Of a stretch of 64,000 nucleotides of DNA, positions 1-64,000 are shown in pieces. A program made the translations under genes and the position numbers. The notes below the pieces were generated by a model. It was not told the origin of the DNA and did no database searches. It worked only from the letters and a program-made list of their open reading frames with translations. This DNA comes from a virus (lineage: Duplodnaviria > Heunggongvirae > Uroviricota > Caudoviricetes): IMG/VR virus record IMGVR_UViG_3300033067_001661, positions 1 through 64,000 of that record; one strand, written 5' to 3'. Numbering within the stretch: the first letter of the stretch is position 1; every line of letters begins with the position of its first letter.

Positions 1-46
1 GGATTCGAACCAGGACGAACCAGGACGAACCAGGACGAAAAGATTT
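1..46 (-). pseudogene. 3' remnant of a disrupted tRNA (probably Gln); runs off the window edge; T-arm 10-mer triplicated
   Basis: Minus strand reads AA-TCTTT-TCGT-CCTGGTTCG(TCCTGGTTCG)x2-AATCC; TCTTT can pair with GGAGA of the 5' remnant at 656-686. Confidence 0.6.
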
Positions 47-49
47 TAA

Positions 50-122
50 CTGGGCGAACAGGATTCGAACCTGTAGCATCCGGATCCAAAGTCCAGCGTT
101 CCACCATTTGAACTATCGCCCA
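50..122 (-). tRNA. tRNA-Gln(TTG)
   Basis: Cloverleaf; anticodon arm CTGGA-CT TTG GA-TCCGG; T loop TTCGAAT. Confidence 0.93.
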
Positions 123-601
123 TTCTTTCCCGCGAATGTCTCTGTTTGACTATGGCAGTTTGGACAAAGCAATCTTAGGTTTTCTCGTCTATTATCTCTA
201 CAGTTACCATTTTTATGATCAAGCTGAAGAGACAATGGTTTATCATTCCAATTCGGACCAATTTTACACGAAGAACATTCATTCACAACAATATTTTCTT
301 TTATCAATCTTTTCTTAAGAGATCTACTGTTGGTGTAATTTGAGTTTTCAACTAGAATTTCTTCTAAAGGTTGTCCTTTACAACCTCTTATTGACTTATT
401 TTTGTTTGAATTTCTTCCAAGAACTATATGAGAAAAATCAATTTCATCACTAATCAATCTTTCTTTAAGAGTTCTACTGTTTCCACCTTTAGGACTTAGA
501 CCATATTTTCGCAAAATAAATGAAAGAGAATCCGTAGACTTTACAAGCTGATCTAGTTCTTCTCTTGGTATGGCCCAAAGTATTGATTTTTTCTTTCGCA
601 T
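113..601 (-). CDS. HNH endonuclease
   Basis: CxxC...LQLDHKNGN...N...NLRLLCPNCH; AGGAG precedes ATG at 601. Confidence 0.9.
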   Translation of the reverse strand: MRKKKSILWAIPREELDQLVKSTDSLSFILRKYGLSPKGGNSRTLKERLISDEIDFSHIVLGRNSNKNKSIRGCKGQPLEEILVENSNYTNSRSLKKRLIKENIVVNECSSCKIGPNWNDKPLSLQLDHKNGNCRDNRRENLRLLCPNCHSQTETFAGKNGR

Positions 602-655
602 ATCTATCTCCTGTAAGATAGATAATACAAATAATGGTAACACAACCCTTCTTTT

Positions 656-686
656 GTCTCCTATGCTACCGTTACATCATAGACCA
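656..686 (-). pseudogene. 5' half of a disrupted tRNA (Gln-like)
   Basis: TGGTCTA-TG-ATGT AACGGT AGCAT-A-GGAGA-C, then breaks at the anticodon loop. Confidence 0.7.
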
Positions 687-752
687 ATGTTTTACTTCTT
701 CTTAGAAGAAGCCAAGGCTTCCTGTCTCTTACGACGAAGACGCTCTTGATTC

Positions 753-1022
753 TTACGATGCTTTCTTGCCACGTTTTTTTGCTTGCTTGTCATTTTTCTT
801 CTCTTTCTTTACTTTCTCTTCTTTCAATTCGAAGAGTTTGTCTCCAACAAGAACCGACCCGCCCATGACCTTTGCAATGTTCAAATGCATCTTAATTTCA
901 GACGCCTTCATTCCGCTCTTCTTGAAAAGTTCTTCAAGTTGTTCAGCCGTTACTTGAATAGGCTTACCTGCTTTGCTAGCAGTTTGTTTCAAATGGTTGA
1001 ACTTTGCGGCGGAAAAGAACAT
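753..1022 (-). CDS. hypothetical protein, Lys-rich tail
   Basis: ORF with GGAG RBS, co-oriented with neighbours. Confidence 0.65.
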   Translation of the reverse strand: MFFSAAKFNHLKQTASKAGKPIQVTAEQLEELFKKSGMKASEIKMHLNIAKVMGGSVLVGDKLFELKEEKVKKEKKNDKQAKKRGKKAS

Positions 1023-1033
1023 TGCAAATCTCC

Positions 1034-1255
1034 TTATGCGGTCTTTATTCTTACAGAAGCAACCGCAGCAGTCTTTCGGAGATTCTCAAGCGCTGACTCG
1101 CAGTTTTCACGACTTGTATAGCTTTCGCCAGACTCAGCCGTTATACGACCAGAGGAGTAATGCCTCCAACGCCACTGAGAAGTAGCGTCCTCGTACAACT
1201 CAAAGCCGTCAGGATTCGCTGCCTTCTGAACTTCATTTCCTGCTACGCAACCCAT
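1034..1255 (-). CDS. YegP/DUF1508-like small protein
   Basis: FELYED..QWRWR...GRITAESGESYTSRENC pattern. Confidence 0.75.
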   Translation of the reverse strand: MGCVAGNEVQKAANPDGFELYEDATSQWRWRHYSSGRITAESGESYTSRENCESALENLRKTAAVASVRIKTA

Positions 1256-1327
1256 TTTATGTCTCCATTCTGATTAGATTTTGCGCCAAAAGTAAACCCG
1301 TATGTTACTTTCGCTACATATTCCAAA

Positions 1328-1398
1328 CAGCCCGACCTGGATTCGAACCAGGACTAACTCTTTCAGAGAGAGTTGTGCTACCGTTACACTATCAGGCT
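1328..1398 (-). tRNA. tRNA-Gln(CTG)
   Basis: ACTCT-CT CTG AA-AGAGT; acceptor AGCCTGA/TCGGGCT. Confidence 0.9.
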
Positions 1399-1411
1399 AA
1401 ATTTCTTAATT

Positions 1412-1612
1412 CTAGTCAATATCATTATCGTAAAATCTATACTCGTTCATTAAAATATCTTCTACAGATTCCTCAATTAATGATAATAGATCTATAGTTT
1501 TCTTTTGCAAAGGAGTAGATGATTTATCTTCTTCGCATAGTTTCTTGCATTCTGCTAAAACTTTGCGCATTTTCTTTACTTGTTCTATTGCATCTTCTGT
1601 AAAATATGGCAT
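1412..1612 (-). CDS. hypothetical protein
   Basis: 66-aa ORF filling the gap between two tRNAs. Confidence 0.55.
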   Translation of the reverse strand: MPYFTEDAIEQVKKMRKVLAECKKLCEEDKSSTPLQKKTIDLLSLIEESVEDILMNEYRFYDNDID

Positions 1613-1615
1613 AAG

Positions 1616-1689
1616 TGGACCTGGGGAGAGTCGAACTCCCTACCTTTCCCGTGCGAGGGGAATGTTCAACCAAATTGAACTTCAAGCCC
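1616..1689 (-). tRNA. tRNA-Ala(CGC)
   Basis: TTCCC-CT CGC AC-GGGAA; G3:U70. Confidence 0.93.
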
Positions 1690-1980
1690 ATGTTCTATGC
1701 TTTTCCGAAATCCATTCTCTGCCATCATACTCTTCTATTTCCCATTCTACATCGGCAGGAATGCTAACTATCTTAAGTTCTGACAAAGCGCCAAAAGCCC
1801 TTTCTCCCAAGGTTTCAATACACTCAATAAGAAGAGGATCGTCTTGCTATTTGCATAGTATTCAGAAACCTTGTAGGCAATATCTTTCATTCCTCTTTCG
1901 AAGAGCCAAAGAGCAGCCTCAGGAGAAAGACCAAAACCACCATAGCAAGTATTTATGACAACCTTCTTCTCAGCGTCCAT
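1682..1980 (-). pseudogene. frameshifted conserved phage hypothetical gene
   Basis: N-half KVVINTCYGGFGLS in one frame; C-half DPLLIECIETLG...LKIVSIPADVEWEIEEYDGREWISEKHRTWA* in another; break near 1845. Confidence 0.7.
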
Positions 1981-1988
1981 TGCTTTCC

Positions 1989-2399
1989 TCAAACTTCTCT
2001 GCTCGATTTGTAGTGAGCAGTTGCGGGAGTTACAAACGGTATTGGCTTGCCGTCTGGTCCAACACTAACCATCGCAACCGTTGCCGTTGTAACTTCTACT
2101 TTTTCGTGAGTATCGCCTCGTATGGCTTCTACTTTCACTTCAATCGTTACACTTTTCGTTCCCGTCTTTATCGTTCTTGTAGAGAACGATACGATGTCGC
2201 CTATAAGGATAGGCTTCTTGAAATCCACTTTCTCAAAAGAAGCAGTAACCCAACGATGAGCGCCGTGATTCATGGCTTCAACGAGGGCTGCCTGGTCTAT
2301 GTAAGAAAGAATAATACCACCAAAAATTGTTCCATACTGGTTTGTATGACGAGGAAGCATAACAACCTGAATGGCGGTAACGAAAGGTTTTTCTTCCAT
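1989..2399 (-). CDS. acyl-CoA thioesterase (hotdog fold, YciA-like)
   Basis: PRHTNQYGTIFGG...IDQAA...VTAS...VDFKKP motif. Confidence 0.9.
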   Translation of the reverse strand: MEEKPFVTAIQVVMLPRHTNQYGTIFGGIILSYIDQAALVEAMNHGAHRWVTASFEKVDFKKPILIGDIVSFSTRTIKTGTKSVTIEVKVEAIRGDTHEKVEVTTATVAMVSVGPDGKPIPFVTPATAHYKSSREV

Positions 2400-2402
2400 A
2401 AG

Positions 2403-2438
2403 TGGAGCCTGCGAGATTCGAACTCGCCACCTATTGCT
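2403..2438 (-). pseudogene. 3' remnant of a disrupted tRNA-Ala
   Basis: T arm GCGAG TTCGAAT CTCGC plus acceptor strand AGGCTCC-A; no D or anticodon arm. Confidence 0.75.
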
Positions 2439-2487
2439 TTAGCCCCTTTTTAGTCTTAATAAACAATAAAGCACTAATTTTGATTCT

Positions 2488-2766
2488 TCATATAGATGGT
2501 AACAAATCAACATCTATCAAAAATCTATCACATACTACTTTAACGTATTCCTCATTAGTTTTATACTGAAAACTTTCCCACAAGGAAAATCTAGGACCAT
2601 TACGCGATTTATTCAGCCTTCCAATACAAACATAAATGTTTCGTATAGATCTATCTAGATCATAAATACAATGACGATCTTCTTGATTTTTCAAAACACT
2701 TAACAGCCTCTTGCATCGGCTCTGTAAGGCGTCTATTTTTTCTTTTACTTTGATATCAATGTCCAT
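2488..2766 (-). CDS. hypothetical protein
   Basis: 92-aa ORF inside the Ala cassette. Confidence 0.55.
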   Translation of the reverse strand: MDIDIKVKEKIDALQSRCKRLLSVLKNQEDRHCIYDLDRSIRNIYVCIGRLNKSRNGPRFSLWESFQYKTNEEYVKVVCDRFLIDVDLLPSI

Positions 2767-2769
2767 AAG

Positions 2770-2842
2770 TGGAGCTTATGGGGATCGAACCCACCGTCTC
2801 AACCTTGCAAAGGTCGCGATTCACCTTCGAATCTTAAGCCCC
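2770..2842 (-). tRNA. tRNA-Ala(TGC)
   Basis: CGACC-TT TGC AA-GGTTG; G3:U70. Confidence 0.93.
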
Positions 2843-2843
2843 G

Positions 2844-3326
2844 CTACCACTTACCTGCATGCTTCTCTCTATGACATCTACAACATAGAAGGTCACACTT
2901 ATCAAGTTCTGTCTTCAATCTTTCCCAACTCCAGCATTTCATTTTATGAAAATCCGGATCTTTTTCTTGCGGATTGCGATGGTGAAAATCCATCGCTTCA
3001 TAACATTCACTATAGCCGCATTTCAAACACTTGTTACCCTTATATTCTATCGCTTTTTTCTTCTGATCTTTAAAACGTTTCACCGTTTGTTTACTGTGGC
3101 ATTTTTTGCACAAATTCCTTGAATAACCGTTACGCCCATTCTTCATCATCATTTCAGGATTTGATTCAGAACAGCTTTTGCAACAGTAGGATTTTTTCTT
3201 GACAGTTGTTAGACTAAATTTCTCAAGCCAATATCTTGCATTGGTTTGAGAAACACTTAACTTCTCTGCTATCTGTCGAGTTGAAAAGCCTTCATTAACT
3301 AGTTTTAGTAAAAGCTCTGAATCCAT
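2844..3326 (-). CDS. HNH endonuclease with N-terminal HTH
   Basis: STRQIAEKL HTH; CLKCGY...MDFHHRNP...KCDLLCCRCHREKH. Confidence 0.9.
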   Translation of the reverse strand: MDSELLLKLVNEGFSTRQIAEKLSVSQTNARYWLEKFSLTTVKKKSYCCKSCSESNPEMMMKNGRNGYSRNLCKKCHSKQTVKRFKDQKKKAIEYKGNKCLKCGYSECYEAMDFHHRNPQEKDPDFHKMKCWSWERLKTELDKCDLLCCRCHREKHAGKW

Positions 3327-3374
3327 AGAGTATATTTCTATACTCTAGCTCAGCAATCCTTTTTTATTTGCAAA

Positions 3375-3391
3375 AGATGAGCTAAGACCCC
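3375..3391 (-). pseudogene. 5' remnant of a disrupted tRNA-Ala
   Basis: GGGGTCT-TA-GCTC-ATCT; GGGGTCT pairs with AGGCTCC at 2404-2410, including G3:U70. Confidence 0.6.
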
Positions 3392-3394
3392 AAA

Positions 3395-3464
3395 ACAACC
3401 AATATGTTAGGTGACCAACGGGGGTAACTTAACAGGTTAACCGTAGGTACATTCGACTGGTTGT
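3395..3464 (-). ncRNA. Y-RNA-like module, copy 1
   Basis: ACAACCAG-TCGAATG...GGTTAAC...CATA-TTGGTTGT. Confidence 0.6.
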
Positions 3465-3466
3465 AA

Positions 3467-3540
3467 TGCCCCTACCCGGATTCGAACCGGGAAAACGTCG
3501 GCTTAAAAGGCCGCTGCTTTACCTGATAAGCTTCAGGGGC
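3467..3540 (-). tRNA. tRNA-Lys(TTT)
   Basis: CGGC-CT TTT AA-GCCG. Confidence 0.9.
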
Positions 3541-3712
3541 GCTTCTTATTTTTGTCCGAAATCAATTCTTCCCTAGATTTCGGCTCATGACCTTTGGCAA
3601 ACCACATCTTAAACTCAGACTCGCATTCACAACACTTGGGAGGCTTATTACCTCCTTGGTCAAACGCAAAGGTACATCCGCAATGACATTTAGTACCTTC
3701 AAGTCGTTTCAT
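3533..3712 (-). CDS. small Cys-rich hypothetical protein
   Basis: MKRLEG..CHCGC..CCEC; the upstream part of the listed ORF is tRNA. Confidence 0.5.
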   Translation of the reverse strand: MKRLEGTKCHCGCTFAFDQGGNKPPKCCECESEFKMWFAKGHEPKSREELISDKNKKRP

Positions 3713-3714
3713 AA

Positions 3715-3790
3715 TAGCGGAGATAGGATTCGAACCTATATGGAATGGCTTATGAGACCACCGCTGGGAACCGTTCCAGTCTACTCCGCA
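3715..3790 (-). tRNA. tRNA-Met(CAT), 1:72 mismatch
   Basis: TGGT-CT CAT AA-GCCA; acceptor TGCGGAG/CTCCGCT. Confidence 0.85.
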
Positions 3791-3880
3791 GTCTATATTC
3801 AAATCGACAATTACTCAAAACTTCCTTTAGAGAACACGATTGTTTTAGTCGATACTGAAGTGAAAGAAGAAAGGTTAAGT

Positions 3881-4423
3881 ATGGACACAAAAAACATTCA
3901 TGTCGATTTTGAAAAGCTATCAGCAAGTCTTGTTGACGTTCTTCCTATTGCTATTATTATCTTCAACAGCAAGCATGATATAATCTATTGCAACAAACAC
4001 ACAGAAGCTGTATTCGGATACAAAACTGAAGAACTTATAGGAAAGCCTCTTAGTTCTCTTGTTCCTGATAGATTCAAAGAAAGTCATAGCCATGACGCTC
4101 ATGAATATATGAAAAACCCGAAACCAAGGTCTATGAATAATGGACTGGAACTATATGCTATTCACGCAGACCATCATGAATTCCCCGTAGAAATAGCTCT
4201 TTCTCCATTAGTCAAAGACGACGGAGAACAACTTGTGGTAGCTTCCATTCTTGATCTAACTAAAATGACTTCTCTTATTCTTAGAGTTGATTCTTCTGTT
4301 TTAGCTAACACTGAACTTCAGGGCAAGATTGTTGCAATGAAAGAAAAGATGGTAGAAATGGAAGAGAAGTATTCTTCGCTTCTAAAAAGCTCCCGGTTGG
4401 ATTCGAACCAACGTGTCGTTTAA
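3881..4423 (+). CDS. PAS-domain protein with C-terminal coiled coil
   Basis: N..TE.VFGY..EELIGKPLSSLVP...FPVEIALSP...DLT PAS signature. Confidence 0.85.
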   Translation: MDTKNIHVDFEKLSASLVDVLPIAIIIFNSKHDIIYCNKHTEAVFGYKTEELIGKPLSSLVPDRFKESHSHDAHEYMKNPKPRSMNNGLELYAIHADHHEFPVEIALSPLVKDDGEQLVVASILDLTKMTSLILRVDSSVLANTELQGKIVAMKEKMVEMEEKYSSLLKSSRLDSNQRVV

Positions 4424-4471
4424 CGATTCTGCTTTGCAGGCAGGCCCATTCAACCTCTCTGGCACAGGAGC
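4388..4471 (-). tRNA. tRNA-Cys(GCA) with long variable arm
   Basis: CTGC-CT GCA AA-GCAG; U73; variable hairpin TCGT-TAA-ACGA. Confidence 0.85.
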
Positions 4472-4472
4472 A

Positions 4473-4628
4473 TGGAGGCGAGGGCAGGACTAGCAACTTC
4501 TTACCTTGCAAGGGTTTTGGTCTTGCGACCAAAGAAGTTTACCTGCACCAGTGTCCGTAATACCAGCCGCTCAAGGCCGCCAGACATCGTTCTATACGAT
4601 GAGCCATCGCACCTTAAACTACCTCGCC
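4473..4628 (-). ncRNA. tRNA-like RNA with hairpin inserts in D, anticodon and T loops; encoded CCA
   Basis: GGCGAGG/CCTCGCC-T-CCA; stems GTTT/GAAC, TGTCTG/CGGACA, GCAGG/CCTGC. Confidence 0.7.
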
Positions 4629-4658
4629 AATAGAAACCGCAAGCGCTAACCTGTTGTT

Positions 4659-4871
4659 TCATATAACTTCAATATCAAACGTTTTACCCGGAAGACATTT
4701 TTTGGCTATAGTCAGTCCTCTAGGAACGGAATAATCTCCAACAAAAACGGATGAACCGTATTGTTCTTTGGATACTATGGCCTCATAGTAAGATGGGGCT
4801 GTTCTTTTAAGAAGAACATATCCTATCTTTTCCTTGCCATCATAAATGGCAATTCTCATTCTTAGTTTCAT
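4659..4871 (-). CDS. hypothetical protein
   Basis: ORF from MKLRMR; the upstream part of the listed ORF is tRNA. Confidence 0.55.
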   Translation of the reverse strand: MKLRMRIAIYDGKEKIGYVLLKRTAPSYYEAIVSKEQYGSSVFVGDYSVPRGLTIAKKCLPGKTFDIEVI

Positions 4872-4873
4872 AA

Positions 4874-4948
4874 AGCCCGCTACAGGACTCGAACCTGTAC
4901 ACTTCTGAGTTGCAGTCAGAGCCATTTGTCCATTTTTGGTAAGCGGGC
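4874..4948 (-). tRNA. tRNA-Cys(GCA)
   Basis: TCTGA-CT GCA AC-TCAGA; U73. Confidence 0.92.
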
Positions 4949-4950
4949 AT

Positions 4951-5065
4951 TTAGCTAGTATGGGATTGAACTGGGAAATGCCTACACAGGCTATCCCCCC
5001 ATAGTTTTGAAGAGGAGGATATAAGAGTTGAACTTATTGATAACCCAGAAACTTCGACTAGCTAA
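4951..5065 (-). ncRNA. Y-RNA-like module, copy 2 (enlarged distal domain)
   Basis: TTAGCTAG-TCGAAG...GGGTTATC...CATA-CTAGCTAA. Confidence 0.55.
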
Positions 5066-5092
5066 ACCTAGTTATCGGCTTTTCAACCAACA

Positions 5093-5368
5093 CTAAGACT
5101 TCTTTACACGCTTGTTCCAAGCCTTGACCGCCTTCTTAATCAAATGAGTATCAAGGCACTTGTTACTATTCCAACGAGCAGGCAAATCGCAAAAACAAGA
5201 CTTTGCAAAGCATTTAGAGCAACGAACATGCCAGGCATGTCCGCTGCATTCGACATAAGCATCTCCGCCGCAAAAAGGGCAGGGAAGCAAGTCGTCATGC
5301 TCAACTTCTTTGCGAAGAAAATGACCTTGATCGTCTTTCTTATTCCAGATTGGAACTTGAGTCTTCAT
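5093..5368 (-). CDS. Lar-family (restriction alleviation) Zn-ribbon protein
   Basis: LLPCPFCGG...CSKC...AVKAWNKRV. Confidence 0.8.
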   Translation of the reverse strand: MKTQVPIWNKKDDQGHFLRKEVEHDDLLPCPFCGGDAYVECSGHAWHVRCSKCFAKSCFCDLPARWNSNKCLDTHLIKKAVKAWNKRVKKS

Positions 5369-5666
5369 GATTGCCTTTTCTATCTGGACGAATTTTGAAG
5401 TTTACAACCTCTATACCAGTTTCGTTGATTATAACTTCTATGTCATCAGGAGTTGTAGGCAAACCAAGCTCAGTATACTTTGCGCTTATATCTACAGCTA
5501 ACCGAGCCTTGAACTTAGAGTTAAAAACTTCGTTGCTGATCATTTCATGAGTAAAAGACTCAATAGTATCCAAGCCTGAGTTGTCAAAAGACTCAGCAAG
5601 AGCCTTTGCAAGAATTGGGGAGAAAAAAAGGTCTCTAATCTCTCTTGCAATATTGTCTTTATTCAT
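5340..5666 (-). CDS. hypothetical protein
   Basis: ORF from MNKDNI, coupled to neighbours. Confidence 0.55.
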   Translation of the reverse strand: MNKDNIAREIRDLFFSPILAKALAESFDNSGLDTIESFTHEMISNEVFNSKFKARLAVDISAKYTELGLPTTPDDIEVIINETGIEVVNFKIRPDRKGNHEDSSSNLE

Positions 5667-5873
5667 GGCAGTATTCCAAACTACTTTGCTAACGAAAGTA
5701 TATCCCAAGCAGCAGTAGCGGCTATGGGCCGACTCTTATGAGTATATTGACCTGTTTTCTCGTTCTCAGCCCACCACCAAGGCCGACCAGCTTCGATTTT
5801 ATGAAGAAGCCGCCAACCATGAAGTTGCAAAGTAGACCAACAAGAAGGAAATAGGTCTTCCCTTATTACATCA

Positions 5874-5983
5874 AGCGATTGTTGGGATTCGAACCCTGAG
5901 TCGGCTTTCACTCTTGTTATTCCTAGGAAACAAAACGTCAGACTCAATTAACCAAACCAGTATGCCTACCGGAATACAATCGC
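5874..5983 (-). ncRNA. tRNA-like RNA: acceptor stem and T loop with a non-canonical middle
   Basis: GCGATTG/CAATCGC; GGG TTCGAAT CCC; TGAGTC/GACTCA encloses a long hairpin. Confidence 0.55.
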
Positions 5984-5984
5984 A

Positions 5985-6350
5985 TCATTTTTCAAACCAA
6001 ACCTTGTCTTTGCAGGAAGCTTCTCCGTTATAGTTGATGAAGATTTCTTCGCCCTTCCTGATTGACTTGACAGCAGTAAAGAAAATTTCTTTCTTGCTTT
6101 CATTGAAGTCGTATTCAGCATTGGCGCTTGAAGAATGATTGAAGAAGCTTCCATGACCCATTGCTATCGCAAAGGTATTCTTGCCCCATTCGTACCAGTA
6201 GTTGCTAAGGTCTGTTTGAAACAGACTATTAGTGTCTTTCTTCTTGGTAATCAAAAGAGGATTTACCAGGAACTTTTCGCCCTTGCGGATATCTTTGGTG
6301 GCAAAAACACCTCGACCCGAAATCTTGCTCACTTTTACAACTGTTGACAT
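5985..6350 (-). CDS. SET-domain protein-lysine methyltransferase
   Basis: GRGVFA...FNHS...GEEIFINY. Confidence 0.9.
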   Translation of the reverse strand: MSTVVKVSKISGRGVFATKDIRKGEKFLVNPLLITKKKDTNSLFQTDLSNYWYEWGKNTFAIAMGHGSFFNHSSSANAEYDFNESKKEIFFTAVKSIRKGEEIFINYNGEASCKDKVWFEK

Positions 6351-6395
6351 AGAACAGATTATAGGCGATTGTTTGACACAAATATCTGAAACAAG

Positions 6396-6487
6396 CGGAT
6401 GGGGTCGGGGTCGAACCGACAGTCCGCCTTGCGACGGACGCCTGCTTTCCAAGCAGGTACAGAAAACCAACTATCTGAGTCCCATCC
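6396..6487 (-). tRNA. tRNA-Ser(GGA)
   Basis: CCTGC-TT GGA AA-GCAGG; long variable arm; G73. Confidence 0.92.
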
Positions 6488-6491
6488 AAAG

Positions 6492-6609
6492 AATTCCTGC
6501 CGGGCGTCCCCTGACTACGCTGTTCAACCATATGAACTTCCAGGGCAAAAGCGCCCCAGATTGGATTCGAACCAACTACCTTCATAGCTCGCTTAGCGAA
6601 GCAAGAATT
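6492..6609 (-). ncRNA. circularly permuted tRNA-like RNA
   Basis: Order is T arm, CTGGGGC-GCTTTT-GCCCTGG, D arm; termini AATTCTTGC/GCAGGAATT pair. Confidence 0.7.
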
Positions 6610-6635
6610 AACAACGCCGCTAGCAGCGTTGAAAG

Positions 6636-6685
6636 CGGAGAGCAAGGGATTCGAACCCTCATTGCGCCTTTTAAGACGCAAGACT
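6636..6685 (-). pseudogene. 3' half of a disrupted tRNA-Ser
   Basis: Variable arm GCGTCT-TAAA-AGGCGC, T arm, acceptor strand GCTCTCC-G. Confidence 0.8.
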
Positions 6686-6956
6686 AAATATCTCTTGAAA
6701 CTATATCTATTTTCTTTCGCAAAACTGTAACGTCTTCTAGATATTCTTCTGAATCTAAATCTAAACAGTGATTATCAAGAAAGTTAACAACCTCTTTAGC
6801 TATATCTTTTAGAGATTCTATCCTAAACAAAAGTTCACTTTTCCATTCTTCTACAGTATCTCCATCTAATTGATTGGTTGATGCCTTATGTTGAGAATGC
6901 AGCATTTGGCGAATCAACTCTTCAATAGATGCGTTTTTATGTGATCTTTCTTTCAT
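6684..6956 (-). CDS. hypothetical protein
   Basis: 90-aa ORF inside the Ser cassette. Confidence 0.55.
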   Translation of the reverse strand: MKERSHKNASIEELIRQMLHSQHKASTNQLDGDTVEEWKSELLFRIESLKDIAKEVVNFLDNHCLDLDSEEYLEDVTVLRKKIDIVSRDI

Positions 6957-6959
6957 AAG

Positions 6960-7050
6960 CGGATGGTGTCAGAGTTGAACTGACGGCACCCCTTACGAGG
7001 TGCGGCGGTTTAGCAAACCGCTGGGAAAAACCGACATTCCCGTACCATCC
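6960..7050 (-). tRNA. tRNA-Ser(GCT)
   Basis: GCGGT-TT GCT AA-ACCGC; long variable arm. Confidence 0.92.
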
Positions 7051-7052
7051 AA

Positions 7053-7748
7053 TTATCTTTTCAAGATATCATCGCCATTTTTTATAGCTTTGATTTCTTG
7101 CTTTTTCCAAACCAGAAGCTTATGGTCAAACTGACTCCACTTGCTTCTGTCTTTATCTGTCTCGAATCCCTTGACTTCCAAGTAACTGTCTATGTCTTCA
7201 ATATAGAAATCAGGAGTATAAAATCTTTCTTTACTGTCGTAATTATAGGCAAAACGATTCTTATTTCTCTTCCATTTCACACCAATTTTATCAAGATACT
7301 GAGCTACTTCAAGCTCCCAAGTTCCATCAACTTTTATTAATCCAGCAATCGGACTATTGTAATCTATTTTCTTACAGCGACCAGCTTTTGGCATCCAACC
7401 ATTTTTGTATCGTTTATTGATTGAATTTCTTATCTTTTCTCGTCGCTGTTCTTCTGTCTTTTTGGTCCCTGCAACGCCTAGATTTGGATGACCAATTAAT
7501 TTAGCAGAAACCCTCGCAGATAACTCAGCGGCTTTTTCTTTGCCGTAAAGCTCTTCGTTAGTCTTGCCTTTGTTCCAAGCTTGTTGCTCGCCAGTTTTCC
7601 CTTTATTCCACGGAGCTACGCCAGTTTGCTTTTTAGCAAGTTTGGCCCGTATTGCTGGACAACGAGAAACATTCTTCTCACAGCAATAATTCTTACCTAT
7701 CAGGTATCTACCCTGACAACCGCATCCATGTTTACATATTATATCCAT
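7053..7748 (-). CDS. free-standing endonuclease: NUMOD3-like repeats plus PD-(D/E)xK domain
   Basis: PWNKGKT/AWNKGKT repeats; YTPDFY...YLEVKG. Confidence 0.85.
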   Translation of the reverse strand: MDIICKHGCGCQGRYLIGKNYCCEKNVSRCPAIRAKLAKKQTGVAPWNKGKTGEQQAWNKGKTNEELYGKEKAAELSARVSAKLIGHPNLGVAGTKKTEEQRREKIRNSINKRYKNGWMPKAGRCKKIDYNSPIAGLIKVDGTWELEVAQYLDKIGVKWKRNKNRFAYNYDSKERFYTPDFYIEDIDSYLEVKGFETDKDRSKWSQFDHKLLVWKKQEIKAIKNGDDILKR

Positions 7749-7791
7749 ACATTATATGTATCGACATAATATCATTATTGCTTCAATAAAT

Positions 7792-7828
7792 GCAAACTGC
7801 TGCCGCCAACCATATCGGCCTACTCTCC
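7792..7828 (-). pseudogene. 5' half of a disrupted tRNA-Ser(GCT)
   Basis: GGAGAGT-AG-GCCG..CGGC-A-GCAGT-TT GC| breaks in the anticodon; pairs with GCTCTCC at 6637-6643. Confidence 0.8.
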
Positions 7829-7857
7829 AAGGCGAGCTATCTTAGCTCGCGATTATC

Positions 7858-8124
7858 TTACTGACCTACCGTAACAATCGGAAACGGGCTAGAGCAAGCA
7901 ACTATTTCTCCACTTCCCTTTTCCGTCAAAGTACCATTAGGAGTGTGAAACACAACCCTATCAACTTTTACGTTTACAACATTATTATCGTCATCTACCC
8001 CAACGATAACACCAAGAACTTCCATTTTTGCAATACCAACTGGCTGATCATTATCAGGCCAAGCCTTCACAAAATCTCCAAATCTAACTTCTTTCTTTTC
8101 AAAACCTGCATATCCATAATTCAT
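7858..8124 (-). CDS. hypothetical protein
   Basis: ORF with AGGAG RBS. Confidence 0.6.
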   Translation of the reverse strand: MNYGYAGFEKKEVRFGDFVKAWPDNDQPVGIAKMEVLGVIVGVDDDNNVVNVKVDRVVFHTPNGTLTEKGSGEIVACSSPFPIVTVGQ

Positions 8125-8187
8125 TACTATTCTCCTTATAGGGTTAATAGTAATTACAAATGAAAATCTGGCATTCCTCTTACAAAG

Positions 8188-8338
8188 TGGGGACGGTAGG
8201 ATTCGAACCTACAAAGTCTCAAAGACGCCCAGTGTACCGCTGGGTTTGCTCGCCTTCTCTCTATCGTAATAGATCAAAAATTACTATAGAGAGCGGAACT
8301 CGCTTCGCCGCGAGGGTGGCTATCCATGCCGCGTCCCC
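8188..8338 (-). ncRNA. tRNA-Tyr(GTA)-like RNA with a ~65-70 nt structured insertion in the D arm
   Basis: GGGGACG/CGTCCCC-A; CCCAG-CG GTA CA-CTGGG; variable arm GTCT/AGAC; normal T arm. Confidence 0.7.
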
Positions 8339-8360
8339 GAATAATCCGATATTAAAGCAT

Positions 8361-9170
8361 ATGACTCCAATATGGGTTCGTCAAACCAATCTACCAGGTC
8401 TAGGCGATTTTGTTAGAATCTGCCCGACAATTCTTACCCTTTCCCTAAAAGAAGGTCGTCCAATTCCAGTTTTCTTCGAAAACAAAGAAATGGAAGTTAT
8501 TTTCCAAGACTGTTCTTTTATAGAAGTTCTTCAAGAAAAACCCAAAACACCATGTTATCTTTCAACGACAGCAATACTCAATAAGAACATTAAGTATGGC
8601 GCTATCAAAAACAAATACTATGGCGTTCACTTCTCTCTTCATGGAAACGAAAACATGCTTCCATTTTCTATTGGAACCCAACTCCCATATAGAGAGAAGT
8701 TTCCTAATGCAGTAGCTGTTTTTTGCGGTATTGGAGTACCAAGACTCTATAGATACGGCAAAAACATTGGAGACGACAATCGAAGATACATTCTCAAGTC
8801 TCTCATAAAGAGAGGTTACAATCCTGTTATTCTTGGTACTGAGAGCGACCATAAGATGTTCTGGTCTAATATAGACATGACAGGATGTGTAAACATGCTT
8901 GGAAAGACAAAGCTTTTTCAAGCAGTTCGTATTTTGAATGATTGTCAGTTTTTTATCTCGAATGATACATGCCTGTATCATTTTGCTTCTGGACTACAGA
9001 AGAAAGGTCTCGTCTTTTGGAGAGAAACCTCTCACAAGATTGACGGCAACCCATTTGATAAGGACTTTATCCAACACCATCAAAGCGAGGATATAACAAC
9101 TTACAAAACAGTTGTTGACAAGTTCCTTGACAAGCAAAGTTCCCTCCCGGAATCGAACCGAGCTATCTAA
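8361..9170 (+). CDS. glycosyltransferase family 9-like (heptosyltransferase fold)
   Basis: GLGDFV...NMLGKTKL...FISNDTCLYHFA. Confidence 0.8.
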   Translation: MTPIWVRQTNLPGLGDFVRICPTILTLSLKEGRPIPVFFENKEMEVIFQDCSFIEVLQEKPKTPCYLSTTAILNKNIKYGAIKNKYYGVHFSLHGNENMLPFSIGTQLPYREKFPNAVAVFCGIGVPRLYRYGKNIGDDNRRYILKSLIKRGYNPVILGTESDHKMFWSNIDMTGCVNMLGKTKLFQAVRILNDCQFFISNDTCLYHFASGLQKKGLVFWRETSHKIDGNPFDKDFIQHHQSEDITTYKTVVDKFLDKQSSLPESNRAI

Positions 9171-9209
9171 GGTACGAACTTAGCGCATCGCCTACAATGC
9201 TTAGGGAAC
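9138..9209 (-). tRNA. tRNA-Thr(CGT)
   Basis: CTAAG-TT CGT AC-CTTAG. Confidence 0.92.
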
Positions 9210-9383
9210 ATTTTTCTTTCCGCGAATCAACTTCATCATGATTCTGTAAACTATTGGCGTTGAACTTCTCCAGGCAAAGTTAAAAGCGTCTTCAATGGAG
9301 ACAATTCTGCGAAAACGATATGTTTCGCCCTGCCAAGAACGATAAGCATGATAAAACAAAATCATGAATCGAAAAACTCTCAT
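9201..9383 (-). CDS. hypothetical protein
   Basis: 60-aa ORF ending inside the tRNA 5' end. Confidence 0.4.
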   Translation of the reverse strand: MRVFRFMILFYHAYRSWQGETYRFRRIVSIEDAFNFAWRSSTPIVYRIMMKLIRGKKNVP

Positions 9384-9419
9384 AAACAGAGTTACTGCTT
9401 ATGGAGTAAACATTCCTAC

Positions 9420-10217
9420 TTAGTTGAAGAAAAGTTCTAAATAAGCAAACAAATCCTCTACCGAAACAGTTGAGGAATCATTGCAATCAGCGCTTATATC
9501 TGAAATGAAGTAAGCGTCAAGAAAAGAAAACAAATCCTGAGGACTCACTTGACCGTCTTTGTTGAAATCACCAGAAGAAACAAAGTAACTTGCCGGAGCA
9601 ACAACAACTTCGATATCGCCTTTCCATCGAGTTTCTATTGTCCAATTTCCATCATTAGATGGACGAACATTGAAGGCTTTTATCCAAACTTCATTAGATT
9701 CTAAACCGCTCACGCTTTGAGTTGAGCCATTTGATAATCTAACAACTTGTTGACTTCGAGGAAAACGACCTATGTAATGGCGTCCGCCAGCTACAAGATC
9801 CGAAAGAGTCCAGTTCTCGATTATATCAGGGTACTGCTTTACCCACATAGGAATATCTCCTACATTGGGAAAGAAATACGAATTACCATTCCATCCAATT
9901 GTGTCGCATTGAATGGTTGGTCCATAATCGCTTGATGTTTCTATTTTTACCTGCGTATTTCTATAAGGTTGCGACGTTCTTTCAAATGGCAAACTTACAT
10001 CAACAGCAATTGGTTGATTATTGAATGTAGCAAAAAGTCTTGGAGGATCAAAATCGTAGAAACACTGATAGTTACTAATCTGTTCTGGCTGCTCCCAGCC
10101 GCCAATATAAACAAGAGCATTTCCCATTCTTGCATTCTCAATGCGAATCGTCATAACGTCCGCTTTGATTTGAGAAACAAGAGCTAACAAACCAACAATA
10201 AAACCTAAAACTTTCAT
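9420..10217 (-). CDS. secreted protein with C-terminal duplicated dockerin-like EF-hand domain
   Basis: Signal peptide; DFNKDGQVSPQDLFSFLDAYF...ADCNDSSTVSVEDLFAYLELFF. Confidence 0.8.
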   Translation of the reverse strand: MKVLGFIVGLLALVSQIKADVMTIRIENARMGNALVYIGGWEQPEQISNYQCFYDFDPPRLFATFNNQPIAVDVSLPFERTSQPYRNTQVKIETSSDYGPTIQCDTIGWNGNSYFFPNVGDIPMWVKQYPDIIENWTLSDLVAGGRHYIGRFPRSQQVVRLSNGSTQSVSGLESNEVWIKAFNVRPSNDGNWTIETRWKGDIEVVVAPASYFVSSGDFNKDGQVSPQDLFSFLDAYFISDISADCNDSSTVSVEDLFAYLELFFN

Positions 10218-10329
10218 ATTTTTCCTTTCTTAGGGTTACTACCTTAAGAACTGGAAAGTAGAAAGCTTTTCCTATCAAGAAAACAAAAAAGTTTCAAAGT
10301 TATACTAAAACAGGGGAATCGCTCGTATC

Positions 10330-10635
10330 TCAGAGTGTTGCTCTAGCCCTGTCAACCATCTCCTGATGGCCCTGCTCGGCTTCAATCCAGTTTTCGTAGC
10401 GTCTCATGCTACCGTCCATAGGACCGCCGAATACCAGAGTCTCAAAGAGAATCGGTTTATTACGATCCCCAAAGTTATGATCAAGACCAAGAAAGACTGT
10501 TGAAACCTCAACATCTTTTGCTATTTTGGTCAAAGCAACTCGTTTGGCTTCTTTGTTCTGTATAGACCAAAGGCCATTCGTTTCGTCCGGGACAGGACGA
10601 ACACCATCGAGTTTGTACCAAAACGGCTTTCTCAT
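10330..10635 (-). CDS. conserved phage hypothetical protein
   Basis: VSTVFLGLDH...LFETLVFGG motif. Confidence 0.7.
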   Translation of the reverse strand: MRKPFWYKLDGVRPVPDETNGLWSIQNKEAKRVALTKIAKDVEVSTVFLGLDHNFGDRNKPILFETLVFGGPMDGSMRRYENWIEAEQGHQEMVDRARATL

Positions 10636-10649
10636 AATCCATCCTAAAG

Positions 10650-10723
10650 TAGCGGTATCTGGAATCGAACCAGAATCTCAAGCTTATGAGGCCTGCGCCC
10701 TAAACCATTTGGACCATACCGCC
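10650..10723 (-). tRNA. tRNA-Met(CAT)
   Basis: CAGGC-CT CAT AA-GCTTG. Confidence 0.9.
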
Positions 10724-10724
10724 A

Positions 10725-11189
10725 TCAAACTTTGTGTTTCTCTCTCCAAGCGTCTAACTTGGCCTTCTGCTTCTTTCTCCTCTCCACAGCAGCTTGCGCA
10801 TTTTCAAGAGAAGAGTAACAAGAAAAGTAAGCCGTATAATGACCGTCATGAGAGAGTCTACCTGGCAACTCTATAACTCTTCCGTCTTGAAGAGTATAGC
10901 TTTCTGGCTTTCTATCGTCTGGATATCTCCATAGACATAAGCCTCCATTTCCTCTTATGAACCTTACCATGCCAGTTATGATTTTGCCGCTATCGTCCCA
11001 AGGATGATAGTGCCAAACCTGCATGCCTAGTTTTACTTCAACTCCGTCAGCAAGCTTGTAAGGCTTTTTGCGAATACATTTAATGTAGACCTCGCCATCG
11101 ACTATCATCTCATGATAGCTCTTGGCATAGCCACAACGCTGACAGGTCTTGTCATCGTCGAATCTCATTGGCTCGTCAATAGTCGGCAT
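10725..11189 (-). CDS. hypothetical protein
   Basis: 154-aa ORF coupled to the upstream gene. Confidence 0.6.
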   Translation of the reverse strand: MPTIDEPMRFDDDKTCQRCGYAKSYHEMIVDGEVYIKCIRKKPYKLADGVEVKLGMQVWHYHPWDDSGKIITGMVRFIRGNGGLCLWRYPDDRKPESYTLQDGRVIELPGRLSHDGHYTAYFSCYSSLENAQAAVERRKKQKAKLDAWREKHKV

Positions 11190-12070
11190 TAGATGATCTT
11201 ATTGAGGTATTCGTCAATCATTTCCTTACGAGCAAGACCTTCAATCAGGTAATCAGGTATGGAATCGAATCCATAATGAGCGCCAGCAAACTGTCCTGCA
11301 ATCGCTCCAGTTGTATCGGAATCATTGCCAAGGTTGACTGCTCGCAACACAGCTTGCTCGAAGTTATCCGTATCGTAGAAGGCCCACAAAGCCGATTTGA
11401 GGCTTTCTATGACATGGCCCCGACCGTCAACCTCATCCGTCAAGAAAGAGCCATTAGCGACCGCTCGGACTTCTGGAACGAGTTCTAGACTCGCTGTTTC
11501 TTCCCAAGTCGGATTCAAAACCTGTTCCTTTGACAAGCCTCTCAGCAAGCCAGACAGGATAACAGCCATATATTCGCAAGCAGAACGACAAGCAGGACTA
11601 CTATGAGTAGTAGCGCTTGATTCAACTGCAATAGTTCTCAGGTTCGGGTCTGTTGCAAACTTGATTGCAACAGGAGCGAGTCTCATGATTGAGCCATTAC
11701 CCATTGCTTCAACAAGCGGCGACTCAAGTTCGCCAGTTGCAATGTAGTTCTCCAAAGACTTTCTGGTAGTACCTCCCATGCCAAAGCATTTATTACCAGG
11801 AGTGTACTTGCCATTCTTGTACCAGTCAACGTACTTGTCTAACTGGTCTTTCTTGGAGTGACCATTTGCTAGAGAATCAGCAAGAGCCAAAGCCATGCTC
11901 GTATCGTCTGACCATTCCCCAGCAAGGGAACGACGAGCTTTTGCGTCTCGATATCCCAGAACAGGAGGAAACGTGCCTGCTTGCTTCATCTCGACTGGAA
12001 CGCCCAAAGCGTCTCCAATCGCAAGCCCATAGAAGCAGCCTTTTTGACGATTTTGCAAATCGGTAAGCAT
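11189..12070 (-). CDS. ADP-ribosylglycohydrolase (DraG/ARH family)
   Basis: GLAIGDALG...WSDDTSM...GNGSIMRLAP...GNDSDTTGAIAG. Confidence 0.93.
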   Translation of the reverse strand: MLTDLQNRQKGCFYGLAIGDALGVPVEMKQAGTFPPVLGYRDAKARRSLAGEWSDDTSMALALADSLANGHSKKDQLDKYVDWYKNGKYTPGNKCFGMGGTTRKSLENYIATGELESPLVEAMGNGSIMRLAPVAIKFATDPNLRTIAVESSATTHSSPACRSACEYMAVILSGLLRGLSKEQVLNPTWEETASLELVPEVRAVANGSFLTDEVDGRGHVIESLKSALWAFYDTDNFEQAVLRAVNLGNDSDTTGAIAGQFAGAHYGFDSIPDYLIEGLARKEMIDEYLNKII

Positions 12071-12116
12071 TGCAACAGTATAGGCGACAAAAACAGCAGA
12101 CGAAAAAACAAGTGAA

Positions 12117-12153
12117 AGCTGACGGTGGGATTCGAACCCACGACCTGTCCCGT
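12117..12153 (-). pseudogene. 3' half of a disrupted tRNA (Thr-like)
   Basis: AC-GGGAC-AGGTC-GTGGG TTCGAAT CCCAC-CGTCAGC-T directly after the endonuclease stop. Confidence 0.7.
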
Positions 12154-12156
12154 GCT

Positions 12157-12579
12157 TCACCATTCATATTCTTCTGCGAGATGAAGACCTTTAACCTGAC
12201 CGTTAGCGGGTTTTTCAAAACGAACTGTAATCGCTGTTTTATCAGCTATCATTGATGCTTCAAACCAGCAAAATTTGTCATAACGAGGGAAATATGCTAT
12301 TACTACATCTATTTCGTCTACTGAATAAGTCCAACGTCGTCCGCCCTTCTCAATAGGTTTTTTGTTATCAGCTTGCAACCGTATTGCTATAGAACCTTGT
12401 GCGTTAGATCTTTCGCCGTCACAATACTTGATTTGTGTCCTATATAGCTTTCCATTTTTGTCAAGAATCAAGTCGTAACGAGAAGCGTCACTGATAGGAC
12501 GACTGACTCCTATTCCTTTTTCTAGCGCTCTCAATATTACTTTTTGACAAGCTATATCACCTTTTTCGTTTGTATCCAT
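12157..12579 (-). CDS. PD-(D/E)xK homing-type endonuclease
   Basis: KGDIA...SRYDLIL...YRTQIK...YSVDEID. Confidence 0.85.
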   Translation of the reverse strand: MDTNEKGDIACQKVILRALEKGIGVSRPISDASRYDLILDKNGKLYRTQIKYCDGERSNAQGSIAIRLQADNKKPIEKGGRRWTYSVDEIDVVIAYFPRYDKFCWFEASMIADKTAITVRFEKPANGQVKGLHLAEEYEW

Positions 12580-12640
12580 TTATAGACCTCCTGCAAGGGT
12601 ATGCACAGGTCTATCGACAAGAAGAGTCTTTCTTCTTCAA

Positions 12641-12713
12641 AGTCATCACCCGAATTCGAATCGAGGTTTCCTTCGTACCAAGAAGGCGTAATAACCAACT
12701 ATACTATGATGAC
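12641..12713 (-). tRNA. tRNA-Thr(GGT)
   Basis: CCTTC-TT GGT AC-GAAGG. Confidence 0.9.
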
Positions 12714-12720
12714 ATTCTAA

Positions 12721-12808
12721 AGACTGGTCCGGGAGTCGAACCCGGCTGGAGTTTTTACACCCGCAAAGCGGTTAACAGCCGCTCGCTTAGCCGCTCAGCC
12801 AACCAGTC
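12721..12808 (-). tRNA. tRNA with GTT (Asn) anticodon on a long-variable-arm body
   Basis: AGCGG-CT GTT AA-CCGCT; ~21-nt variable region; U73. Confidence 0.75.
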
Positions 12809-12817
12809 ATACATTTT

Positions 12818-12846
12818 GGGCCGCCTGGCCTCTAGGCTACCAACCC
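12818..12846 (-). pseudogene. 5' fragment of a tRNA
   Basis: GGGTTGG-TA-GCCT AGAGGCC AGGC-G-GCCC, then ends. Confidence 0.55.
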
Positions 12847-12851
12847 GAAAG

Positions 12852-12926
12852 CTCCAGAGCTAGGATTCGAACCTAGATTATCCTAGTTAACAGCTAGGCG
12901 AATTACCAAAATTATTCGACCCTGGA
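12852..12926 (-). tRNA. tRNA-Asn(GTT)
   Basis: CCTAG-CT GTT AA-CTAGG; G73. Confidence 0.92.
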
Positions 12927-12932
12927 ATAAAG

Positions 12933-13011
12933 TGGTGAGAGTAGGATTTGAACCTACGACGCGCTGATTTACCTAGGTTACAGCCGCTCTACCAGACTGA
13001 GCTATCTCACC
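12933..13011 (-). tRNA. tRNA with enlarged anticodon loop, isotype undetermined
   Basis: Intact acceptor, D and T arms; GCTG-TAACCTAGGTAAAT-CAGC. Confidence 0.65.
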
Positions 13012-13014
13012 AAA

Positions 13015-13087
13015 AGCCTCCTCCCGGAATCGAACCGAGTATCTCTAAGGTACAAGCTTAGCGCATCGCCAGCAATGCTTAGGAGGC
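13015..13087 (-). tRNA. tRNA-Thr(TGT)
   Basis: CTAAG-CT TGT AC-CTTAG. Confidence 0.92.
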
Positions 13088-13090
13088 ATG

Positions 13091-13519
13091 TTATTTTTTC
13101 CTGAGAAGTTCCTCATGAACCTCTGCATGACAATTTCTACAAAGCATATCGCATTTATCGGCTTCGGTCTTCATTTTTTCAAATGACTGCACACAACCAC
13201 TACCTATTCCGAAGTCTTTCTCTTTTGGATCTCGATGATGAAATTGATAAACGCTTGGATACGCCTTGTTATATCCGCATCGTTGACATTTTCCACCTTT
13301 GTAATCAATAAGCTTGAGTTTACTTTTTCGTCTCCATTCAGAAACCTGTTCAGCATTCCTTAGCTTCTTAATTTTCTTTGGAGCATCAATATCGGCCTTG
13401 GTATTATGAGATTTCCAAGGCGAACACTCAAGACAATATTTGCGGTTACAAATATTCTTCCATTGTCCGTCCAAAAATACTCTGTTTTTGAAGGGTTTTT
13501 TACATTTTCTACATTCCAT
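13091..13519 (-). CDS. HNH endonuclease
   Basis: CQRCGY...QFHHRDP...KCDMLCRNCHAEVH; resembles 2844-3326. Confidence 0.9.
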   Translation of the reverse strand: MECRKCKKPFKNRVFLDGQWKNICNRKYCLECSPWKSHNTKADIDAPKKIKKLRNAEQVSEWRRKSKLKLIDYKGGKCQRCGYNKAYPSVYQFHHRDPKEKDFGIGSGCVQSFEKMKTEADKCDMLCRNCHAEVHEELLRKK

Positions 13520-13583
13520 ACTTTACCTCCTAAGAGGTATTTCGACAATGTAGCTTAGTTTTCTTCAATAAAGTGTAAGAAAG

Positions 13584-13654
13584 CTCCTCGACCAGGATTC
13601 GAACCTGGAAAAACAGATTAACAGTCTGTCGTGATACCGTTTCACCATCGAGGA
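13584..13654 (-). tRNA. tRNA-Asn(GTT)
   Basis: ACAGA-CT GTT AA-TCTGT. Confidence 0.92.
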
Positions 13655-13655
13655 A

Positions 13656-13682
13656 TCGCTCTACCAGTTGAGCTACTAGAGA
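13656..13682 (-). pseudogene. 5' fragment of a tRNA (Asn-like) abutting the intact tRNA-Asn
   Basis: TCTCTAG-TA-GCTC AACTGGTA GAGC-GA. Confidence 0.7.
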
Positions 13683-13689
13683 ATCAAAA

Positions 13690-13760
13690 CGACGCATACG
13701 AGAATCGAACTCGTGTCTTAGCCGTGACAAGGCTCTGATCTACCACTGACCTAATGCGCC
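13690..13760 (-). tRNA. tRNA-Asp(GTC)
   Basis: AGCC-TT GTC AC-GGCT. Confidence 0.9.
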
Positions 13761-13765
13761 ATAAA

Positions 13766-13839
13766 CGCCACCGAAGGGATTTGAACCCTCAACACCCTCG
13801 TAGACAGCGAGGTACTCTAGCCAATTGAGTTACGGCAGC
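13766..13839 (-). tRNA. tRNA-Asp(GTC)
   Basis: CCTCG-CT GTC TA-CGAGG. Confidence 0.9.
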
Positions 13840-13843
13840 AAAT

Positions 13844-13912
13844 GAACTGATATGTAGTTGATACAAGGGTGGAAACATTACAAGTGTTAACCTTATATCT
13901 ATCGACCAGTTC
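13844..13912 (-). ncRNA. Y-RNA-like module, copy 3
   Basis: GAACTGG-TCGATAG...AAGGTTAAC...CATA-TCAGTTC. Confidence 0.65.
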
Positions 13913-13916
13913 TAAG

Positions 13917-13990
13917 TGAGGGATGCGGGATTCGAACCCGCAAGACTTCTGGTTAAGAGCCAGATGCTTTACCTAATAAGCTTATCCCTC
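13917..13990 (-). tRNA. tRNA-Lys(CTT)
   Basis: TCTGG-CT CTT AA-CCAGA. Confidence 0.93.
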
Positions 13991-13995
13991 ATAAA

Positions 13996-14067
13996 TGACC
14001 CCTCAGGGAATCGAACCCTGTTCTCAAGATTAAGAGTCTCGTGCATCGCCACTTATGCTTAGGAGTC
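13996..14067 (-). tRNA. tRNA-Lys(CTT)
   Basis: CGAGA-CT CTT AA-TCTTG. Confidence 0.92.
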
Positions 14068-14073
14068 TCGTAA

Positions 14074-14173
14074 AATGGTTGTCTTAGCGCCTGCTCCGTA
14101 TGGATTCAGGATACTGCCGTATTGTAGCCTCTCAGCTTCACTCGTCAATACCGAACCTAAAGAATCAACCATT
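14074..14173 (-). ncRNA. unknown structured RNA
   Basis: Terminal AATGGTTG/CAACCATT; internal GTATTG/CAATAC and CCTG/CAGG stems. Confidence 0.5.
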
Positions 14174-14178
14174 CACAA

Positions 14179-14252
14179 TGACTTCGGTGGGAATTGAACC
14201 CACAACCGTGAGCTTAAAAGGCTCCTGCGCTACCTGGTTGCGCCACAAAGTC
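14179..14252 (-). tRNA. tRNA-Lys(TTT)
   Basis: GAGC-CT TTT AA-GCTC. Confidence 0.9.
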
Positions 14253-14258
14253 GAAAAA

Positions 14259-14747
14259 TCAAACCTGAGACCTTCTTCTTTGAAAAACTTCTTCCGAATA
14301 TCCTTCGGGCTTTCGTCCTTCCCACCAGTTAGGCCACCATTTATTTGCTTTTAACCAATCAACAAACTCTTTACAAGAGTTGAATTGACCTGGACCTTTT
14401 TCTTTGGTTTCGCTTTCATGATGAGCCGTAATCCATCCTGGATTTGAACAATCAAGATGGTAGATATCTAAACAAGCCCAAAGCTTTTGAGGATATCTTT
14501 TACCGTCTCTTTCGTACCAGCCGTACATTGTATTACCATCTCTAACGAAAAACTTACAATCGTTCAGAGGTTGGTCTAGGTTGGTCAATCCTGATACAAT
14601 GTTTTGCCAACGTTCTTTTTGACAGTCATTATGGAACCAAGAAGTCGTTCCTAAGAAAACCGTGTCTCCTCCAGATAGCCATTTCTTATTAGGAAACTCT
14701 TTACCGTCTTTGGGGAGAATTTCAGTATTACAGTATTCGCATTTCAT
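14259..14747 (-). CDS. hypothetical protein
   Basis: 162-aa ORF with AAGGA RBS. Confidence 0.65.
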   Translation of the reverse strand: MKCEYCNTEILPKDGKEFPNKKWLSGGDTVFLGTTSWFHNDCQKERWQNIVSGLTNLDQPLNDCKFFVRDGNTMYGWYERDGKRYPQKLWACLDIYHLDCSNPGWITAHHESETKEKGPGQFNSCKEFVDWLKANKWWPNWWEGRKPEGYSEEVFQRRRSQV

Positions 14748-14780
14748 AGTTGTTTCCTTTCAATGTCAGAAACACACAAG

Positions 14781-14855
14781 CACTCCCGGCAGGACTCGAA
14801 CCCGCTGCCTTCTCGTTCGAAGCGAGATGTGCAAATCCAGTTACACCTCGGGAGC
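14781..14855 (-). tRNA. tRNA-Arg(TCG)
   Basis: TCTCG-CT TCG AA-CGAGA. Confidence 0.92.
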
Positions 14856-14859
14856 AATA

Positions 14860-15010
14860 TGTAAGTAGGTTTCATATTATTGTTTCTATGAAACTCGCAG
14901 TCTAAATGGTCTGCTGCATTGAAGCTAGTAACAGCCACCTGTACACTTGAGCGCTCGCATGTACAAGCTCTTATATCCTATGTACGTTCTAATCCGTACT
15001 GCTACTTACA
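14860..15010 (-). ncRNA. unknown multi-hairpin structured RNA
   Basis: Terminal TGTAAGTAG/CTACTTACA enclosing five hairpins. Confidence 0.55.
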
Positions 15011-15013
15011 AAG

Positions 15014-15086
15014 CATCCCCAGTAGGAGTCGAACCTACAACCTTATCCTTAGGACGGATCTGCTCTTCCAATTGAGCTATGAGGAC
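15014..15086 (-). tRNA. tRNA-Arg(CCT)
   Basis: ATCC-GT CCT AA-GGAT. Confidence 0.9.
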
Positions 15087-15093
15087 ATGAAAG

Positions 15094-15166
15094 CTGCCCC
15101 AGTTGGATTCGAACCAACATTGACTTGCTTCAGAGGCAAGTGTCCTACCATTTAGACGACAGGGCA
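15094..15166 (-). tRNA. tRNA-Gln(CTG)
   Basis: CTTGC-CT CTG AA-GCAAG. Confidence 0.92.
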
Positions 15167-15171
15167 AAGAT

Positions 15172-15295
15172 GCAGCGACCTTGTATATAGGGCTTCTTCC
15201 AGCAGAAGAGTTGTCTCCCCATACTCGACCTTATCACGGGCAAATCTATAGGCTCGATTCTGGCTTCGAGGACAACCCCATAGACTCTCCGCTGC
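15172..15295 (-). ncRNA. unknown structured RNA, possible pseudoknot
   Basis: Terminal GCAGCGG/TCGCTGC; AGTCTATG/TATAGATT; GGGTTGTC/GACAACTC. Confidence 0.5.
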
Positions 15296-15300
15296 TTAAG

Positions 15301-15374
15301 CGCTCCTGGAGGGATTCGAACCCCCAACTTTCTGCTTAGAAGGCAGAATTTCTGTCCAGTTGAATTACAGGAGC
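15301..15374 (-). tRNA. tRNA-Arg(TCT)
   Basis: TCTGC-CT TCT AA-GCAGA. Confidence 0.92.
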
Positions 15375-15379
15375 ATAAG

Positions 15380-15407
15380 CGTTCCCAAGAGGAGTCGAAC
15401 CTCTAAC
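15380..15407 (-). pseudogene. 3' remnant of disrupted tRNA-Arg(ACG)
   Basis: AGAGG TTCGACT CCTCT-TGGGAAC-G; pairs with GTTCCCA at 16014-16020. Confidence 0.85.
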
Positions 15408-15415
15408 AAAACAAG

Positions 15416-15489
15416 CGCTCCTGGGAAGATTCGAACTTCCAACTCCGACATTCGTAGTGTCGGTTTCTGTCCAGTTGAATTACAGGAGC
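15416..15489 (-). tRNA. tRNA-Arg(ACG)
   Basis: CGACA-CT ACG AA-TGTCG. Confidence 0.92.
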
Positions 15490-15929
15490 TTATCAATATT
15501 ACCTCGATACCAGCCAAACTGTTTAGCAGTTTTTCGTTGATGACAGTTTGCACATCTTACATCGCATTTTTCTACTTCTTTGAGAATTGTTTCCCAACTA
15601 AATCCATACATAAGACTTGATACTGTTTGTCTTTTCTTGCCTCTTACATGATCGAACTGAAGAACAACAGGATCTTTTTCGCCGCAATCAACGCATGGAT
15701 GTTCAAGTAGATAGCTGTACATCTTATTCTTGTTTTCAGCTATGATTACAGCGTTTCTTTTCACTGCTTTCTTTTTGTAGTATTCTTTGTTGTTTTGATA
15801 GTGCTTTTTCTTATGAATCTTGTTGCATTCCGTACAAATGGAATGTCTCAATTTCTTTTCTTTGCTGCGAAAAGTAAAGTCATTGATAGGCCTTTGTAGA
15901 CCGCATTTCGTGCATGTTTTTGTTTCCAT
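15480..15929 (-). CDS. HNH endonuclease
   Basis: CTKC..CTEC; CVDCGEKDPVVLQFDHVRG...CDVRCANCHQRKT. Confidence 0.92.
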   Translation of the reverse strand: METKTCTKCGLQRPINDFTFRSKEKKLRHSICTECNKIHKKKHYQNNKEYYKKKAVKRNAVIIAENKNKMYSYLLEHPCVDCGEKDPVVLQFDHVRGKKRQTVSSLMYGFSWETILKEVEKCDVRCANCHQRKTAKQFGWYRGNIDKLL

Positions 15930-15978
15930 ACATACCTCCTAAGAAGTATGTACAACAATGCACTCGAAAATCCTTCTT

Positions 15979-16020
15979 TGATTCGTAGTCAGAAACTCTA
16001 TCCAATTGAGCTATGGGAAC
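15979..16020 (-). pseudogene. 5' part of disrupted tRNA-Arg(ACG)
   Basis: GTTCCCA-TA-GCTC..GAGT-T-TCTGA-CT ACG AA-TCA|. Confidence 0.85.
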
Positions 16021-16291
16021 AATGATTCATTTTTGATGAGAGAAGAAGACTTCAATAGGTCCGGTCTTTACTTGGTAATACAACTGGAAGTCATTATCAA
16101 CGTGACAGTAGTACCAATACTTCTGTTTCCAAGTGGCGTCCTTCTTGACGTTGAACTTCTCGTCCTTTGCCCAAGAGTTTACCCATGCTTTCGGATGAAG
16201 TAAAAACTTAAACTGAACAGAAGTGCCTTTAGCGAAGCCACACCTTGAAATCCCAAATCAAATGAAAGTACATAGCGTACTCCTTTCTAAA

Positions 16292-16367
16292 CACCCCCAG
16301 TTGGACTCGAACCAACAGCTTCAACCTTCGCAAGGTTGCGTGCAAAATTCCCTTACACTTTGGGGGT
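16292..16367 (-). tRNA. tRNA-Arg(GCG)
   Basis: CAACC-TT GCG AA-GGTTG. Confidence 0.88.
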
Positions 16368-16373
16368 AGCTGC

Positions 16374-17063
16374 TCATCTCTTCTTCATGAAGTTATGAAC
16401 GCATCTATCTGTTCCGATTGCAACTTCGATATTCTTGATTTTAGAATCGAAGTCTTTTCTGCGCGAAATCGAGCAAATCTCCATTTCTTGCTCAGGTTCA
16501 ACGAAGATTACGTCTGTCGTTTCGTCTGAATAAGAAGGCAGTCTATCGCTCTTTTCGGTCTTGCAGTTGACAAGAAGTTCTGCAAGGGCTTTTCTTACGT
16601 CCTCAACAAGACGAGGATAGTAGTCATTAGAAGTATTCGCAGCAAACAGGATCTGAAACTCAAGTTGATAAAACTCTTTGAGTCTCATGAACTTTGTTGG
16701 CTGGTCTTGTTCTCTTCGGAAGCTCTTTCCATGTTGCCAGACGCAGATTGGCGGTTTGAACTTCGGGTCATGATACCCGCTCAAGATATGGCGAGCATAC
16801 GCATATGACCCCATTGTTGTTTCTGGTCTCAAGGCAAGCTGATCAACCATGTAGAAATCATCAACTGAATAGTTGAGATTAATTTCGCTAGACGGCGTAA
16901 GAATCGGCGCTTCGCATTGAACAAGCTTGAAAGCTTGATTCATAGAAAGCAAAGAGCGACGAACAGCAGAAACCATATGTTCAACGAACATATTTCGGAT
17001 TCTGATTTCCTCTTCAGACCAAAAGACCAACCCGTTGACGTTATACAAATTCGCATGAGACAT
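16374..17063 (-). CDS. minimal class II aaRS catalytic core, alpha2 GlyRS-like, no anticodon-binding domain
   Basis: LRPET, motif 2 GKSFRRE..MRLKEFYQLEFQ, motif 3 IEVAIGTDR eight residues before the stop. Confidence 0.85.
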   Translation of the reverse strand: MSHANLYNVNGLVFWSEEEIRIRNMFVEHMVSAVRRSLLSMNQAFKLVQCEAPILTPSSEINLNYSVDDFYMVDQLALRPETTMGSYAYARHILSGYHDPKFKPPICVWQHGKSFRREQDQPTKFMRLKEFYQLEFQILFAANTSNDYYPRLVEDVRKALAELLVNCKTEKSDRLPSYSDETTDVIFVEPEQEMEICSISRRKDFDSKIKNIEVAIGTDRCVHNFMKKR

Positions 17064-17114
17064 AAGAAACCTTTCTGGTAAACGATCTACTTGGTATACT
17101 AGACTTCACCAAAA

Positions 17115-17204
17115 CGGATGGTACTGGACTCGAACCAGTAGAGGCTTTTTAGACCCCGCTCGTTTTCGAAACGAGTACGACTAACCGATATTCGTCTACC
17201 ATCC
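17115..17204 (-). tRNA. tRNA-Ser(CGA)
   Basis: CTCGT-TT CGA AA-ACGAG; long variable arm. Confidence 0.92.
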
Positions 17205-17426
17205 ATTGATTTTTTCTTTTACAAGAAACTTACCATCTAAGTCTGTTGCTATAAAAGCTTCTATGTTCTCATTTAGCTCAAAAATCCAACTAAATTCTTT
17301 TTCTTGTTGAAGTTCTATTCTTAGAAGTCTCAAATCTTCTTCTGTGATATCATTTTCATAGACAACCATATGAAGAACATGAAGTTTGTCTTCCTTGTGA
17401 TAACCAATCAAGAGTATATTTTCCAT
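17196..17426 (-). CDS. hypothetical protein
   Basis: 76-aa ORF. Confidence 0.55.
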   Translation of the reverse strand: MENILLIGYHKEDKLHVLHMVVYENDITEEDLRLLRIELQQEKEFSWIFELNENIEAFIATDLDGKFLVKEKINGW

Positions 17427-17428
17427 AA

Positions 17429-17518
17429 AGACCTAGCTACGGGATTCGAACCCATATCTCCGGGCGTTTCAAAACCTGATCAGGTTGCCCATGCGCATTA
17501 CCATTATGCTAAGCGGCC
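17429..17518 (-). ncRNA. tRNA-like RNA or pseudo-tRNA with expanded anticodon arm
   Basis: D and T arms intact; GGGC-AACCTG AT CAGGTT-TTGAAAC-GCCC; bulged acceptor. Confidence 0.55.
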
Positions 17519-17673
17519 TACATTCTTTCATGTTGTCAATCCAGTTTCGGACAAGCCGTGACTTGGACGGGTCAACCCTCGTTTAGCCGATCTCCGTCGC
17601 AGTAGCCTTACCAGGGGTCTCTGCAACATTATGGAGGTCGGAATGCTTGGAGTATTGGGCGATTCCAGGTAAA

Positions 17674-17745
17674 CTGCCTCGCTAGGACTCGAACCTAGAT
17701 TCAGAGCTTCAAAGGCTCCCGTCCTACCAGTTAGACGACAAGGCA
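17674..17745 (-). tRNA. tRNA-Gln(TTG)
   Basis: GGAGC-CT TTG AA-GCTCT. Confidence 0.92.
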
Positions 17746-17750
17746 ATAAA

Positions 17751-17969
17751 TCAATAACAGTCTCTTACTCTTGTTGAAGAGTAACCAACTGAAGACATAA
17801 GACTATCTCTTAGTTTTATGAAGGCTTCTTCGCCGTAAGCGTCAGCTTTACCGTCTCTTCGACGAGCCTCATTTGCGGCCATCATGCCTTGGGCTTCGAT
17901 ATAAGCCGCCATAGCCTCAGCATTGAGTTCTGCTGCTATCATTGCGATTCTTGCAGCGGTTTCGTTCAT
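17751..17969 (-). CDS. hypothetical protein
   Basis: IEAQGMMAANEARRRDG...AYGEEAF small phage-type protein. Confidence 0.65.
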   Translation of the reverse strand: MNETAARIAMIAAELNAEAMAAYIEAQGMMAANEARRRDGKADAYGEEAFIKLRDSLMSSVGYSSTRVRDCY

Positions 17970-18005
17970 GTTCTTTCATCGCATATTTTGCGTTGATTAG
18001 AACAG

Positions 18006-18191
18006 TTATTCACCGCATGTTTGATCGTTTTCTGTGGTTTTTTCTACAACAGGTTCCGTCTTATTCTCTTCTTTGTTTACAGGAGTGTTTTGCGAAGAAT
18101 CTTGCGTTGTATTTACTGAAGCATGTATAGGATTGGTTCCGCTATTGGTCATGGGGGTATACAATGGATTGTTGGCGCTTTGTTGTTCCAT
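18006..18191 (-). CDS. hypothetical low-complexity protein
   Basis: AGGAG RBS; 61 aa. Confidence 0.5.
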   Translation of the reverse strand: MEQQSANNPLYTPMTNSGTNPIHASVNTTQDSSQNTPVNKEENKTEPVVEKTTENDQTCGE

Positions 18192-18220
18192 ATTCTCTTA
18201 CTCCTGTAATTATGCCTAAG

Positions 18221-18314
18221 CGGAGCGGAAGGGATTCGAACCCTCATGGCGGGGGTTACCCGCCAGCCAGTTTTCAAGACTGGTACAGCATAGCCTTTAG
18301 CTGCCACCTGCTCC
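18221..18314 (-). tRNA. tRNA-Ser(TGA)
   Basis: CCAGT-CT TGA AA-ACTGG; long variable arm. Confidence 0.9.
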
Positions 18315-18470
18315 AAACGCCTTGCATGGTTTACCCTAGGAGCTACAGCCCATGCATCTAAACCCTAGAAAAGACGAGTACAGGAAACTTTGTACTCTTA
18401 AGCCCTCGTTTATCGACTTGCTGAACCGCTCCCATAAGGCGGGGGCGTGCTATAGTCATTCAAGGTGTTT
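18315..18470 (-). ncRNA. unknown structured RNA
   Basis: Terminal AAACACCTTG/CAAGGCGTTT; GAGTACA/TGTACTC; TGCATGG/CCATGCA. Confidence 0.5.
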
Positions 18471-18538
18471 GGGCCAAATACCTACCCAGTTTTCGCCTGT
18501 GCGCAAACAGGACTTATAAGCATTGGGTTATGCTAAAG

Positions 18539-18622
18539 TGGAGGTAGAGGGACTCGAACCCCCGTAGACCTAAAGGCCGCCTGATTTACAGTCAAGAGCA
18601 ATTGCCGCTATGCGATACCTCC
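18539..18622 (-). tRNA. tRNA-Tyr(GTA)
   Basis: CTTGA-CT GTA AA-TCAGG; variable arm. Confidence 0.92.
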
Positions 18623-18626
18623 AAAA

Positions 18627-18697
18627 TGCAGGTACGGAGAATTGAACTCCGTCGTACTCCTTGGCAAGGAGCCATGCTTCCGTAACATCTTACCTGC
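18627..18697 (-). tRNA. tRNA-Gly(GCC)
   Basis: GCTCC-TT GCC AA-GGAGT. Confidence 0.9.
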
Positions 18698-18702
18698 GAA
18701 AG

Positions 18703-18793
18703 TGGGAGTAAGAGGAATCGAACCTCCAATGTTAACTCTTAAGAGAACAGATTTACAGTCTGCTGCCACACAACCAATAGTGACGTTACTCCC
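18703..18793 (-). tRNA. tRNA-Tyr(GTA)
   Basis: GCAGA-CT GTA AA-TCTGT. Confidence 0.9.
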
Positions 18794-18797
18794 GAAA

Positions 18798-18869
18798 AGA
18801 GGCATAGGGGAATCGAACCCCTTTGAACCTGCTTGGAAGGCAGGCAATCAACCAATGACTCAATGCCTC
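18798..18869 (-). tRNA. tRNA-Gly(TCC)
   Basis: CCTGC-CT TCC AA-GCAGG. Confidence 0.9.
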
Positions 18870-19341
18870 AATACGCTATCAAATGCGCTGAACCTGGATT
18901 TCCAAGTCCGTCAACTTCATAACTTGATTCTATCTCAAAACCAAGTTTCTCAAGAACAGGTATGAGAATAGGATTTACAACCCATATTCTCATCATTGTG
19001 TTATGACCCATTTCTTGATAGTCCATCTTCTCCATATTGTATTTCTTGAGAGCTTGCTGTATAAGACCTAAACCAACACCCTGACGACGAAACTCAGGCT
19101 TTACTACAAGGTCAAACGAAAACACCATTACGTCTTCGCCGTAACTATTATCATTCGTCCAACCGCTTGCCAAAGCGCCAATAACAACGCCATTTTCTAT
19201 GGCAACTTGACTTACATTCTTTTCTCTGCCATAACGAATAGCATTATCCTTGAAAACTTGGTCAGCTTGTTCAGCTTTTTCCCAGTCCTCTTCAGGATCA
19301 ATATGCTTGAAATCGGCGTCATCTGCTTTCTTGTACCACAT
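18868..19341 (-). CDS. GNAT acetyltransferase with MWYKKA N-terminus
   Basis: VVKPEFRRQGVG acetyl-CoA motif; LEKLGF. Confidence 0.85.
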   Translation of the reverse strand: MWYKKADDADFKHIDPEEDWEKAEQADQVFKDNAIRYGREKNVSQVAIENGVVIGALASGWTNDNSYGEDVMVFSFDLVVKPEFRRQGVGLGLIQQALKKYNMEKMDYQEMGHNTMMRIWVVNPILIPVLEKLGFEIESSYEVDGLGNPGSAHLIAY

Positions 19342-19388
19342 AACACCTAATTCTTCGGATTCTTTTATAATCCTCTAGAATCTTACAA

Positions 19389-19529
19389 AGCTGCGCTCGG
19401 GACTCGAACCCGAAACCTCGACCTCAAAATGGTGTTAACCTTCATCCTATCGACCAGTCAGTTATTAGACTGACTGATATGTTGCCGGCGAAGATGTTTT
19501 TTCGCGCTCTACCATTGAGCTAACGCAGC
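19389..19529 (-). ncRNA. tRNA shell with the Y-RNA-like module replacing the anticodon arm
   Basis: GCTGCGT/GCGCAGC, canonical D and T arms; CATA-TCAGTCAG..CTGACTGG-TCGATAG..AAGGTTAAC. Confidence 0.75.
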
Positions 19530-19534
19530 ATTTT

Positions 19535-19599
19535 GAACTGATATGTTGATGAACGTAAGGGGTTAATTTGCAGTTAACCTTATGTTCTTCGACCAGTTC
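19535..19599 (-). ncRNA. Y-RNA-like module, copy 4
   Basis: GAACTGG-TCGAAG..AAGGTTAAC..CATA-TCAGTTC. Confidence 0.65.
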
Positions 19600-19604
19600 T
19601 AAAG

Positions 19605-19678
19605 TCAGGGAGACAAGATTTGAACTTGCGACCTTCTGGACCCAAACCAGACGCTCTACCAAGCTGAGCTACACCCTG
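19605..19678 (-). tRNA. tRNA-Pro(TGG)
   Basis: TCTGG-TT TGG GT-CCAGA. Confidence 0.92.
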
Positions 19679-19681
19679 AAT

Positions 19682-19751
19682 GAATCAGTATGTTGGAGAA
19701 TAAGGTGTTGTTACAATTTCAAGTTGTTAACCTTACTCATTCGACTGATTC
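19682..19751 (-). ncRNA. Y-RNA-like module, copy 5
   Basis: GAATCAG-TCGAATG..AAGGTTAAC..CATA-CTGATTC. Confidence 0.65.
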
Positions 19752-19759
19752 TAAATCGT

Positions 19760-20173
19760 TCAACAAGTTTTATCCTGCTGAACAAGGTCTTTTTGATTTC
19801 CAATCGTGATGTGGAATGTATGTTTGTAGTCTTTAGGAGGCTCAATGTAAGGGCTGATTATAGGCAACCCAAGTTCCACCCGAATCTCTTCGAGTCGCTT
19901 ACTAAAAGCATCGACCCAAAAGTAAAGCGTACCGTTACGAACCACGTGGGTGTATTCAAATTCTATTTCTTCACCCGCATGTTTGTTCCAGAACTCCATG
20001 TTAGGATTTTCTTTGCGAACAACAGATATATGAGCGTCATACATCTGAGTATTCGTTCTAATTGATTTCGGTAGTAGACTGCGATAGTACCTAACAATCT
20101 CTTGGTCTACATCAAGAACGAGATTTTCTCGTCCATACCGAAGTATGCCAGTTGATTTGAAAAGGGTACTCAT
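19760..20173 (-). CDS. 2H phosphoesterase
   Basis: Two Hx(S/T) motifs: HISV and HITI. Confidence 0.8.
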   Translation of the reverse strand: MSTLFKSTGILRYGRENLVLDVDQEIVRYYRSLLPKSIRTNTQMYDAHISVVRKENPNMEFWNKHAGEEIEFEYTHVVRNGTLYFWVDAFSKRLEEIRVELGLPIISPYIEPPKDYKHTFHITIGNQKDLVQQDKTC

Positions 20174-20176
20174 AAA

Positions 20177-20301
20177 TACGGCGAGTAGGACTCGAACCTA
20201 CAACCCGGGGTTTGGGTTAACCTTGTTCCATTCGGCCTGAAAAGGCATGTATTAGGAGAAGGTGTTTTAGACTCCTGCTCTGCCAATTGAGCTATCGCCG
20301 T
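20177..20301 (-). ncRNA. second tRNA shell with the Y-RNA-like module replacing the anticodon arm
   Basis: ACGGCGA/TCGCCGT, canonical D and T arms; CATG-CCT TTTC AGG-CCGAATG..AAGGTTAAC. Confidence 0.75.
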
Positions 20302-20373
20302 AAAACTTACTACAGAGGTTAGTCCGCAGCAAACATAGAACTTAACATCGTCAAGTCAATAAGGAGTTCACAA

Positions 20374-21048
20374 ATGGAGCAAGAAAGAAAGTTTGGAAGA
20401 ATGTACTCAAAGGACAGTAGAGACCGCTTGTTTATGGCTCGTCCGCCAATGGCAACCTCTAATATCAAGTATAAGTTCTGGTATACTTCGCCAGCTTACG
20501 ACCAAGGTAATACAAGTCAATGCGTTGCTTACTCTGGTGTAAAACTCCTTGATTCTGGTCCTGTCAGAAACCTAAAAGCTGAAATGGACTTTTCCTTTGC
20601 TGACCTTTACAAAGAATGTCAACAAAACGACGAATGGCCTGGAGAAGATTATGAAGGAACGTCTGTTCGAGCGTTGATGAAGGTTCTTAGAAGCAAAGGC
20701 TATATTAGCCGTTATGAATGGGCTTTTGATTTACAAACCATTATCAATCATGTTCTTACAACAGGTCCAATGGTTGTTGGAACATGGTGGACAAATGATA
20801 TGTTCTATCCTGACGAGAAGAGCTTCATTCGAGTTGGAGGACGAGCGGTTGGCGGTCATGCCTATCTAATCAAAGGCGTGAATACAACAACAGTTTGTCC
20901 TGACGGAACGATTGGAGCTTTCCGCATTATCAACAGTTGGGGAGAGAACTGGGGAGTTAGGGGTTGCGCTTCTATTAGTTTCAAGGACTTTGAAACTCTG
21001 TTGAATGCGGAAGGCGAAGCTGCAACGATTGTTGAGGTTAAGAAGTAA
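20374..21048 (+). CDS. papain-like C1 cysteine peptidase
   Basis: DQGNTSQC, GGHAY, NSWG. Confidence 0.9.
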   Translation: MEQERKFGRMYSKDSRDRLFMARPPMATSNIKYKFWYTSPAYDQGNTSQCVAYSGVKLLDSGPVRNLKAEMDFSFADLYKECQQNDEWPGEDYEGTSVRALMKVLRSKGYISRYEWAFDLQTIINHVLTTGPMVVGTWWTNDMFYPDEKSFIRVGGRAVGGHAYLIKGVNTTTVCPDGTIGAFRIINSWGENWGVRGCASISFKDFETLLNAEGEAATIVEVKK

Positions 21049-21049
21049 G

Positions 21050-21123
21050 TCAGGGTGACTGGATTTGAACCAGCGGCCTCTTGCTCCCGAAGCAAGCGTT
21101 CTACCAAGCTGAACTACACCCTG
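21050..21123 (-). tRNA. tRNA-Pro(CGG)
   Basis: CTTGC-TT CGG GA-GCAAG. Confidence 0.93.
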
Positions 21124-21126
21124 AAG

Positions 21127-21209
21127 TAACCAGTATGGGGTTGAGAAGACGTTTTAACCGCAATGCGGTTGCTTTACAAGAGCGTTAATCTTACTCATTC
21201 GACTGGTTA
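21127..21209 (-). ncRNA. Y-RNA-like module, copy 6
   Basis: TAACCAG-TCGAATG..AAGATTAAC..CATA-CTGGTTA. Confidence 0.65.
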
Positions 21210-21214
21210 TAAAG

Positions 21215-21286
21215 TGGAGCCGAAGGGAATCGAACCCTCCCAGTTTCCTTGCAAAGGAATCTCGCCGCCTTGGTACATGCAGCCCC
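21215..21286 (-). tRNA. tRNA-Ala(TGC)
   Basis: TTCC-TT TGC AA-GGAA; G3:U70. Confidence 0.88.
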
Positions 21287-21383
21287 ATATGTTAGTACAT
21301 GAACGGCTCTAACAGCCGGTTGAATTCTCGACTCATGCTGTGATTCAACAGACCTTTGCCGAATCAATGAGAATTCATTTGAA

Positions 21384-21498
21384 AGCAGCAAGCCGGACTC
21401 GAACCGGCAACTTTCTAAATTCCGCCTCTAAGGTTAAGAGGAATCGACACCTCACAGGAATCCCTCTCGGGGACACTCTGCCATTGAGTTATTGCTGC
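21384..21498 (-). ncRNA. tRNA shell with three hairpins in place of the anticodon arm
   Basis: GCAGCAA/TTGCTGC; D arm ACTC/GAGT; T arm GCCGG TTCGAGT CCGGC. Confidence 0.7.
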
Positions 21499-21503
21499 AT
21501 AAG

Positions 21504-21577
21504 TCAGGGTAGCTGGATTTGAACCAGCGGTCTTCTCGTTCCAAACGAGACGGATTTCCAAGCTTTCCCAAACCCTG
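21504..21577 (-). tRNA. tRNA-Pro(TGG)
   Basis: TCTCG-TT TGG AA-CGAGA. Confidence 0.9.
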
Positions 21578-21582
21578 AAAAG

Positions 21583-21656
21583 TCAGAGAGGAGAGATTTG
21601 AACTCTCAATTTCCTGTACCCAAAACAGGCGACCTACCAAATTGGCCTACACTCTG
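21583..21656 (-). tRNA. tRNA-Pro(TGG)
   Basis: CCTGT-TT TGG GT-ACAGG. Confidence 0.9.
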
Positions 21657-21659
21657 AAA

Positions 21660-21913
21660 AGAAGCAAGTAGTCTGCGTAACTACACTTCAGGCTCCTATT
21701 GCAAATGCTGTGCCTGCGTGCTTTTATTTTCCAGTACCCTTTGCGACCCTCATCAAATTACTTTCAAGTCTACTCTTCCGCAAGGCCTTGTCGGGCGTTT
21801 AACCCGCTCAACGTTTCTAGAGCCTTTGCAATTGTTACCTTTGCGATTTTCGACAAGATTTCAACATGAATCCATTCGCATACTCTTCTGGCGCTTTTAC
21901 ACCATTAGCTTCT
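21660..21913 (-). ncRNA. unknown ~250-nt structured RNA
   Basis: Terminal AGAAGC/GCTTCT; CTTGTCG/CGACAAG; ATTGCAAA/TTTGCAAT; AGGCTCT/GGAGCCT. Confidence 0.5.
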
Positions 21914-21917
21914 AAAG

Positions 21918-21990
21918 TGGGACGGGTCGGAATTGAACCGACGTATCTCGCTCTTCAGGCGAGCGCTTGAACCAACTCAGCTACCGTCCC
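21918..21990 (-). tRNA. tRNA-Phe(GAA)
   Basis: CTCGC-CT GAA GA-GCGAG. Confidence 0.93.
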
Positions 21991-22240
21991 AAGACATACC
22001 AGGGCTTCTCGCCTATCTGGTATGAGTTTGGCATATTTACAGATTCCACGCAACCTCTTATTCCGGCCCAATTAAGGGACGAAGAGTAATGCGTTTCATC
22101 TTTCGCGGTTTATCACCAGAGCCACGTTCGGTGGGTAGTAATTCCGCTGTATTCACTTTTCAAAGATCCGACCATTCTTTAGCCGAATGGTTTGAGCTAG
22201 AAAGTTTAGTTCCTACCAAAGAACCTTATTTCTACTCTAA

Positions 22241-22312
22241 TGGGTTGACCCAGAATCGAACTGGGGACTTCTGTTCTTCAGACAGACGCTAGACCACTTT
22301 AGCTCTCAACCC
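22241..22312 (-). tRNA. tRNA-Phe(GAA)
   Basis: TCTGT-CT GAA GA-ACAGA. Confidence 0.92.
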
Positions 22313-22321
22313 TAATCGAAC

Positions 22322-22504
22322 TTAGAAGTCATTTCTCTCATGTACTTCAAAGTTCGCTTCAGTATACTCTTTCCTACTTGCCTCGTCAAGTTTCTTATTT
22401 AGTCTTTCTTGTGCTTTCTCAAGTTCTTGGATTTTCACAATGAGCGCGGAAAGAGTGTTACGCAGTTCTCTTTCTCTTGTTGAATCTTGTAACAAGCTCA
22501 TCAT
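22322..22504 (-). CDS. hypothetical coiled-coil protein
   Basis: 60-aa ORF. Confidence 0.45.
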   Translation of the reverse strand: MMSLLQDSTRERELRNTLSALIVKIQELEKAQERLNKKLDEASRKEYTEANFEVHERNDF

Positions 22505-22712
22505 TCATTTCCAAGGTACTATTCATTAGGAAGACTTCTATCGTCTTCGCTCTTACGGATTCACGCTCAAGGCAAACTTCTTTCTTTCCAAGGGGCAGGT
22601 ATGTTCGTATACCATTGTTCTTAAACATTCTCTCCGCAGCTTTCTCTATCTTCGAGCGCTCTTCGGCGTTGAATGTATCTCTGCAAATGTCGTTGAATTC
22701 TGCGATTGCCAT
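22458..22712 (-). CDS. hypothetical protein
   Basis: 84-aa ORF with AGGGGG RBS. Confidence 0.55.
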   Translation of the reverse strand: MAIAEFNDICRDTFNAEERSKIEKAAERMFKNNGIRTYLPLGKKEVCLERESVRAKTIEVFLMNSTLEMNDELVTRFNKRKRTA

Positions 22713-22732
22713 TTTGAAACCCCCTGTAAACG

Positions 22733-22755
22733 AAAAAGCCCAGCTTTCGCTGGGC
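22733..22755 (-). terminator. intrinsic terminator (attenuator candidate)
   Basis: GCCCAGC-GAAA-GCTGGGC-TTTTT. Confidence 0.8.
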
Positions 22756-22799
22756 CTCTGGTCTTCTATGCTGTTGGGTTCTTTTAGAACAGTTTCTGG

Positions 22800-22922
22800 T
22801 TACTGTCCTCCCAAAGCTAGAGCCAGAGGCCCGATCATATCGGGACGGCTATTAAAGCCGCAACCGGCAGCAAATCCTGCTGTCGGCTTCTGGGTATAGG
22901 TTTGGGACGATGATTGCAACAT
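22800..22922 (-). promoter_or_regulatory. putative 40-aa leader peptide carrying the antiterminator strand
   Basis: AAGGA RBS, MLQSSSQ...ALGGQ*; GGGCCTCTGG (22823-22832) is complementary to CCAGAGGCCC (22752-22761). Confidence 0.55.
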
Positions 22923-23123
22923 GGAACTGTTATCCTTCTGTTCGGAGACGGCGATACGCGCCGCTCTGTCCATTACTATACCTTGTATATCGGCTAAAGT
23001 CCTTCCTCGATTGCAGATTTTCTCAAAAATTCTGCTCGAATGCTCATTCTCGCTTGAAAAACAAGGATTTTTGCGCCAAGAATTTTGGTGTTTGTCTTTC
23101 ACTTCGACCGAATCGTGTCTTGT

Positions 23124-23540
23124 TCACTCGGTATGAACAACGTTTTCGTCAACATGAGCCGCATTGACCTTCTCTTTCCAGCTTTCCTTGACGTTCGACT
23201 TCTGGAAAACAGTTTCCAGAATCTCAGTCTTTTGGTCAATGAAGCTAGAGTAGTTTACAGTGTCATACGGATTGAAGACCGGAGCAGGCTTGTCGTAGAC
23301 AATCTTCGCTCCAGGGCAGGTCTCATGACCAGCGGCCTTCCAGTCCCAATGCTGGGAAAGACCAACAACTCGGTCGCCAACGTAAATCGCCTCATTGATT
23401 TCATGCGTCACAATAATGCATGTAAAAGGAGGCTCTTCGCCGCGCTTCTTGGCTTCTTCGTTCTCCGCTACTTCGTTCGATATCGGCCAACCGCTATTGG
23501 CCTTCACCGAAGTATAGGGAGGGCGATTCCACTTTTTCAA
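23124..23540 (-). CDS. C-terminal fragment of a NitT/TauT-type ABC ATPase
   Basis: IIVTHEINEAIYVGDRVVGLS H-loop; no Walker A/B. Confidence 0.6.
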   Translation of the reverse strand: MKKWNRPPYTSVKANSGWPISNEVAENEEAKKRGEEPPFTCIIVTHEINEAIYVGDRVVGLSQHWDWKAAGHETCPGAKIVYDKPAPVFNPYDTVNYSSFIDQKTEILETVFQKSNVKESWKEKVNAAHVDENVVHTE

Positions 23541-24361
23541 GCGCTTGCTTCGTTCGCTTTCAAAAATTCCGCTGCCTTCGCCTCAAACTCCGCTCTAGGG
23601 ATGATAGAGAAGTCTGCGAATATGTCCAAGTGGCATTCTTTGGCCTCTTTGACGATGACAATATCCTCAGGAAGTACGTCCTCATAGGTCGGATTGTTGG
23701 CCTCTTTTTGCTCTCGGATTATCGTGTCATAGATTTCTCTTGCAGAGAGAGGCGAGTTGTATCCAAAAACTCGTCGCCTATTGAGCAGGTCTTTTGCAAT
23801 AGCTTTCTTTTCGCCAACAAAACTTCCTGCCAACTTATTGTACCTGGACATTTTCTGGACTTTGATGATATCGCCGTAATCCTCTTTATCTCCAAACTCA
23901 AAGAGCATAAGAGTCAGGTCTTTGATTGGAAAAAGGATTTCCTCAGCGCCGCCAAGAACATTTTTACGAAGAACAACTCGAACTCGTTCTTTGAACGAAT
24001 CATTATTGAGTTCTCGAATGACCTTTGCTAAGAAAGGTTGGAGAGAGTCATAATCCTGGTCTGAAACCTGGTCTGTATTAATAAGCTTACAAAGAGTGGT
24101 ATTCAGATACCAGAGCATTGTCCCCTTTTTAGCATTGAAACTGAAAGAGGTATTAGGGGCAGGCATTGCCTTGCCATGCAAGGCCTTGATAGCATTATTG
24201 ATCTCTTCATTACCAATATCTTTTCTCTTCATGACGCCCTGACTCATTTCATAGTCAACGTCAAGAGTTTCTTTTGTGCCTTCCGCTTCCAAAGCTGAAA
24301 CTACGTCTTCTGCTATCTTCTTTGCATTTTCGTCGATTAGTAAAGCTCTTAGCTCGCTCAT
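23537..24361 (-). CDS. hypothetical protein
   Basis: 274-aa ORF in an operon. Confidence 0.75.
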   Translation of the reverse strand: MSELRALLIDENAKKIAEDVVSALEAEGTKETLDVDYEMSQGVMKRKDIGNEEINNAIKALHGKAMPAPNTSFSFNAKKGTMLWYLNTTLCKLINTDQVSDQDYDSLQPFLAKVIRELNNDSFKERVRVVLRKNVLGGAEEILFPIKDLTLMLFEFGDKEDYGDIIKVQKMSRYNKLAGSFVGEKKAIAKDLLNRRRVFGYNSPLSAREIYDTIIREQKEANNPTYEDVLPEDIVIVKEAKECHLDIFADFSIIPRAEFEAKAAEFLKANEASA

Positions 24362-24562
24362 TTACTCTTCCTTTTTGCTAACCGCCTGTTTCATCAGATA
24401 CATATTTCTGACGGCTTCTGCCTGTCTTACAAAGTTCTCGTCTGACAAGAACCTTCCCAAATATGCTTGCGCCTGAGACGAATCTGGTCCGTGATCATTA
24501 ACAAGCATTGTGTAGGTACTGAGAGACGGGAAATCTCTATGACCTGTTTTGTACATACTCAT
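24362..24562 (-). CDS. hypothetical protein
   Basis: AGGAGG RBS; 66 aa. Confidence 0.65.
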   Translation of the reverse strand: MSMYKTGHRDFPSLSTYTMLVNDHGPDSSQAQAYLGRFLSDENFVRQAEAVRNMYLMKQAVSKKEE

Positions 24563-24589
24563 AACTAGCCTCCTTAAAATAGGACTTCA

Positions 24590-24982
24590 CTAATCTTTAT
24601 TCCAAGGAGCTTCGCTATTTTCCTTCAAATCTTGCGAAACCCGAACTCTCAGTGTATAGACCTTAAGGCCTCTCGATTGCGCCTGGTTTATCATATTGAG
24701 AGTTCCCGGAGAACTGCCGTCCCAAACCGCAATTAAAGCATCGGCATAATGAGCCATTTCGGTATTGCGCATAATTCCTGCTTTACGACCATAAGATTCC
24801 CAATCAGCAGGAAAAACCTTGAGCGATATGCCTTTTTCCTTAGCATATCGTTCTCCAAGAGCATCAACGCCTCTTGCTCCTCCTGAAACAACTTCTGTTA
24901 TCTCAAAACCAGAAGCTTCAATAGCGTCGAGAAGCGCTTGGTATTCAACAATGTTTCTACTACCCGCAATAATTGTTTTCAT
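24590..24982 (-). CDS. SLOG/YspA-like (DUF2493) protein
   Basis: IIAGSR...VVSGGARGVD...AGIMRN..MA...WDGSSPGT. Confidence 0.88.
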   Translation of the reverse strand: MKTIIAGSRNIVEYQALLDAIEASGFEITEVVSGGARGVDALGERYAKEKGISLKVFPADWESYGRKAGIMRNTEMAHYADALIAVWDGSSPGTLNMINQAQSRGLKVYTLRVRVSQDLKENSEAPWNKD

Positions 24983-25611
24983 TGATTAGCCACACCTTCA
25001 AGAGAAAGTAAGTCCATAACCGTTTGTGCATATCGTCGCCAATCATATTCGGTAAGAGCAGAATCACTACTGATTGTGAACCTTTCATAATCAGTAATCG
25101 AACGAGAACTTAGCTTCTTATCAAACAAGTCTTTACGAGTTTTTACAGAACCAGCTATTTCCGCTGGAACGTCAAATACAAACCAGCTTTTGTTACAATC
25201 TTTCAAATAGCTTTCTAATAAGGCTTCATTTGAAGGCCAATAAGTTCTATAGGAAGGATCTGCATAATCAACGGTAGTCCCGTCAATACCCGTAAGTCTA
25301 AGACTGCCACTTTTAATAATTCTTTCTTCTCGCTTGATTTTGTTCCAAAGATCATTAATTTGCTCTTTTGTTTTATGAGAGGGAGCAAAAAAGGTTACAA
25401 TCCTACATTCTTTTTCAAGCAGAGAATTTGCCAATATCCTAATAGGAGCGTCAACCATATTGATCATATCTTTTGACAGATATGGTCCAGTCTGCTTTGA
25501 AAAATAGGATACTCCGTCTTTCGAGAAAAGACGAATATATAAGTAAGGATTTTCTACAGGAATCTTTGTACTATAAACTTTGTCCATTATTTGTTCCTCC
25601 AATCGTAACAT
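24979..25611 (-). CDS. hypothetical protein
   Basis: ~200-aa ORF coupled to the downstream gene. Confidence 0.65.
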   Translation of the reverse strand: MLRLEEQIMDKVYSTKIPVENPYLYIRLFSKDGVSYFSKQTGPYLSKDMINMVDAPIRILANSLLEKECRIVTFFAPSHKTKEQINDLWNKIKREERIIKSGSLRLTGIDGTTVDYADPSYRTYWPSNEALLESYLKDCNKSWFVFDVPAEIAGSVKTRKDLFDKKLSSRSITDYERFTISSDSALTEYDWRRYAQTVMDLLSLEGVANQ

Positions 25612-25653
25612 CGTCAGTCAAGGGATTTTTTCACAAATAGCGAAGATTACACT

Positions 25654-26151
25654 ATGGGATGGTATAAACAAGCATCTAAAAGTTCTGCTCCGGTATTCGA
25701 GAGTTCTGGTAAAATGCAGGACTCTTGGAATACCAATTTGGGTGACTATCAAAGATGGGTCGTTGACGCATATACGGCTTCTGCTTATCTAACTAAAACA
25801 AATTACAAGATATCTGTAGCAATAACCGTAAACAAAGTTCATCTTGGAACAATCATGCTCCAAATGTTCTGGAAGTATAGCCTTGACGAAGAATCAAAAG
25901 CTCGTAAGACCTTCAAAGAGGTTTGCAAAGCTCTTAACGACATTTTCGGAGAACTTGCAGATCAAGAAGCTCCGTCTGCTCTGTATGAAAGTATGATACG
26001 CCATGATTGCGGCCAAATAGACAAAGAGCATATTGCTAAAACAACAATACCTCATATCAATTGGGCGCAAGACGTAAAGTACGAAAGAGATTGGCGAAGC
26101 TCTATATATGGAAACCGTTATCCAAAGCCAGAAGACACAAACGCATTCTAA
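25654..26151 (+). CDS. hypothetical protein with MGWYKQA N-terminus
   Basis: 165-aa ORF. Confidence 0.7.
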   Translation: MGWYKQASKSSAPVFESSGKMQDSWNTNLGDYQRWVVDAYTASAYLTKTNYKISVAITVNKVHLGTIMLQMFWKYSLDEESKARKTFKEVCKALNDIFGELADQEAPSALYESMIRHDCGQIDKEHIAKTTIPHINWAQDVKYERDWRSSIYGNRYPKPEDTNAF

Positions 26152-26339
26152 GGAGATTCATGCATGCTAAAACTAAAATTCGAAATTAGAATATTCAATG
26201 CAGGCGGATGTTTTGAGTTTAATCTTATTAAGTGGAAAGTTGGAGTTACTATTGACGAAAATCAACACGCCGAATACTTCAAGTTTCATCTTGGACCAGT
26301 TTGTTTTGGCTTAATTTGGGATAAGAACCCATTCAACTA

Positions 26340-26804
26340 ATGTGGTACAAACTAGCACAACCAAAGATTATGTACATTATGAGAGGGCCTAGCGGCGCTG
26401 GCAAAAGCACAGCAGCCAAAGAACTAGGTATTAGCGGTACAACTCTCTCAACTGACGACTTTTGGATGAAAGACGGGCAGTATATATACAATCCTGAAAA
26501 GAAAGCTGAAGCTCATAGATGGAATCAACAAAGGGCGAGAGAATGTCTGAAAAAAGGCGTCTCGCCCATTATTATTGACAACACTAACATTGAACCTTGG
26601 GAAATGAAACCATACGTTCATATGGCTCAAGAGTTCGGGTATCAAGTTAGACTTGTTCCGGTTGAAGTTAAAAACACCGCCGAAGAGCTTGCGGCAAGAA
26701 ACAAACACGGAGTTCCCCTAAACGTTATTCAAGAAATGATCAAAAAATACGATCCCAAAATTGGTATAAGGGATATTTTAAGATCAAATCCTCCTCAAAT
26801 ATAA
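26340..26804 (+). CDS. P-loop kinase (AAA_33/N4BP2-like, polynucleotide kinase-like) with MWYKLA N-terminus
   Basis: MRGPSGAGKST, STDDF, IIIDNTN, RNKHGVP. Confidence 0.85.
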   Translation: MWYKLAQPKIMYIMRGPSGAGKSTAAKELGISGTTLSTDDFWMKDGQYIYNPEKKAEAHRWNQQRARECLKKGVSPIIIDNTNIEPWEMKPYVHMAQEFGYQVRLVPVEVKNTAEELAARNKHGVPLNVIQEMIKKYDPKIGIRDILRSNPPQI

Positions 26805-26863
26805 AGAGGAGTCCTGCTTTGGCTATCAAACTATACCTCATACAATTAATGATTGGAGACTTA

Positions 26864-27319
26864 ATGCATAAGCAACTCATAAAAATACTTGTTATCGACA
26901 ATGAAAATGAATTCTATGAGTTTGTTAAAGAATGCATTACTTTAGAAGCTTTATCATTTTATGGAGAAGATTGCGAGTGTATAGAAGTTGAAAGCTCCAA
27001 TCAATATGCTATATCAAGTTATGATTATGATATCTACGTTGTAGTCGAACAAGATAATGAACCAAATAATGGTGATAAGGTAATTTTAATAGTAAACGAT
27101 ATTAGAAACGAAAAAGGGCTTGGGCCTCATATATTTGTTGTTACAAGCAATAACAATCCTACTCTACTAAAGAAACTTATAGAAGTAAACATAACAGGAT
27201 TGATAGATAAAGACGAAAAAGATTGTTCGGTTCTTGCAAAGTCTATGCATAGAGCATTTGAGACTAGAATTGCAATATGCCGAATTTGCGAACTAAAAGA
27301 GAAAATCGAGAAGATATAA
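26864..27319 (+). CDS. degenerate receiver-domain-like protein
   Basis: KILVIDNE...YDIYVV...IFVVTS...LIDK. Confidence 0.6.
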   Translation: MHKQLIKILVIDNENEFYEFVKECITLEALSFYGEDCECIEVESSNQYAISSYDYDIYVVVEQDNEPNNGDKVILIVNDIRNEKGLGPHIFVVTSNNNPTLLKKLIEVNITGLIDKDEKDCSVLAKSMHRAFETRIAICRICELKEKIEKI

Positions 27320-27321
27320 AC

Positions 27322-27732
27322 TTGTGGTACAAAACTGCTCAACCTGACCTAAGAACAAGTCTTAATACTTTGAGACCCCAGTTCGCTGCGGCTGCTCAAA
27401 AAGTCTATGACGAATGGAACGTCATTCCTGGTCAAGAAATTGACGACGATCTTAATGGCGGCGGAATCTGTCAAGACATTGCCGAAGCAATTGCTGGTGT
27501 TATAAATTCAAGCATACCAAACGTTGAAGTTCAAACAGTTGATTCTCAAGGAGTTGGGGACCAGCATGTTTGGGTATGCGCATGGAATGAAGAGTCATGC
27601 TTTGACGTTGATATATCGCCTTATCTATACGAAAGAGGCGGCGGATATAGTTGGACCAAAATACCAGGAATAACATTTACTCCCAACATGATTTTAATAA
27701 CGCCTCAAAGATACAGACCGGAGAACTACTGA
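27322..27732 (+). CDS. hypothetical protein, (M)WYKTAQ N-terminus with TTG start
   Basis: TTG-TGG-TAC-AAA right after the upstream stop; GGIC...H motif. Confidence 0.7.
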   Translation: MWYKTAQPDLRTSLNTLRPQFAAAAQKVYDEWNVIPGQEIDDDLNGGGICQDIAEAIAGVINSSIPNVEVQTVDSQGVGDQHVWVCAWNEESCFDVDISPYLYERGGGYSWTKIPGITFTPNMILITPQRYRPENY

Positions 27733-27983
27733 TGTGGTATATAGAGGCCCAGCTTGAAGACAAAATCAAGAAACTTGTAAAGAAGTTTCCTGGCAATGGG
27801 ATAAAGATTTGGATCATGAAAAATCCAAAGAAGATATTTGTTAGCTTTGGAGATTGGGCCGACGATATTGGCCGTTTCCTCAAAGAACTAAAATGGTCCG
27901 CTGGCGGAGCCTATGTCATTGACCATGACTTTGAAGTTGGAAGTCCTGCACCTGATAAAAGAGAATGGAAGAAAGTTGTTTGA
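27732..27983 (+). CDS. hypothetical protein, MWYIEAQ N-terminus
   Basis: TGATG stop/start overlap. Confidence 0.65.
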   Translation: MWYIEAQLEDKIKKLVKKFPGNGIKIWIMKNPKKIFVSFGDWADDIGRFLKELKWSAGGAYVIDHDFEVGSPAPDKREWKKVV

Positions 27984-28430
27984 TTACAACTTGATCTTAC
28001 AGTTTTTACGGTCAGAAACTTCGTTGAATTTATTAATGGTTGCTTCAGCAAGATTGATACCCATGCTAGCTGCAAGCAAATCGAGATAGCACTGAACGTC
28101 AGCGATTTCTTTAGCAAACTCTTCTTGAGGAACGGCCTGTCCTCGACGAGCCTTTTTGATAAAGTTACAAAGCTCGCCAACTTCGCCAGCAAGAGCGCAA
28201 GCCCAATCAGTTGCGGTCCAAGAATTCAATTTATGGAAGTGTTTCTCGCAACGAGTAACATTGGCCTCTCTTAGCTGACTAAACCTAAAACCCTTAACCT
28301 TGGAACGACGATGCGATTCTAAATAGTCTTTCTTTTCGTCTTTCGAAAGCTTTCTATAATTTCTCAGTTCTTCTCCTGAAAGCTTCATCTCTATTTCTGC
28401 TGCTGTAAGTTTCATCTTTGTCTTCTTCAT
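27984..28430 (-). CDS. MazG-like nucleotide pyrophosphohydrolase
   Basis: LAGEVGELCNFIKK...EIADVQCYL. Confidence 0.85.
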   Translation of the reverse strand: MKKTKMKLTAAEIEMKLSGEELRNYRKLSKDEKKDYLESHRRSKVKGFRFSQLREANVTRCEKHFHKLNSWTATDWACALAGEVGELCNFIKKARRGQAVPQEEFAKEIADVQCYLDLLAASMGINLAEATINKFNEVSDRKNCKIKL

Positions 28431-28445
28431 GTTTTACTCCAAATG

Positions 28446-28475
28446 AAAAGGGCGAGAGCCGAAGCCCTCGCCCTC
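28446..28475 (-). terminator. intrinsic terminator
   Basis: GAGGGCGAGGGC-TTCG-GCTCTCGCCC-TTTT. Confidence 0.8.
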
Positions 28476-28496
28476 AATGCGACGGGAACTCTATTC

Positions 28497-29333
28497 TTAT
28501 GTCGTCTTAGACGGACTAGAACTTGCCTTATTCACGCTGTTATTCTGATTTGGGTCAGGGTCAGCGTTTTTGGTAAAGTCAGCAGGACCGTTTGGGCTAA
28601 AGAAATTCATTGAAGCAGCGGAGATGGCTTCCTGGTCATTATCCGCAACAGATCTCGAAAGATTATCAACATACAAGGCTCTGGCGGCGCTCAATCCGCT
28701 AAAAGCGCTCTTTGTTCCTGCTCCAGTGCTTGCATAAGCGGCAACATTAGAAGCAGAAATATTATACTTCTTAGCGACTTCCATAACGTCTTGATTAGCG
28801 CCAATGTAGGTTACGGTCCAAAGAACCTTAGAACCCTTCTTGAACTCCTCATTCATCTTAGAGATGTCTGAAGCGCTATACTGCTTACTTCTATTCTCTT
28901 CGCCGTCAGTAATAACAGTCAACAGAACGTTGATAACGTCGTCATTGTCCTTATTATCTGCGGCAAGCTCTTCCTGCATGCGATACATCGTGCGTCCCAT
29001 TGCATCGCAAAGAGCAGTATAACCAGACGGCATGTAATCTTGGTCATTTAGCTCTTTAAGAGAAGCAAGGCTCTCTCTCCAACAAACATTTTGATTTTCG
29101 TCAGAGAAAGTTACCAACGTAACCGTATGAGTTTGAGACGGATCTTTACTTGCAAGCTGTCGAATATTTGCTACAGTCTCATTAAATCCGCTAATGGTTG
29201 GACCCTTGACGGAACTCATCGAACCGCTCTTATCAAGGACAATAACGTGATGAAACTGAACCTTTTTAGGGGCTGCTACTACTGATTTCGATTTTGACTT
29301 CTTTGGTGACGATTTCTTTGCTTTCTTCGGCAT
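28497..29333 (-). CDS. VWA-domain protein
   Basis: VLDKSGSM, TALCDA, ITDGEEN, YIGANQD. Confidence 0.9.
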   Translation of the reverse strand: MPKKAKKSSPKKSKSKSVVAAPKKVQFHHVIVLDKSGSMSSVKGPTISGFNETVANIRQLASKDPSQTHTVTLVTFSDENQNVCWRESLASLKELNDQDYMPSGYTALCDAMGRTMYRMQEELAADNKDNDDVINVLLTVITDGEENRSKQYSASDISKMNEEFKKGSKVLWTVTYIGANQDVMEVAKKYNISASNVAAYASTGAGTKSAFSGLSAARALYVDNLSRSVADNDQEAISAASMNFFSPNGPADFTKNADPDPNQNNSVNKASSSPSKTT

Positions 29334-29367
29334 ATACTTTTCCTTTCTTATTGTCTTAAATAGACAA

Positions 29368-29439
29368 AGCGGGCGAAGGGATTCGAACCCTCAACATTCA
29401 GATTGGAAGGCTGACACTCTACCATTGAGTTACGCCCGC
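29368..29439 (-). tRNA. tRNA-Gly(TCC)
   Basis: GCGGGCG/CGCCCGC-T; CT TCC AA loop. Confidence 0.9.
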
Positions 29440-29736
29440 ATTAGGCGGGATTTCACTCCCGCCCTATCCTCTATCGGTTACAATAGAGGTGTGTCCCTAT
29501 GTTGACACGGTATGTTTGTTACTTTTTCCAGCTATCAACAAGCTTGTCAAGCTCTCCAGCGCCCTTATTATATGCGCTAACGACCTCAGAACGGACAGCT
29601 TCGATGTGCTTTTTGTTGTTCTTTCCGAACACAATAACAAGCAACCCACCAACGACAACACCCACAATCAGTCCTAGTATAAATCCCATTTCTAAGCCTC
29701 CTTTTCTAGGTCTACGACAAATAGCAAGACCTTTGT

Positions 29737-30282
29737 TTAACTATTCGACAAAATACCTTCTTCTTCCTCTATTGCTATTTTCTGCTTTCTTTTGTAGGGT
29801 TCATTAGTAGTTGTACGCAGAACATAGCCGCCGTCGCCGTCAAAATGGCCTGGCTCCCAGCGAAGAATATGACCTCGCTCTCTAAGTCGATTACCATAAG
29901 GATTCGACCCGCCATGACGCATCATCGTCTTGATGTTCGTTTCAATACGAACTCGCCAATCGTTTGCTTGCTTCTCAACGACCCCTGTATCCTTGACGGC
30001 CTTGACTTTGCTTTTGTTCTTGAATCGTTCCCACTTTTCAGGGTCTCTGTCTTCAAGCAGGGCAGCAACTTGATCAACAAAATCATGAAGACGAAGCGGG
30101 TTATCATGATTCTCGTAACCAACTCTCAGAATTGCCCAGTAGCAAGAACCTGGTTGCGCAGGCACAACAAAAGACAATTCTCCGTCTTCGACAACATCGA
30201 GAGTATTCTCGTCTTTGTGCAAAAACGAATAGTTTCTCTTCTGAGGCAGGACCGTCCCCTTATCGGAAGCGCCATCACTCAT
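29737..30282 (-). CDS. hypothetical protein
   Basis: AGGAG RBS before MSDGASD. Confidence 0.7.
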   Translation of the reverse strand: MSDGASDKGTVLPQKRNYSFLHKDENTLDVVEDGELSFVVPAQPGSCYWAILRVGYENHDNPLRLHDFVDQVAALLEDRDPEKWERFKNKSKVKAVKDTGVVEKQANDWRVRIETNIKTMMRHGGSNPYGNRLRERGHILRWEPGHFDGDGGYVLRTTTNEPYKRKQKIAIEEEEGILSNS

Positions 30283-30428
30283 AAATGCTCCTAACATTGG
30301 ACTCAATGATACTCGCCTAGAACGACACAAAATACCTGCATGTTTGTGCTAAACAAACTTAGAGCAGAAAAGGCGATTGCATAGCGTGATATCGAAAAGC
30401 CGCTATACAAAAAGGTCGAAAACACGAC

Positions 30429-31220
30429 ATGAGCGAAGACATTCAATCCTCGGACAACTTAGATAATCTTGTTCCACTTGAAGGCTTAGAAATTGAATGT
30501 TATCGCCTTAACGATAAAGGTTGGGATATAACTCCGGCTTCGTCTCGTAGAGAGTGGATGGACGAAACCAGAGGACATGCGCTCAAGTGCTTACCTTTAT
30601 TAGCGGCTTCTCAAATGGGTTGGGTCATTCATAGCCCAACCGACTTCTCTGTAATTTGGAACGGCGAACCTAGCATTCCTGCTACAAAGATAATCATAGA
30701 AGATAAAGAGTTTGAACATGGTATTATTTCTCACTTCGGTCATGGCATCTTTACTTTTCAACTTCCCTATCTATTTAGAACAAGCAAAGAGATAGGCCTC
30801 TTTGTAAGAGGAGCAAGTAACTTTTGGGTTGAAAATGCAGTTGCGCTTGACGGTTTTGTTGAAACCAACTGGTCAAACTATTCGTTTACTATGAACTGGA
30901 AAATGGTCTCGCCGCATAAGGTTGCAACCTTCAAGAAAGGCGACCCGATATGCATGATCATTCCATATCCAATAAGACTTCTTGAGAATGTAAAACTAGC
31001 GTACAAACCCTTTCAAGAAGCTCCTGCTAAAATACAATCAATCTTCAATGGATGGCATAAGCATAGAGCTTCATTCAATGCAAACCCGAATCGCAAATCT
31101 GGCGATTGGCAGAAAGACTATTTTCATGGCAAGAAGTGTCCTTTCTCTGGAATGGGCGAAGAGAACATAGGCGACCCTCATCGAACAAAGTTCAATCTAC
31201 CACGATTTGAAGAATCGTGA
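30429..31220 (+). CDS. DUF6065-like protein
   Basis: REWMD...CLPL..A...GW...SHFGHG...ETNW...FTMNWK. Confidence 0.75.
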   Translation: MSEDIQSSDNLDNLVPLEGLEIECYRLNDKGWDITPASSRREWMDETRGHALKCLPLLAASQMGWVIHSPTDFSVIWNGEPSIPATKIIIEDKEFEHGIISHFGHGIFTFQLPYLFRTSKEIGLFVRGASNFWVENAVALDGFVETNWSNYSFTMNWKMVSPHKVATFKKGDPICMIIPYPIRLLENVKLAYKPFQEAPAKIQSIFNGWHKHRASFNANPNRKSGDWQKDYFHGKKCPFSGMGEENIGDPHRTKFNLPRFEES

Positions 31221-31267
31221 AACTATTTGCTGAACGACGATAACGAAGTCTCTGGAGTAACAAGAAA

Positions 31268-32878
31268 ATGGCTTGGTATAATAACGTTCCGTCCAATCAA
31301 GTGCTTGACAATTGGATCAAGTATAAGTACAACGTCCTCTTTCATGGTCGTCATGGAGTCGGCAAGACTTCTATGATTTTTGACGCTTTCAAGCGCGCAA
31401 ACTGGGAGTTAGGTAGAGACTTCTTGTATTTCTCTGCTGCAACCATCGACCCTTGGGTTGACCTTATCGGCGTCCCTGCAAGAGTAAAGAATGAAGACGG
31501 CGAAGAGGTTTTGAAACTCATTCGCCCAGAAAGCATTCACAACAAGACCATCAAAGCCTTCTTCGTTGACGAGCTTAATCGCTCTCACAAGAAGGTTCGC
31601 AACGCTCTTATGGAACTTATTCAGTTCAAGTCCATTAACGGACTTAAGTTCCCCAATCTTGATATTGTCTGGGCAGCCGTCAATCCTGACGAAGACGACG
31701 TTCTCAAGTTTGACGTTGAAAAGCTCGATCCTGCCCAAGAAGACCGATTCCAAATTCAGGTTCAAATACCTTACGAGCCTAGCGAAAGCTATTTCTCTGA
31801 GAAGTTCAATAATCCAGAAATGGCAGAGGCCGTATGTAAGTGGTGGAAAGGTCTCGCTGATAACGTCAAGCCAACTGTAACTCCAAGAAGACTTGAATAC
31901 GCTATCGACGTATATCGCAATACTGGCGATCTTCGCTATGTCCTGCCCATCGAAGCTAATGCGTCTGTTCTCAAGAATGCAATTGAAACGGGCAATCCTG
32001 AAAAGATGCTTAAGAGACTTATTGCCGCAGGAGAATCTGCTGAGCCTGAAATCCGTAAGTGGCTTGCTATTGAGAACAACCTCAATGCTGTTCAGAACAT
32101 GATTTGTACCGAACGTCAAGTATGCGCCAAGGTTCTCCACCTTCTTTCCGAAGAGCGCCTTGTTTCCTTTGCGACAAAGCATAAGGTTGTTATTGACCAG
32201 CTAAAGGCTGAGCCTAAGAAATACGAAAGAATCATCAGAGACCTTGCCAAGAACTCTACGCAAAAGATGCTCAAGGAAACTTGCGCCAAGCTTATCCCTC
32301 ATCTTGATTCCGCTGATAAGCTTGCTGAAAACATAAGCATCCCAACTAAGTCTCCGTCTGCGCTCACTCTTACAAAGCGAAAGAAAGCTCAAATCTTCGC
32401 TAACTACAGAATCAACAAGAACGAATCCATTTCGCTCGTTGGAAACCCGCCTGCAAACATTGTTCAACAGATTTCTGTTATTGCAACAGAATGTTCATTC
32501 GCTTCTAACTCCATGCAAAGAGCAGATATCCTTCAAAAGCTTGGAGAGGTTGTGTATCCAAGCATGAGCAAGCAAGAGGCGGATATTTGCGTCAGAATGG
32601 TCGAGTCAGTTGCTGGCTACTTGACTGGTGATGAATATATCATCAAGTACCTTCCTGTAATCAATACATGCGTTGCTGCTTGGTCAACCGCCAACAATAC
32701 TGTCTCTACCGAAGCGCTATTCAAGGTTGCTCCATATCTTGTAACAAACATCCTTATCAACGTTGCAGATAATCCGTCGAAGTACAACATTGGCATTCTT
32801 GAAAAGCATGACAATAAGACGCTCATAGACATTCCTGACGAAATAGATAATAAGCAGAGCGTAGAAGCTTTGTTCTAA
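31268..32878 (+). CDS. MoxR/dynein-related AAA+ ATPase (paralog 1)
   Basis: GRHGVGKT, FFVDELNR, AAVNP, DPAQEDRF. Confidence 0.9.
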   Translation: MAWYNNVPSNQVLDNWIKYKYNVLFHGRHGVGKTSMIFDAFKRANWELGRDFLYFSAATIDPWVDLIGVPARVKNEDGEEVLKLIRPESIHNKTIKAFFVDELNRSHKKVRNALMELIQFKSINGLKFPNLDIVWAAVNPDEDDVLKFDVEKLDPAQEDRFQIQVQIPYEPSESYFSEKFNNPEMAEAVCKWWKGLADNVKPTVTPRRLEYAIDVYRNTGDLRYVLPIEANASVLKNAIETGNPEKMLKRLIAAGESAEPEIRKWLAIENNLNAVQNMICTERQVCAKVLHLLSEERLVSFATKHKVVIDQLKAEPKKYERIIRDLAKNSTQKMLKETCAKLIPHLDSADKLAENISIPTKSPSALTLTKRKKAQIFANYRINKNESISLVGNPPANIVQQISVIATECSFASNSMQRADILQKLGEVVYPSMSKQEADICVRMVESVAGYLTGDEYIIKYLPVINTCVAAWSTANNTVSTEALFKVAPYLVTNILINVADNPSKYNIGILEKHDNKTLIDIPDEIDNKQSVEALF

Positions 32879-32887
32879 GGAAACGAC

Positions 32888-34303
32888 ATGCCAGAAGCTA
32901 ATGAACAATCAAAAGACAAAGTAGTAGTAGACTACGCTCCAGGTAATATCTCTGAAGAAGAGAGACGGTCTCTTCTTGGCATGAATATCGAAGACGAGTT
33001 CAATACTATAAGCAGAGAACTTGACAAGTTTCATGCTATATTCTACCAGATCTGGGAGATGGGATATCCAAGACTAACCTTTGATGTCCCAACCGCTGCT
33101 GTTGGTTTTGATAAGAAGGGTCGCAGAATTGAGTTCATGTTCAACCCTATCTTCTGGAAAGAGAGCGATACTTATACAAAAGAGTTCGTTATCTGTCACG
33201 AATGCTTGCATGTCATTCTTAATCACGGCGTAAGAATTAAAGACCTCAAGGGTAAAGAGTTTTGGGCAAGAATTGCAAACTACGCTCTTGACGTTGTTAT
33301 CAATCATATGCTCGTTGATAAGTTCAACTTTGACCGCTACTCGATTCAAGATCAGGACAAATACTGCTGGATAGATACGGTATTCGGAAAAGACCATAAG
33401 CAGGTTGACCGTAACCGAGCATTTGAATACTACTTTGGTCTGCTCAAAGAGAAGATTGTTGAAGACCTTTCAACAATGAAGCTCAAAATTAAGAACGCAG
33501 ACGGGTCTACGTCCGACGTTGGCGGCGAAATGGTTGACGTACACGATTTCCTTGAAGGGCTTGATAATGAATCCCTTCAAAAGGAAATCGAAGAACATAT
33601 CAATAAGAACCTCAACGACTTCGACAAGAAAGACTTCATTGATAAGTTAAGCAAGACTGGCGAAGGCAAAGAGCGGATGAAGGAAAGCAGCAAGCAAGCT
33701 GGTAGCGTTGCTGCTGGTATTACGTTCAAGATGAACCTTTATGAAAAGGTTAAGAAAAAGAAGAAATGGGAGACGGTTATCAAGAAATGGTCCATGAAGT
33801 TCATGAAGAATGAACAGGGTATTGAACAATGGGCCAAAGTAAATAGAAGAATCAGCGATTTGCAAACTAATCTTTTGCTGCCAAGCGAAATTGACGAGCA
33901 GCATATGACTCAGGACCGCATTCAAGTCTGGTTTTTCTTAGACGTTTCTGGTTCTTGCGTGCATCTTAAGGACCGCTTCTTTAGAGCGGTTCGTAGTTTA
34001 CCTGAAGACCGTTTCATGGTCAAGCTTTTCTCGTTTGACCATGAAGTTTACGATGTTGATATCAAAAAGGGCGAAGTTTACGGCGGCGGCGGAACCTCTT
34101 TCTCAATTCTTGAGAATCGCATACAGTCCGATATCAAGAAAGAGGGGTTAAAATACCCAGAAGCCGTCTTCGTTATGACTGACGGTTATGGGGACAAAGT
34201 ATTTCCCCAGTTTCCCAAAAAGTGGTATTGGTTCCTAAGCGATAACTACAGATACTGCATTCCGCAAGAATCCAATATTTACAGTCTAAAAGACTATGAG
34301 TAG
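32888..34303 (+). CDS. HExxH metallopeptidase-like plus VWA-like protein (DUF2201 type)
   Basis: HECLH, ANYALDVVIN, LDVSGS, GGGTSF, TDGYG. Confidence 0.88.
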   Translation: MPEANEQSKDKVVVDYAPGNISEEERRSLLGMNIEDEFNTISRELDKFHAIFYQIWEMGYPRLTFDVPTAAVGFDKKGRRIEFMFNPIFWKESDTYTKEFVICHECLHVILNHGVRIKDLKGKEFWARIANYALDVVINHMLVDKFNFDRYSIQDQDKYCWIDTVFGKDHKQVDRNRAFEYYFGLLKEKIVEDLSTMKLKIKNADGSTSDVGGEMVDVHDFLEGLDNESLQKEIEEHINKNLNDFDKKDFIDKLSKTGEGKERMKESSKQAGSVAAGITFKMNLYEKVKKKKKWETVIKKWSMKFMKNEQGIEQWAKVNRRISDLQTNLLLPSEIDEQHMTQDRIQVWFFLDVSGSCVHLKDRFFRAVRSLPEDRFMVKLFSFDHEVYDVDIKKGEVYGGGGTSFSILENRIQSDIKKEGLKYPEAVFVMTDGYGDKVFPQFPKKWYWFLSDNYRYCIPQESNIYSLKDYE

Positions 34304-34369
34304 ACAAAGGAACAAAGACTAAAACTTGCGAAGTTAACTCATACCTATTATTTTGGAGTGAGTTAACTA

Positions 34370-34993
34370 ATGCCAACGAGTGACAAATTTATACAAAGTA
34401 TGGTCGAGCTTCTTGATAAGCTGATTGAAAATCAGTCCAAGAATGCTTCGTTACTAAGTGAAATAAAGTTCTCTCTAGCTGAGCTTAGAGAAGAGCAAGA
34501 TTCTATTTTAACAAATCTTAGAGAGAAGCTTCCTGATCAAATCATTAGAGAACAGGAAGAATACTACAATAAGCTTTCGATAGTTATATCAAAAATAGAA
34601 ACTGCAAACTCAAGACTTGCCGACAATATAAGAACGTTCGAGCAAGACAACGTTTTTGTCAAATCCAATATAGATAAAAACTCAAAAACTCTTGAAGAGT
34701 ATGCTTTGCTATTGAAAGAAATGAAAGAAACTCTCAAAGAGAAAGACTCCAATAAAAAAGAAATTGAAGACACCCTTAAAGAGGTAAGGGGCTTTGTGGA
34801 GTTTATGAAAAATAAGAAAGCTTGGGCCACAATTATTGTTGCGGCTATAACCGCTTTGGGAACAATGATTGCCGCAGTATTTACAGGTGTTGATAGTATC
34901 AACAAGAACATTGATAGCAAAAAGCAAGCCATCATTCAATCAATGCCGTCGAATCAACCAGCAACACCGCCGCAAAATCCGACTAATCCATAA
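34370..34993 (+). CDS. coiled-coil protein with C-terminal transmembrane helix
   Basis: Heptad-rich; AWATIIVAAITALGTMIAAVF. Confidence 0.75.
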   Translation: MPTSDKFIQSMVELLDKLIENQSKNASLLSEIKFSLAELREEQDSILTNLREKLPDQIIREQEEYYNKLSIVISKIETANSRLADNIRTFEQDNVFVKSNIDKNSKTLEEYALLLKEMKETLKEKDSNKKEIEDTLKEVRGFVEFMKNKKAWATIIVAAITALGTMIAAVFTGVDSINKNIDSKKQAIIQSMPSNQPATPPQNPTNP

Positions 34994-35004
34994 AGAGGTA
35001 AAAC

Positions 35005-35481
35005 ATGCCACCCAAAAAACACTGCACCTGTCAAAAACTCGCAGGTTCAAAAACGACAATTCTCGTTATTGAACAAGAAAGGCAAATAAGCTCAAAGCTT
35101 AACAAACTACTAAGAAACTCAAATCTAAGTTCTTCAATAAAGCTACATAACAGTAGAGGGCTGAACAGCATTAAGTGTCATGACATCTATGTTATTGAAA
35201 ATCAATACTCCTCAATTGAAGAAAAAATACGATTAGTTAAGAAAATATACAAGTCTAATCCAAAAGCTTGCGTATTTCTTCTAAATGAAACCGATGAAAC
35301 CAAAGCTGCCATTTCTAACGAAATTCAGTCATATATCGACCCCATAAAGCTTGGGGTCGTTTTTGAATCAACTATTTCCAAAAATGACGAAGAGTTAAGT
35401 AGTGTAATTGAGTATGTATCTTCAATAGAGAGTACAAAAAAGAAGCTTATATGCTTGTGGCAAAAGCTAGAAACTGCATAA
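35005..35481 (+). CDS. degenerate receiver-domain-like protein
   Basis: TILVIEQE...HDIYVIE; loosely like 26864-27319. Confidence 0.5.
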   Translation: MPPKKHCTCQKLAGSKTTILVIEQERQISSKLNKLLRNSNLSSSIKLHNSRGLNSIKCHDIYVIENQYSSIEEKIRLVKKIYKSNPKACVFLLNETDETKAAISNEIQSYIDPIKLGVVFESTISKNDEELSSVIEYVSSIESTKKKLICLWQKLETA

Positions 35482-35502
35482 TGCCTCCCTGGAAACGAAG
35501 AA

Positions 35503-36954
35503 ATGACTATCCTTGTTAGAACTGAACCATTAGACCCCAAGATGCAGCTTGTGCTTTTTATCAAGCCATTTAATGATAATCACCCCATAAACATTCATCC
35601 AAATGTTACGATTCTTGCAAGGGTAAGACCGGACGCTGTTAATCTTGATAAACCGGCAGGCTTTTCAAACTATCCAGTAAACAATCTTGTTTATTACAGC
35701 AATCAAAACGCAATCAACCTTGGCAAAAGATGGGCTGATTGGTTTCAATATCAGGGGCTTATTAAGGGTTTGGGAAGCGCTTATAACGGGCTATATGGCG
35801 GCGGAGTTTTTGCTCAAAACTGGGGAACCACAACAGGCAATTGGAGTCCCAAGGCTCTTATGTACAATCCGGCTGATAGAGTTGGCGGATTTGATGTTGG
35901 ATTCCATGCAAACTCTATTTTGCGAAATCAAGGCACATTACCAGACGGATCTTTGACCTTGGGTGATTTTATCAAAGTCGCTTTTCAATCAATGAAGACC
36001 GAATGCGATAACAGGAATTTATGCTATCCCCTTTACATATGTTGGGATTGGGAACAACAAAGAAGTGCGGCTGGCCTTGTTGGAACACAACCTTCTGGCG
36101 CAGGTTCTGCACCTTGGCTTGCAGCTATGGCTAGTTCAAAATTCTCAACTGAAATAGTTTATGAAGAATGGGACGGAGCAACTTGGACTGGCAAAACAAT
36201 GGCAAACGCTTGGGAAGCAGCAGGCTTTCCAAGTCATGATCCAAACGTATACTGGTTTCAAGGCAATAATAGAAATTGGTGTTCAAGAATGCAACCATTC
36301 TATGAAATGATGAATGACCATGCCTTATCAAAAGCTCTTTATGAACCGGCTAAAGAAGTTTTTCCAAATATGATATGCGGAAATTATGGAGTTAAGTTTG
36401 GCCTATCCTCCACTCAAAGCAATCAAACATGGTCATATCAAGACAACTGGTGGAGATATCCAAAATCAGACTTTCCAAAAAACAGATACTTCAAGGGTGA
36501 TTATTCAAGTCCAGTATGCTATTGTCCTAACTTAACATCAAATGCACCTTCTAGATATAACCCTCAATATAACGTCCAATATCCTGCTCCTGAGTTTTCA
36601 GGTCATATTTTCGGAACTACTAATAGAGATGTTTATAGAAACTTCATAACTCAAATAGTTAGAGCAACTACCGTAAATGATAATCCTATTCAAACAATGC
36701 CTTGGATAGAACCCCCGCTTGAAGGTGCTGCGGCAGAACTTTTTCCAATTCACGTTCCAGATAAAAGCGATATACTCCATATTATGCAACAACATTATCT
36801 ATTAGGTGTTAAGGCTTGGAATGTTTTCAATCCTTCTCATGGTACATCAACGGTTGGTCAATCAAGATGCGACCTTTTCCTTGAAACCATAAATGATTTC
36901 AATAAATGGATGCAATCGCAAACAAAGACAGCAAGAGTAAGGATAACGAGTTAA
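35503..36954 (+). CDS. hypothetical Trp/Asn-rich protein, possible glycoside-hydrolase-like virion protein
   Basis: 483-aa ORF; WDWEQ, GNYG, PWIE motifs. Confidence 0.65.
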   Translation: MTILVRTEPLDPKMQLVLFIKPFNDNHPINIHPNVTILARVRPDAVNLDKPAGFSNYPVNNLVYYSNQNAINLGKRWADWFQYQGLIKGLGSAYNGLYGGGVFAQNWGTTTGNWSPKALMYNPADRVGGFDVGFHANSILRNQGTLPDGSLTLGDFIKVAFQSMKTECDNRNLCYPLYICWDWEQQRSAAGLVGTQPSGAGSAPWLAAMASSKFSTEIVYEEWDGATWTGKTMANAWEAAGFPSHDPNVYWFQGNNRNWCSRMQPFYEMMNDHALSKALYEPAKEVFPNMICGNYGVKFGLSSTQSNQTWSYQDNWWRYPKSDFPKNRYFKGDYSSPVCYCPNLTSNAPSRYNPQYNVQYPAPEFSGHIFGTTNRDVYRNFITQIVRATTVNDNPIQTMPWIEPPLEGAAAELFPIHVPDKSDILHIMQQHYLLGVKAWNVFNPSHGTSTVGQSRCDLFLETINDFNKWMQSQTKTARVRITS

Positions 36955-36955
36955 T

Positions 36956-38269
36956 ATGCCAAACCTACCAATAACAAGATATCTTTCTTACCGAAAAAGG
37001 CCTTTGTACGCCATACAGGTTCACAATGGCAATGCGTCTGACGGTAACGAGCTAGTTTCTCAATGGGGCTGGGATAATGCTTCTCCTGTTTCTGATAAAA
37101 CAGCCTTAGAAACACTTATAGCAAACCTTGATATGGCTTATAATATTGGATATAGAGATTTCATATTTCATATGCCCGCAGGACAAAGCCCAGAAAACAC
37201 TTTTTACTATGGCGGAAGTCATTGGTATACAATACCAGAATCAAGAAGGCAAGTTCTAAGCGAATCTCTAAAAGAATGGATTGGTTCCAAAAAAGCAGAC
37301 AACCCAGAAAACGGTTTCACTTTTGGTATCTATATAAGTATTCCCGCTAGAGACGATTACGATCTAACACAACTATCTCTTGAGCCTTTAGATAAAATAC
37401 ATTTACCTGAACCTGATAAAGATAGCGGAGATAAATCTTGGGTTGACGGTCAAGTTGAGGGTTGGCTTGAAATTGGAATTAATAGAGTCTGGTTTGATGC
37501 TGCCTCTTCATTAGATGCTCAACCTCATTTTGAAGGTAGAAATATAGACGTTTTGTTTGACGGCGCTCTGATTCAGAAAGAATACCTTGAAAGAATACAT
37601 AATCTTCATACTGGCGGAGAAGCCCTTGTAACTGATGGCACAAACAATTGGGCAATTGATGAAAAATACAGTTCTGCAATGCCTTGGATGGCTGTTAGTG
37701 ATTGGATTGACATTTATGACAGACTAACTTCAACAAGTTTATCATTCAATTTTGATTACAACTCAACAACTAGAATTTGTACTATTACAACACCGTCTTT
37801 TTCTCTTAGCACTCAAGGATATACAAGTTTTGTATCAGGAGATACAGTTAAGGTTGGCTATCATCCGTCTATGCCATCAGGTAGATATCTTATAGAGGAA
37901 AGAACAAGCAATACCTCTTTCAAACTATCAACCGCATCTGTTATTGAAGGCTTATCAGCGGTATTGCCAGTATCTAATACAACAGGTCTAACTGGTGGAA
38001 CTTTCTATAGGCCAGGAATTCTTAGTTCAACATGGACGGTTCCCGGGCAGACAGATGAATTATGTCTTTTGTTTAGACCCGAATCTGGATATAGCACAAG
38101 CGCTATTACTGGATTTTTACAAAAGGGATTGCGTATTGGTGCTTGGACATTCTTACAAACGCTACCAAATACAAGTACAGAACAAGCCGCTCAAAACATT
38201 TACGATACATATATGACATGGATAAGATCTAATGCTGTAACAACTAGGATAATTAGAAGACAGCATTGA
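36956..38269 (+). CDS. hypothetical protein, possible virion carbohydrate-active domain
   Basis: 437-aa ORF; HMPAG, VWFDAAS, GGEA. Confidence 0.65.
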   Translation: MPNLPITRYLSYRKRPLYAIQVHNGNASDGNELVSQWGWDNASPVSDKTALETLIANLDMAYNIGYRDFIFHMPAGQSPENTFYYGGSHWYTIPESRRQVLSESLKEWIGSKKADNPENGFTFGIYISIPARDDYDLTQLSLEPLDKIHLPEPDKDSGDKSWVDGQVEGWLEIGINRVWFDAASSLDAQPHFEGRNIDVLFDGALIQKEYLERIHNLHTGGEALVTDGTNNWAIDEKYSSAMPWMAVSDWIDIYDRLTSTSLSFNFDYNSTTRICTITTPSFSLSTQGYTSFVSGDTVKVGYHPSMPSGRYLIEERTSNTSFKLSTASVIEGLSAVLPVSNTTGLTGGTFYRPGILSSTWTVPGQTDELCLLFRPESGYSTSAITGFLQKGLRIGAWTFLQTLPNTSTEQAAQNIYDTYMTWIRSNAVTTRIIRRQH

Positions 38270-38279
38270 AAGGAAAGCT

Positions 38280-38903
38280 ATGATATTACTCAAAAACACC
38301 GCAAGCCAAGTTGTTTACTCAAAACTCATTGACACTCTAACAGGAGAACCTGTTGTTGGAGTCGCTTCTGGATCATTAAGCGCTTATATATCCAAAGACG
38401 GAGGCGCAGAAGCAACTGTTTCTAACTCCATAACAGGGGTTGGTCATGGCATTTACAAACTTACACTAACTCAATCTGAAACAAACTGCAATACCGCTGT
38501 TGTTAATTTTGTTCATACTTCCAATGCTCAATATCAATTTGAAACTCTTTACTTTCAAACAACTGAAGCAAATCCAAGCGTAAATGTCTTGCAAAACAAT
38601 GATAAGACAGGCTATTTCCTTGACAATGCTCAAACTTTCACCACTTCAGGTAGCGTAGGTAGTGTCGCTGACGCAACCTCAATAAACTCTCTAATTAGAA
38701 ACTCAACTTATGACGGAGTAACTCAAGAAAAGATCTTTGAAATGATACTTTCTTTCATGGCTGGTAAAGTTGTTGTTACGATTGTTGATCCAAATACAAG
38801 ACTTATATCTTACAAGAAAAGAGACGGAACAACAGAAAGATTCAGCGTTACTGTATCGACCGCTGACGGTTCTAGAGCAAGTGGTGGTACTATTGCCCCA
38901 TAA
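38280..38903 (+). CDS. probable virion structural protein
   Basis: AYISKDGGA...GIYKLTLTQSETN; NNDKTGY. Confidence 0.65.
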   Translation: MILLKNTASQVVYSKLIDTLTGEPVVGVASGSLSAYISKDGGAEATVSNSITGVGHGIYKLTLTQSETNCNTAVVNFVHTSNAQYQFETLYFQTTEANPSVNVLQNNDKTGYFLDNAQTFTTSGSVGSVADATSINSLIRNSTYDGVTQEKIFEMILSFMAGKVVVTIVDPNTRLISYKKRDGTTERFSVTVSTADGSRASGGTIAP

Positions 38904-39013
38904 GGAGAAGAAATGCTCTGTAAACTACCAAAGTTTGCTATACCTGTTCGAAGCTTACCAGAGGACGGAACCCAAGTATCTTCGAATACAACAGATAATA
39001 GCGGAGTTGAAGC

Positions 39014-39523
39014 ATGCAATATTCGATCCCGTCGTTTAGTATACCCCTTTTCGCCTTACCCTCGTTCAGTTTACCAGAAACACCAGGCGAGAGTCCAAGT
39101 TTACAAAACGAAACCATAATAGACTTTGAGTTTTACATTTATGGTATTAGCTCAGCCATAACTCCAGAGTTATACAAATATCTCTCGGACCAATATGGCT
39201 TCGCTTATCATGACGCTAGATACTCTCTAAACAACATTCATGATGCTGTTACTCATATCGCTCAACTCAACAATCCTGACGCAAAGATAGACTTACTAAA
39301 GCCGCTAAGAGGCACACAAAAAGACTTCAATCAAAACAAGATTATAGCAAACCTGTATCCTGCTGTTCAGAAACTAAACAAACACATTCTAGATAGAACT
39401 GGCAAAACAAACCTTAACGATTGGCTTTCAGAAAATGAAGTTAAAGTCTTACGCGATTGGGCTACGCTTTGCGAAGAGACTGGCATAACAATAGACGAAG
39501 AGAACATAGTCGTTGAAGGCTAA
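39014..39523 (+). CDS. hypothetical protein
   Basis: 169-aa ORF; start uncertain because it overlaps 38913-39119. Confidence 0.55.
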   Translation: MQYSIPSFSIPLFALPSFSLPETPGESPSLQNETIIDFEFYIYGISSAITPELYKYLSDQYGFAYHDARYSLNNIHDAVTHIAQLNNPDAKIDLLKPLRGTQKDFNQNKIIANLYPAVQKLNKHILDRTGKTNLNDWLSENEVKVLRDWATLCEETGITIDEENIVVEG

Positions 39524-39798
39524 ACAAACTTTTCTTCTCCGTTTTCAAATAAATGAAGAACTTGACGGCCATTGGTTGACAGATAATACCTGTCAATAAC
39601 TATCTGACCGTCATGCACTTTTCTGTGACATTTACAACATAGACAAGTGCTGTTTTCTCTTGTGTAACGACCGCCCTCAGCGCCTGGGATTATCCGATGA
39701 ACATCTAGCACCGCCGGGTCTGTTTCTCCGCAAATACGGCAAGAACCCTCGGCGAGTTTGTAAACATGCTTATCAACAAGCTGTTTTTTTCTTGGCAT
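39520..39798 (-). CDS. small HNH endonuclease
   Basis: CRICG...VHRII...GGRY...N...LCCKCHRKVH. Confidence 0.85.
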   Translation of the reverse strand: MPRKKQLVDKHVYKLAEGSCRICGETDPAVLDVHRIIPGAEGGRYTRENSTCLCCKCHRKVHDGQIVIDRYYLSTNGRQVLHLFENGEEKFV

Positions 39799-39816
39799 GA
39801 AAGGATATCGACAAAG

Positions 39817-40446
39817 ATGAAACTAAAGATTTACCTTGACCTTGACGGAGTTCTTTACGATTGGATGGGTTCTGCTCTTCAAGTTTTCAAAGTTGACGCA
39901 AAATCCCCTGAAAACAGACGCATTCTTAAGACTTACCATGATGGACTTGAAATGATCAAGTCGAAGCAGGAGGTCTTTGAAACTGTTGAATCTCTTGGCG
40001 CTGCTTATTGGGAAAATCTCAAACTTTTCCCTTGGGCAAATGCTTTGTATGAAGCTCTTACCGAACTTGGAGAAGTAATAATCCTTACCTCGCCTGGCTC
40101 CTGGACTTACGCAGGAAGAGGCAAGCTTCTCGCTCTCAAGAGAGACTTTGAAATCAAGAACTTCATTCTAGCAAAGAAAAAAGAAGTCTGCGCCGCTCCT
40201 GATTGCATCTTAATCGACGACAAGAAGAAGAATGTTGCTCGCTTTAGAGAAGCTGGCGGCTGGTCTCACTTATGGCCTAATCAGTTCCATATAGAAGACG
40301 GGCAGCCTCCTGCCGCAACAGCTATTGCTGACTGTTTGGAATATGTAAGAGCCGTAAGACATAAGGTTGTAGACCGTCGCATTCCTGCCCTCATGGACAT
40401 GCTCGCTTACGACAACCAAAGAGAACAAGACCTAACCGAAAGGTGA
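39817..40446 (+). CDS. HAD-family 5'(3')-deoxyribonucleotidase-like protein
   Basis: YLDLDGVL, ILTSP, LIDD. Confidence 0.85.
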   Translation: MKLKIYLDLDGVLYDWMGSALQVFKVDAKSPENRRILKTYHDGLEMIKSKQEVFETVESLGAAYWENLKLFPWANALYEALTELGEVIILTSPGSWTYAGRGKLLALKRDFEIKNFILAKKKEVCAAPDCILIDDKKKNVARFREAGGWSHLWPNQFHIEDGQPPAATAIADCLEYVRAVRHKVVDRRIPALMDMLAYDNQREQDLTER

Positions 40447-40486
40447 AAGTCTAAATAAGCTGCTGAAACTGGCCGAAGGACGTAGC

Positions 40487-42013
40487 ATGAAGATATATCA
40501 ATGCTTTCCAAACGATCAAACCCTTGATTTTTGGGTTAAAAACAACTTGAACGTACTGTTCTTTGGTCGTCATGGAGTTGGTAAAACCTCCATGATTCTT
40601 GAATCATTTGAACGAAACAACATTCGCTATAAACAGTTTTCGGCAGCAACAATGGACCCTTGGGTTGACTTTATTGGCGTTCCCAAGGAAATGAAAGACG
40701 ATAAGGGTTCCTATCTGGAACTCATAAGACCAAAAGATTTCAGGGACGACGAAGTTGAAGCAATCTTCTTTGACGAGCTTAACCGTTCTCACAAGAAGGT
40801 TCGCAACGCCGTCATGGAACTCATACAATTCAAGTCAATCAACGGTAAAAAGTATCCAAACCTCAAAATGATTTGGGGAGCAGTTAATCCTGAAGAGGAT
40901 GATAGTGTCAAGTATGATGTTGAAAAGCTTGACCCTGCTCAACAAGACCGATTTCATATTCAAATAGAGATTCCATACAAACCATACATGCCTTACTTTG
41001 TTGAAAAGTTTGGCAAAGAAAAGGCGCAAGCGGCTGTTGATTGGTGGAACCAATTGCCTGGAGAAATCAAGCTCGAAGTCTCTCCAAGAAGGCTTGAATA
41101 TGCAATTAAAATAGGCGAACTTGGTGGCAACCTCATCCATGTTCTACCTCCATATTCAAATGTTGAGAAGCTTGCTCATGCGCTAAAGCATGGTTCGCCT
41201 CTAAGAGACTACAGAGCGCTCATCAAAGAAGGTAATGAAGCCAAGATAGCAACATGGTTGTCAGAAGAAAATAACTACGACGCAGTTAGAGACGAAATCA
41301 TCAAGAATCCTGAACCTGTTCTCCATCTTGTAGGAGAAGAGAAAGCTATATCGTTGGCTTCTATTAGCAAGTCTTGTTCTGAACACCTATTCAATAACTA
41401 CGACAAGTTTAAAGAAACCATCAAATCAATCGCTGAACATTCAGGTAACAAAGCTTTGAAGAAAGCAGCCATATCCGTTCTACAAGCTAACACGGGACAA
41501 TCAAACCCCATTCAACTTCTTAAGCTGAATATGCCAAATGTTCCAGCGACCGTTCGAAATCAACAATCGAGCGTTGCTACGAGTTACATCTGGAATAATA
41601 ACTGCAAAATTGGCTATAGTAAAGCTTCTAAGAAGATTCCTCACGGATATGAGCTAACTATTTCTGGTTGCGTAAATGCTGCAATGAATTGCGGCAATCA
41701 AACCTATGAAAGAATAAGAATCTGCAAGTCCCTCATAAGGATTCTTACTCTTAAATCTCCAACGGCTCTTACGAAAGAAGACGCATTGATTTGTTTGCAG
41801 CTTTTTGAATGGTTCTCAAGTAAGACTCAAGAAACAACCATTAAAAACATAGACGACATAGAAGTTGCAATCAACAACTGCGTACAAGCTCTCCGAGCTA
41901 ATAATGAGTTTGAGAAGGTGTCGGACTTCGCAACTAAGTTCCCCTTCATATCTGGTAAAATAATGGCGTCTAGTACAGGTGATTACCGTTCTAGATGTCT
42001 GGTCCCAAACTAA
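40487..42013 (+). CDS. MoxR/dynein-related AAA+ ATPase (paralog 2)
   Basis: GRHGVGKT, FFDELNRSHKKVRNA; N-terminal half very similar to 31268-32878. Confidence 0.9.
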   Translation: MKIYQCFPNDQTLDFWVKNNLNVLFFGRHGVGKTSMILESFERNNIRYKQFSAATMDPWVDFIGVPKEMKDDKGSYLELIRPKDFRDDEVEAIFFDELNRSHKKVRNAVMELIQFKSINGKKYPNLKMIWGAVNPEEDDSVKYDVEKLDPAQQDRFHIQIEIPYKPYMPYFVEKFGKEKAQAAVDWWNQLPGEIKLEVSPRRLEYAIKIGELGGNLIHVLPPYSNVEKLAHALKHGSPLRDYRALIKEGNEAKIATWLSEENNYDAVRDEIIKNPEPVLHLVGEEKAISLASISKSCSEHLFNNYDKFKETIKSIAEHSGNKALKKAAISVLQANTGQSNPIQLLKLNMPNVPATVRNQQSSVATSYIWNNNCKIGYSKASKKIPHGYELTISGCVNAAMNCGNQTYERIRICKSLIRILTLKSPTALTKEDALICLQLFEWFSSKTQETTIKNIDDIEVAINNCVQALRANNEFEKVSDFATKFPFISGKIMASSTGDYRSRCLVPN

Positions 42014-42023
42014 GGAAAAACAA

Positions 42024-42581
42024 ATGGGTAAACTTAACGAAGCAATATGTTATCTCAGCGGCCCTATTGACAAGGCCAAAGACCTTGGAAGAGGTTGGCG
42101 CAAAGAATTCATTGCCAAGACAAGCAACTTGGGAATGCAGATTATTGACCCCTGTAATAAGCCTGCTTCTTTTGTTCATGAAGTCAAAGGCGACGTTCGA
42201 ACCGTCACCAAGATGAGAGAAGAGAAGCAATGGGTTGAGTTACAGAAGTTTGTCAAGAAGTTCCGCAGAGAAGACTTGAGATTCACTGACGTTTCAGACT
42301 TCTTGGTTGTTTATATAGATCCTGACGTTCCTTCCTACGGAACGCTTGACGAGTTGTTTACAGCCGAAGACCAGAAAAAGCCTTGCTTCTGTATTTGCAA
42401 GGGAGGTATCGAGTGCCTTCCAACTTGGCTATTCGGAGTTTTTAGGCTTGAAGAAGTCTTCGGTTCGATTGACGAATGCGTTGCTCACCTTATGAAGATT
42501 GACAATGGCGAGATAAACATAGAAGAGGACCGAAGATGGGTATTGTTCAGAAAAGAACTGAGAAATCAATGTCTTTCCTAA
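42024..42581 (+). CDS. nucleoside 2-deoxyribosyltransferase-like protein
   Basis: YLSGPID...WR...DL...SD...GTLDEL. Confidence 0.75.
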   Translation: MGKLNEAICYLSGPIDKAKDLGRGWRKEFIAKTSNLGMQIIDPCNKPASFVHEVKGDVRTVTKMREEKQWVELQKFVKKFRREDLRFTDVSDFLVVYIDPDVPSYGTLDELFTAEDQKKPCFCICKGGIECLPTWLFGVFRLEEVFGSIDECVAHLMKIDNGEINIEEDRRWVLFRKELRNQCLS

Positions 42582-43468
42582 ATGGTTATCTCCGATGGAT
42601 TGGAGGTAAGTCTAGTATCGCAGAACAAATTCTGCCGAACTTCCCAAACGATATTGATATCTATGTAGAACCTTTTGTTGGTTCTGGTGCTATGTTTTTC
42701 GCCTGGTACAAGAGTCTTGAATATAAGTCTTGCAATATCTTCCATGACAATATAAAGTTTCCAAGCAAAATCGTTCTCTGCGATATAAACAGCCATCTTA
42801 TAAACTGTCACAGAATGGTTAGAGACAACTGCGAAGAAGTCTTGGCAAGGGTTTTGCAACTTCAAGAAAAACATAACGCCCTTGGCGAACACTTCGAATC
42901 AATGTACAAAGATATTAGAAAGACAGTAACAGACGATATAACAAGCTCAAATCAAATCGAACTTGCTGCGCAGTTTATGTATGTCAACAAGACTTGCTTT
43001 AATGGAATTTGGAGAGTAAATAGGGCTGGAAAGAACAACGTTCCTTCTAATAAGAAAACGCATATTAGCTTTAACGAAGAAGCGATTAGAGACGCCTCTA
43101 GAATGCTTAAGAAAGCAGAGATTAGAGAAGTCAACTTCACGAATCTAAACTTTGCTCCATGTAAGGATGTCTTTGTTTACTTAGACCCTCCATATTACCC
43201 AATCTCAAAAACTTCAAGCTTCGCTTCATATAACAAAGAAAGAGAAAATGATGACAAGCTGCTTGAAAAACTAAAGAGATATTGTCAAGAGCTTGACGGT
43301 TGCGGAATAAAATGGGCAATGTCTAATAGCAATGCAAAAGAAGTTCTCGACTCCTTTTCAAACAATCGCATTATCCCCATAAGCGCTCACAGATTCGTTC
43401 GAGCAATTAAGAAAAACAACGAAAGGCGAGAGAAGATAACAGAAACTCTCATACTAGGCAAACAATGA
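42569..43468 (+). CDS. dam: Dam-family DNA adenine methyltransferase
   Basis: RWIGGK, EPFVGSGA, CFNGIWRVN, YLDPPY. Confidence 0.9.
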   Translation: MSFLNGYLRWIGGKSSIAEQILPNFPNDIDIYVEPFVGSGAMFFAWYKSLEYKSCNIFHDNIKFPSKIVLCDINSHLINCHRMVRDNCEEVLARVLQLQEKHNALGEHFESMYKDIRKTVTDDITSSNQIELAAQFMYVNKTCFNGIWRVNRAGKNNVPSNKKTHISFNEEAIRDASRMLKKAEIREVNFTNLNFAPCKDVFVYLDPPYYPISKTSSFASYNKERENDDKLLEKLKRYCQELDGCGIKWAMSNSNAKEVLDSFSNNRIIPISAHRFVRAIKKNNERREKITETLILGKQ

Positions 43469-44205
43469 TATTCAAATACTCAGGAAATAAATGGAAGGTC
43501 TTACAGAAGCTCGGTCTTCAATTACCTTCTCATAAAAGACTAGCTGAACTTTACTTGGGTTCTGGCGCTTTCATACTTAGTAATAAAGGTCCAGCTTTAG
43601 GCATGGACACAAATCCAGATATTGTTGACCTTTGGAAATGGCTTAAAACAGTCAAACCAGAAGAGCTTAGAGAACTTGAGAGGGTTAGACAAGTTCATGT
43701 TGCTGCTGCTAGCAACAACAAGCCTGACGTTAGAAAGATGGGTCTCGATAGAGGCGCTGAACTCTATATGCGAGTCAACGTTACGGGAGTGTATGTAGGT
43801 CAACTAAGTTCTTGGAAAGTTTATCCCAAATGGAAGCTTCCCGTTGAGCAAACGATCTCTCGTCTAGAAAGAGTGAAAGAGATAGACATTAGACTTGGCA
43901 AAGCTCATATAGATTACACGCAAGAAGACGGCGATCTTGTTTTCTTAGATCCGCCGTATGTTGGAACGAAAGGTAACTATAAACAAGGCGCAAAGAAAGG
44001 TATTGAAGAGTCATACAATCCTCAAGACACGATAGACCTTATCTCTAGGCTTTCGTGTCCAATCATTTTGACTTATGGAACAGACGCAAAGACGGCTTTC
44101 CCTCAATATGAATGGCAAGAAGTCCTAAGAAAGAAAGTTCCCCTTATTAGAAAAGGCGGAACCGTTGAACGAATAGAGCATGTTACTTTAATAAACTGGA
44201 AATAA
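43465..44205 (+). CDS. second, divergent D12-class adenine methyltransferase
   Basis: KYSGNK, ELYLGSGA, FLDPPY. Confidence 0.8.
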   Translation: MIFKYSGNKWKVLQKLGLQLPSHKRLAELYLGSGAFILSNKGPALGMDTNPDIVDLWKWLKTVKPEELRELERVRQVHVAAASNNKPDVRKMGLDRGAELYMRVNVTGVYVGQLSSWKVYPKWKLPVEQTISRLERVKEIDIRLGKAHIDYTQEDGDLVFLDPPYVGTKGNYKQGAKKGIEESYNPQDTIDLISRLSCPIILTYGTDAKTAFPQYEWQEVLRKKVPLIRKGGTVERIEHVTLINWK

Positions 44206-44207
44206 CA

Positions 44208-44888
44208 ATGAGTAACGAAGGTATTAACATTTTCGAAAAAGCCATACTTCCTGAGTTTGGAAAGAGATTTCCAAGCCAGCATTACACTTATGATATGTTC
44301 ACAAATCTTGTGCGTCCCAAAGATTCGCAAGACCGCAGAGCCGACGAGCGCTATTGGCAAAAGAAGGCCAAAGCTGGTCAGGAATGCTTCATTATTTGGA
44401 AAGAAATACTATCTAAGTTCGACGGCAATCCAACAAGCGTAAGCAAAGAAACCAATGACTTGTTAGACCGTCTTGAGCAATGGTATAACAATGAATCAGC
44501 AAAGGGTTTGATAAGAAATCCGAACTCTCAAGGTTCTAATGCGCCTTTCAAAATGGCTCCTGATTTGGACTTTCTGAATAGAGTCTGTCCCGAATATGCG
44601 CCGTGGGATACTAAGTCTTTCAGAAGCCTTATGATACCAGACAAGGCTGACAATCCAGTTGTTACTTCTATGAAGAAGGCCTTTTCTGAAGGCTATAGAA
44701 GCCGTAACGAGCAATCGCTATCATTGTGGTCAAAAGACAGAAAGTTCTATTTCATGAATAGAGACCGCATTATCAAGCTGCTAACTAGCAAGGGAATCGA
44801 CCCCAACAACAAAGACGTTGCGCGTTCGTTATTGAAGTTTTCTGACAACTACAATGAATCGCTTAGAAAAGAGCTTGATGTATTATGA
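44208..44888 (+). CDS. hypothetical protein
   Basis: 226-aa ORF in an operon. Confidence 0.7.
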   Translation: MSNEGINIFEKAILPEFGKRFPSQHYTYDMFTNLVRPKDSQDRRADERYWQKKAKAGQECFIIWKEILSKFDGNPTSVSKETNDLLDRLEQWYNNESAKGLIRNPNSQGSNAPFKMAPDLDFLNRVCPEYAPWDTKSFRSLMIPDKADNPVVTSMKKAFSEGYRSRNEQSLSLWSKDRKFYFMNRDRIIKLLTSKGIDPNNKDVARSLLKFSDNYNESLRKELDVL

Positions 44889-44947
44889 AGAAAATCTGGG
44901 ACAAAATCAAATATCATCCCATTATTGAGTTTTGGCCGTTTTGGTTC

Positions 44948-45307
44948 TTACCAACCATTATTATTCTGGGTTGGGTCTTGACCACCTTGGGGTTCTAATC
45001 CCTGGTCAATAGGCGGCATTTGAAGAGGGTCAGGAACCTGCTCAAAATCTTGGGTTCTATTGTTCAGTATTTGAATAAGCTCTTGCTGTGTAGGCGTAAG
45101 CATACCGCCCTGCTCTCGCATAACGATAGCAGACGCTGTACTAACTGCTCCCATAAGAACCATTTGATTGTCTGCGCCTTGCATTTGATGAGATATGTCG
45201 TCATTAGCGCTTGCTGAATCAAGTCCATTTCTTGCGTTTCGTAGCCATGCTACTATAACGCCTGTTATGTCATTACCAAGTGCTGCTATTTTGTACCAAC
45301 TACTCAT
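44948..45307 (-). CDS. hypothetical protein, MSSWYKIAA N-terminus
   Basis: 119-aa ORF. Confidence 0.7.
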   Translation of the reverse strand: MSSWYKIAALGNDITGVIVAWLRNARNGLDSASANDDISHQMQGADNQMVLMGAVSTASAIVMREQGGMLTPTQQELIQILNNRTQDFEQVPDPLQMPPIDQGLEPQGGQDPTQNNNGW

Positions 45308-45663
45308 TTTTGCTTTCTATATCCCATCTTCCAAAGAGCTTTTGATAAATCTCTTCCTACTTCGCTAACAACTTCTTCGTCTAAATCCCAGAAACAAGCA
45401 TGCAACATCTCATGGATAAGTATTTCAAGCTCTTCATCATTTTCCAACATCTTATGTATCTTGATTAGTCTATTTGTAAACTTAGGGTCAGTACAATATC
45501 CCCAAAGATCAGAACCAACCTTACCAGTCTTCTGGATCTTGTACTTCTTTCCCCTTAGTTTAACAACATGCTGCTTCTTGCTCTTTGTTGCCTTCTTCTT
45601 GGCGACAGAACAACTATTCTTTTTAGGAGCCTTTTGGCGAGTTGTCTTGCGAGCCTTTTTCAT
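45304..45663 (-). CDS. small HExxH zincin-like protein
   Basis: ILIHEMLHA. Confidence 0.75.
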   Translation of the reverse strand: MKKARKTTRQKAPKKNSCSVAKKKATKSKKQHVVKLRGKKYKIQKTGKVGSDLWGYCTDPKFTNRLIKIHKMLENDEELEILIHEMLHACFWDLDEEVVSEVGRDLSKALWKMGYRKQK

Positions 45664-45706
45664 ACCCTACCAATTCAATCTGTAAGGGTATGCTCCTTTC
45701 TTATTT

Positions 45707-46630
45707 TCAGTATCTAAATCTTCTTAACCAGTTTCCAAAATTTGTATTTGCCAAAACTTCATCTACAGTAGCATTTGCGCTTATAGAATGATAATTAATA
45801 GCACAAATTAGTCTTTCTGAATAATCTTGATTGTGCCTAAAATCAAAAATATGAGTAAGCATATTAGGATTCCTGCTACAGTCTAAAACCGCCGCAGAGC
45901 CACTGTGAAAGCTTCTTGTAAACGCAGCAACTGGAATTCCCATGTATAAAGCTTTATACATCATACTGCTTGAGTTTAATACCAAAGCCCCGCATCTTGC
46001 CAAACTATCAAAAGGATCGTCTATAAAGTCGATTTCCCAGCTTGGATTACGTTCGCAGAAGGGCGCATAGAATTCTTGCATCTTTTGACGGTCTCTAGGA
46101 TGCCCTCGTATAATAACTTTTGTGTTTTTAGGAAGATACTTCTCACAATTCTTGAGCAAAATAGTATCTTCATGTTTACGAGCTTGTAAAGCCGCCATTA
46201 CTATTTTATCTTTTGATACTTTTTCGGGTTGTTTCCAACCGTTATTAGCGAGCTTAACATAAACTTCATCAATATAACTTTGAGGAAACTTCCTAACATT
46301 TTCTCTCAAAGCAACGATATTAGAATTTTGTCCATATCCATTATCATCAAGATAATAGGACTTGCCTCTATCAAGAAGTCCATTCTCTAAGAACAAGATA
46401 TTGACTTTTCTTTTCTGTTCTGCTTCAGACGGAGAAAAGCAAACCCATGCAATCGAGTTTTTCTTTTGCTGTATAGCTTCGAAATGCTTTGAAGCAGAAG
46501 TATTAACTCCATCAACAAATGGAATCTGGTCTAAAAATATGTCAAATGAATGACAAGCCAAACCAAATGATTGAACAAGTTTGGTCTTGAGAACTCCAGG
46601 CCAAGATATAACCGAAGCCGTACCAATCAT
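45707..46630 (-). CDS. KpsC/KpsS-like capsule glycosyltransferase
   Basis: FLENG...IRGHP...VLNSSSM...LYMGIPV. Confidence 0.65.
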   Translation of the reverse strand: MIGTASVISWPGVLKTKLVQSFGLACHSFDIFLDQIPFVDGVNTSASKHFEAIQQKKNSIAWVCFSPSEAEQKRKVNILFLENGLLDRGKSYYLDDNGYGQNSNIVALRENVRKFPQSYIDEVYVKLANNGWKQPEKVSKDKIVMAALQARKHEDTILLKNCEKYLPKNTKVIIRGHPRDRQKMQEFYAPFCERNPSWEIDFIDDPFDSLARCGALVLNSSSMMYKALYMGIPVAAFTRSFHSGSAAVLDCSRNPNMLTHIFDFRHNQDYSERLICAINYHSISANATVDEVLANTNFGNWLRRFRY

Positions 46631-48126
46631 GATTCGGATGAGAAACTTGTTGCGGCTTTGAAGTTATTAGAAACCTCAATACTCTTGATGCATCTGCACT
46701 CAAAGCCTTTACTAATCAAGTATTTTGAAACGTCTGACATTGAGTTTATCGAATCTTTCATATCAAGCAAAAGATGAGCGGCCTTTGCCGGTAAAATAGT
46801 TATGCCGCCATGCAAAGCAGATATGAGAGGGATATCAAGAACAGAATCCTTACTCTGACTTAGATTTGGTCTTATACCGTAATCGTCTTCAAGCTCTCCA
46901 TATGAAACGGCTATCTTATTATCTTCATAATCCTTGCCAGCCGTACAAAAGAATGCATTAGGGAACTCAATAGACGCCGCTATTGCTCTTTCAATATAAA
47001 GCTTAGGAACTTTGATATGACCATCAACAAGAATGATTAGTTTACCAGAAGTTTTCTTGAAAGCGTTCCTTATTGACTCAAGATAAGTAGCACCGGCAGG
47101 AGCGAAGCGAATACCATCAATCTTAGATAATAACTTCTTTTCTGCTTCATGGAGCCTAAAGTCTGAAACAATTGTCTCAGATGGAGCAATCTTTCTTGGG
47201 ATTATAACTCTTAATGTTGAATCATAAACAGAACCAAGCGAGTTTGGAATCACAATAACAGAAGTTGTTGGTATCTCGACCTTTCCAACTCCTCCAAACT
47301 TTTCAACTTTACTTGTTGCCTCAGGATAGTCTTTTACAATCCTTGATATGATTCTACCATATAGTTCTGAGGATACTGGCTTTTCTCCGCCAGCATGAGC
47401 ATATTTTGTTCTTACAACTTGATTCATGCTTACCAAAAATCTTGGCGCGAAATTCATTTCCTTTGCAAGCATAACAGAGACGTACTGATCTAAAGTATCC
47501 TGCGGAACCCATTGCAAAGCCGGTTTTGCAGAGAAGAAATTATCAAAGTTCTCTTGATTAAGAGAAATGATATCGAAGATTGTCTGAGAGAACCTATTGA
47601 AGTATTCAAAATTACTTCCACCTATAACGCCAAGGGTTGCAAAGTTATGCTCTTTCTTGGCCTTGTAGTTATTCCACCAAGACGGGACATCAAACTCTGA
47701 AAATAACTCTGGTCTACATGGAATCTCTGGAGCTTTTTCAATAGAACGATAAAACTGTCTTTCAAATAAGACTCCGCTTCCAAATAATTCTTGAGGTATT
47801 ACATCAAACAAGTAAGCGTCATAATCAAGATGAATAAACGGTTCTTTCTGTATACCAAGCGTATAAGTTCTTCCAAGAGAAAAGAATCTAGGATTCTTAC
47901 CCTTCAAATCATTAAGAGAAAGATCCACGCTTGCAAAGTCAAGACCCAATTGATCTACAAGGAAATTCTTACCCGCATCGTCTGTATAAAGATGAGGCTT
48001 ACCATAAGTCTTGGTTACAGCTTCTACAGAAAGTATCCATGACATATTCCATGCAGCAGGATTCACCCATCTACGATGGAAACCTCTTATATACGGCTCT
48101 GACCAAAAAGACATTATCGGTTTCAT
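46627..48126 (-). CDS. DUF6734-like glycosyltransferase fused to a degenerate GT2-like domain
   Basis: LYTDD...QKEPFIHLDYD; C-half GKLIILVDGH. Confidence 0.6.
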   Translation of the reverse strand: MKPIMSFWSEPYIRGFHRRWVNPAAWNMSWILSVEAVTKTYGKPHLYTDDAGKNFLVDQLGLDFASVDLSLNDLKGKNPRFFSLGRTYTLGIQKEPFIHLDYDAYLFDVIPQELFGSGVLFERQFYRSIEKAPEIPCRPELFSEFDVPSWWNNYKAKKEHNFATLGVIGGSNFEYFNRFSQTIFDIISLNQENFDNFFSAKPALQWVPQDTLDQYVSVMLAKEMNFAPRFLVSMNQVVRTKYAHAGGEKPVSSELYGRIISRIVKDYPEATSKVEKFGGVGKVEIPTTSVIVIPNSLGSVYDSTLRVIIPRKIAPSETIVSDFRLHEAEKKLLSKIDGIRFAPAGATYLESIRNAFKKTSGKLIILVDGHIKVPKLYIERAIAASIEFPNAFFCTAGKDYEDNKIAVSYGELEDDYGIRPNLSQSKDSVLDIPLISALHGGITILPAKAAHLLLDMKDSINSMSDVSKYLISKGFECRCIKSIEVSNNFKAATSFSSES

Positions 48127-48135
48127 ATACTACCT

Positions 48136-50019
48136 TTATAACTGCTCTGTTGTTCCGCTCATATATGACTGATCAAAATGAGTATTAAAAGCTGTTGTTG
48201 TTCCAGTTTTTGTTGATGGAATATCTTGCGCATTGTGAACAACAAATTCATCTGCAATAAAGCTATGAATATCTTTGACAGTCAAATTGAATGTCTCAAC
48301 TACTCCTAAAACAAGTTCAATACTTGTTATTTCTACTTCGTTCTGTTGTTCGTCAAGCATCTTGAATCCAGCTTGAAGAGCCTGCGCCTCAACATACCTC
48401 CATTGATTCGCAAATCTAACAAAGAAGGGATGCTCATGAGTTACTCTAATCTTATTATTGATAACATAGTGTTGTTTTTCTGAACCTTTTCTTGCGTTCA
48501 GAACTTTTCCATTCTTAAAGAACTGCCCATCTCTTGAAGAGAAGTTCGCGGAGAGATATTGTTCCTTTATCAAGGGAAGTTCAGGTATGTAATAACCCAA
48601 AACTTCTTCGCCTTCGATAACGGTTTCAATAGGCTTCTTAGAGCCGTCGCTCATAGTAATCAGTGTTCCTGCTAAGAAACATCCAGAAGGAGAAAGAGAA
48701 ATAGGCGGAGGTGGAGGAGGTGGAGGGCTTCCAGGCGGAGGGCTTCCAGGCGGAGGGCTTCCCGGAGGAGGGCTTCCCGGAGGAGGACTTCCCGGAGGAG
48801 GACTTCCCGGAGGAGGACTTCCCGGAGGAGGACTTCCCGGAGGAGGAGATATAATAATCGACGGCGACGGAGGCGGCGGCGGCGGTGAAGGGCTTGGAGA
48901 AGGCAATGGCGGGGGCGAAGGAGACGCAATAGGCGACGGAGATAACGACGCTGGCGGCGGTGACCCTCCAGGCGACGGAGAAATTCCAGGCGATGGAGAA
49001 GGCGACGGAGAAGCCCCAGGCGACGGAGAGGCTCCAGGCGACGGAGAAGGTGGTGGAGGAGGAGGGGAAATGGGCGGAGGGGAAAGGCAATGGCCTTCGT
49101 CGCCACCAGCCGTATTTACAACCTGACAAGTTCCATTACCATCAAGATAGTAAATATGAACCCACCAAGCAGTTCCTGAACCGCCATCGCAATTTGGAAT
49201 AACAACAAGCTGCGGCGGCAAATCAGAAGGATTAACGTCAACTATAACGTCTCCATTGCAACCGCAACATCCTGAATCAAACAAGATATGAAACGGATCA
49301 ACTCCATATGGATAAGGAGGAGGACCGCCTCCAAAGTTGCATAAGTTTGTCGTAATATCATTCGGATCAGCTAAAGCAGACAACACTATAACATGGTCTT
49401 TAACTGAGTATGTTTCATATTGAATTCTAATTTGAGTTTGATCTATAATTGGAGTGCAATCAAGAGAAGGCGGAGGATTACACCCGTCATCATGAGGATA
49501 TGGAATGTACATCTTACCATGAAGATATCTAAGGATATTTAAGGCATAGATAAGCTCATTAATTCGACTACCTATGTCTTTAGCAAACTCGATTATATTT
49601 GCGGAAGCAAACGGGTCTGGAGGCGGAGTAAAATCAACTCCATTTGGAGCTATAGCTGATACGCCAATAATAGGCAAACCGCCGCTATAATGGAAAAATC
49701 CAACATAAACATCGCAATCAGGAAGCTTGCCATATTCTTCTATGATATTACCATAAACAAACTCTCTAATAGCGTCTTGAAATCTTTCTATAGAATCAAT
49801 GAGGCCAGTTGGACTGGTTGTATCATAGGATTCAACGTTGATAAATGCATTTTCTGGAATTGAAAAACCAACCGAAATTCCAGCCTGCCTCATGCGGATA
49901 GCTTCTGCTACCTGCGAAAAAATAGTATCAAAGTCCGCAAACTGAAATGTCTGCGGAACATAGTTTGATACCTTCTTGAAAGAAGTCACATATTGAGATA
50001 AGTCAAATGGATCTGGCAT
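48136..50019 (-). CDS. probable virion protein with Pro/Ser-rich linker and C-terminal Hint domain
   Basis: GCFLAGTLITMSDG...THEHPF...FNLTV...FVVHN. Confidence 0.85.
   Translation of the reverse strand: MPDPFDLSQYVTSFKKVSNYVPQTFQFADFDTIFSQVAEAIRMRQAGISVGFSIPENAFINVESYDTTSPTGLIDSIERFQDAIREFVYGNIIEEYGKLPDCDVYVGFFHYSGGLPIIGVSAIAPNGVDFTPPPDPFASANIIEFAKDIGSRINELIYALNILRYLHGKMYIPYPHDDGCNPPPSLDCTPIIDQTQIRIQYETYSVKDHVIVLSALADPNDITTNLCNFGGGPPPYPYGVDPFHILFDSGCCGCNGDVIVDVNPSDLPPQLVVIPNCDGGSGTAWWVHIYYLDGNGTCQVVNTAGGDEGHCLSPPPISPPPPPPSPSPGASPSPGASPSPSPSPGISPSPGGSPPPASLSPSPIASPSPPPLPSPSPSPPPPPPSPSIIISPPPGSPPPGSPPPGSPPPGSPPPGSPPPGSPPPGSPPPGSPPPPPPPPISLSPSGCFLAGTLITMSDGSKKPIETVIEGEEVLGYYIPELPLIKEQYLSANFSSRDGQFFKNGKVLNARKGSEKQHYVINNKIRVTHEHPFFVRFANQWRYVEAQALQAGFKMLDEQQNEVEITSIELVLGVVETFNLTVKDIHSFIADEFVVHNAQDIPSTKTGTTTAFNTHFDQSYMSGTTEQL
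48728..48849 (-). repeat. 15-bp tandem repeat x8 encoding SPPPG
   Basis: cttcc[ac]gg[ac]ggagg[ga] units. Confidence 0.95.
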
Positions 50020-50071
50020 GGTTTATTTTCTCATCGGTTCAAAAAGCGATTCGCAATCAAGCTGCACAACA

Positions 50072-51991
50072 TTATCTCCAATCAACATAAGGACCAAAAA
50101 GAGTTGAAAGATATTGTAATACTGGTGGCGGCGAAGAGGCCATAACTCCAACTGAAGTAACAACCATTCCAGGATTAGCCGACAGTAGTTGAGCAAAGCT
50201 CGTTCCAACAGTAAACGGGAAGTTTGCATCTTGTCCGCAATCGTCGAACGTTCCGTCTGAAAGAATGAAAACATTCTTCAAGTCATTAAACTCTGTATGC
50301 AGATTCGAAATAGCAGAACAGAAGTTTGTTGAAACTCCTGACGGTATAAAGAATGTTTCAAGATAAGAGATTATTTCATTTGCGTCCGAATATGTTTTAA
50401 GCTCTTTGCTTATTCTAATCGGGCTTCTATCGTTGAATCCAATAATCGTAATCTTGTCATTATATCTGACATAAGATTGCATCATTCCTCTGAAAGCGTC
50501 AATAATCATACTGATTCTTTGACCAGACATAGAAGCACTAATATCAACCAAGAACAACCAATGAGAACGACCAAGAACAAACGGGAATGGTGAAACCCTT
50601 GTATCTTCTCCGTTTATCGTTGTTGTTGAACCTATCGGAGAGGCAGACAAAGTATAACCCGTATCAACTGGAGTTACAGCGTCTATGTTAACTCTAAAGA
50701 GTTGACCGGCAGGATTGCTTGTATAAAGAACTTGTCCAGTAAGAGTATTGTCAGGGTCTTCAACAAACGCAAGAGTTTCAAGTCCTGCAAAGAGATTGTT
50801 GGTTGGAGAAACAGGTGTTATGTCTCCAGTGACGCCTATATTTGCTAACGAATCATTTAGCATACAATAGGCCTGTAAAGAAGAAGAATAAGTTGATGGG
50901 TATGCCAATCCTCCAATACGATATGATCCAGAAAAAGTTGCATTTATAAGAGAATGAGATAAATACTTAACTCCCGTTCTTTCCGAATATTCCATTCTAA
51001 TATACGAAGGTTGAGAACGTATCCCAATCTGGGTATTTATATGTACTGGATGAAAAAGGTACAAAGAAGCATCATAAATATTGTATTCAATTTTAGGACT
51101 ATATCCATCAAGGGCATTAGAAGGTATTGTAAAATTACAAGAATTGTCGCTAGAGAAAATACAAACGTTCTGTCCAAGATTGCCCCTATCAAATGTAGCA
51201 ACTTCGCCCAATCTTGCGCTTGAAGTTAGAGATCCAGGATAAAGCCTTCTTATGCCATCATTTGTTAAAACAAGCAACGTATTGTCAATAGGTATCCAAG
51301 TTATATCATACAACATGATATTTGGAGATATTGAAACATCAATATTACCTCTAAAAACTAACGCTCCAGAAAGCAATGCAAAATCATAAGAATACAAGGA
51401 ATATGTTGCTTCGCCGGTATTCTGATCTATAACTCTAGTAAGATACCAAATTCTTGTTGCTCTTCCAATGACGCCAGGCTGAGGAAGATCTGTACTTGGA
51501 ATAGAAAGCTCAACTTCGCAACATCCTATTTGTGTATACAATGGAATTTGTGGATACCTAAAGACATTGCCGCTAAGATCGTTTGTTATGGTTTCATAAG
51601 CAAATGTATCATATCTATTCGGCGCTTGAGCTTCGCAATTTGCATTATAACCGGCTGTTCTTATGAATTCGAATATTCTTCTATTGTTTAGATTGATAGC
51701 GTCTTGATAGGTTTCAACATCGACAATTGAATCCGAAAGCGCCGAGGCAGAAGGCATCATAACAAAGTAGCCTGGCGATCTTGACCTGTCAAATGAGCGA
51801 ACAGGAACTTCAACAGGGTAGCAACCAACAAAATAAGAAGAATACGCCAAAACTGAACGAGGATTAGCATTATCAGCAGGGTCGTTTGGGTCTACGCTTG
51901 TTATGGTCGTTAGTGTATCGCCACTCTCTCTATCCTTGATATTAAGAGTACAATGCCACCATTTTCTTTTTCCAATTGATTCACCAGGCAT
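50072..51991 (-). CDS. probable virion protein, beta-rich N-part plus C-terminal VWA
   Basis: FLVDISASM...TNF...ILSDG. Confidence 0.75.
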   Translation of the reverse strand: MPGESIGKRKWWHCTLNIKDRESGDTLTTITSVDPNDPADNANPRSVLAYSSYFVGCYPVEVPVRSFDRSRSPGYFVMMPSASALSDSIVDVETYQDAINLNNRRIFEFIRTAGYNANCEAQAPNRYDTFAYETITNDLSGNVFRYPQIPLYTQIGCCEVELSIPSTDLPQPGVIGRATRIWYLTRVIDQNTGEATYSLYSYDFALLSGALVFRGNIDVSISPNIMLYDITWIPIDNTLLVLTNDGIRRLYPGSLTSSARLGEVATFDRGNLGQNVCIFSSDNSCNFTIPSNALDGYSPKIEYNIYDASLYLFHPVHINTQIGIRSQPSYIRMEYSERTGVKYLSHSLINATFSGSYRIGGLAYPSTYSSSLQAYCMLNDSLANIGVTGDITPVSPTNNLFAGLETLAFVEDPDNTLTGQVLYTSNPAGQLFRVNIDAVTPVDTGYTLSASPIGSTTTINGEDTRVSPFPFVLGRSHWLFLVDISASMSGQRISMIIDAFRGMMQSYVRYNDKITIIGFNDRSPIRISKELKTYSDANEIISYLETFFIPSGVSTNFCSAISNLHTEFNDLKNVFILSDGTFDDCGQDANFPFTVGTSFAQLLSANPGMVVTSVGVMASSPPPVLQYLSTLFGPYVDWR

Positions 51992-52001
51992 TCTTTAGTC
52001 C

Positions 52002-55000
52002 TTACGTTTCCTTCTGATTATAATAGTAGCGGTAACAGATATCAACTTCTGGAGAGGTAAATAGACCCTGAGGGAAGAGAAGGTTCAATCCAATAACCAC
52101 ATCGTCTTCTCTAACGCCATTCACCCAATTCTTGAAGGTGTACCCGATACCAACAACAACAATCTCGTTATTGCTACAGTCTTTGATATTATCGTCTGGA
52201 GGGAAACTAAACTGCGGCTTGACATACAAATACGAACTTTCTGAATTCAATAGATTTCTAATCTCAAAAATGTCAGTAATTGGAGATGTTCTATCAGGAA
52301 GAAGTAAGAACTCTCTATTGAGCCTTTGCATCAATGGCAAGTTCGAATTCAAACTAGAACAAGAAGCAAACTGAAGAACATCAAGTTGATTACCAACTGG
52401 GAAGTAAAACCCTTGAACCTCAGGAGTATAGCTCGACTTGATAAGTAACAATGCATTGCCATTTTTGAATGTTGGAATGTTTGTTGCCGTAATAAGTATA
52501 GGCGCATTAACTGCTATGTTGTAGTTTATAGGCGTTGTCAAGTTTGAACAATCAACAAGTGTTTCATAAGCCACTTCAATTCTGTTCTGAATAATCTCTG
52601 GTCCAGTTGGCTTTGGAGGGTCAATAAGATTCCAGAAGAAATCGCAAAGACCAATATCATAAACACAAGTGTAATCATGATAAATGGTTACTCTCGCTGT
52701 GCCTTCAACCTCAGTCGTTCTACCCTTGACAAGAATATCAACATTCAAATAACATCCAACCAACGATTCTTCGTCGTCATTTTGCGCCAACAATGAAGCA
52801 AGATACCTCTTGACCGCATGCTCAATTCTTAGAATCCAAACTTGAGGATTTCCAGGAACAGGAATCAAAGATATTGCATTTGAAACTTCTGGCGGGAGAT
52901 TGGTAGTAATACTAAAATCATAACTTTCGTCGTCGTCAAATACATTTCTATTGTAGTAAGAACCAAGATGAGGGATTGTTCCTGAAGGATCAAGAGTAAG
53001 AGTAGCTTCTGGAGAAATAAGAACATCCCAAGATCCCCTATTATCAAGAACAAGACCAAAGACTCTTGCGACCTTAGATTCTGTTTGAGACTTCGTATTA
53101 TTTGTTCGATTGACTGCCAAGAAGCCAAACTGATCAAGTTCTGCTGGCTTGTTTGTTATTTTCAATGTTATTGAATCGAGAATACATGAATCCTCAATTG
53201 TTACATCCATAAGCGTTGAATAAACAGGAACTGATATAGTGACAGGAACTCCAAGCCCCTGTTCTGTCCAAACGCTTGTAAACTTAGAATCAGTAGGTAC
53301 AAATGCGTTTATAGAATATGGATTATAACCGTTGCTATATCTTACTAAGCCAGAATAACAAGAAGCAGTTGAAGCATATGTTGTTACCGAATCTTCGGTC
53401 GTTCTGCTCTTAACTAGAAGATAAACAACGTCAGCGTCTATCGTTGTAAAGTTGATTGGGAAAACAGTATTGTAAACAGGCTCAAAGAAAGCATTCGGAG
53501 CAGTATAAGGATAGAAAACACCGTCTTTCTCATATCCGCCAAGAGCAACCTGTATACCGCTTGTTATAGTTCCGCCACCGCCAGGAGGACCGCCTGGACC
53601 TCCATTACTTGCAAAAGCAATGCTATAAGAAATTGTTACATTCTCTGTTGGTATTAGAACATTCGAAATATTTGTTACAGTTCCATTTAGCGTTTTTGGG
53701 AGAGGATTGGATCTTATGTCACTTGTTGTAAATGGAGAAATAAGTCTTAAAGGTCTAGCGTCTGAATGTTGACTTGTTGCAGTATTTATACTTACATCAA
53801 TATTAGAAGCCCAATCAGTTTGTATAGCATTTACCAAAGATACAAGAGTTGAATACTGCGATAGCTGATACCTTCTAACATAAGGTATTTCAGCTTGAGC
53901 ATTCATATTTATATTACCTTGAGTAACTATATCCCAAGGACTAATTGGAGAAGAATTGAGAAGAATGATCGAATTGCCATAATTCGAATCGACAAGAGAC
54001 GCTGTAATATAATCCGAAAGATTTGTGTTTATGAGATTTACAAAATCTCCTAATGTTGTAAATGCATCTCCTTGAACTTGAGTAGCAACAGAAAAAACGC
54101 CTGTTAGATTGAATTTAGAAAAAGTGTTTACAACGGAATTGCCTTCTGAAAGCTGTAAGGTATTTGGAGGCCTAAAATATCTAGTCCATAAAGATGGCCC
54201 ATAGGCAAAAACTGAAACATCGCTTCCGTTTGGCGTTTGCGGAGCAAGAAGATTTGCCGATGGTAAGTTTCCGTAAAAAGATACTGGAACAGAGCAATTA
54301 ACTTGCAATCTTGGCGGTAGCATTGTATAGGACGGGTAAGACCCTCTAACGCTTGAATTTGCTATAACCGCATTAAGCTGAGTCGTAATATTCGTTGCAA
54401 CTTGCTGGATCGTTGTATTAGTTTGCGTATTAACTATTATAGGAGTTCCCTGCAATAGCAAGTTTGCATTATACTGCGAAAAATGAGTGCTATCAGAAGA
54501 TATATCAAGCAAACATTGAGGATCAGAGACTATGGAATGACCATATTGAACTCTATTTTGGACCAAATTAACATATGTATCAGCAAGAGAAAGGCCAAAT
54601 GGGATTAGAGCAAGCTCCCTCCATTCAGTTGTATTTGGAATAAACCACTCTAATATAAGACCATAACTTCCAAACGTCTGTATAAGCCATTGTTCAAATT
54701 CTCTAAATGTTTTTCTAACAGGATTAGATGGATCTGTTACTAAATCGTGAGGAATAAATTCTCTTTGAAACTGAGAAGAATTTGCGTCTTCTGGCTCAAG
54801 TACAAAAACAATAGAATTTGGAGTATTGGGAGAAGAAGCAAGATCTGTAATTGATTCGGATCTAACATCTCCCATTCTGCCGTATTGATATATTGTAACA
54901 ATATTGAATGAAAGACCATTATGCCATAATGGATATTGGCTTAATAAACGACTTCTTACTTCTGCAACAAAATCCTTAACGGTCATGTCATTTGAAAAAT

Positions 55001-56216
55001 CTTCATATCTAAAAGTTGCTGGACCGTTATGATAACCAACAAGCTCAAAATAGTTGTTTAAGGAATTTGTTCTATCTATATTTAGGGTAACAGATACAAA
55101 AACGCTTCCGGTCTGATTTTGAAGATTAAAAGGTCTTCTTACAGCAGCACCAGAATCGTTACAATTGTAATACATGCTAACTTTGCGATTATTTCCAGTT
55201 CCTGTAACTAAAGAACTAAGCTCAACAGATTCTGCTGAATAGATATAATATCGCAACATATCGCCAGATTGTAAAACGCCATTAAGATATCTTCCAATTC
55301 CATAGCGTATAGAGTATTTCAATCTTCGATATATACTTGATTCTCTATAAGGGAAAGAGGCACCACCCGCAGAACCGGAAGGCAATCTCCATAAGCCAAT
55401 AAAGGCATTCATATTCAAGTTTAGATCTGTAGTTATAGTTCCATCTGTAAATGGCAATGGAGTCAAATTCGCAGGAACAAGCCTAATGCCTTCTCTATTT
55501 GTAAAATCTTCTATAACATCAAGACGCAAAGTGTAGTCAAGAGGACTAACGTTGTTGTAAGATATAGACGCAAGAGTTACATTTCTAGAAGTCGGCCAGT
55601 TTCTCTGTATAGAAATGGCAGGAACAGTTTGTCTTATATTACCAGCGTTAATGGACAACTCGCCATTATCAACTGAAACTATGATTGGATTTGGAAAACT
55701 CGAAGGAGGAGCATTGCTTCCATCAAAATTCAAGAACGGTATTACAATGTTATTACTTGGAACGTCTACGTTTGAATCTTCGAATGGTATATTTACAGTA
55801 AACTCTCTTATGCCAGAACTTGCAATAGGAGTTAGATTTACCGTAAAAGTCGCAATGTCGTCAATACCGTTTGAAGCTGGCGTTTCAACCAAAAAGATTG
55901 AACTTCTAATAATGGAAAGCTGAGAATTTGTAAGGCCAGTTCCTGAAACGGTAATAACAGGGTTTCCTGTTGAAACATTTCTTTTAACTCTAAACTGACC
56001 GCTATAAATAGTGCCGTCAGGGTCTTGGCCAGGAACGCCAACAACCGTCATTGTACAAACGCTCGTTTCAGGATTCGGAACCTGAGACGAGATTGATATA
56101 TTCGAAAGAAAGGGACCAGGCGCTGGTACGTCAACGGGAACTCCGTCATAGGTCATTGAAGAACCAATAAACCTTTGTTCTCGAAAGTTTATGTTTGATA
56201 CATATGATTGAGCCAT
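52002..56216 (-). CDS. large (1404 aa) probable virion/tail protein
   Basis: Long Ser/Thr/Asn-rich, beta-type ORF. Confidence 0.75.
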   Translation of the reverse strand: MAQSYVSNINFREQRFIGSSMTYDGVPVDVPAPGPFLSNISISSQVPNPETSVCTMTVVGVPGQDPDGTIYSGQFRVKRNVSTGNPVITVSGTGLTNSQLSIIRSSIFLVETPASNGIDDIATFTVNLTPIASSGIREFTVNIPFEDSNVDVPSNNIVIPFLNFDGSNAPPSSFPNPIIVSVDNGELSINAGNIRQTVPAISIQRNWPTSRNVTLASISYNNVSPLDYTLRLDVIEDFTNREGIRLVPANLTPLPFTDGTITTDLNLNMNAFIGLWRLPSGSAGGASFPYRESSIYRRLKYSIRYGIGRYLNGVLQSGDMLRYYIYSAESVELSSLVTGTGNNRKVSMYYNCNDSGAAVRRPFNLQNQTGSVFVSVTLNIDRTNSLNNYFELVGYHNGPATFRYEDFSNDMTVKDFVAEVRSRLLSQYPLWHNGLSFNIVTIYQYGRMGDVRSESITDLASSPNTPNSIVFVLEPEDANSSQFQREFIPHDLVTDPSNPVRKTFREFEQWLIQTFGSYGLILEWFIPNTTEWRELALIPFGLSLADTYVNLVQNRVQYGHSIVSDPQCLLDISSDSTHFSQYNANLLLQGTPIIVNTQTNTTIQQVATNITTQLNAVIANSSVRGSYPSYTMLPPRLQVNCSVPVSFYGNLPSANLLAPQTPNGSDVSVFAYGPSLWTRYFRPPNTLQLSEGNSVVNTFSKFNLTGVFSVATQVQGDAFTTLGDFVNLINTNLSDYITASLVDSNYGNSIILLNSSPISPWDIVTQGNINMNAQAEIPYVRRYQLSQYSTLVSLVNAIQTDWASNIDVSINTATSQHSDARPLRLISPFTTSDIRSNPLPKTLNGTVTNISNVLIPTENVTISYSIAFASNGGPGGPPGGGGTITSGIQVALGGYEKDGVFYPYTAPNAFFEPVYNTVFPINFTTIDADVVYLLVKSRTTEDSVTTYASTASCYSGLVRYSNGYNPYSINAFVPTDSKFTSVWTEQGLGVPVTISVPVYSTLMDVTIEDSCILDSITLKITNKPAELDQFGFLAVNRTNNTKSQTESKVARVFGLVLDNRGSWDVLISPEATLTLDPSGTIPHLGSYYNRNVFDDDESYDFSITTNLPPEVSNAISLIPVPGNPQVWILRIEHAVKRYLASLLAQNDDEESLVGCYLNVDILVKGRTTEVEGTARVTIYHDYTCVYDIGLCDFFWNLIDPPKPTGPEIIQNRIEVAYETLVDCSNLTTPINYNIAVNAPILITATNIPTFKNGNALLLIKSSYTPEVQGFYFPVGNQLDVLQFASCSSLNSNLPLMQRLNREFLLLPDRTSPITDIFEIRNLLNSESSYLYVKPQFSFPPDDNIKDCSNNEIVVVGIGYTFKNWVNGVREDDVVIGLNLLFPQGLFTSPEVDICYRYYYNQKET

Positions 56217-56222
56217 CTATTT

Positions 56223-58910
56223 TCAGACCTTTACATACTTACCAGGAAGCTCTACGCCAACTTCAACTCGCTGCTTTTTACCATTTGAGTCTTCCAATAC
56301 AACATATCCGTCAGATTTAGAAACAACTCTAAAAGATTCTTCTTGACTTGCTTCAAAAGCAATGCCTGAAGACTTACTTCTAAATCTGTCTCCAACAGCA
56401 ACCATTGAAGAAGAGCCAGGCTCTCTATAAATCATCGACTTAACGCCTTCCCATTCTGAAGGAGAACCTTCTCCAGGAAGTCTACCGCCAGCGCCAAACT
56501 CAGAAGCAGAACTTGCGTCTGCCTCTTTTACTCTATTATACCAGCCTTGAGCCTTTTTTGGACCATACATATTCTCTATCTCCATTCGCATAGACTCAAC
56601 AAACGCAATTGCTTGCTGTTCGTCCACGATATTACCGCCAAGCTGCTCTTCAAGAAGCTTGTCTTGAATATACTTAATGAAAGAGGGCAATCCCTTTGGC
56701 GGCTTAGGAGTTAGAGTAGGAAACATCTGCTGTAAACGGTTGCCGTCAACAAGCGGTTTCATCTGAATTGGAACAGGCCTATTCAAGTATTCTCTCATTT
56801 GCTCGGCATGTTGACCCTTTAGGTCAAAGTCAGCCTGATCGCCTTCATCAGACTTCGCCATTGTATCTGCTTGAGCATGCATCATAACAAACTCCCAGAG
56901 ATCCTTTCGGTCGCTACCTGGGATTTGCGTATCACGCATAAACTTACCAATGGATTTGTTAGTCCAAGAGTCAGTGTGAGGCCTCATATGTTGACGAACA
57001 ACGACATTGACAAACTTACGGTCGTCTTCGCCAATACCAATTCTCTTCATGATGGCGTCAGCTATGTCAGCAGACTTATCCTCATGACCAACATAGGTAT
57101 ATTCGCCTGGATCATGTTCTTTCGGCTTTCCAATTTCAGGATGAGCCTTACCATAATCATGAAAGACCGCAGCCATAAGCATGTTGATTCGATCTTTCTT
57201 GGAAACATTTCTTTGCTTCATGAGTTTGTCAAGATTTTCGACAACTCTCAAAGTATGCTCAAGAAGGTTGAACTTGTGATGCCTATTCCTTTGGTCCATG
57301 TTAAGGGGAAGTAGGTTCCTTGTCTCTTCAGCGTCAAAAATAGCAGCGTCGAGACCTGTTGCAAACATGGCTCGAATGGCAGCCGCAGGTCTTTCTGCGC
57401 CAAACATCTTAATAATTTCAGGACCAGCCCTCTCAGGAGCCACCTTGCTTCTATAGGCATTATGAACATCAGGGTCTCTCATTGCATTGAGAGTCCCTTC
57501 GTCAATATTTGCATTTGGATAACGACTATAGAAACGGAAAACTCTAAGCATTCGCAAAGGGTCGTCCATAAACGTCTTTTTCGGGTCCAGAGGCGTCCTA
57601 AGAACCATAGATTGAAGATCTTTGAGACCTCCAACATAATCCTCGACCTGACCAGTATTAACGTTATAGAACATGGCGTTGATTGTTAAATCTCGCCTCA
57701 AAGCGTCAACCTTTGGATCGTCAGAAAGAGTCATTGTTGGAATACGAGAATCGCCATAGCTCTCGTCTCGAAGGTTGACAAAATCAATCTTCAAACCACC
57801 AATGTCAAGAGCGGTTGTTTCAAGATGCTTTGACTTCTCAACATTCTGCTTTACAACATATGCAGAGTCAACCTTAATGGGAGAACCTGGAACCATCTTT
57901 GTATATTCAATGGCCTTATTGACAAACTGTTGTCCAGTCATTTTGTCAAGAGCGATATCAATATCGTCGCTTGGAGTTCCAAGAAGTTTATCTCGAACCC
58001 AGCCGCCTGCAACTCTGAAAGTAATACCCAAAGACATCTTTGTATTGATATCCATGAGGGTTGCAAAGATTGTTTGCTCTTGAGGAGTTAGATTGATTTG
58101 AGGCATTGCTGCTGCTTCTTTTCTACGTCCAATATGACGAACTATGCTGTCAAAAAATCCAGAGTTAGCCCAATATTCTGCTGTATATCTCTCTGGCCTT
58201 CTCTTATATACTTTACTATCAGGATGCCTGTCCCATCTTATTGATAATACATCTTGCAAAGCCTGCGTTGGGCTAATAGACCTACACTTCTCTTTATGAA
58301 TACCAAGAGAGGGTATATCAACCTCAAATAAGTGCATTGTTCTTGCGAACTTATACTTATCTATACCAGGTATGAAAGAAGTCGTATAAACAGGACAGCC
58401 AATATTAGTCTCTTTAGAAATTGCTTCAACTACTCGAACATTTTCATACCCGCCTCCCTCAACAACAATGCAGTTGATCGCATCTGTTATATCGAGTTCA
58501 TTGGAGTCAAAAATCGCAAGACCACCATAAGTCTTGACTTCGCAGCCATTCTTTTCTGCAATTTTGTTCGGGTCTAACGACAAGAACAATCTGCATTTCT
58601 GTTCTTTGAAAATTCTATCAGAGGCGGCATTGGAGAACAATAGAATACTAGAAGGAGCGGTAACTCTCTTTGTCTCTAGTATCCTGCGAAGCTGAACAAT
58701 GTCGCATGGATAAACCGACTTGCCATAAAACTCCTTATTCTCGAAAACGACCTGCAATAAATGCCTTGGAGAAACCTGCAAAATTCTCTCTGTATCTCTA
58801 GCGGAAAGAAGAGCGCGAATTATATCCTTAGCAAGATCTTCAGTCAACTTCTGACCGCAATTCTGCTGATAAACCGTAATCGTGTCTTTGATGATCGTTT
58901 CGAAATCCAT
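56223..58910 (-). CDS. tRNA nucleotidyltransferase (class II CCA-adding/PolyA polymerase family, HD domain) with N- and C-terminal extensions
   Basis: VAGGWVRD..DIDIA, RRDLTINA, DDPLRMLR, EHT...FHDYGK. Confidence 0.92.
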   Translation of the reverse strand: MDFETIIKDTITVYQQNCGQKLTEDLAKDIIRALLSARDTERILQVSPRHLLQVVFENKEFYGKSVYPCDIVQLRRILETKRVTAPSSILLFSNAASDRIFKEQKCRLFLSLDPNKIAEKNGCEVKTYGGLAIFDSNELDITDAINCIVVEGGGYENVRVVEAISKETNIGCPVYTTSFIPGIDKYKFARTMHLFEVDIPSLGIHKEKCRSISPTQALQDVLSIRWDRHPDSKVYKRRPERYTAEYWANSGFFDSIVRHIGRRKEAAAMPQINLTPQEQTIFATLMDINTKMSLGITFRVAGGWVRDKLLGTPSDDIDIALDKMTGQQFVNKAIEYTKMVPGSPIKVDSAYVVKQNVEKSKHLETTALDIGGLKIDFVNLRDESYGDSRIPTMTLSDDPKVDALRRDLTINAMFYNVNTGQVEDYVGGLKDLQSMVLRTPLDPKKTFMDDPLRMLRVFRFYSRYPNANIDEGTLNAMRDPDVHNAYRSKVAPERAGPEIIKMFGAERPAAAIRAMFATGLDAAIFDAEETRNLLPLNMDQRNRHHKFNLLEHTLRVVENLDKLMKQRNVSKKDRINMLMAAVFHDYGKAHPEIGKPKEHDPGEYTYVGHEDKSADIADAIMKRIGIGEDDRKFVNVVVRQHMRPHTDSWTNKSIGKFMRDTQIPGSDRKDLWEFVMMHAQADTMAKSDEGDQADFDLKGQHAEQMREYLNRPVPIQMKPLVDGNRLQQMFPTLTPKPPKGLPSFIKYIQDKLLEEQLGGNIVDEQQAIAFVESMRMEIENMYGPKKAQGWYNRVKEADASSASEFGAGGRLPGEGSPSEWEGVKSMIYREPGSSSMVAVGDRFRSKSSGIAFEASQEESFRVVSKSDGYVVLEDSNGKKQRVEVGVELPGKYVKV

Positions 58911-58912
58911 TG

Positions 58913-59140
58913 TTAAGACCTCTTTCTCCTACACCCTCCGCAACCAGGTTTAGCAGGCTTTGGAGCAGGAGTAGTCTGAGGCGACGGAGGAGCCGCTGGT
59001 GGAGGGGATGTTTTTGACTGGTTTGGTTGACTTGGCGGAGTTTGAGATTGAGAAACTACTGTTGCTGGTTTCATCTGCGGGGTTCCAAGGCCAATCTTCT
59101 GAAACAATCTTTTCTTCTGTATGATATCATTTAGTGACAT
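58913..59140 (-). CDS. small Pro-rich protein ending in CGGC
   Basis: 75-aa ORF in an operon. Confidence 0.65.
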   Translation of the reverse strand: MSLNDIIQKKRLFQKIGLGTPQMKPATVVSQSQTPPSQPNQSKTSPPPAAPPSPQTTPAPKPAKPGCGGCRRKRS

Positions 59141-59795
59141 TTAATGTCTCCGTTTCCTTAACTACTACGTCTAGAATATCCTGTATGGCTTGTTTAGCCT
59201 CTGGACTTTTAGCATCATTCCATTTGATTGTCATAACGTTATTGAGTCTTTCAATTAGTATCTTGACTGGTTCATTTTCTGATTGCAATGCCTTAATTCG
59301 CTCTTGAACTTTAGTCGCCTGATCAATAAGCTTTATTAGAGTCTCATGACTCTTCCTCATTTCCTCAGGATTTGTTTGATGAATTGCAGATGCAAGCATA
59401 TGTATTTGTTGATCAAGCAAAGAAGAATAAAGCCTTAGACGGTCTTCGTCTTGCATCTTGATTTTAGAATAGTCTTCTAAGTTTTCCGCATAAGCCTTTA
59501 TTCTGGCTTCTATCATTGGTTTCTGATAATGCTGAACAAAATGATTATGAACAGCTTTATCAGAAATATCTTCTTTCTTACTCTTCAACCACTTATAAAC
59601 ATAATGAGGATTCTTGCCTTCAGCAAACATCTCTTCAGCTTCTGTTCTATAGATTGAATTACAGAGTTTGCAGTTTGTTTTGACTATGGGATGGCATGTT
59701 AGGTCTTTAGCATAATCTATAATGCTAGAATACTCTCTTGGGTCTTTCGCAAGAGCTTTTGTTTCTGCTTTTTGTATGTCCTTGTCTTCAGCCAC
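59127..59795 (-). CDS. hypothetical protein (CxxC...HxxxH, coiled coil)
   Basis: CKLC...HNHFVQH. Confidence 0.7.
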   Translation of the reverse strand: MAEDKDIQKAETKALAKDPREYSSIIDYAKDLTCHPIVKTNCKLCNSIYRTEAEEMFAEGKNPHYVYKWLKSKKEDISDKAVHNHFVQHYQKPMIEARIKAYAENLEDYSKIKMQDEDRLRLYSSLLDQQIHMLASAIHQTNPEEMRKSHETLIKLIDQATKVQERIKALQSENEPVKILIERLNNVMTIKWNDAKSPEAKQAIQDILDVVVKETETLNVTK

Positions 59796-59807
59796 AGCTT
59801 TCTCCTA

Positions 59808-60206
59808 TTAGAACAAACCTTTTTTAGGCTTGATGTAGTCTTTAGGGCCGTCTGAGAACTCTTCTCTAAGTTCTACAAGCTTAGAGATTCTTCTGTCAAG
59901 TTCTATTGCGGCCTCTTTACAAAGATCGGCAAACTTTGAAGGAGAATCCATCGCAACTTTATCAGCTTGTTCCAAAAGCTCCATAACAATCGGAAATGAC
60001 GAAATCTTCTTATTAGCCCTCAACTCGGCAACAACGCCTCTTGCTCCTCTTTGTGTTTGATAAACTAACCTTGCGCAATAATCAAGCATATCAGCAATGC
60101 CTATCAAGGATTCAATTCTTGAATTAACAAGATTTCTGTCAGAAAAGTTATCAATCTTGAAAGATTGATCCTCGTCAAACATTTGCTGGCTCTTCTTATA
60201 CCACAT
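59808..60206 (-). CDS. hypothetical protein, MWYKKSQ N-terminus
   Basis: 132-aa ORF. Confidence 0.7.
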   Translation of the reverse strand: MWYKKSQQMFDEDQSFKIDNFSDRNLVNSRIESLIGIADMLDYCARLVYQTQRGARGVVAELRANKKISSFPIVMELLEQADKVAMDSPSKFADLCKEAAIELDRRISKLVELREEFSDGPKDYIKPKKGLF

Positions 60207-60922
60207 TAGTTCACCTTTTTGATTTGAATATCAAAGTTTTCTGTAGCGTCAGCAAAATCTCCATCTGGAGACTTCTGTAATACTATACCCTCTAAACTGT
60301 CACCATTAACCTGAATATAGAAGGCCTCCATACCCGTAAGTTCTCCCTTGACCGCCATAGAGAACTTATTACCGAGTATGCTAAAAACAACCCTCATACC
60401 TTCTTCGCTTTGATAGAAGTTTTGTGCATTCTTAGCAATCGCTTTCGTATTGGCAACAATTCTTCTAACTTTTAGTTCTTTAGCAGCAGTTCTTATGGCT
60501 CCTCTTAGGATTTCCATATCTGCTTCATATGTTTCTTGAGAAAGGGGTATCTTTACAAGTTCTTCGAGAATTGGATTGTAAATACCAAAATCCACTTTTG
60601 CGGCTTTGGTTGCCTTTCCTTTGCTTACCGACATTTTCATTTGAGGAACAGAAGCAAAAGAACTTATGCTCGAAAGCAAAGAGTCTTTATCAAGATGGCA
60701 TCCGTTTTTGTCAATTACAAATTCGTCGTCCTTCTCAACCTCGCCCTCGGTTATGTCATGGTCTTCTACGCCCTCGTCAGCACTAACGGCCTCGCCTTTT
60801 CCTGCCTTCAAAAGCGCAGCTTCCAAAAAGCTATCGTTGATATGAACGCCATGCATATCGACCGTCTTACCGTCGATAACTTCTTTCTGTCCTCTTGTTG
60901 AGGGTATATCAGCCATTCGCAT
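60206..60922 (-). CDS. hypothetical protein
   Basis: 238-aa ORF, AGGAGG RBS. Confidence 0.7.
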   Translation of the reverse strand: MRMADIPSTRGQKEVIDGKTVDMHGVHINDSFLEAALLKAGKGEAVSADEGVEDHDITEGEVEKDDEFVIDKNGCHLDKDSLLSSISSFASVPQMKMSVSKGKATKAAKVDFGIYNPILEELVKIPLSQETYEADMEILRGAIRTAAKELKVRRIVANTKAIAKNAQNFYQSEEGMRVVFSILGNKFSMAVKGELTGMEAFYIQVNGDSLEGIVLQKSPDGDFADATENFDIQIKKVN

Positions 60923-61553
60923 GCCTCCTAATGTATTCAGCTATTAGAAGTGATTCGGCTTTACCGTCGTCCTTCTTTAGCTCAAAACACTCCTTCAATT
61001 CAGGATACAATTTTCCGGCCAATTCTCTTGCTTTATCTTTTGCAAGTTTTTTGGCTTTATCCATATCCTGTTTGTATTGTTTCTTTGCGTCTTTATGTTT
61101 CTTTCTATCAGTCGCAGACAATCTATTAATTTCCACAGGCTTTAACTTGAGTATGTCGGGCTTATCAAGCTTTTTGAGCAAATCGTCAGGCCATTCAGTC
61201 TTCCATGTCAACGGAGTAATAAGCTTCAACTCAAAACCTAAACATCCAATAATGCCCTTCCAGATTCCAAAGCCTTCTCCAAAATGGAACATACTTACAG
61301 TACCCTGACCAGGCATGGCGGATACCTTTTCAAGACAAACTAAAACGTTCTTACCTTGATACGGCCTAAGAGTGTCTGATATAAGCTTGACATTGTATTC
61401 GTTTTTAGCTTTTACTTTGCCTGTTGCTTTTGTCTTTATAACAGGAACGCCATAAACCTTGGTATCAATAATCTTACCATCTTTTTGAGTTATAACGGAA
61501 TAAGCCCCGCCAAGTCCAGGGTCTATACCAATAAAATGAAATTCGTCATTCAT
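60909..61553 (-). CDS. RuvC-like Holliday junction resolvase
   Basis: IGIDPG, LEKV..MP.QG..SMF.FG, P..WK, DGKAESLLIA. Confidence 0.88.
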   Translation of the reverse strand: MNDEFHFIGIDPGLGGAYSVITQKDGKIIDTKVYGVPVIKTKATGKVKAKNEYNVKLISDTLRPYQGKNVLVCLEKVSAMPGQGTVSMFHFGEGFGIWKGIIGCLGFELKLITPLTWKTEWPDDLLKKLDKPDILKLKPVEINRLSATDRKKHKDAKKQYKQDMDKAKKLAKDKARELAGKLYPELKECFELKKDDGKAESLLIAEYIRRHANG

Positions 61554-61588
61554 GTAGATAATCTCCTATTTCTAGGAAATTATCGTCA

Positions 61589-62524
61589 TTAGAGACCTAA
61601 TGACTCTATGGTACGTTGCAAACCTTCTTCAAAAGTAAACTTGGGTTCATATCCAAGAACTTTCCTGGCAAGCTGTATAGAAGGGTATGTCCTCATTACA
61701 TCACCAGGTCTAAATGGTGCTTGTTCTATATCAACATTGAATCTTGAAGTAATCATTCCAAGTATTTCGTTGTTACTAATTTCCGTTCCGCTAGCAATAT
61801 TAATCGGGATACCCTTTAACTCGCCTTTATACGTTGCCGCAAGTATGTTGGCTTGAACAATATCCTCAACATAGACCATATCTCGGCTTTGTTCTCCGGT
61901 TCCGTCTTTTCTAAGAGGCATATTATTCTTGATAGCATTTAGCCAAGCACTAACGGCTGTTGCATATGCTCCTGTAAGATACTGATACGGTCCATAAACA
62001 TTGAAATATCTCAACGATACAGCATCAAAGCCATGAGTTCTACTACTAAATTCAATAAGTTGCTCGCATAACAGTTTCTGTAATCCATAAGGCGATTCAG
62101 GCTTCTTTTCGGAACCTTCTGTTGTAGGGAAAACAGTTGTATTTCCATAAACAGCAGCAGAAGAAGCAAAAACAATTCTTCCTATATTGGAATCTTTTGA
62201 TATCTCAGAAAGCATCATTAGCGTTGTTTCTTGAACATTATTTTTGAAAGACGCATAAGGTCTCTCAACTGAATAAGACACGCTTGGCAAAGCTGCTAAA
62301 TGGAAAACAACGTCAAAATTATCAAACTTTGACGTAATAGCAAAAGACTTAAGACTTTGATTGTAAAGCTTAAAAGAACCAGCTTTGGCTATAACTTCTC
62401 TTCGGAAAGCATGTTGCTCTGTTTTTCCTTCATCAACGATAACAACCTCCCACCCAAGCGACAAGCACTTGAGCGCGAGGTTGCACCCTATGAAACCAAG
62501 TCCGCCAGTTATCAATACCCTCAT
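61589..62524 (-). CDS. NAD-dependent epimerase/dehydratase
   Basis: TGGLGFIG, SSAAVYG, YGLQK, RYFNVYGP. Confidence 0.93.
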   Translation of the reverse strand: MRVLITGGLGFIGCNLALKCLSLGWEVVIVDEGKTEQHAFRREVIAKAGSFKLYNQSLKSFAITSKFDNFDVVFHLAALPSVSYSVERPYASFKNNVQETTLMMLSEISKDSNIGRIVFASSAAVYGNTTVFPTTEGSEKKPESPYGLQKLLCEQLIEFSSRTHGFDAVSLRYFNVYGPYQYLTGAYATAVSAWLNAIKNNMPLRKDGTGEQSRDMVYVEDIVQANILAATYKGELKGIPINIASGTEISNNEILGMITSRFNVDIEQAPFRPGDVMRTYPSIQLARKVLGYEPKFTFEEGLQRTIESLGL

Positions 62525-62559
62525 AAATCACCTTATTAGGGCGTTAAAGGGTATGTAGC

Positions 62560-62895
62560 TTACTTTTTACCCTTAGCCTTTTTTGTATTCGACTTTTTAG
62601 TGGCTTTTACCTTCTCGACTGCTTTTTCCTTCTCAGGAAAAGTAACAGCGCCAAGTGCTGCCTCTTTTTGCAAACTAGAAAGCAACATCCAAACCTCTCC
62701 TGCAACTTTTCCGACTATCTGGCGATACTCTGCGCCAGGGTCTTTCTTAATTGCAACAACAACAAAATTGTCGTTATAAGAGGAATTCTTATAGTGGAAC
62801 TTCTGTCCAACCGGGAAAACGTGGCTCTCTGCAACGCTTTTACTAATGATTTCACCATGAAAAAGAATGGATTGATCTCTGTCAGACTTTGGCAT
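62560..62895 (-). CDS. hypothetical protein
   Basis: AGGAG RBS before MPKSDRD. Confidence 0.65.
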
Positions 62896-64000
62896 TTTTC
62901 TTCTCCTTTTTGAGATACTTCGATACAGTCTTCTTGAACTCATGAGTCTTTGGAGTATTATCGACCGTTTCTTCAATAGCAAGCTTAGTCGCTATCTTTT
63001 TGACTTCTGCGGTATTAGCTACTGTTTCAACAACGACAACGACGATTATATTACCTCGACCGCCTTTTCTATAAAGGCCTTTCCCATGAATAACAAACTT
63101 ATCATTAGTGGATACTCCCGAAGGAATCATTATTTTTTCAGAGCCTCCCTCAGGTATAGGTATTTCTACTGTAGTACCAAGAATAGCTTCTGACATTGTA
63201 ATATATACTTCAATAACAAGATCATGGCTTGAAGTCATATCAAAAAGTTCATGCTCTTCTGGATGAACTCGAATATAACAATCACCTTTTTTATCTTTAG
63301 AAGACGCATGATAACCCTGTCCGGCAATTCTAAGAACAGCACCATAAACAAACTTAGGTGGAATGTCTACATCTACCCTAATATGCTTTTCAATCAAACC
63401 ACCAACACAGTCTTTGCATAAATCACTATCATTAATAGAAACGCCAGAACCCTGGCATTCATCGCATGAAGAAACCATTTGCATAACCTGGTTCTGCCCC
63501 ATAACATGATTCATAACTATGCGACCCGAGCCTCGACATTTCTTGCATTTATCTTTCTTAGCGCCTGCCTTAACTCCCTCGCCATTACAAGAATTACAAA
63601 TCTCTGTTGTAGAGAAACTAACGCTCTTCTTAACTCCATGAATAGAATCTTCAAATGAACATGAAATATCGCAAAACGTATCTCTCCCGTACAGAGAGCT
63701 ATGCTGGCTTTGATTTCTAAAGAAATCCCTGAATACATCATGAACGGACCCCTGAAAATCAGGAGCATCGCTATTGAAGTTTATATCAGGTCCACCTCTG
63801 TGCTTAAAGTGATCGTACTTCTGCTTCTTCTTAGGGTCAGAAAGAACATCATAGGCCTCATTGACCTCTTTGAACTTTTCTTCTGAGGCCAAATCGCCTT
63901 GATTACGGTCAGGATGGTACTTCATCGCCAATGAGCGATAAGCCTTCTTGATCTCTTCTTCCGTTGCGCCTTCAGAGACCCCTAAAATGCCGTAATAGTC
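62882..64000 (-). CDS. dnaJ: DnaJ chaperone (5' end just beyond the window)
   Basis: DYYGILGV...YHPD J-domain, CxxCxGxG repeats, C-terminal domain. Confidence 0.95.

What the first reader, a model, noticed from the sequence alone, without database searches (positions are those of the whole stretch)
19389..20301. tRNA-Y chimeras: the module is circularly permuted into the anticodon position of two tRNA shells flanking a 2H phosphoesterase
Seen: both RNAs have normal acceptor, D and T arms, but the anticodon arm is replaced by the module in permuted order (CATA strand first, loop-closed stem, then GNCGA strand and AAGGTTAAC). Between them lie two free modules, tRNA-Pro and a 2H phosphoesterase gene. 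Established: YrlA RNAs join a Ro-binding helix to a tRNA-like domain, usually with a loop-closed acceptor stem. Inference: these have an open acceptor end that could be processed by RNase P, receive CCA and be charged, so they could act as anticodon-less adaptors or nuclease decoys.
Basis: partly seen in the sequence, partly recalled or inferred. Interest (0 to 1): 0.82.

Follow-up and report, generated by a model that had tools for sequence, protein, structure and literature searches.

The report
tRNA-shaped Y RNAs of a megaphage
Two small RNA genes in a giant phage's tRNA cluster are built as complete tRNAs whose anticodon end is replaced by the docking helix for the Ro60 protein, which is the known bacterial YrlA "Y RNA" written in the opposite circular order; the same design sits beside Ro60 genes in many phages and bacteria, and I could not find it described.

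Summary
Window 19389-19529(-) and 20177-20301(-) each have a 7-bp acceptor stem, D arm and T arm. In place of an anticodon loop they carry CAUR / loop-closed hairpin / GNCGA(A/U)NG / AAGGUUAAC, a circular permutation of the ~70-nt free hairpin modules nearby.

GNCGAAN0-1G is the published Rsr/Ro60-site motif of YrlA. Standard YrlA genes in other phages carry the same module in the other order. A covariance model built from seven chimeras finds 66 distinct members, with 97.6% of cells paired, 24 of 27 pairs compensatory and every acceptor stem paired to its own ends.

Members lie beside Ro60 (TROVE + vWA) genes, on the same strand, in related megaphages and in 38 of 80 bacterial Ro60 loci.

This record is 66% complete, starts inside the array, and holds no Ro60. 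The gene between the two RNAs is a real 2H phosphoesterase.

They are therefore Y RNAs with native tRNA ends, a new variant of YrlA. RNase P processing and CCA addition are plausible: M. smegmatis gives a precedent, and the phage encodes a CCA-enzyme-like protein. Charging and decoy roles are untested.

The scan reached the same reading on other DNA (e1-5753165).

The parts
19389..19529 (-). Chimera A: 141-nt tRNA-ended Y RNA. It has a 7-bp acceptor stem, D arm, linker ending AAAAC, P2 5' strand, CAUAU, P1 hairpin, GGUCGAUAG, P2 3' strand, AAGGUUAAC, small V hairpin, T arm and discriminator U. No CCA is encoded.
   Evidence: (139.5 bits); homologues in L158 and G001 have compensatory T-stem changes and a much shorter P1
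19447..19481 (-). Putative Ro60-binding element of A: CAUAU, a 7-8 bp loop-closed P1, then GGUCGAUAG
   Evidence: descriptor scan (10 pairs); motif GNCGAAN0-1G from PMC4201824
20177..20301 (-). Chimera B: 125-nt tRNA-ended Y RNA with acceptor ACGGCGA/UCGCCGU, discriminator A and no V hairpin
   Evidence: Rfam tRNA 49.1 bits with a 54-nt insert; R1 112.5 bits; L158 homologue has a compensatory acceptor change
20229..20249 (-). Putative Ro60-binding element of B: CAUG, GCCU-UUUC-AGGC, then CGAAUGG. The G of CAUG pairs with the C of GCCGAA, covarying with the A-U of type A.
   Evidence: (pair 58-83: AU 7, GC 3)
19760..20173 (-). 137-aa 2H phosphoesterase lying between B and the first free module
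   Evidence: two HxS/T motifs invariant down to 29% identity; Pfam 2H-SAK 23.8 bits, below the cut-off of 27; VIA-align top 21 rows are all 2H superfamily, Z 5.9-3.7, then a drop to 2.9
19681..19752 (-). Free Y-like module (P1, GUCGAAUG, P2, AAGGUUAAC, apical hairpin, CCUU, AACAUAC, P1')
   Evidence: (z -3.8)
19604..19678 (-). tRNA-Pro(UGG)
19534..19600 (-). Free Y-like module
   Evidence: (z -3.6)
13843..13913 (-). Free Y-like module of the same family, between tRNA-Asp and tRNA-Lys
3395..3464 (-). Free Y-like module (variant ACGGUUAAC)
4950..5066 (-). Free Y-like module with a long interior
21126..21210 (-). Free Y-like module (variant AAGAUUAAC)
56223..58910 (-). 895-aa protein with a PolyA_pol head, RNA-binding and HD domains (CCA-adding-enzyme type). 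It could tail the array's tRNAs and the tRNA-ended Y RNAs, none of which encode CCA.

Best explanation
A and B are phage Y RNAs of the YrlA kind, encoded in native tRNA order. The acceptor, D and T arms form a tRNA-like L. The anticodon arm is extended into helix P2, a conserved internal loop (CAUR opposite GNCGAA) and a loop-closed helix P1, and this stretch is the Ro60 docking site.

Inferred steps follow. The RNAs are transcribed with the minus-strand tRNA array. Like their neighbours, they are released by RNase P and 3' processing and given CCA by the host enzyme or by the phage's own CCA-type enzyme. Their closed helix then binds the phage's Ro60, whose gene lies off this incomplete record but is present in relatives. 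The tRNA-shaped end presents the particle to a tRNA-recognising partner or protects the RNA, as proposed for YrlA. The likely job is surveillance or repair of structured RNA and tRNA during infection.

Shown here: the anatomy, covariation, homology to YrlA by rotation, and linkage to Ro60 genes in relatives. Inferred: processing, Ro60 binding and the downstream function.
For: (1) Motif: the chimeras and free modules carry GNCGA(A/U)N0-1G, the motif that Chen et al. define for YrlA and that lies in the Rsr-protected stem.
(2) Rotation homology: Rfam YrlA reads 5' CGAAUG, stem, CUA, T arm, closed acceptor hairpin, D arm, stem', AAAACUUG, 3'. Standard YrlA genes in phage loci L223, L224 and L154 carry the same P1 / GNCG / P2 / UUAUC ... 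AAAAC / P2' / CAYUUAY / P1' words. The YrlA model also aligns across the junction of two tandem chimeras.
(3) Family: R1 finds members in G001, G004, G006, L218, L220, L221/L225 and L222. In three-unit tandems each unit's acceptor strands pair with each other and not with the neighbour's.
(4) Covariation: 10 distinct sequences give 99.2% paired and 18 of 27 pairs compensatory. 66 distinct sequences give 97.6% paired and 24 of 27 compensatory, with the acceptor 100% paired, 0 of 500 shuffles reaching this, and slid controls at 37-48%.
(5) Linkage: members sit on the same strand beside TROVE + vWA_Ro60 genes in all eight phage Ro loci that lack a standard YrlA and in 38 of 80 bacterial Ro60 loci.
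(6) Leader motif: the same CAUA / P1 / GUCGAA motif, with different P1 sequences, abuts the Shine-Dalgarno of the Ro60 mRNA in 5 of 6 phage lineages.
(7) Elbow nucleotides (U8, A14, G18G19, G53, U54U55C56, A58, C61) are invariant.
(8) Processing precedent: M. smegmatis YrlA is cut by RNase P and receives CCA. The phage has a CCA-type enzyme.
Against: No Ro60 gene is found in the 333-kb record that holds the window. That record is only 66% complete, begins inside the tRNA array, and also lacks Ro60's UvdE-like neighbour. There are no expression, end-mapping or binding data. The Rfam YrlA model does not reach its gathering score on A or B (14.7 bits), as expected for a rotated order. Single-sequence MFE folds prefer small local hairpins to P2, and the register of P2 in A is ambiguous (CAUCUU/AGGAUG or AUCUU/AAGGU). 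A and B sit in the array, not beside Ro60. Exact AAGGTTAAC is no more frequent genome-wide than its reversed control.
Confidence: 0.78

Rival explanations
1. They are intron-containing tRNA genes. The module is an intervening sequence that is removed to give ordinary decoding tRNAs.
For: Rfam tRNA aligns B end to end with the module treated as a 54-nt insert in the anticodon loop. A 2H phosphoesterase, an RNA-end-healing type of enzyme, lies next door.
Against: Removing the module leaves no usable anticodon arm. B would have GGAGU/ACCCC with an A-C mismatch and loop CUAAAAC (anticodon AAA). A would have an 8-nt loop without U33. The 7-nt loop of A's V hairpin reads UUU, UUG or GUU in close relatives, so it is not a conserved anticodon. 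The insert is conserved, covaries and carries the Ro60 motif. No RtcB or Rnl2-type ligase is found in the held sequence. No group I intron signal was found.
Confidence: 0.03
2. They are dead tRNA genes into which a repeated, selfish ~70-nt element has inserted, and they have no function.
For: The module is repeated at least eight times in the array.
Against: The order of the module's parts is rotated, not simply inserted. The junction words AAAAC-N-CCUU and AAGG-UUAAC are conserved. All five helices covary across 66 sequences from phages and several bacterial phyla. Members keep a fixed position and strand beside Ro60 genes.
Confidence: 0.03
3. They are Ro60-independent tRNA mimics. They could be sponges or decoys for host tRNA-targeting defence nucleases or tRNA-binding proteins, or regulators sensed through their tRNA shape, and the conserved helix binds some other protein.
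For: A and B lie in the tRNA array ~100 kb from where relatives keep Ro60. No Ro60 is found in the held record. The free modules' apical loops and many V hairpins look like anticodon loops of the form YU-NNN-RN.
Against: A and B have no anticodon loop for an anticodon nuclease to recognise. The helix motif is the one footprinted by Rsr in YrlA. The motif recurs in the Ro60 mRNA leader. Every related genome that is at least 73% complete and carries array copies also encodes Ro60 with its own adjacent copy.
Confidence: 0.1

Closest known systems
YrlA (Y RNA-like A; Rfam RF02553; Chen et al. 2014, PMC4201824; structure in Wang et al. 2018, 10.1101/312249)
   Same: It has the GNCGAAN0-1G strand and an A-rich/CUUR opposite strand in a helix that continues into the anticodon-stem position. 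It has near-canonical D and T arms with the elbow nucleotides and an optional V hairpin, and it is encoded beside Ro60 on the same strand. Phage loci L223, L224 and L154 hold standard YrlA genes with the same module words.
   Different: In YrlA the RNA ends lie in the Ro60 helix and the acceptor stem is closed by a loop. Here the acceptor stem is open with a discriminator base, and the Ro60 helix is closed by a loop. The Rfam model therefore cannot score it; only generic tRNA hits with a ~50-nt insert appear. Chen et al. discarded hits overlapping tandem tRNA genes, which would have hidden this form.
[quoted passage not shown]
   Same: It is a Ro60-bound Y RNA that ends up with a tRNA-like 7-bp acceptor stem, a processed 5' end and a 3' CCA.
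   Different: There the open acceptor end is made by cutting a closed hairpin, giving a two-piece RNA with the Ro60 helix also open. Here a one-piece RNA with an open acceptor end is encoded directly.
YrlB and other short Y RNAs (Salmonella, M. smegmatis)
   Same: The free modules (for example 19534-19600 and 19681-19752) are Ro60-helix hairpins without a tRNA body, encoded next to the tRNA-like Y RNA, as YrlB is next to YrlA.
   Different: Sequence relatedness to YrlB was not tested. Several apical hairpins here look like anticodon stem-loops.
Circularly permuted tRNA genes of red algae and some archaea (cited in 10.1101/312249)
   Same: The same RNA body is encoded in two circular orders in different genomes.
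   Different: Those are precursors that are processed back into decoding tRNAs. Here both orders appear to be end products that bind Ro60.
tmRNA
   Same: It is a tRNA-like acceptor/T-arm body with a non-decoding insert in place of the anticodon arm, and it is processed and CCA-tailed like a tRNA.
   Different: tmRNA is charged with alanine through G3-U70 and carries an mRNA module. No G3-U70 and no reading frame are present here.

Membership tests
YrlA (RF02553) | GNCGAAN0-1G motif in the 5' strand of the Ro60-binding helix | tested here: met
   A has GGUCGAUAG (one departure, U for A). B has GCCGAAUGG. The free modules have GUCGAAUG or GUCGAAG.
YrlA (RF02553) | tRNA-like D and T arms with elbow nucleotides | tested here: met
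   D and T stems are 100% paired with compensatory changes. G18G19 and UUCRA are invariant.
YrlA (RF02553) | RNA ends in the Ro60 helix and acceptor-like stem closed by a loop | tested here: not met
   The acceptor strands lie at the two ends of each gene and pair with each other in 66 of 66 members. P1 is loop-closed.
YrlA (RF02553) | Reaches Rfam gathering score (69 bits) | tested here: not met
   The best score on A is 14.7 bits. Nothing appears at E<=10. An in-silico rotated sequence could not be submitted.
YrlA (RF02553) | Encoded within ~4 kb of a Ro60 orthologue on the same strand | tested here: inconclusive
   Not met for A and B in this incomplete record. Met for family members in G001, G004, G006, L218, L220, L221, L222 and 38 bacterial loci.
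YrlA (RF02553) | Bound by Rsr/Ro60 | not testable with these tools
   This needs a pull-down or gel shift.
Decoding tRNA | 5-bp anticodon stem with a 7-nt loop, U33 and a conserved anticodon | tested here: not met
   ARAGORN calls neither A nor B. There is no such arm once the module is set aside, and the V-loop triplet varies among close relatives.
Decoding tRNA | 7-bp acceptor stem plus discriminator, D arm and T arm | tested here: met
2H phosphoesterase superfamily (gene 19760-20173) | Two H-x-S/T motifs | tested here: met
   AHIS at residues 47-50 and HIT at 121-123 are invariant in 8 homologues down to 29% identity.
2H phosphoesterase superfamily (gene 19760-20173) | 2H fold | tested here: met
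   The model has pLDDT 70. The VIA-align top 21 rows are all 2H enzymes (drCPDase, LigT, Acb1, CNPase, Usb1 and others), Z 5.9-3.7, followed by a gap to 2.9. Foldseek alone was not significant. Z is modest.
2H phosphoesterase superfamily (gene 19760-20173) | Pfam family score over cut-off | tested here: not met
   2H-SAK scores 23.8 bits against a cut-off of 27.
Ro60/Rsr (partner protein, in relatives) | TROVE domain plus Ro60 vWA domain | tested here: met
   G001: TROVE 104.9 bits and vWA_Ro60 178.1 bits. G006: 133.5 and 195.9 bits. No match in the own record.

The most novel reading that the evidence does not exclude
The open acceptor end is used. After CCA addition these Y RNAs are aminoacylated. 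For type A and the Ro60-adjacent copies, which share G1-C72, C2-G71 and U73 with the phage's tRNA-Gly, the enzyme may be the anticodon-domain-less GlyRS-like core encoded 2.3 kb away at 16374-17063. Ro60 would then be coupled to EF-Tu or the ribosome, or to the cell's charging state.
Probability: 0.1. Interest if true: 0.9.

Novelty: new variant of a known kind. Interest (0 to 1): 0.64.

Why it matters
What the tRNA-like half of bacterial Y RNAs is for remains an open question, and so does whether Y RNAs descend from tRNAs. A natural form that keeps true tRNA ends gives a direct experimental handle. It is common beside Ro60 genes in giant phages, Myxococcota, Chloroflexota, Armatimonadota and Gemmatimonadota. 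One can ask whether it is cut by RNase P, CCA-tailed, modified, charged or bound by EF-Tu.

It also supplies the arrangement that Wang et al. proposed as the ancestor of YrlA: tandem tRNA-like units whose flanks pair into a Ro60 site. In practice, these genes are currently read as tRNAs with odd inserts or are missed altogether. The published YrlA census discarded hits that overlapped tandem tRNA genes, so Y RNA distribution has probably been under-counted.

Tried and rejected
- The pattern GTCGA-N6-14-AAGGTTAAC in IMG/VR was too loose: 117+ mostly chance hits, not used.
- The AAGGTTAAC count with one mismatch in the window is not above chance (27 against 17±4). Exact copies genome-wide equal the reversed control. 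The case therefore rests on structure and homology, not on word counts.
- Rfam gave no family for the modules at E<=10 and no family other than generic tRNA for the bacterial members.
- Foldseek on the 2H model found nothing significant, and there were no PDB sequence hits.
- RtcB and Rnl2-type ligase were not found in the held 333 kb.
- The promoter and terminator scan was not above shuffles. The only suggestive site is TTGACT-16-TATGTT about 30 nt upstream of B.
- L223 and L224 gave R1 hits of 26-34 bits that are really standard YrlA flanks, so only hits of at least 50 bits and over 100 nt were counted.
- An 'upper anticodon stem' between the bases after the D arm and those before the T arm could not be established consistently.
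- A specific synthetase identity was rejected as a family-wide feature because discriminators and acceptor pairs vary.
- The review PMC10870794 is not held.

Full report
**Setting.** The window is the first 64 kb of a 333.6-kb IMG/VR virus record judged 66% complete. Its first 22 kb is a minus-strand tRNA array with 42 ARAGORN tRNAs, including a CUA suppressor.

The finding covers one stretch of that array. Read 5' to 3' on the minus strand, it holds:
- chimera B, 20301-20177
- a 137-codon ORF, 20173-19760
- a free module, 19752-19681
- tRNA-Pro(UGG), 19678-19604
- a second free module, 19600-19534
- chimera A, 19529-19389
- a GNAT acetyltransferase gene

Rfam's tRNA model matches B end to end at 49.1 bits with 54 nt inserted in the anticodon loop. 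A is missed by Rfam and ARAGORN, but it has a 7-bp acceptor stem, UA, a GCUC/GAGC D arm with AAUGGUA, a UCGGG/CCCGA T arm with UUCGAGU, and a discriminator U.

Between the D arm and T arm, both RNAs carry the following, in this order:
- an A-rich linker ending AAAAC
- a short strand, AUCUU in A and ACCUU in B
- 6-8 unpaired bases ending CAUA(U) in A or CAUG in B
- a hairpin closed by its own loop
- GGUCGAUAG in A or GCCGAAUGG in B
- the return strand ending AAGG
- UUAAC

The six free modules in the window carry the same words in the order P1, GNCGA(A/U)NG, P2 ending AAGG, UUAAC, apical hairpin, CCUU, (A)ACAUAY, P1'. Their P1 helices covary.

**What the module is.** Chen et al. (PMC4201824) define a GNCGAAN0-1G motif in the Ro60/Rsr-binding stem of bacterial YrlA RNAs and report nuclease protection of that stem by Rsr. 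The module's 5' strand is that motif.

The Rfam YrlA consensus was seen aligned to genuine YrlA copies in phage locus L154. It runs: CGAAUG, lower stem, CUA, (optional V hairpin), T arm, loop-closed acceptor stem, D arm, lower stem', AAAACUUG, closing strand. Cutting a chimera in the P1 loop and joining its acceptor ends gives exactly this order.

Two phage Ro60 loci (L223, L224) carry standard YrlA genes. They match the full-length Rfam model at 42 bits and have a closed acceptor hairpin. They use the same P1 / GNCG / P2 / UUAUC ... AAAAC / P2' / CAYUUAY / P1' words. Where two chimeras lie head to tail in G006, the YrlA model aligns across the junction, covering the T arm and acceptor 3' strand of one and the acceptor 5' strand and D arm of the next.

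**The family.** I built a covariance model, R1, from seven chimeras taken from three lineages: the window, L158, G001 and G006. Scores were 139.5 bits for A and 112.5 bits for B. Ordinary tRNAs reached at most about 49 bits.

R1 found new members in these places:
- 70 nt to 1 kb from TROVE genes, on the same strand, in G001, G004 and G006
- in every other phage Ro60 locus retrieved that lacked a standard YrlA: L218, L220, L221/L225 with three in tandem, and L222 with two

In the tandems, each unit's acceptor strands pair with each other and not with the neighbour's, so these are not misread YrlA genes. The Ro proteins carry TROVE plus Ro60-vWA domains at 105-196 bits.

In 80 bacterial Ro60 loci, 38 have at least one same-strand hit of 50 bits or more and over 100 nt. 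These loci come from Myxococcota, Chloroflexota, Armatimonadota, Gemmatimonadota, Alphaproteobacteria and others. All 17 hits that I inspected have 7 of 7 acceptor pairs between their own ends. Rfam sees these hits only as tRNAs with large inserts.

**Covariation.** On 10 distinct phage sequences, 99.2% of cells pair and 18 of 27 pairs show double changes. On 66 distinct sequences, 97.6% pair and 24 of 27 pairs show double changes. The acceptor, D and T helices are 100% paired. No shuffle out of 500 reaches any measure, and slid controls give 37-48%. These alignments are fitted to the model, which flatters the numbers. The raw MAFFT alignment already shows the same compensations.

A telling pair is the last base of CAUR with the N of GNCGA. 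It is A-U in type A and G-C in type B, and again G-C in an unrelated G006 copy.

**Extra support for Ro60 binding.** In five of six phage lineages, the Ro60 mRNA leader carries CAUA(C), a hairpin of differing sequence, and GUCGA(A/U), running straight into the Shine-Dalgarno. This looks like an autoregulatory operator. It ties the motif to Ro60 independently of the Y RNAs.

**Where this phage's Ro60 is.** Neither TROVE, nor the G001 Ro60 protein, nor its UvdE-like neighbour is found in the own record. The record starts inside the tRNA array. In G001, Ro60 lies about 96 kb beyond the A homologue, in the direction that runs off this contig's end. Ro60 is therefore most likely in the missing third, but that is an inference.

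**Not a spliced tRNA.** With the module set aside, B is left with a mismatched stem and the loop CUAAAAC. A is left with an 8-nt loop lacking U33. The 7-nt loop of A's V hairpin reads UUU, UUG and GUU in three close relatives. Across the family, about 28 of 66 V hairpins look like anticodon loops, but their triplets are scattered and some members have no hairpin at all. No RtcB or Rnl2 ligase was found in the held sequence.

**The gene in between.** The 137-aa product has AHIS and HIT motifs that are invariant in homologues down to 29% identity. It gives a sub-threshold Pfam 2H-SAK hit. Its model's 21 best VIA-align matches are all 2H phosphoesterases, with Z 5.9-3.7 followed by a gap.

It is therefore a 2H enzyme. 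Whether it heals RNA ends or degrades cyclic-nucleotide signals (Acb1 is among the matches) cannot be told. Its linkage to the chimeras holds only in close relatives.

**Processing.** No tRNA in the array, and neither chimera, encodes CCA. The phage has an 895-aa protein with PolyA_pol head, RNA-binding and HD domains. M. smegmatis YrlA is cut by RNase P at its 7-bp acceptor stem and gains CCA in vivo. Release and tailing of A and B by the tRNA machinery is therefore the expected outcome, though it is untested.

Charging is speculative. Type A and the Ro60-adjacent copies share G1-C72, C2-G71 and U73 with the phage tRNA-Gly. A GlyRS-like catalytic core without an anticodon-binding domain lies at 16374-17063. 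However, acceptor identity is not conserved across the family.

**Literature.** I found no description of Y RNAs with native tRNA ends in the searchable library. Chen et al. state that hits overlapping tandem tRNA genes were discarded as false positives, which would have removed this form. Wang et al. proposed a dimeric-tRNA origin for YrlA, and the tandem units seen here fit that picture.

The scan's own notes include the same reading on other DNA (e1-5753165). Its claim that the design is common beside bacterial Ro60 genes was tested here and held.

**Verdict.** These RNAs are a gene-level circular permutation of YrlA, which makes them a new variant of a known kind. The adaptor and decoy ideas remain open.

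Noticed in passing
L191:1640-1690 (G001), L218:2448-2500, L220:~2445-2500, L221:~2455-2490, L214:~2500-2545(-): The Ro60 mRNA leader carries CAUA(C), a hairpin whose sequence differs between lineages, and GUCGA(A/U), running into the Shine-Dalgarno just before the start codon. This is a likely Ro60 autoregulatory operator. L222 lacks a clear copy.
   Followed up: partly
L153, L155, L156, L159, L162, L163, L165, L170, L172-L174, L176-L183 (coordinates): About 20 diverse phage contigs share an ~80-nt tRNA-like RNA. It has a covarying 7-bp acceptor stem, no D arm, an extended anticodon-like arm with an invariant CUACGAA loop, AAAGGUUAAC, and a T arm, and CCA is usually encoded. It gives no Rfam match at E<=0.1. 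It shares the AGG-UUAAC junction with the Y module.
   Followed up: partly
window 23104-23135 (-): CAUA, a 7-bp hairpin, then GUCGAAG sits immediately at the GTG start of ORF 22800-23102(-), upstream of the head of the tRNA array. The layout matches the Ro60-leader motif and may mark a Ro60-regulated mRNA. It could also be chance, since one weaker hit occurred on the other strand.
   Followed up: no
window 19681-19752, 19534-19600, 13843-13913, 3395-3464, 21126-21210 (-): The apical hairpins of the free modules have 7-nt loops reading CU-NNN-AA (UGA, GCA, UGU, GUU, UGU), like anticodon loops. The Ro60-adjacent free module of G001 lacks this feature.
   Followed up: partly
window 21384-21498 (-): A 115-nt tRNA shell (R1 43.7 bits) whose insert contains GUCGAUU and UUAAC but no CAUR/P1 pairing. 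It is a degenerate or different relative of the chimeras.
   Followed up: partly
L017:3924-3997 (G001): At the position of chimera B, the 72%-identity relative has a 74-nt tRNA-like gene instead (Rfam tRNA 31 bits). It has an odd D region and contains GGUCGAUG.
   Followed up: no
window 56223-58910 (-): A CCA-adding-enzyme-like protein (PolyA_pol head, RNA-binding and HD domains) with unexplained extensions of ~300 aa at the N terminus and ~250 aa at the C terminus. The neighbouring 1404-aa ORF has no Pfam match.
   Followed up: partly
window 16374-17063 (-): A 229-aa class II synthetase core closest to alpha2 GlyRS (NCBIfam 51 bits against a cut-off of 312; PDB GlyRS E 5e-6). It has no anticodon-binding domain and sits inside the tRNA array.
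   Followed up: partly
L227, L282, L229, L244, L303, L280 (bacterial loci): Many bacterial Ro60 genes lie inside dense tRNA arrays (more than 20 tRNA hits in 6.6 kb in the Polyangiaceae locus L227), interleaved with tRNA-ended Y RNAs. The layout is the same as in the megaphages.
   Followed up: no
G001:143670-143825, 161499-161624, 165924-166048, 178742-178864; G006:332621-332739, 276009-276114: Further 106-156-nt tRNA-shell hits of 25-40 bits, meaning tRNA bodies with other large inserts that were not examined.
   Followed up: no
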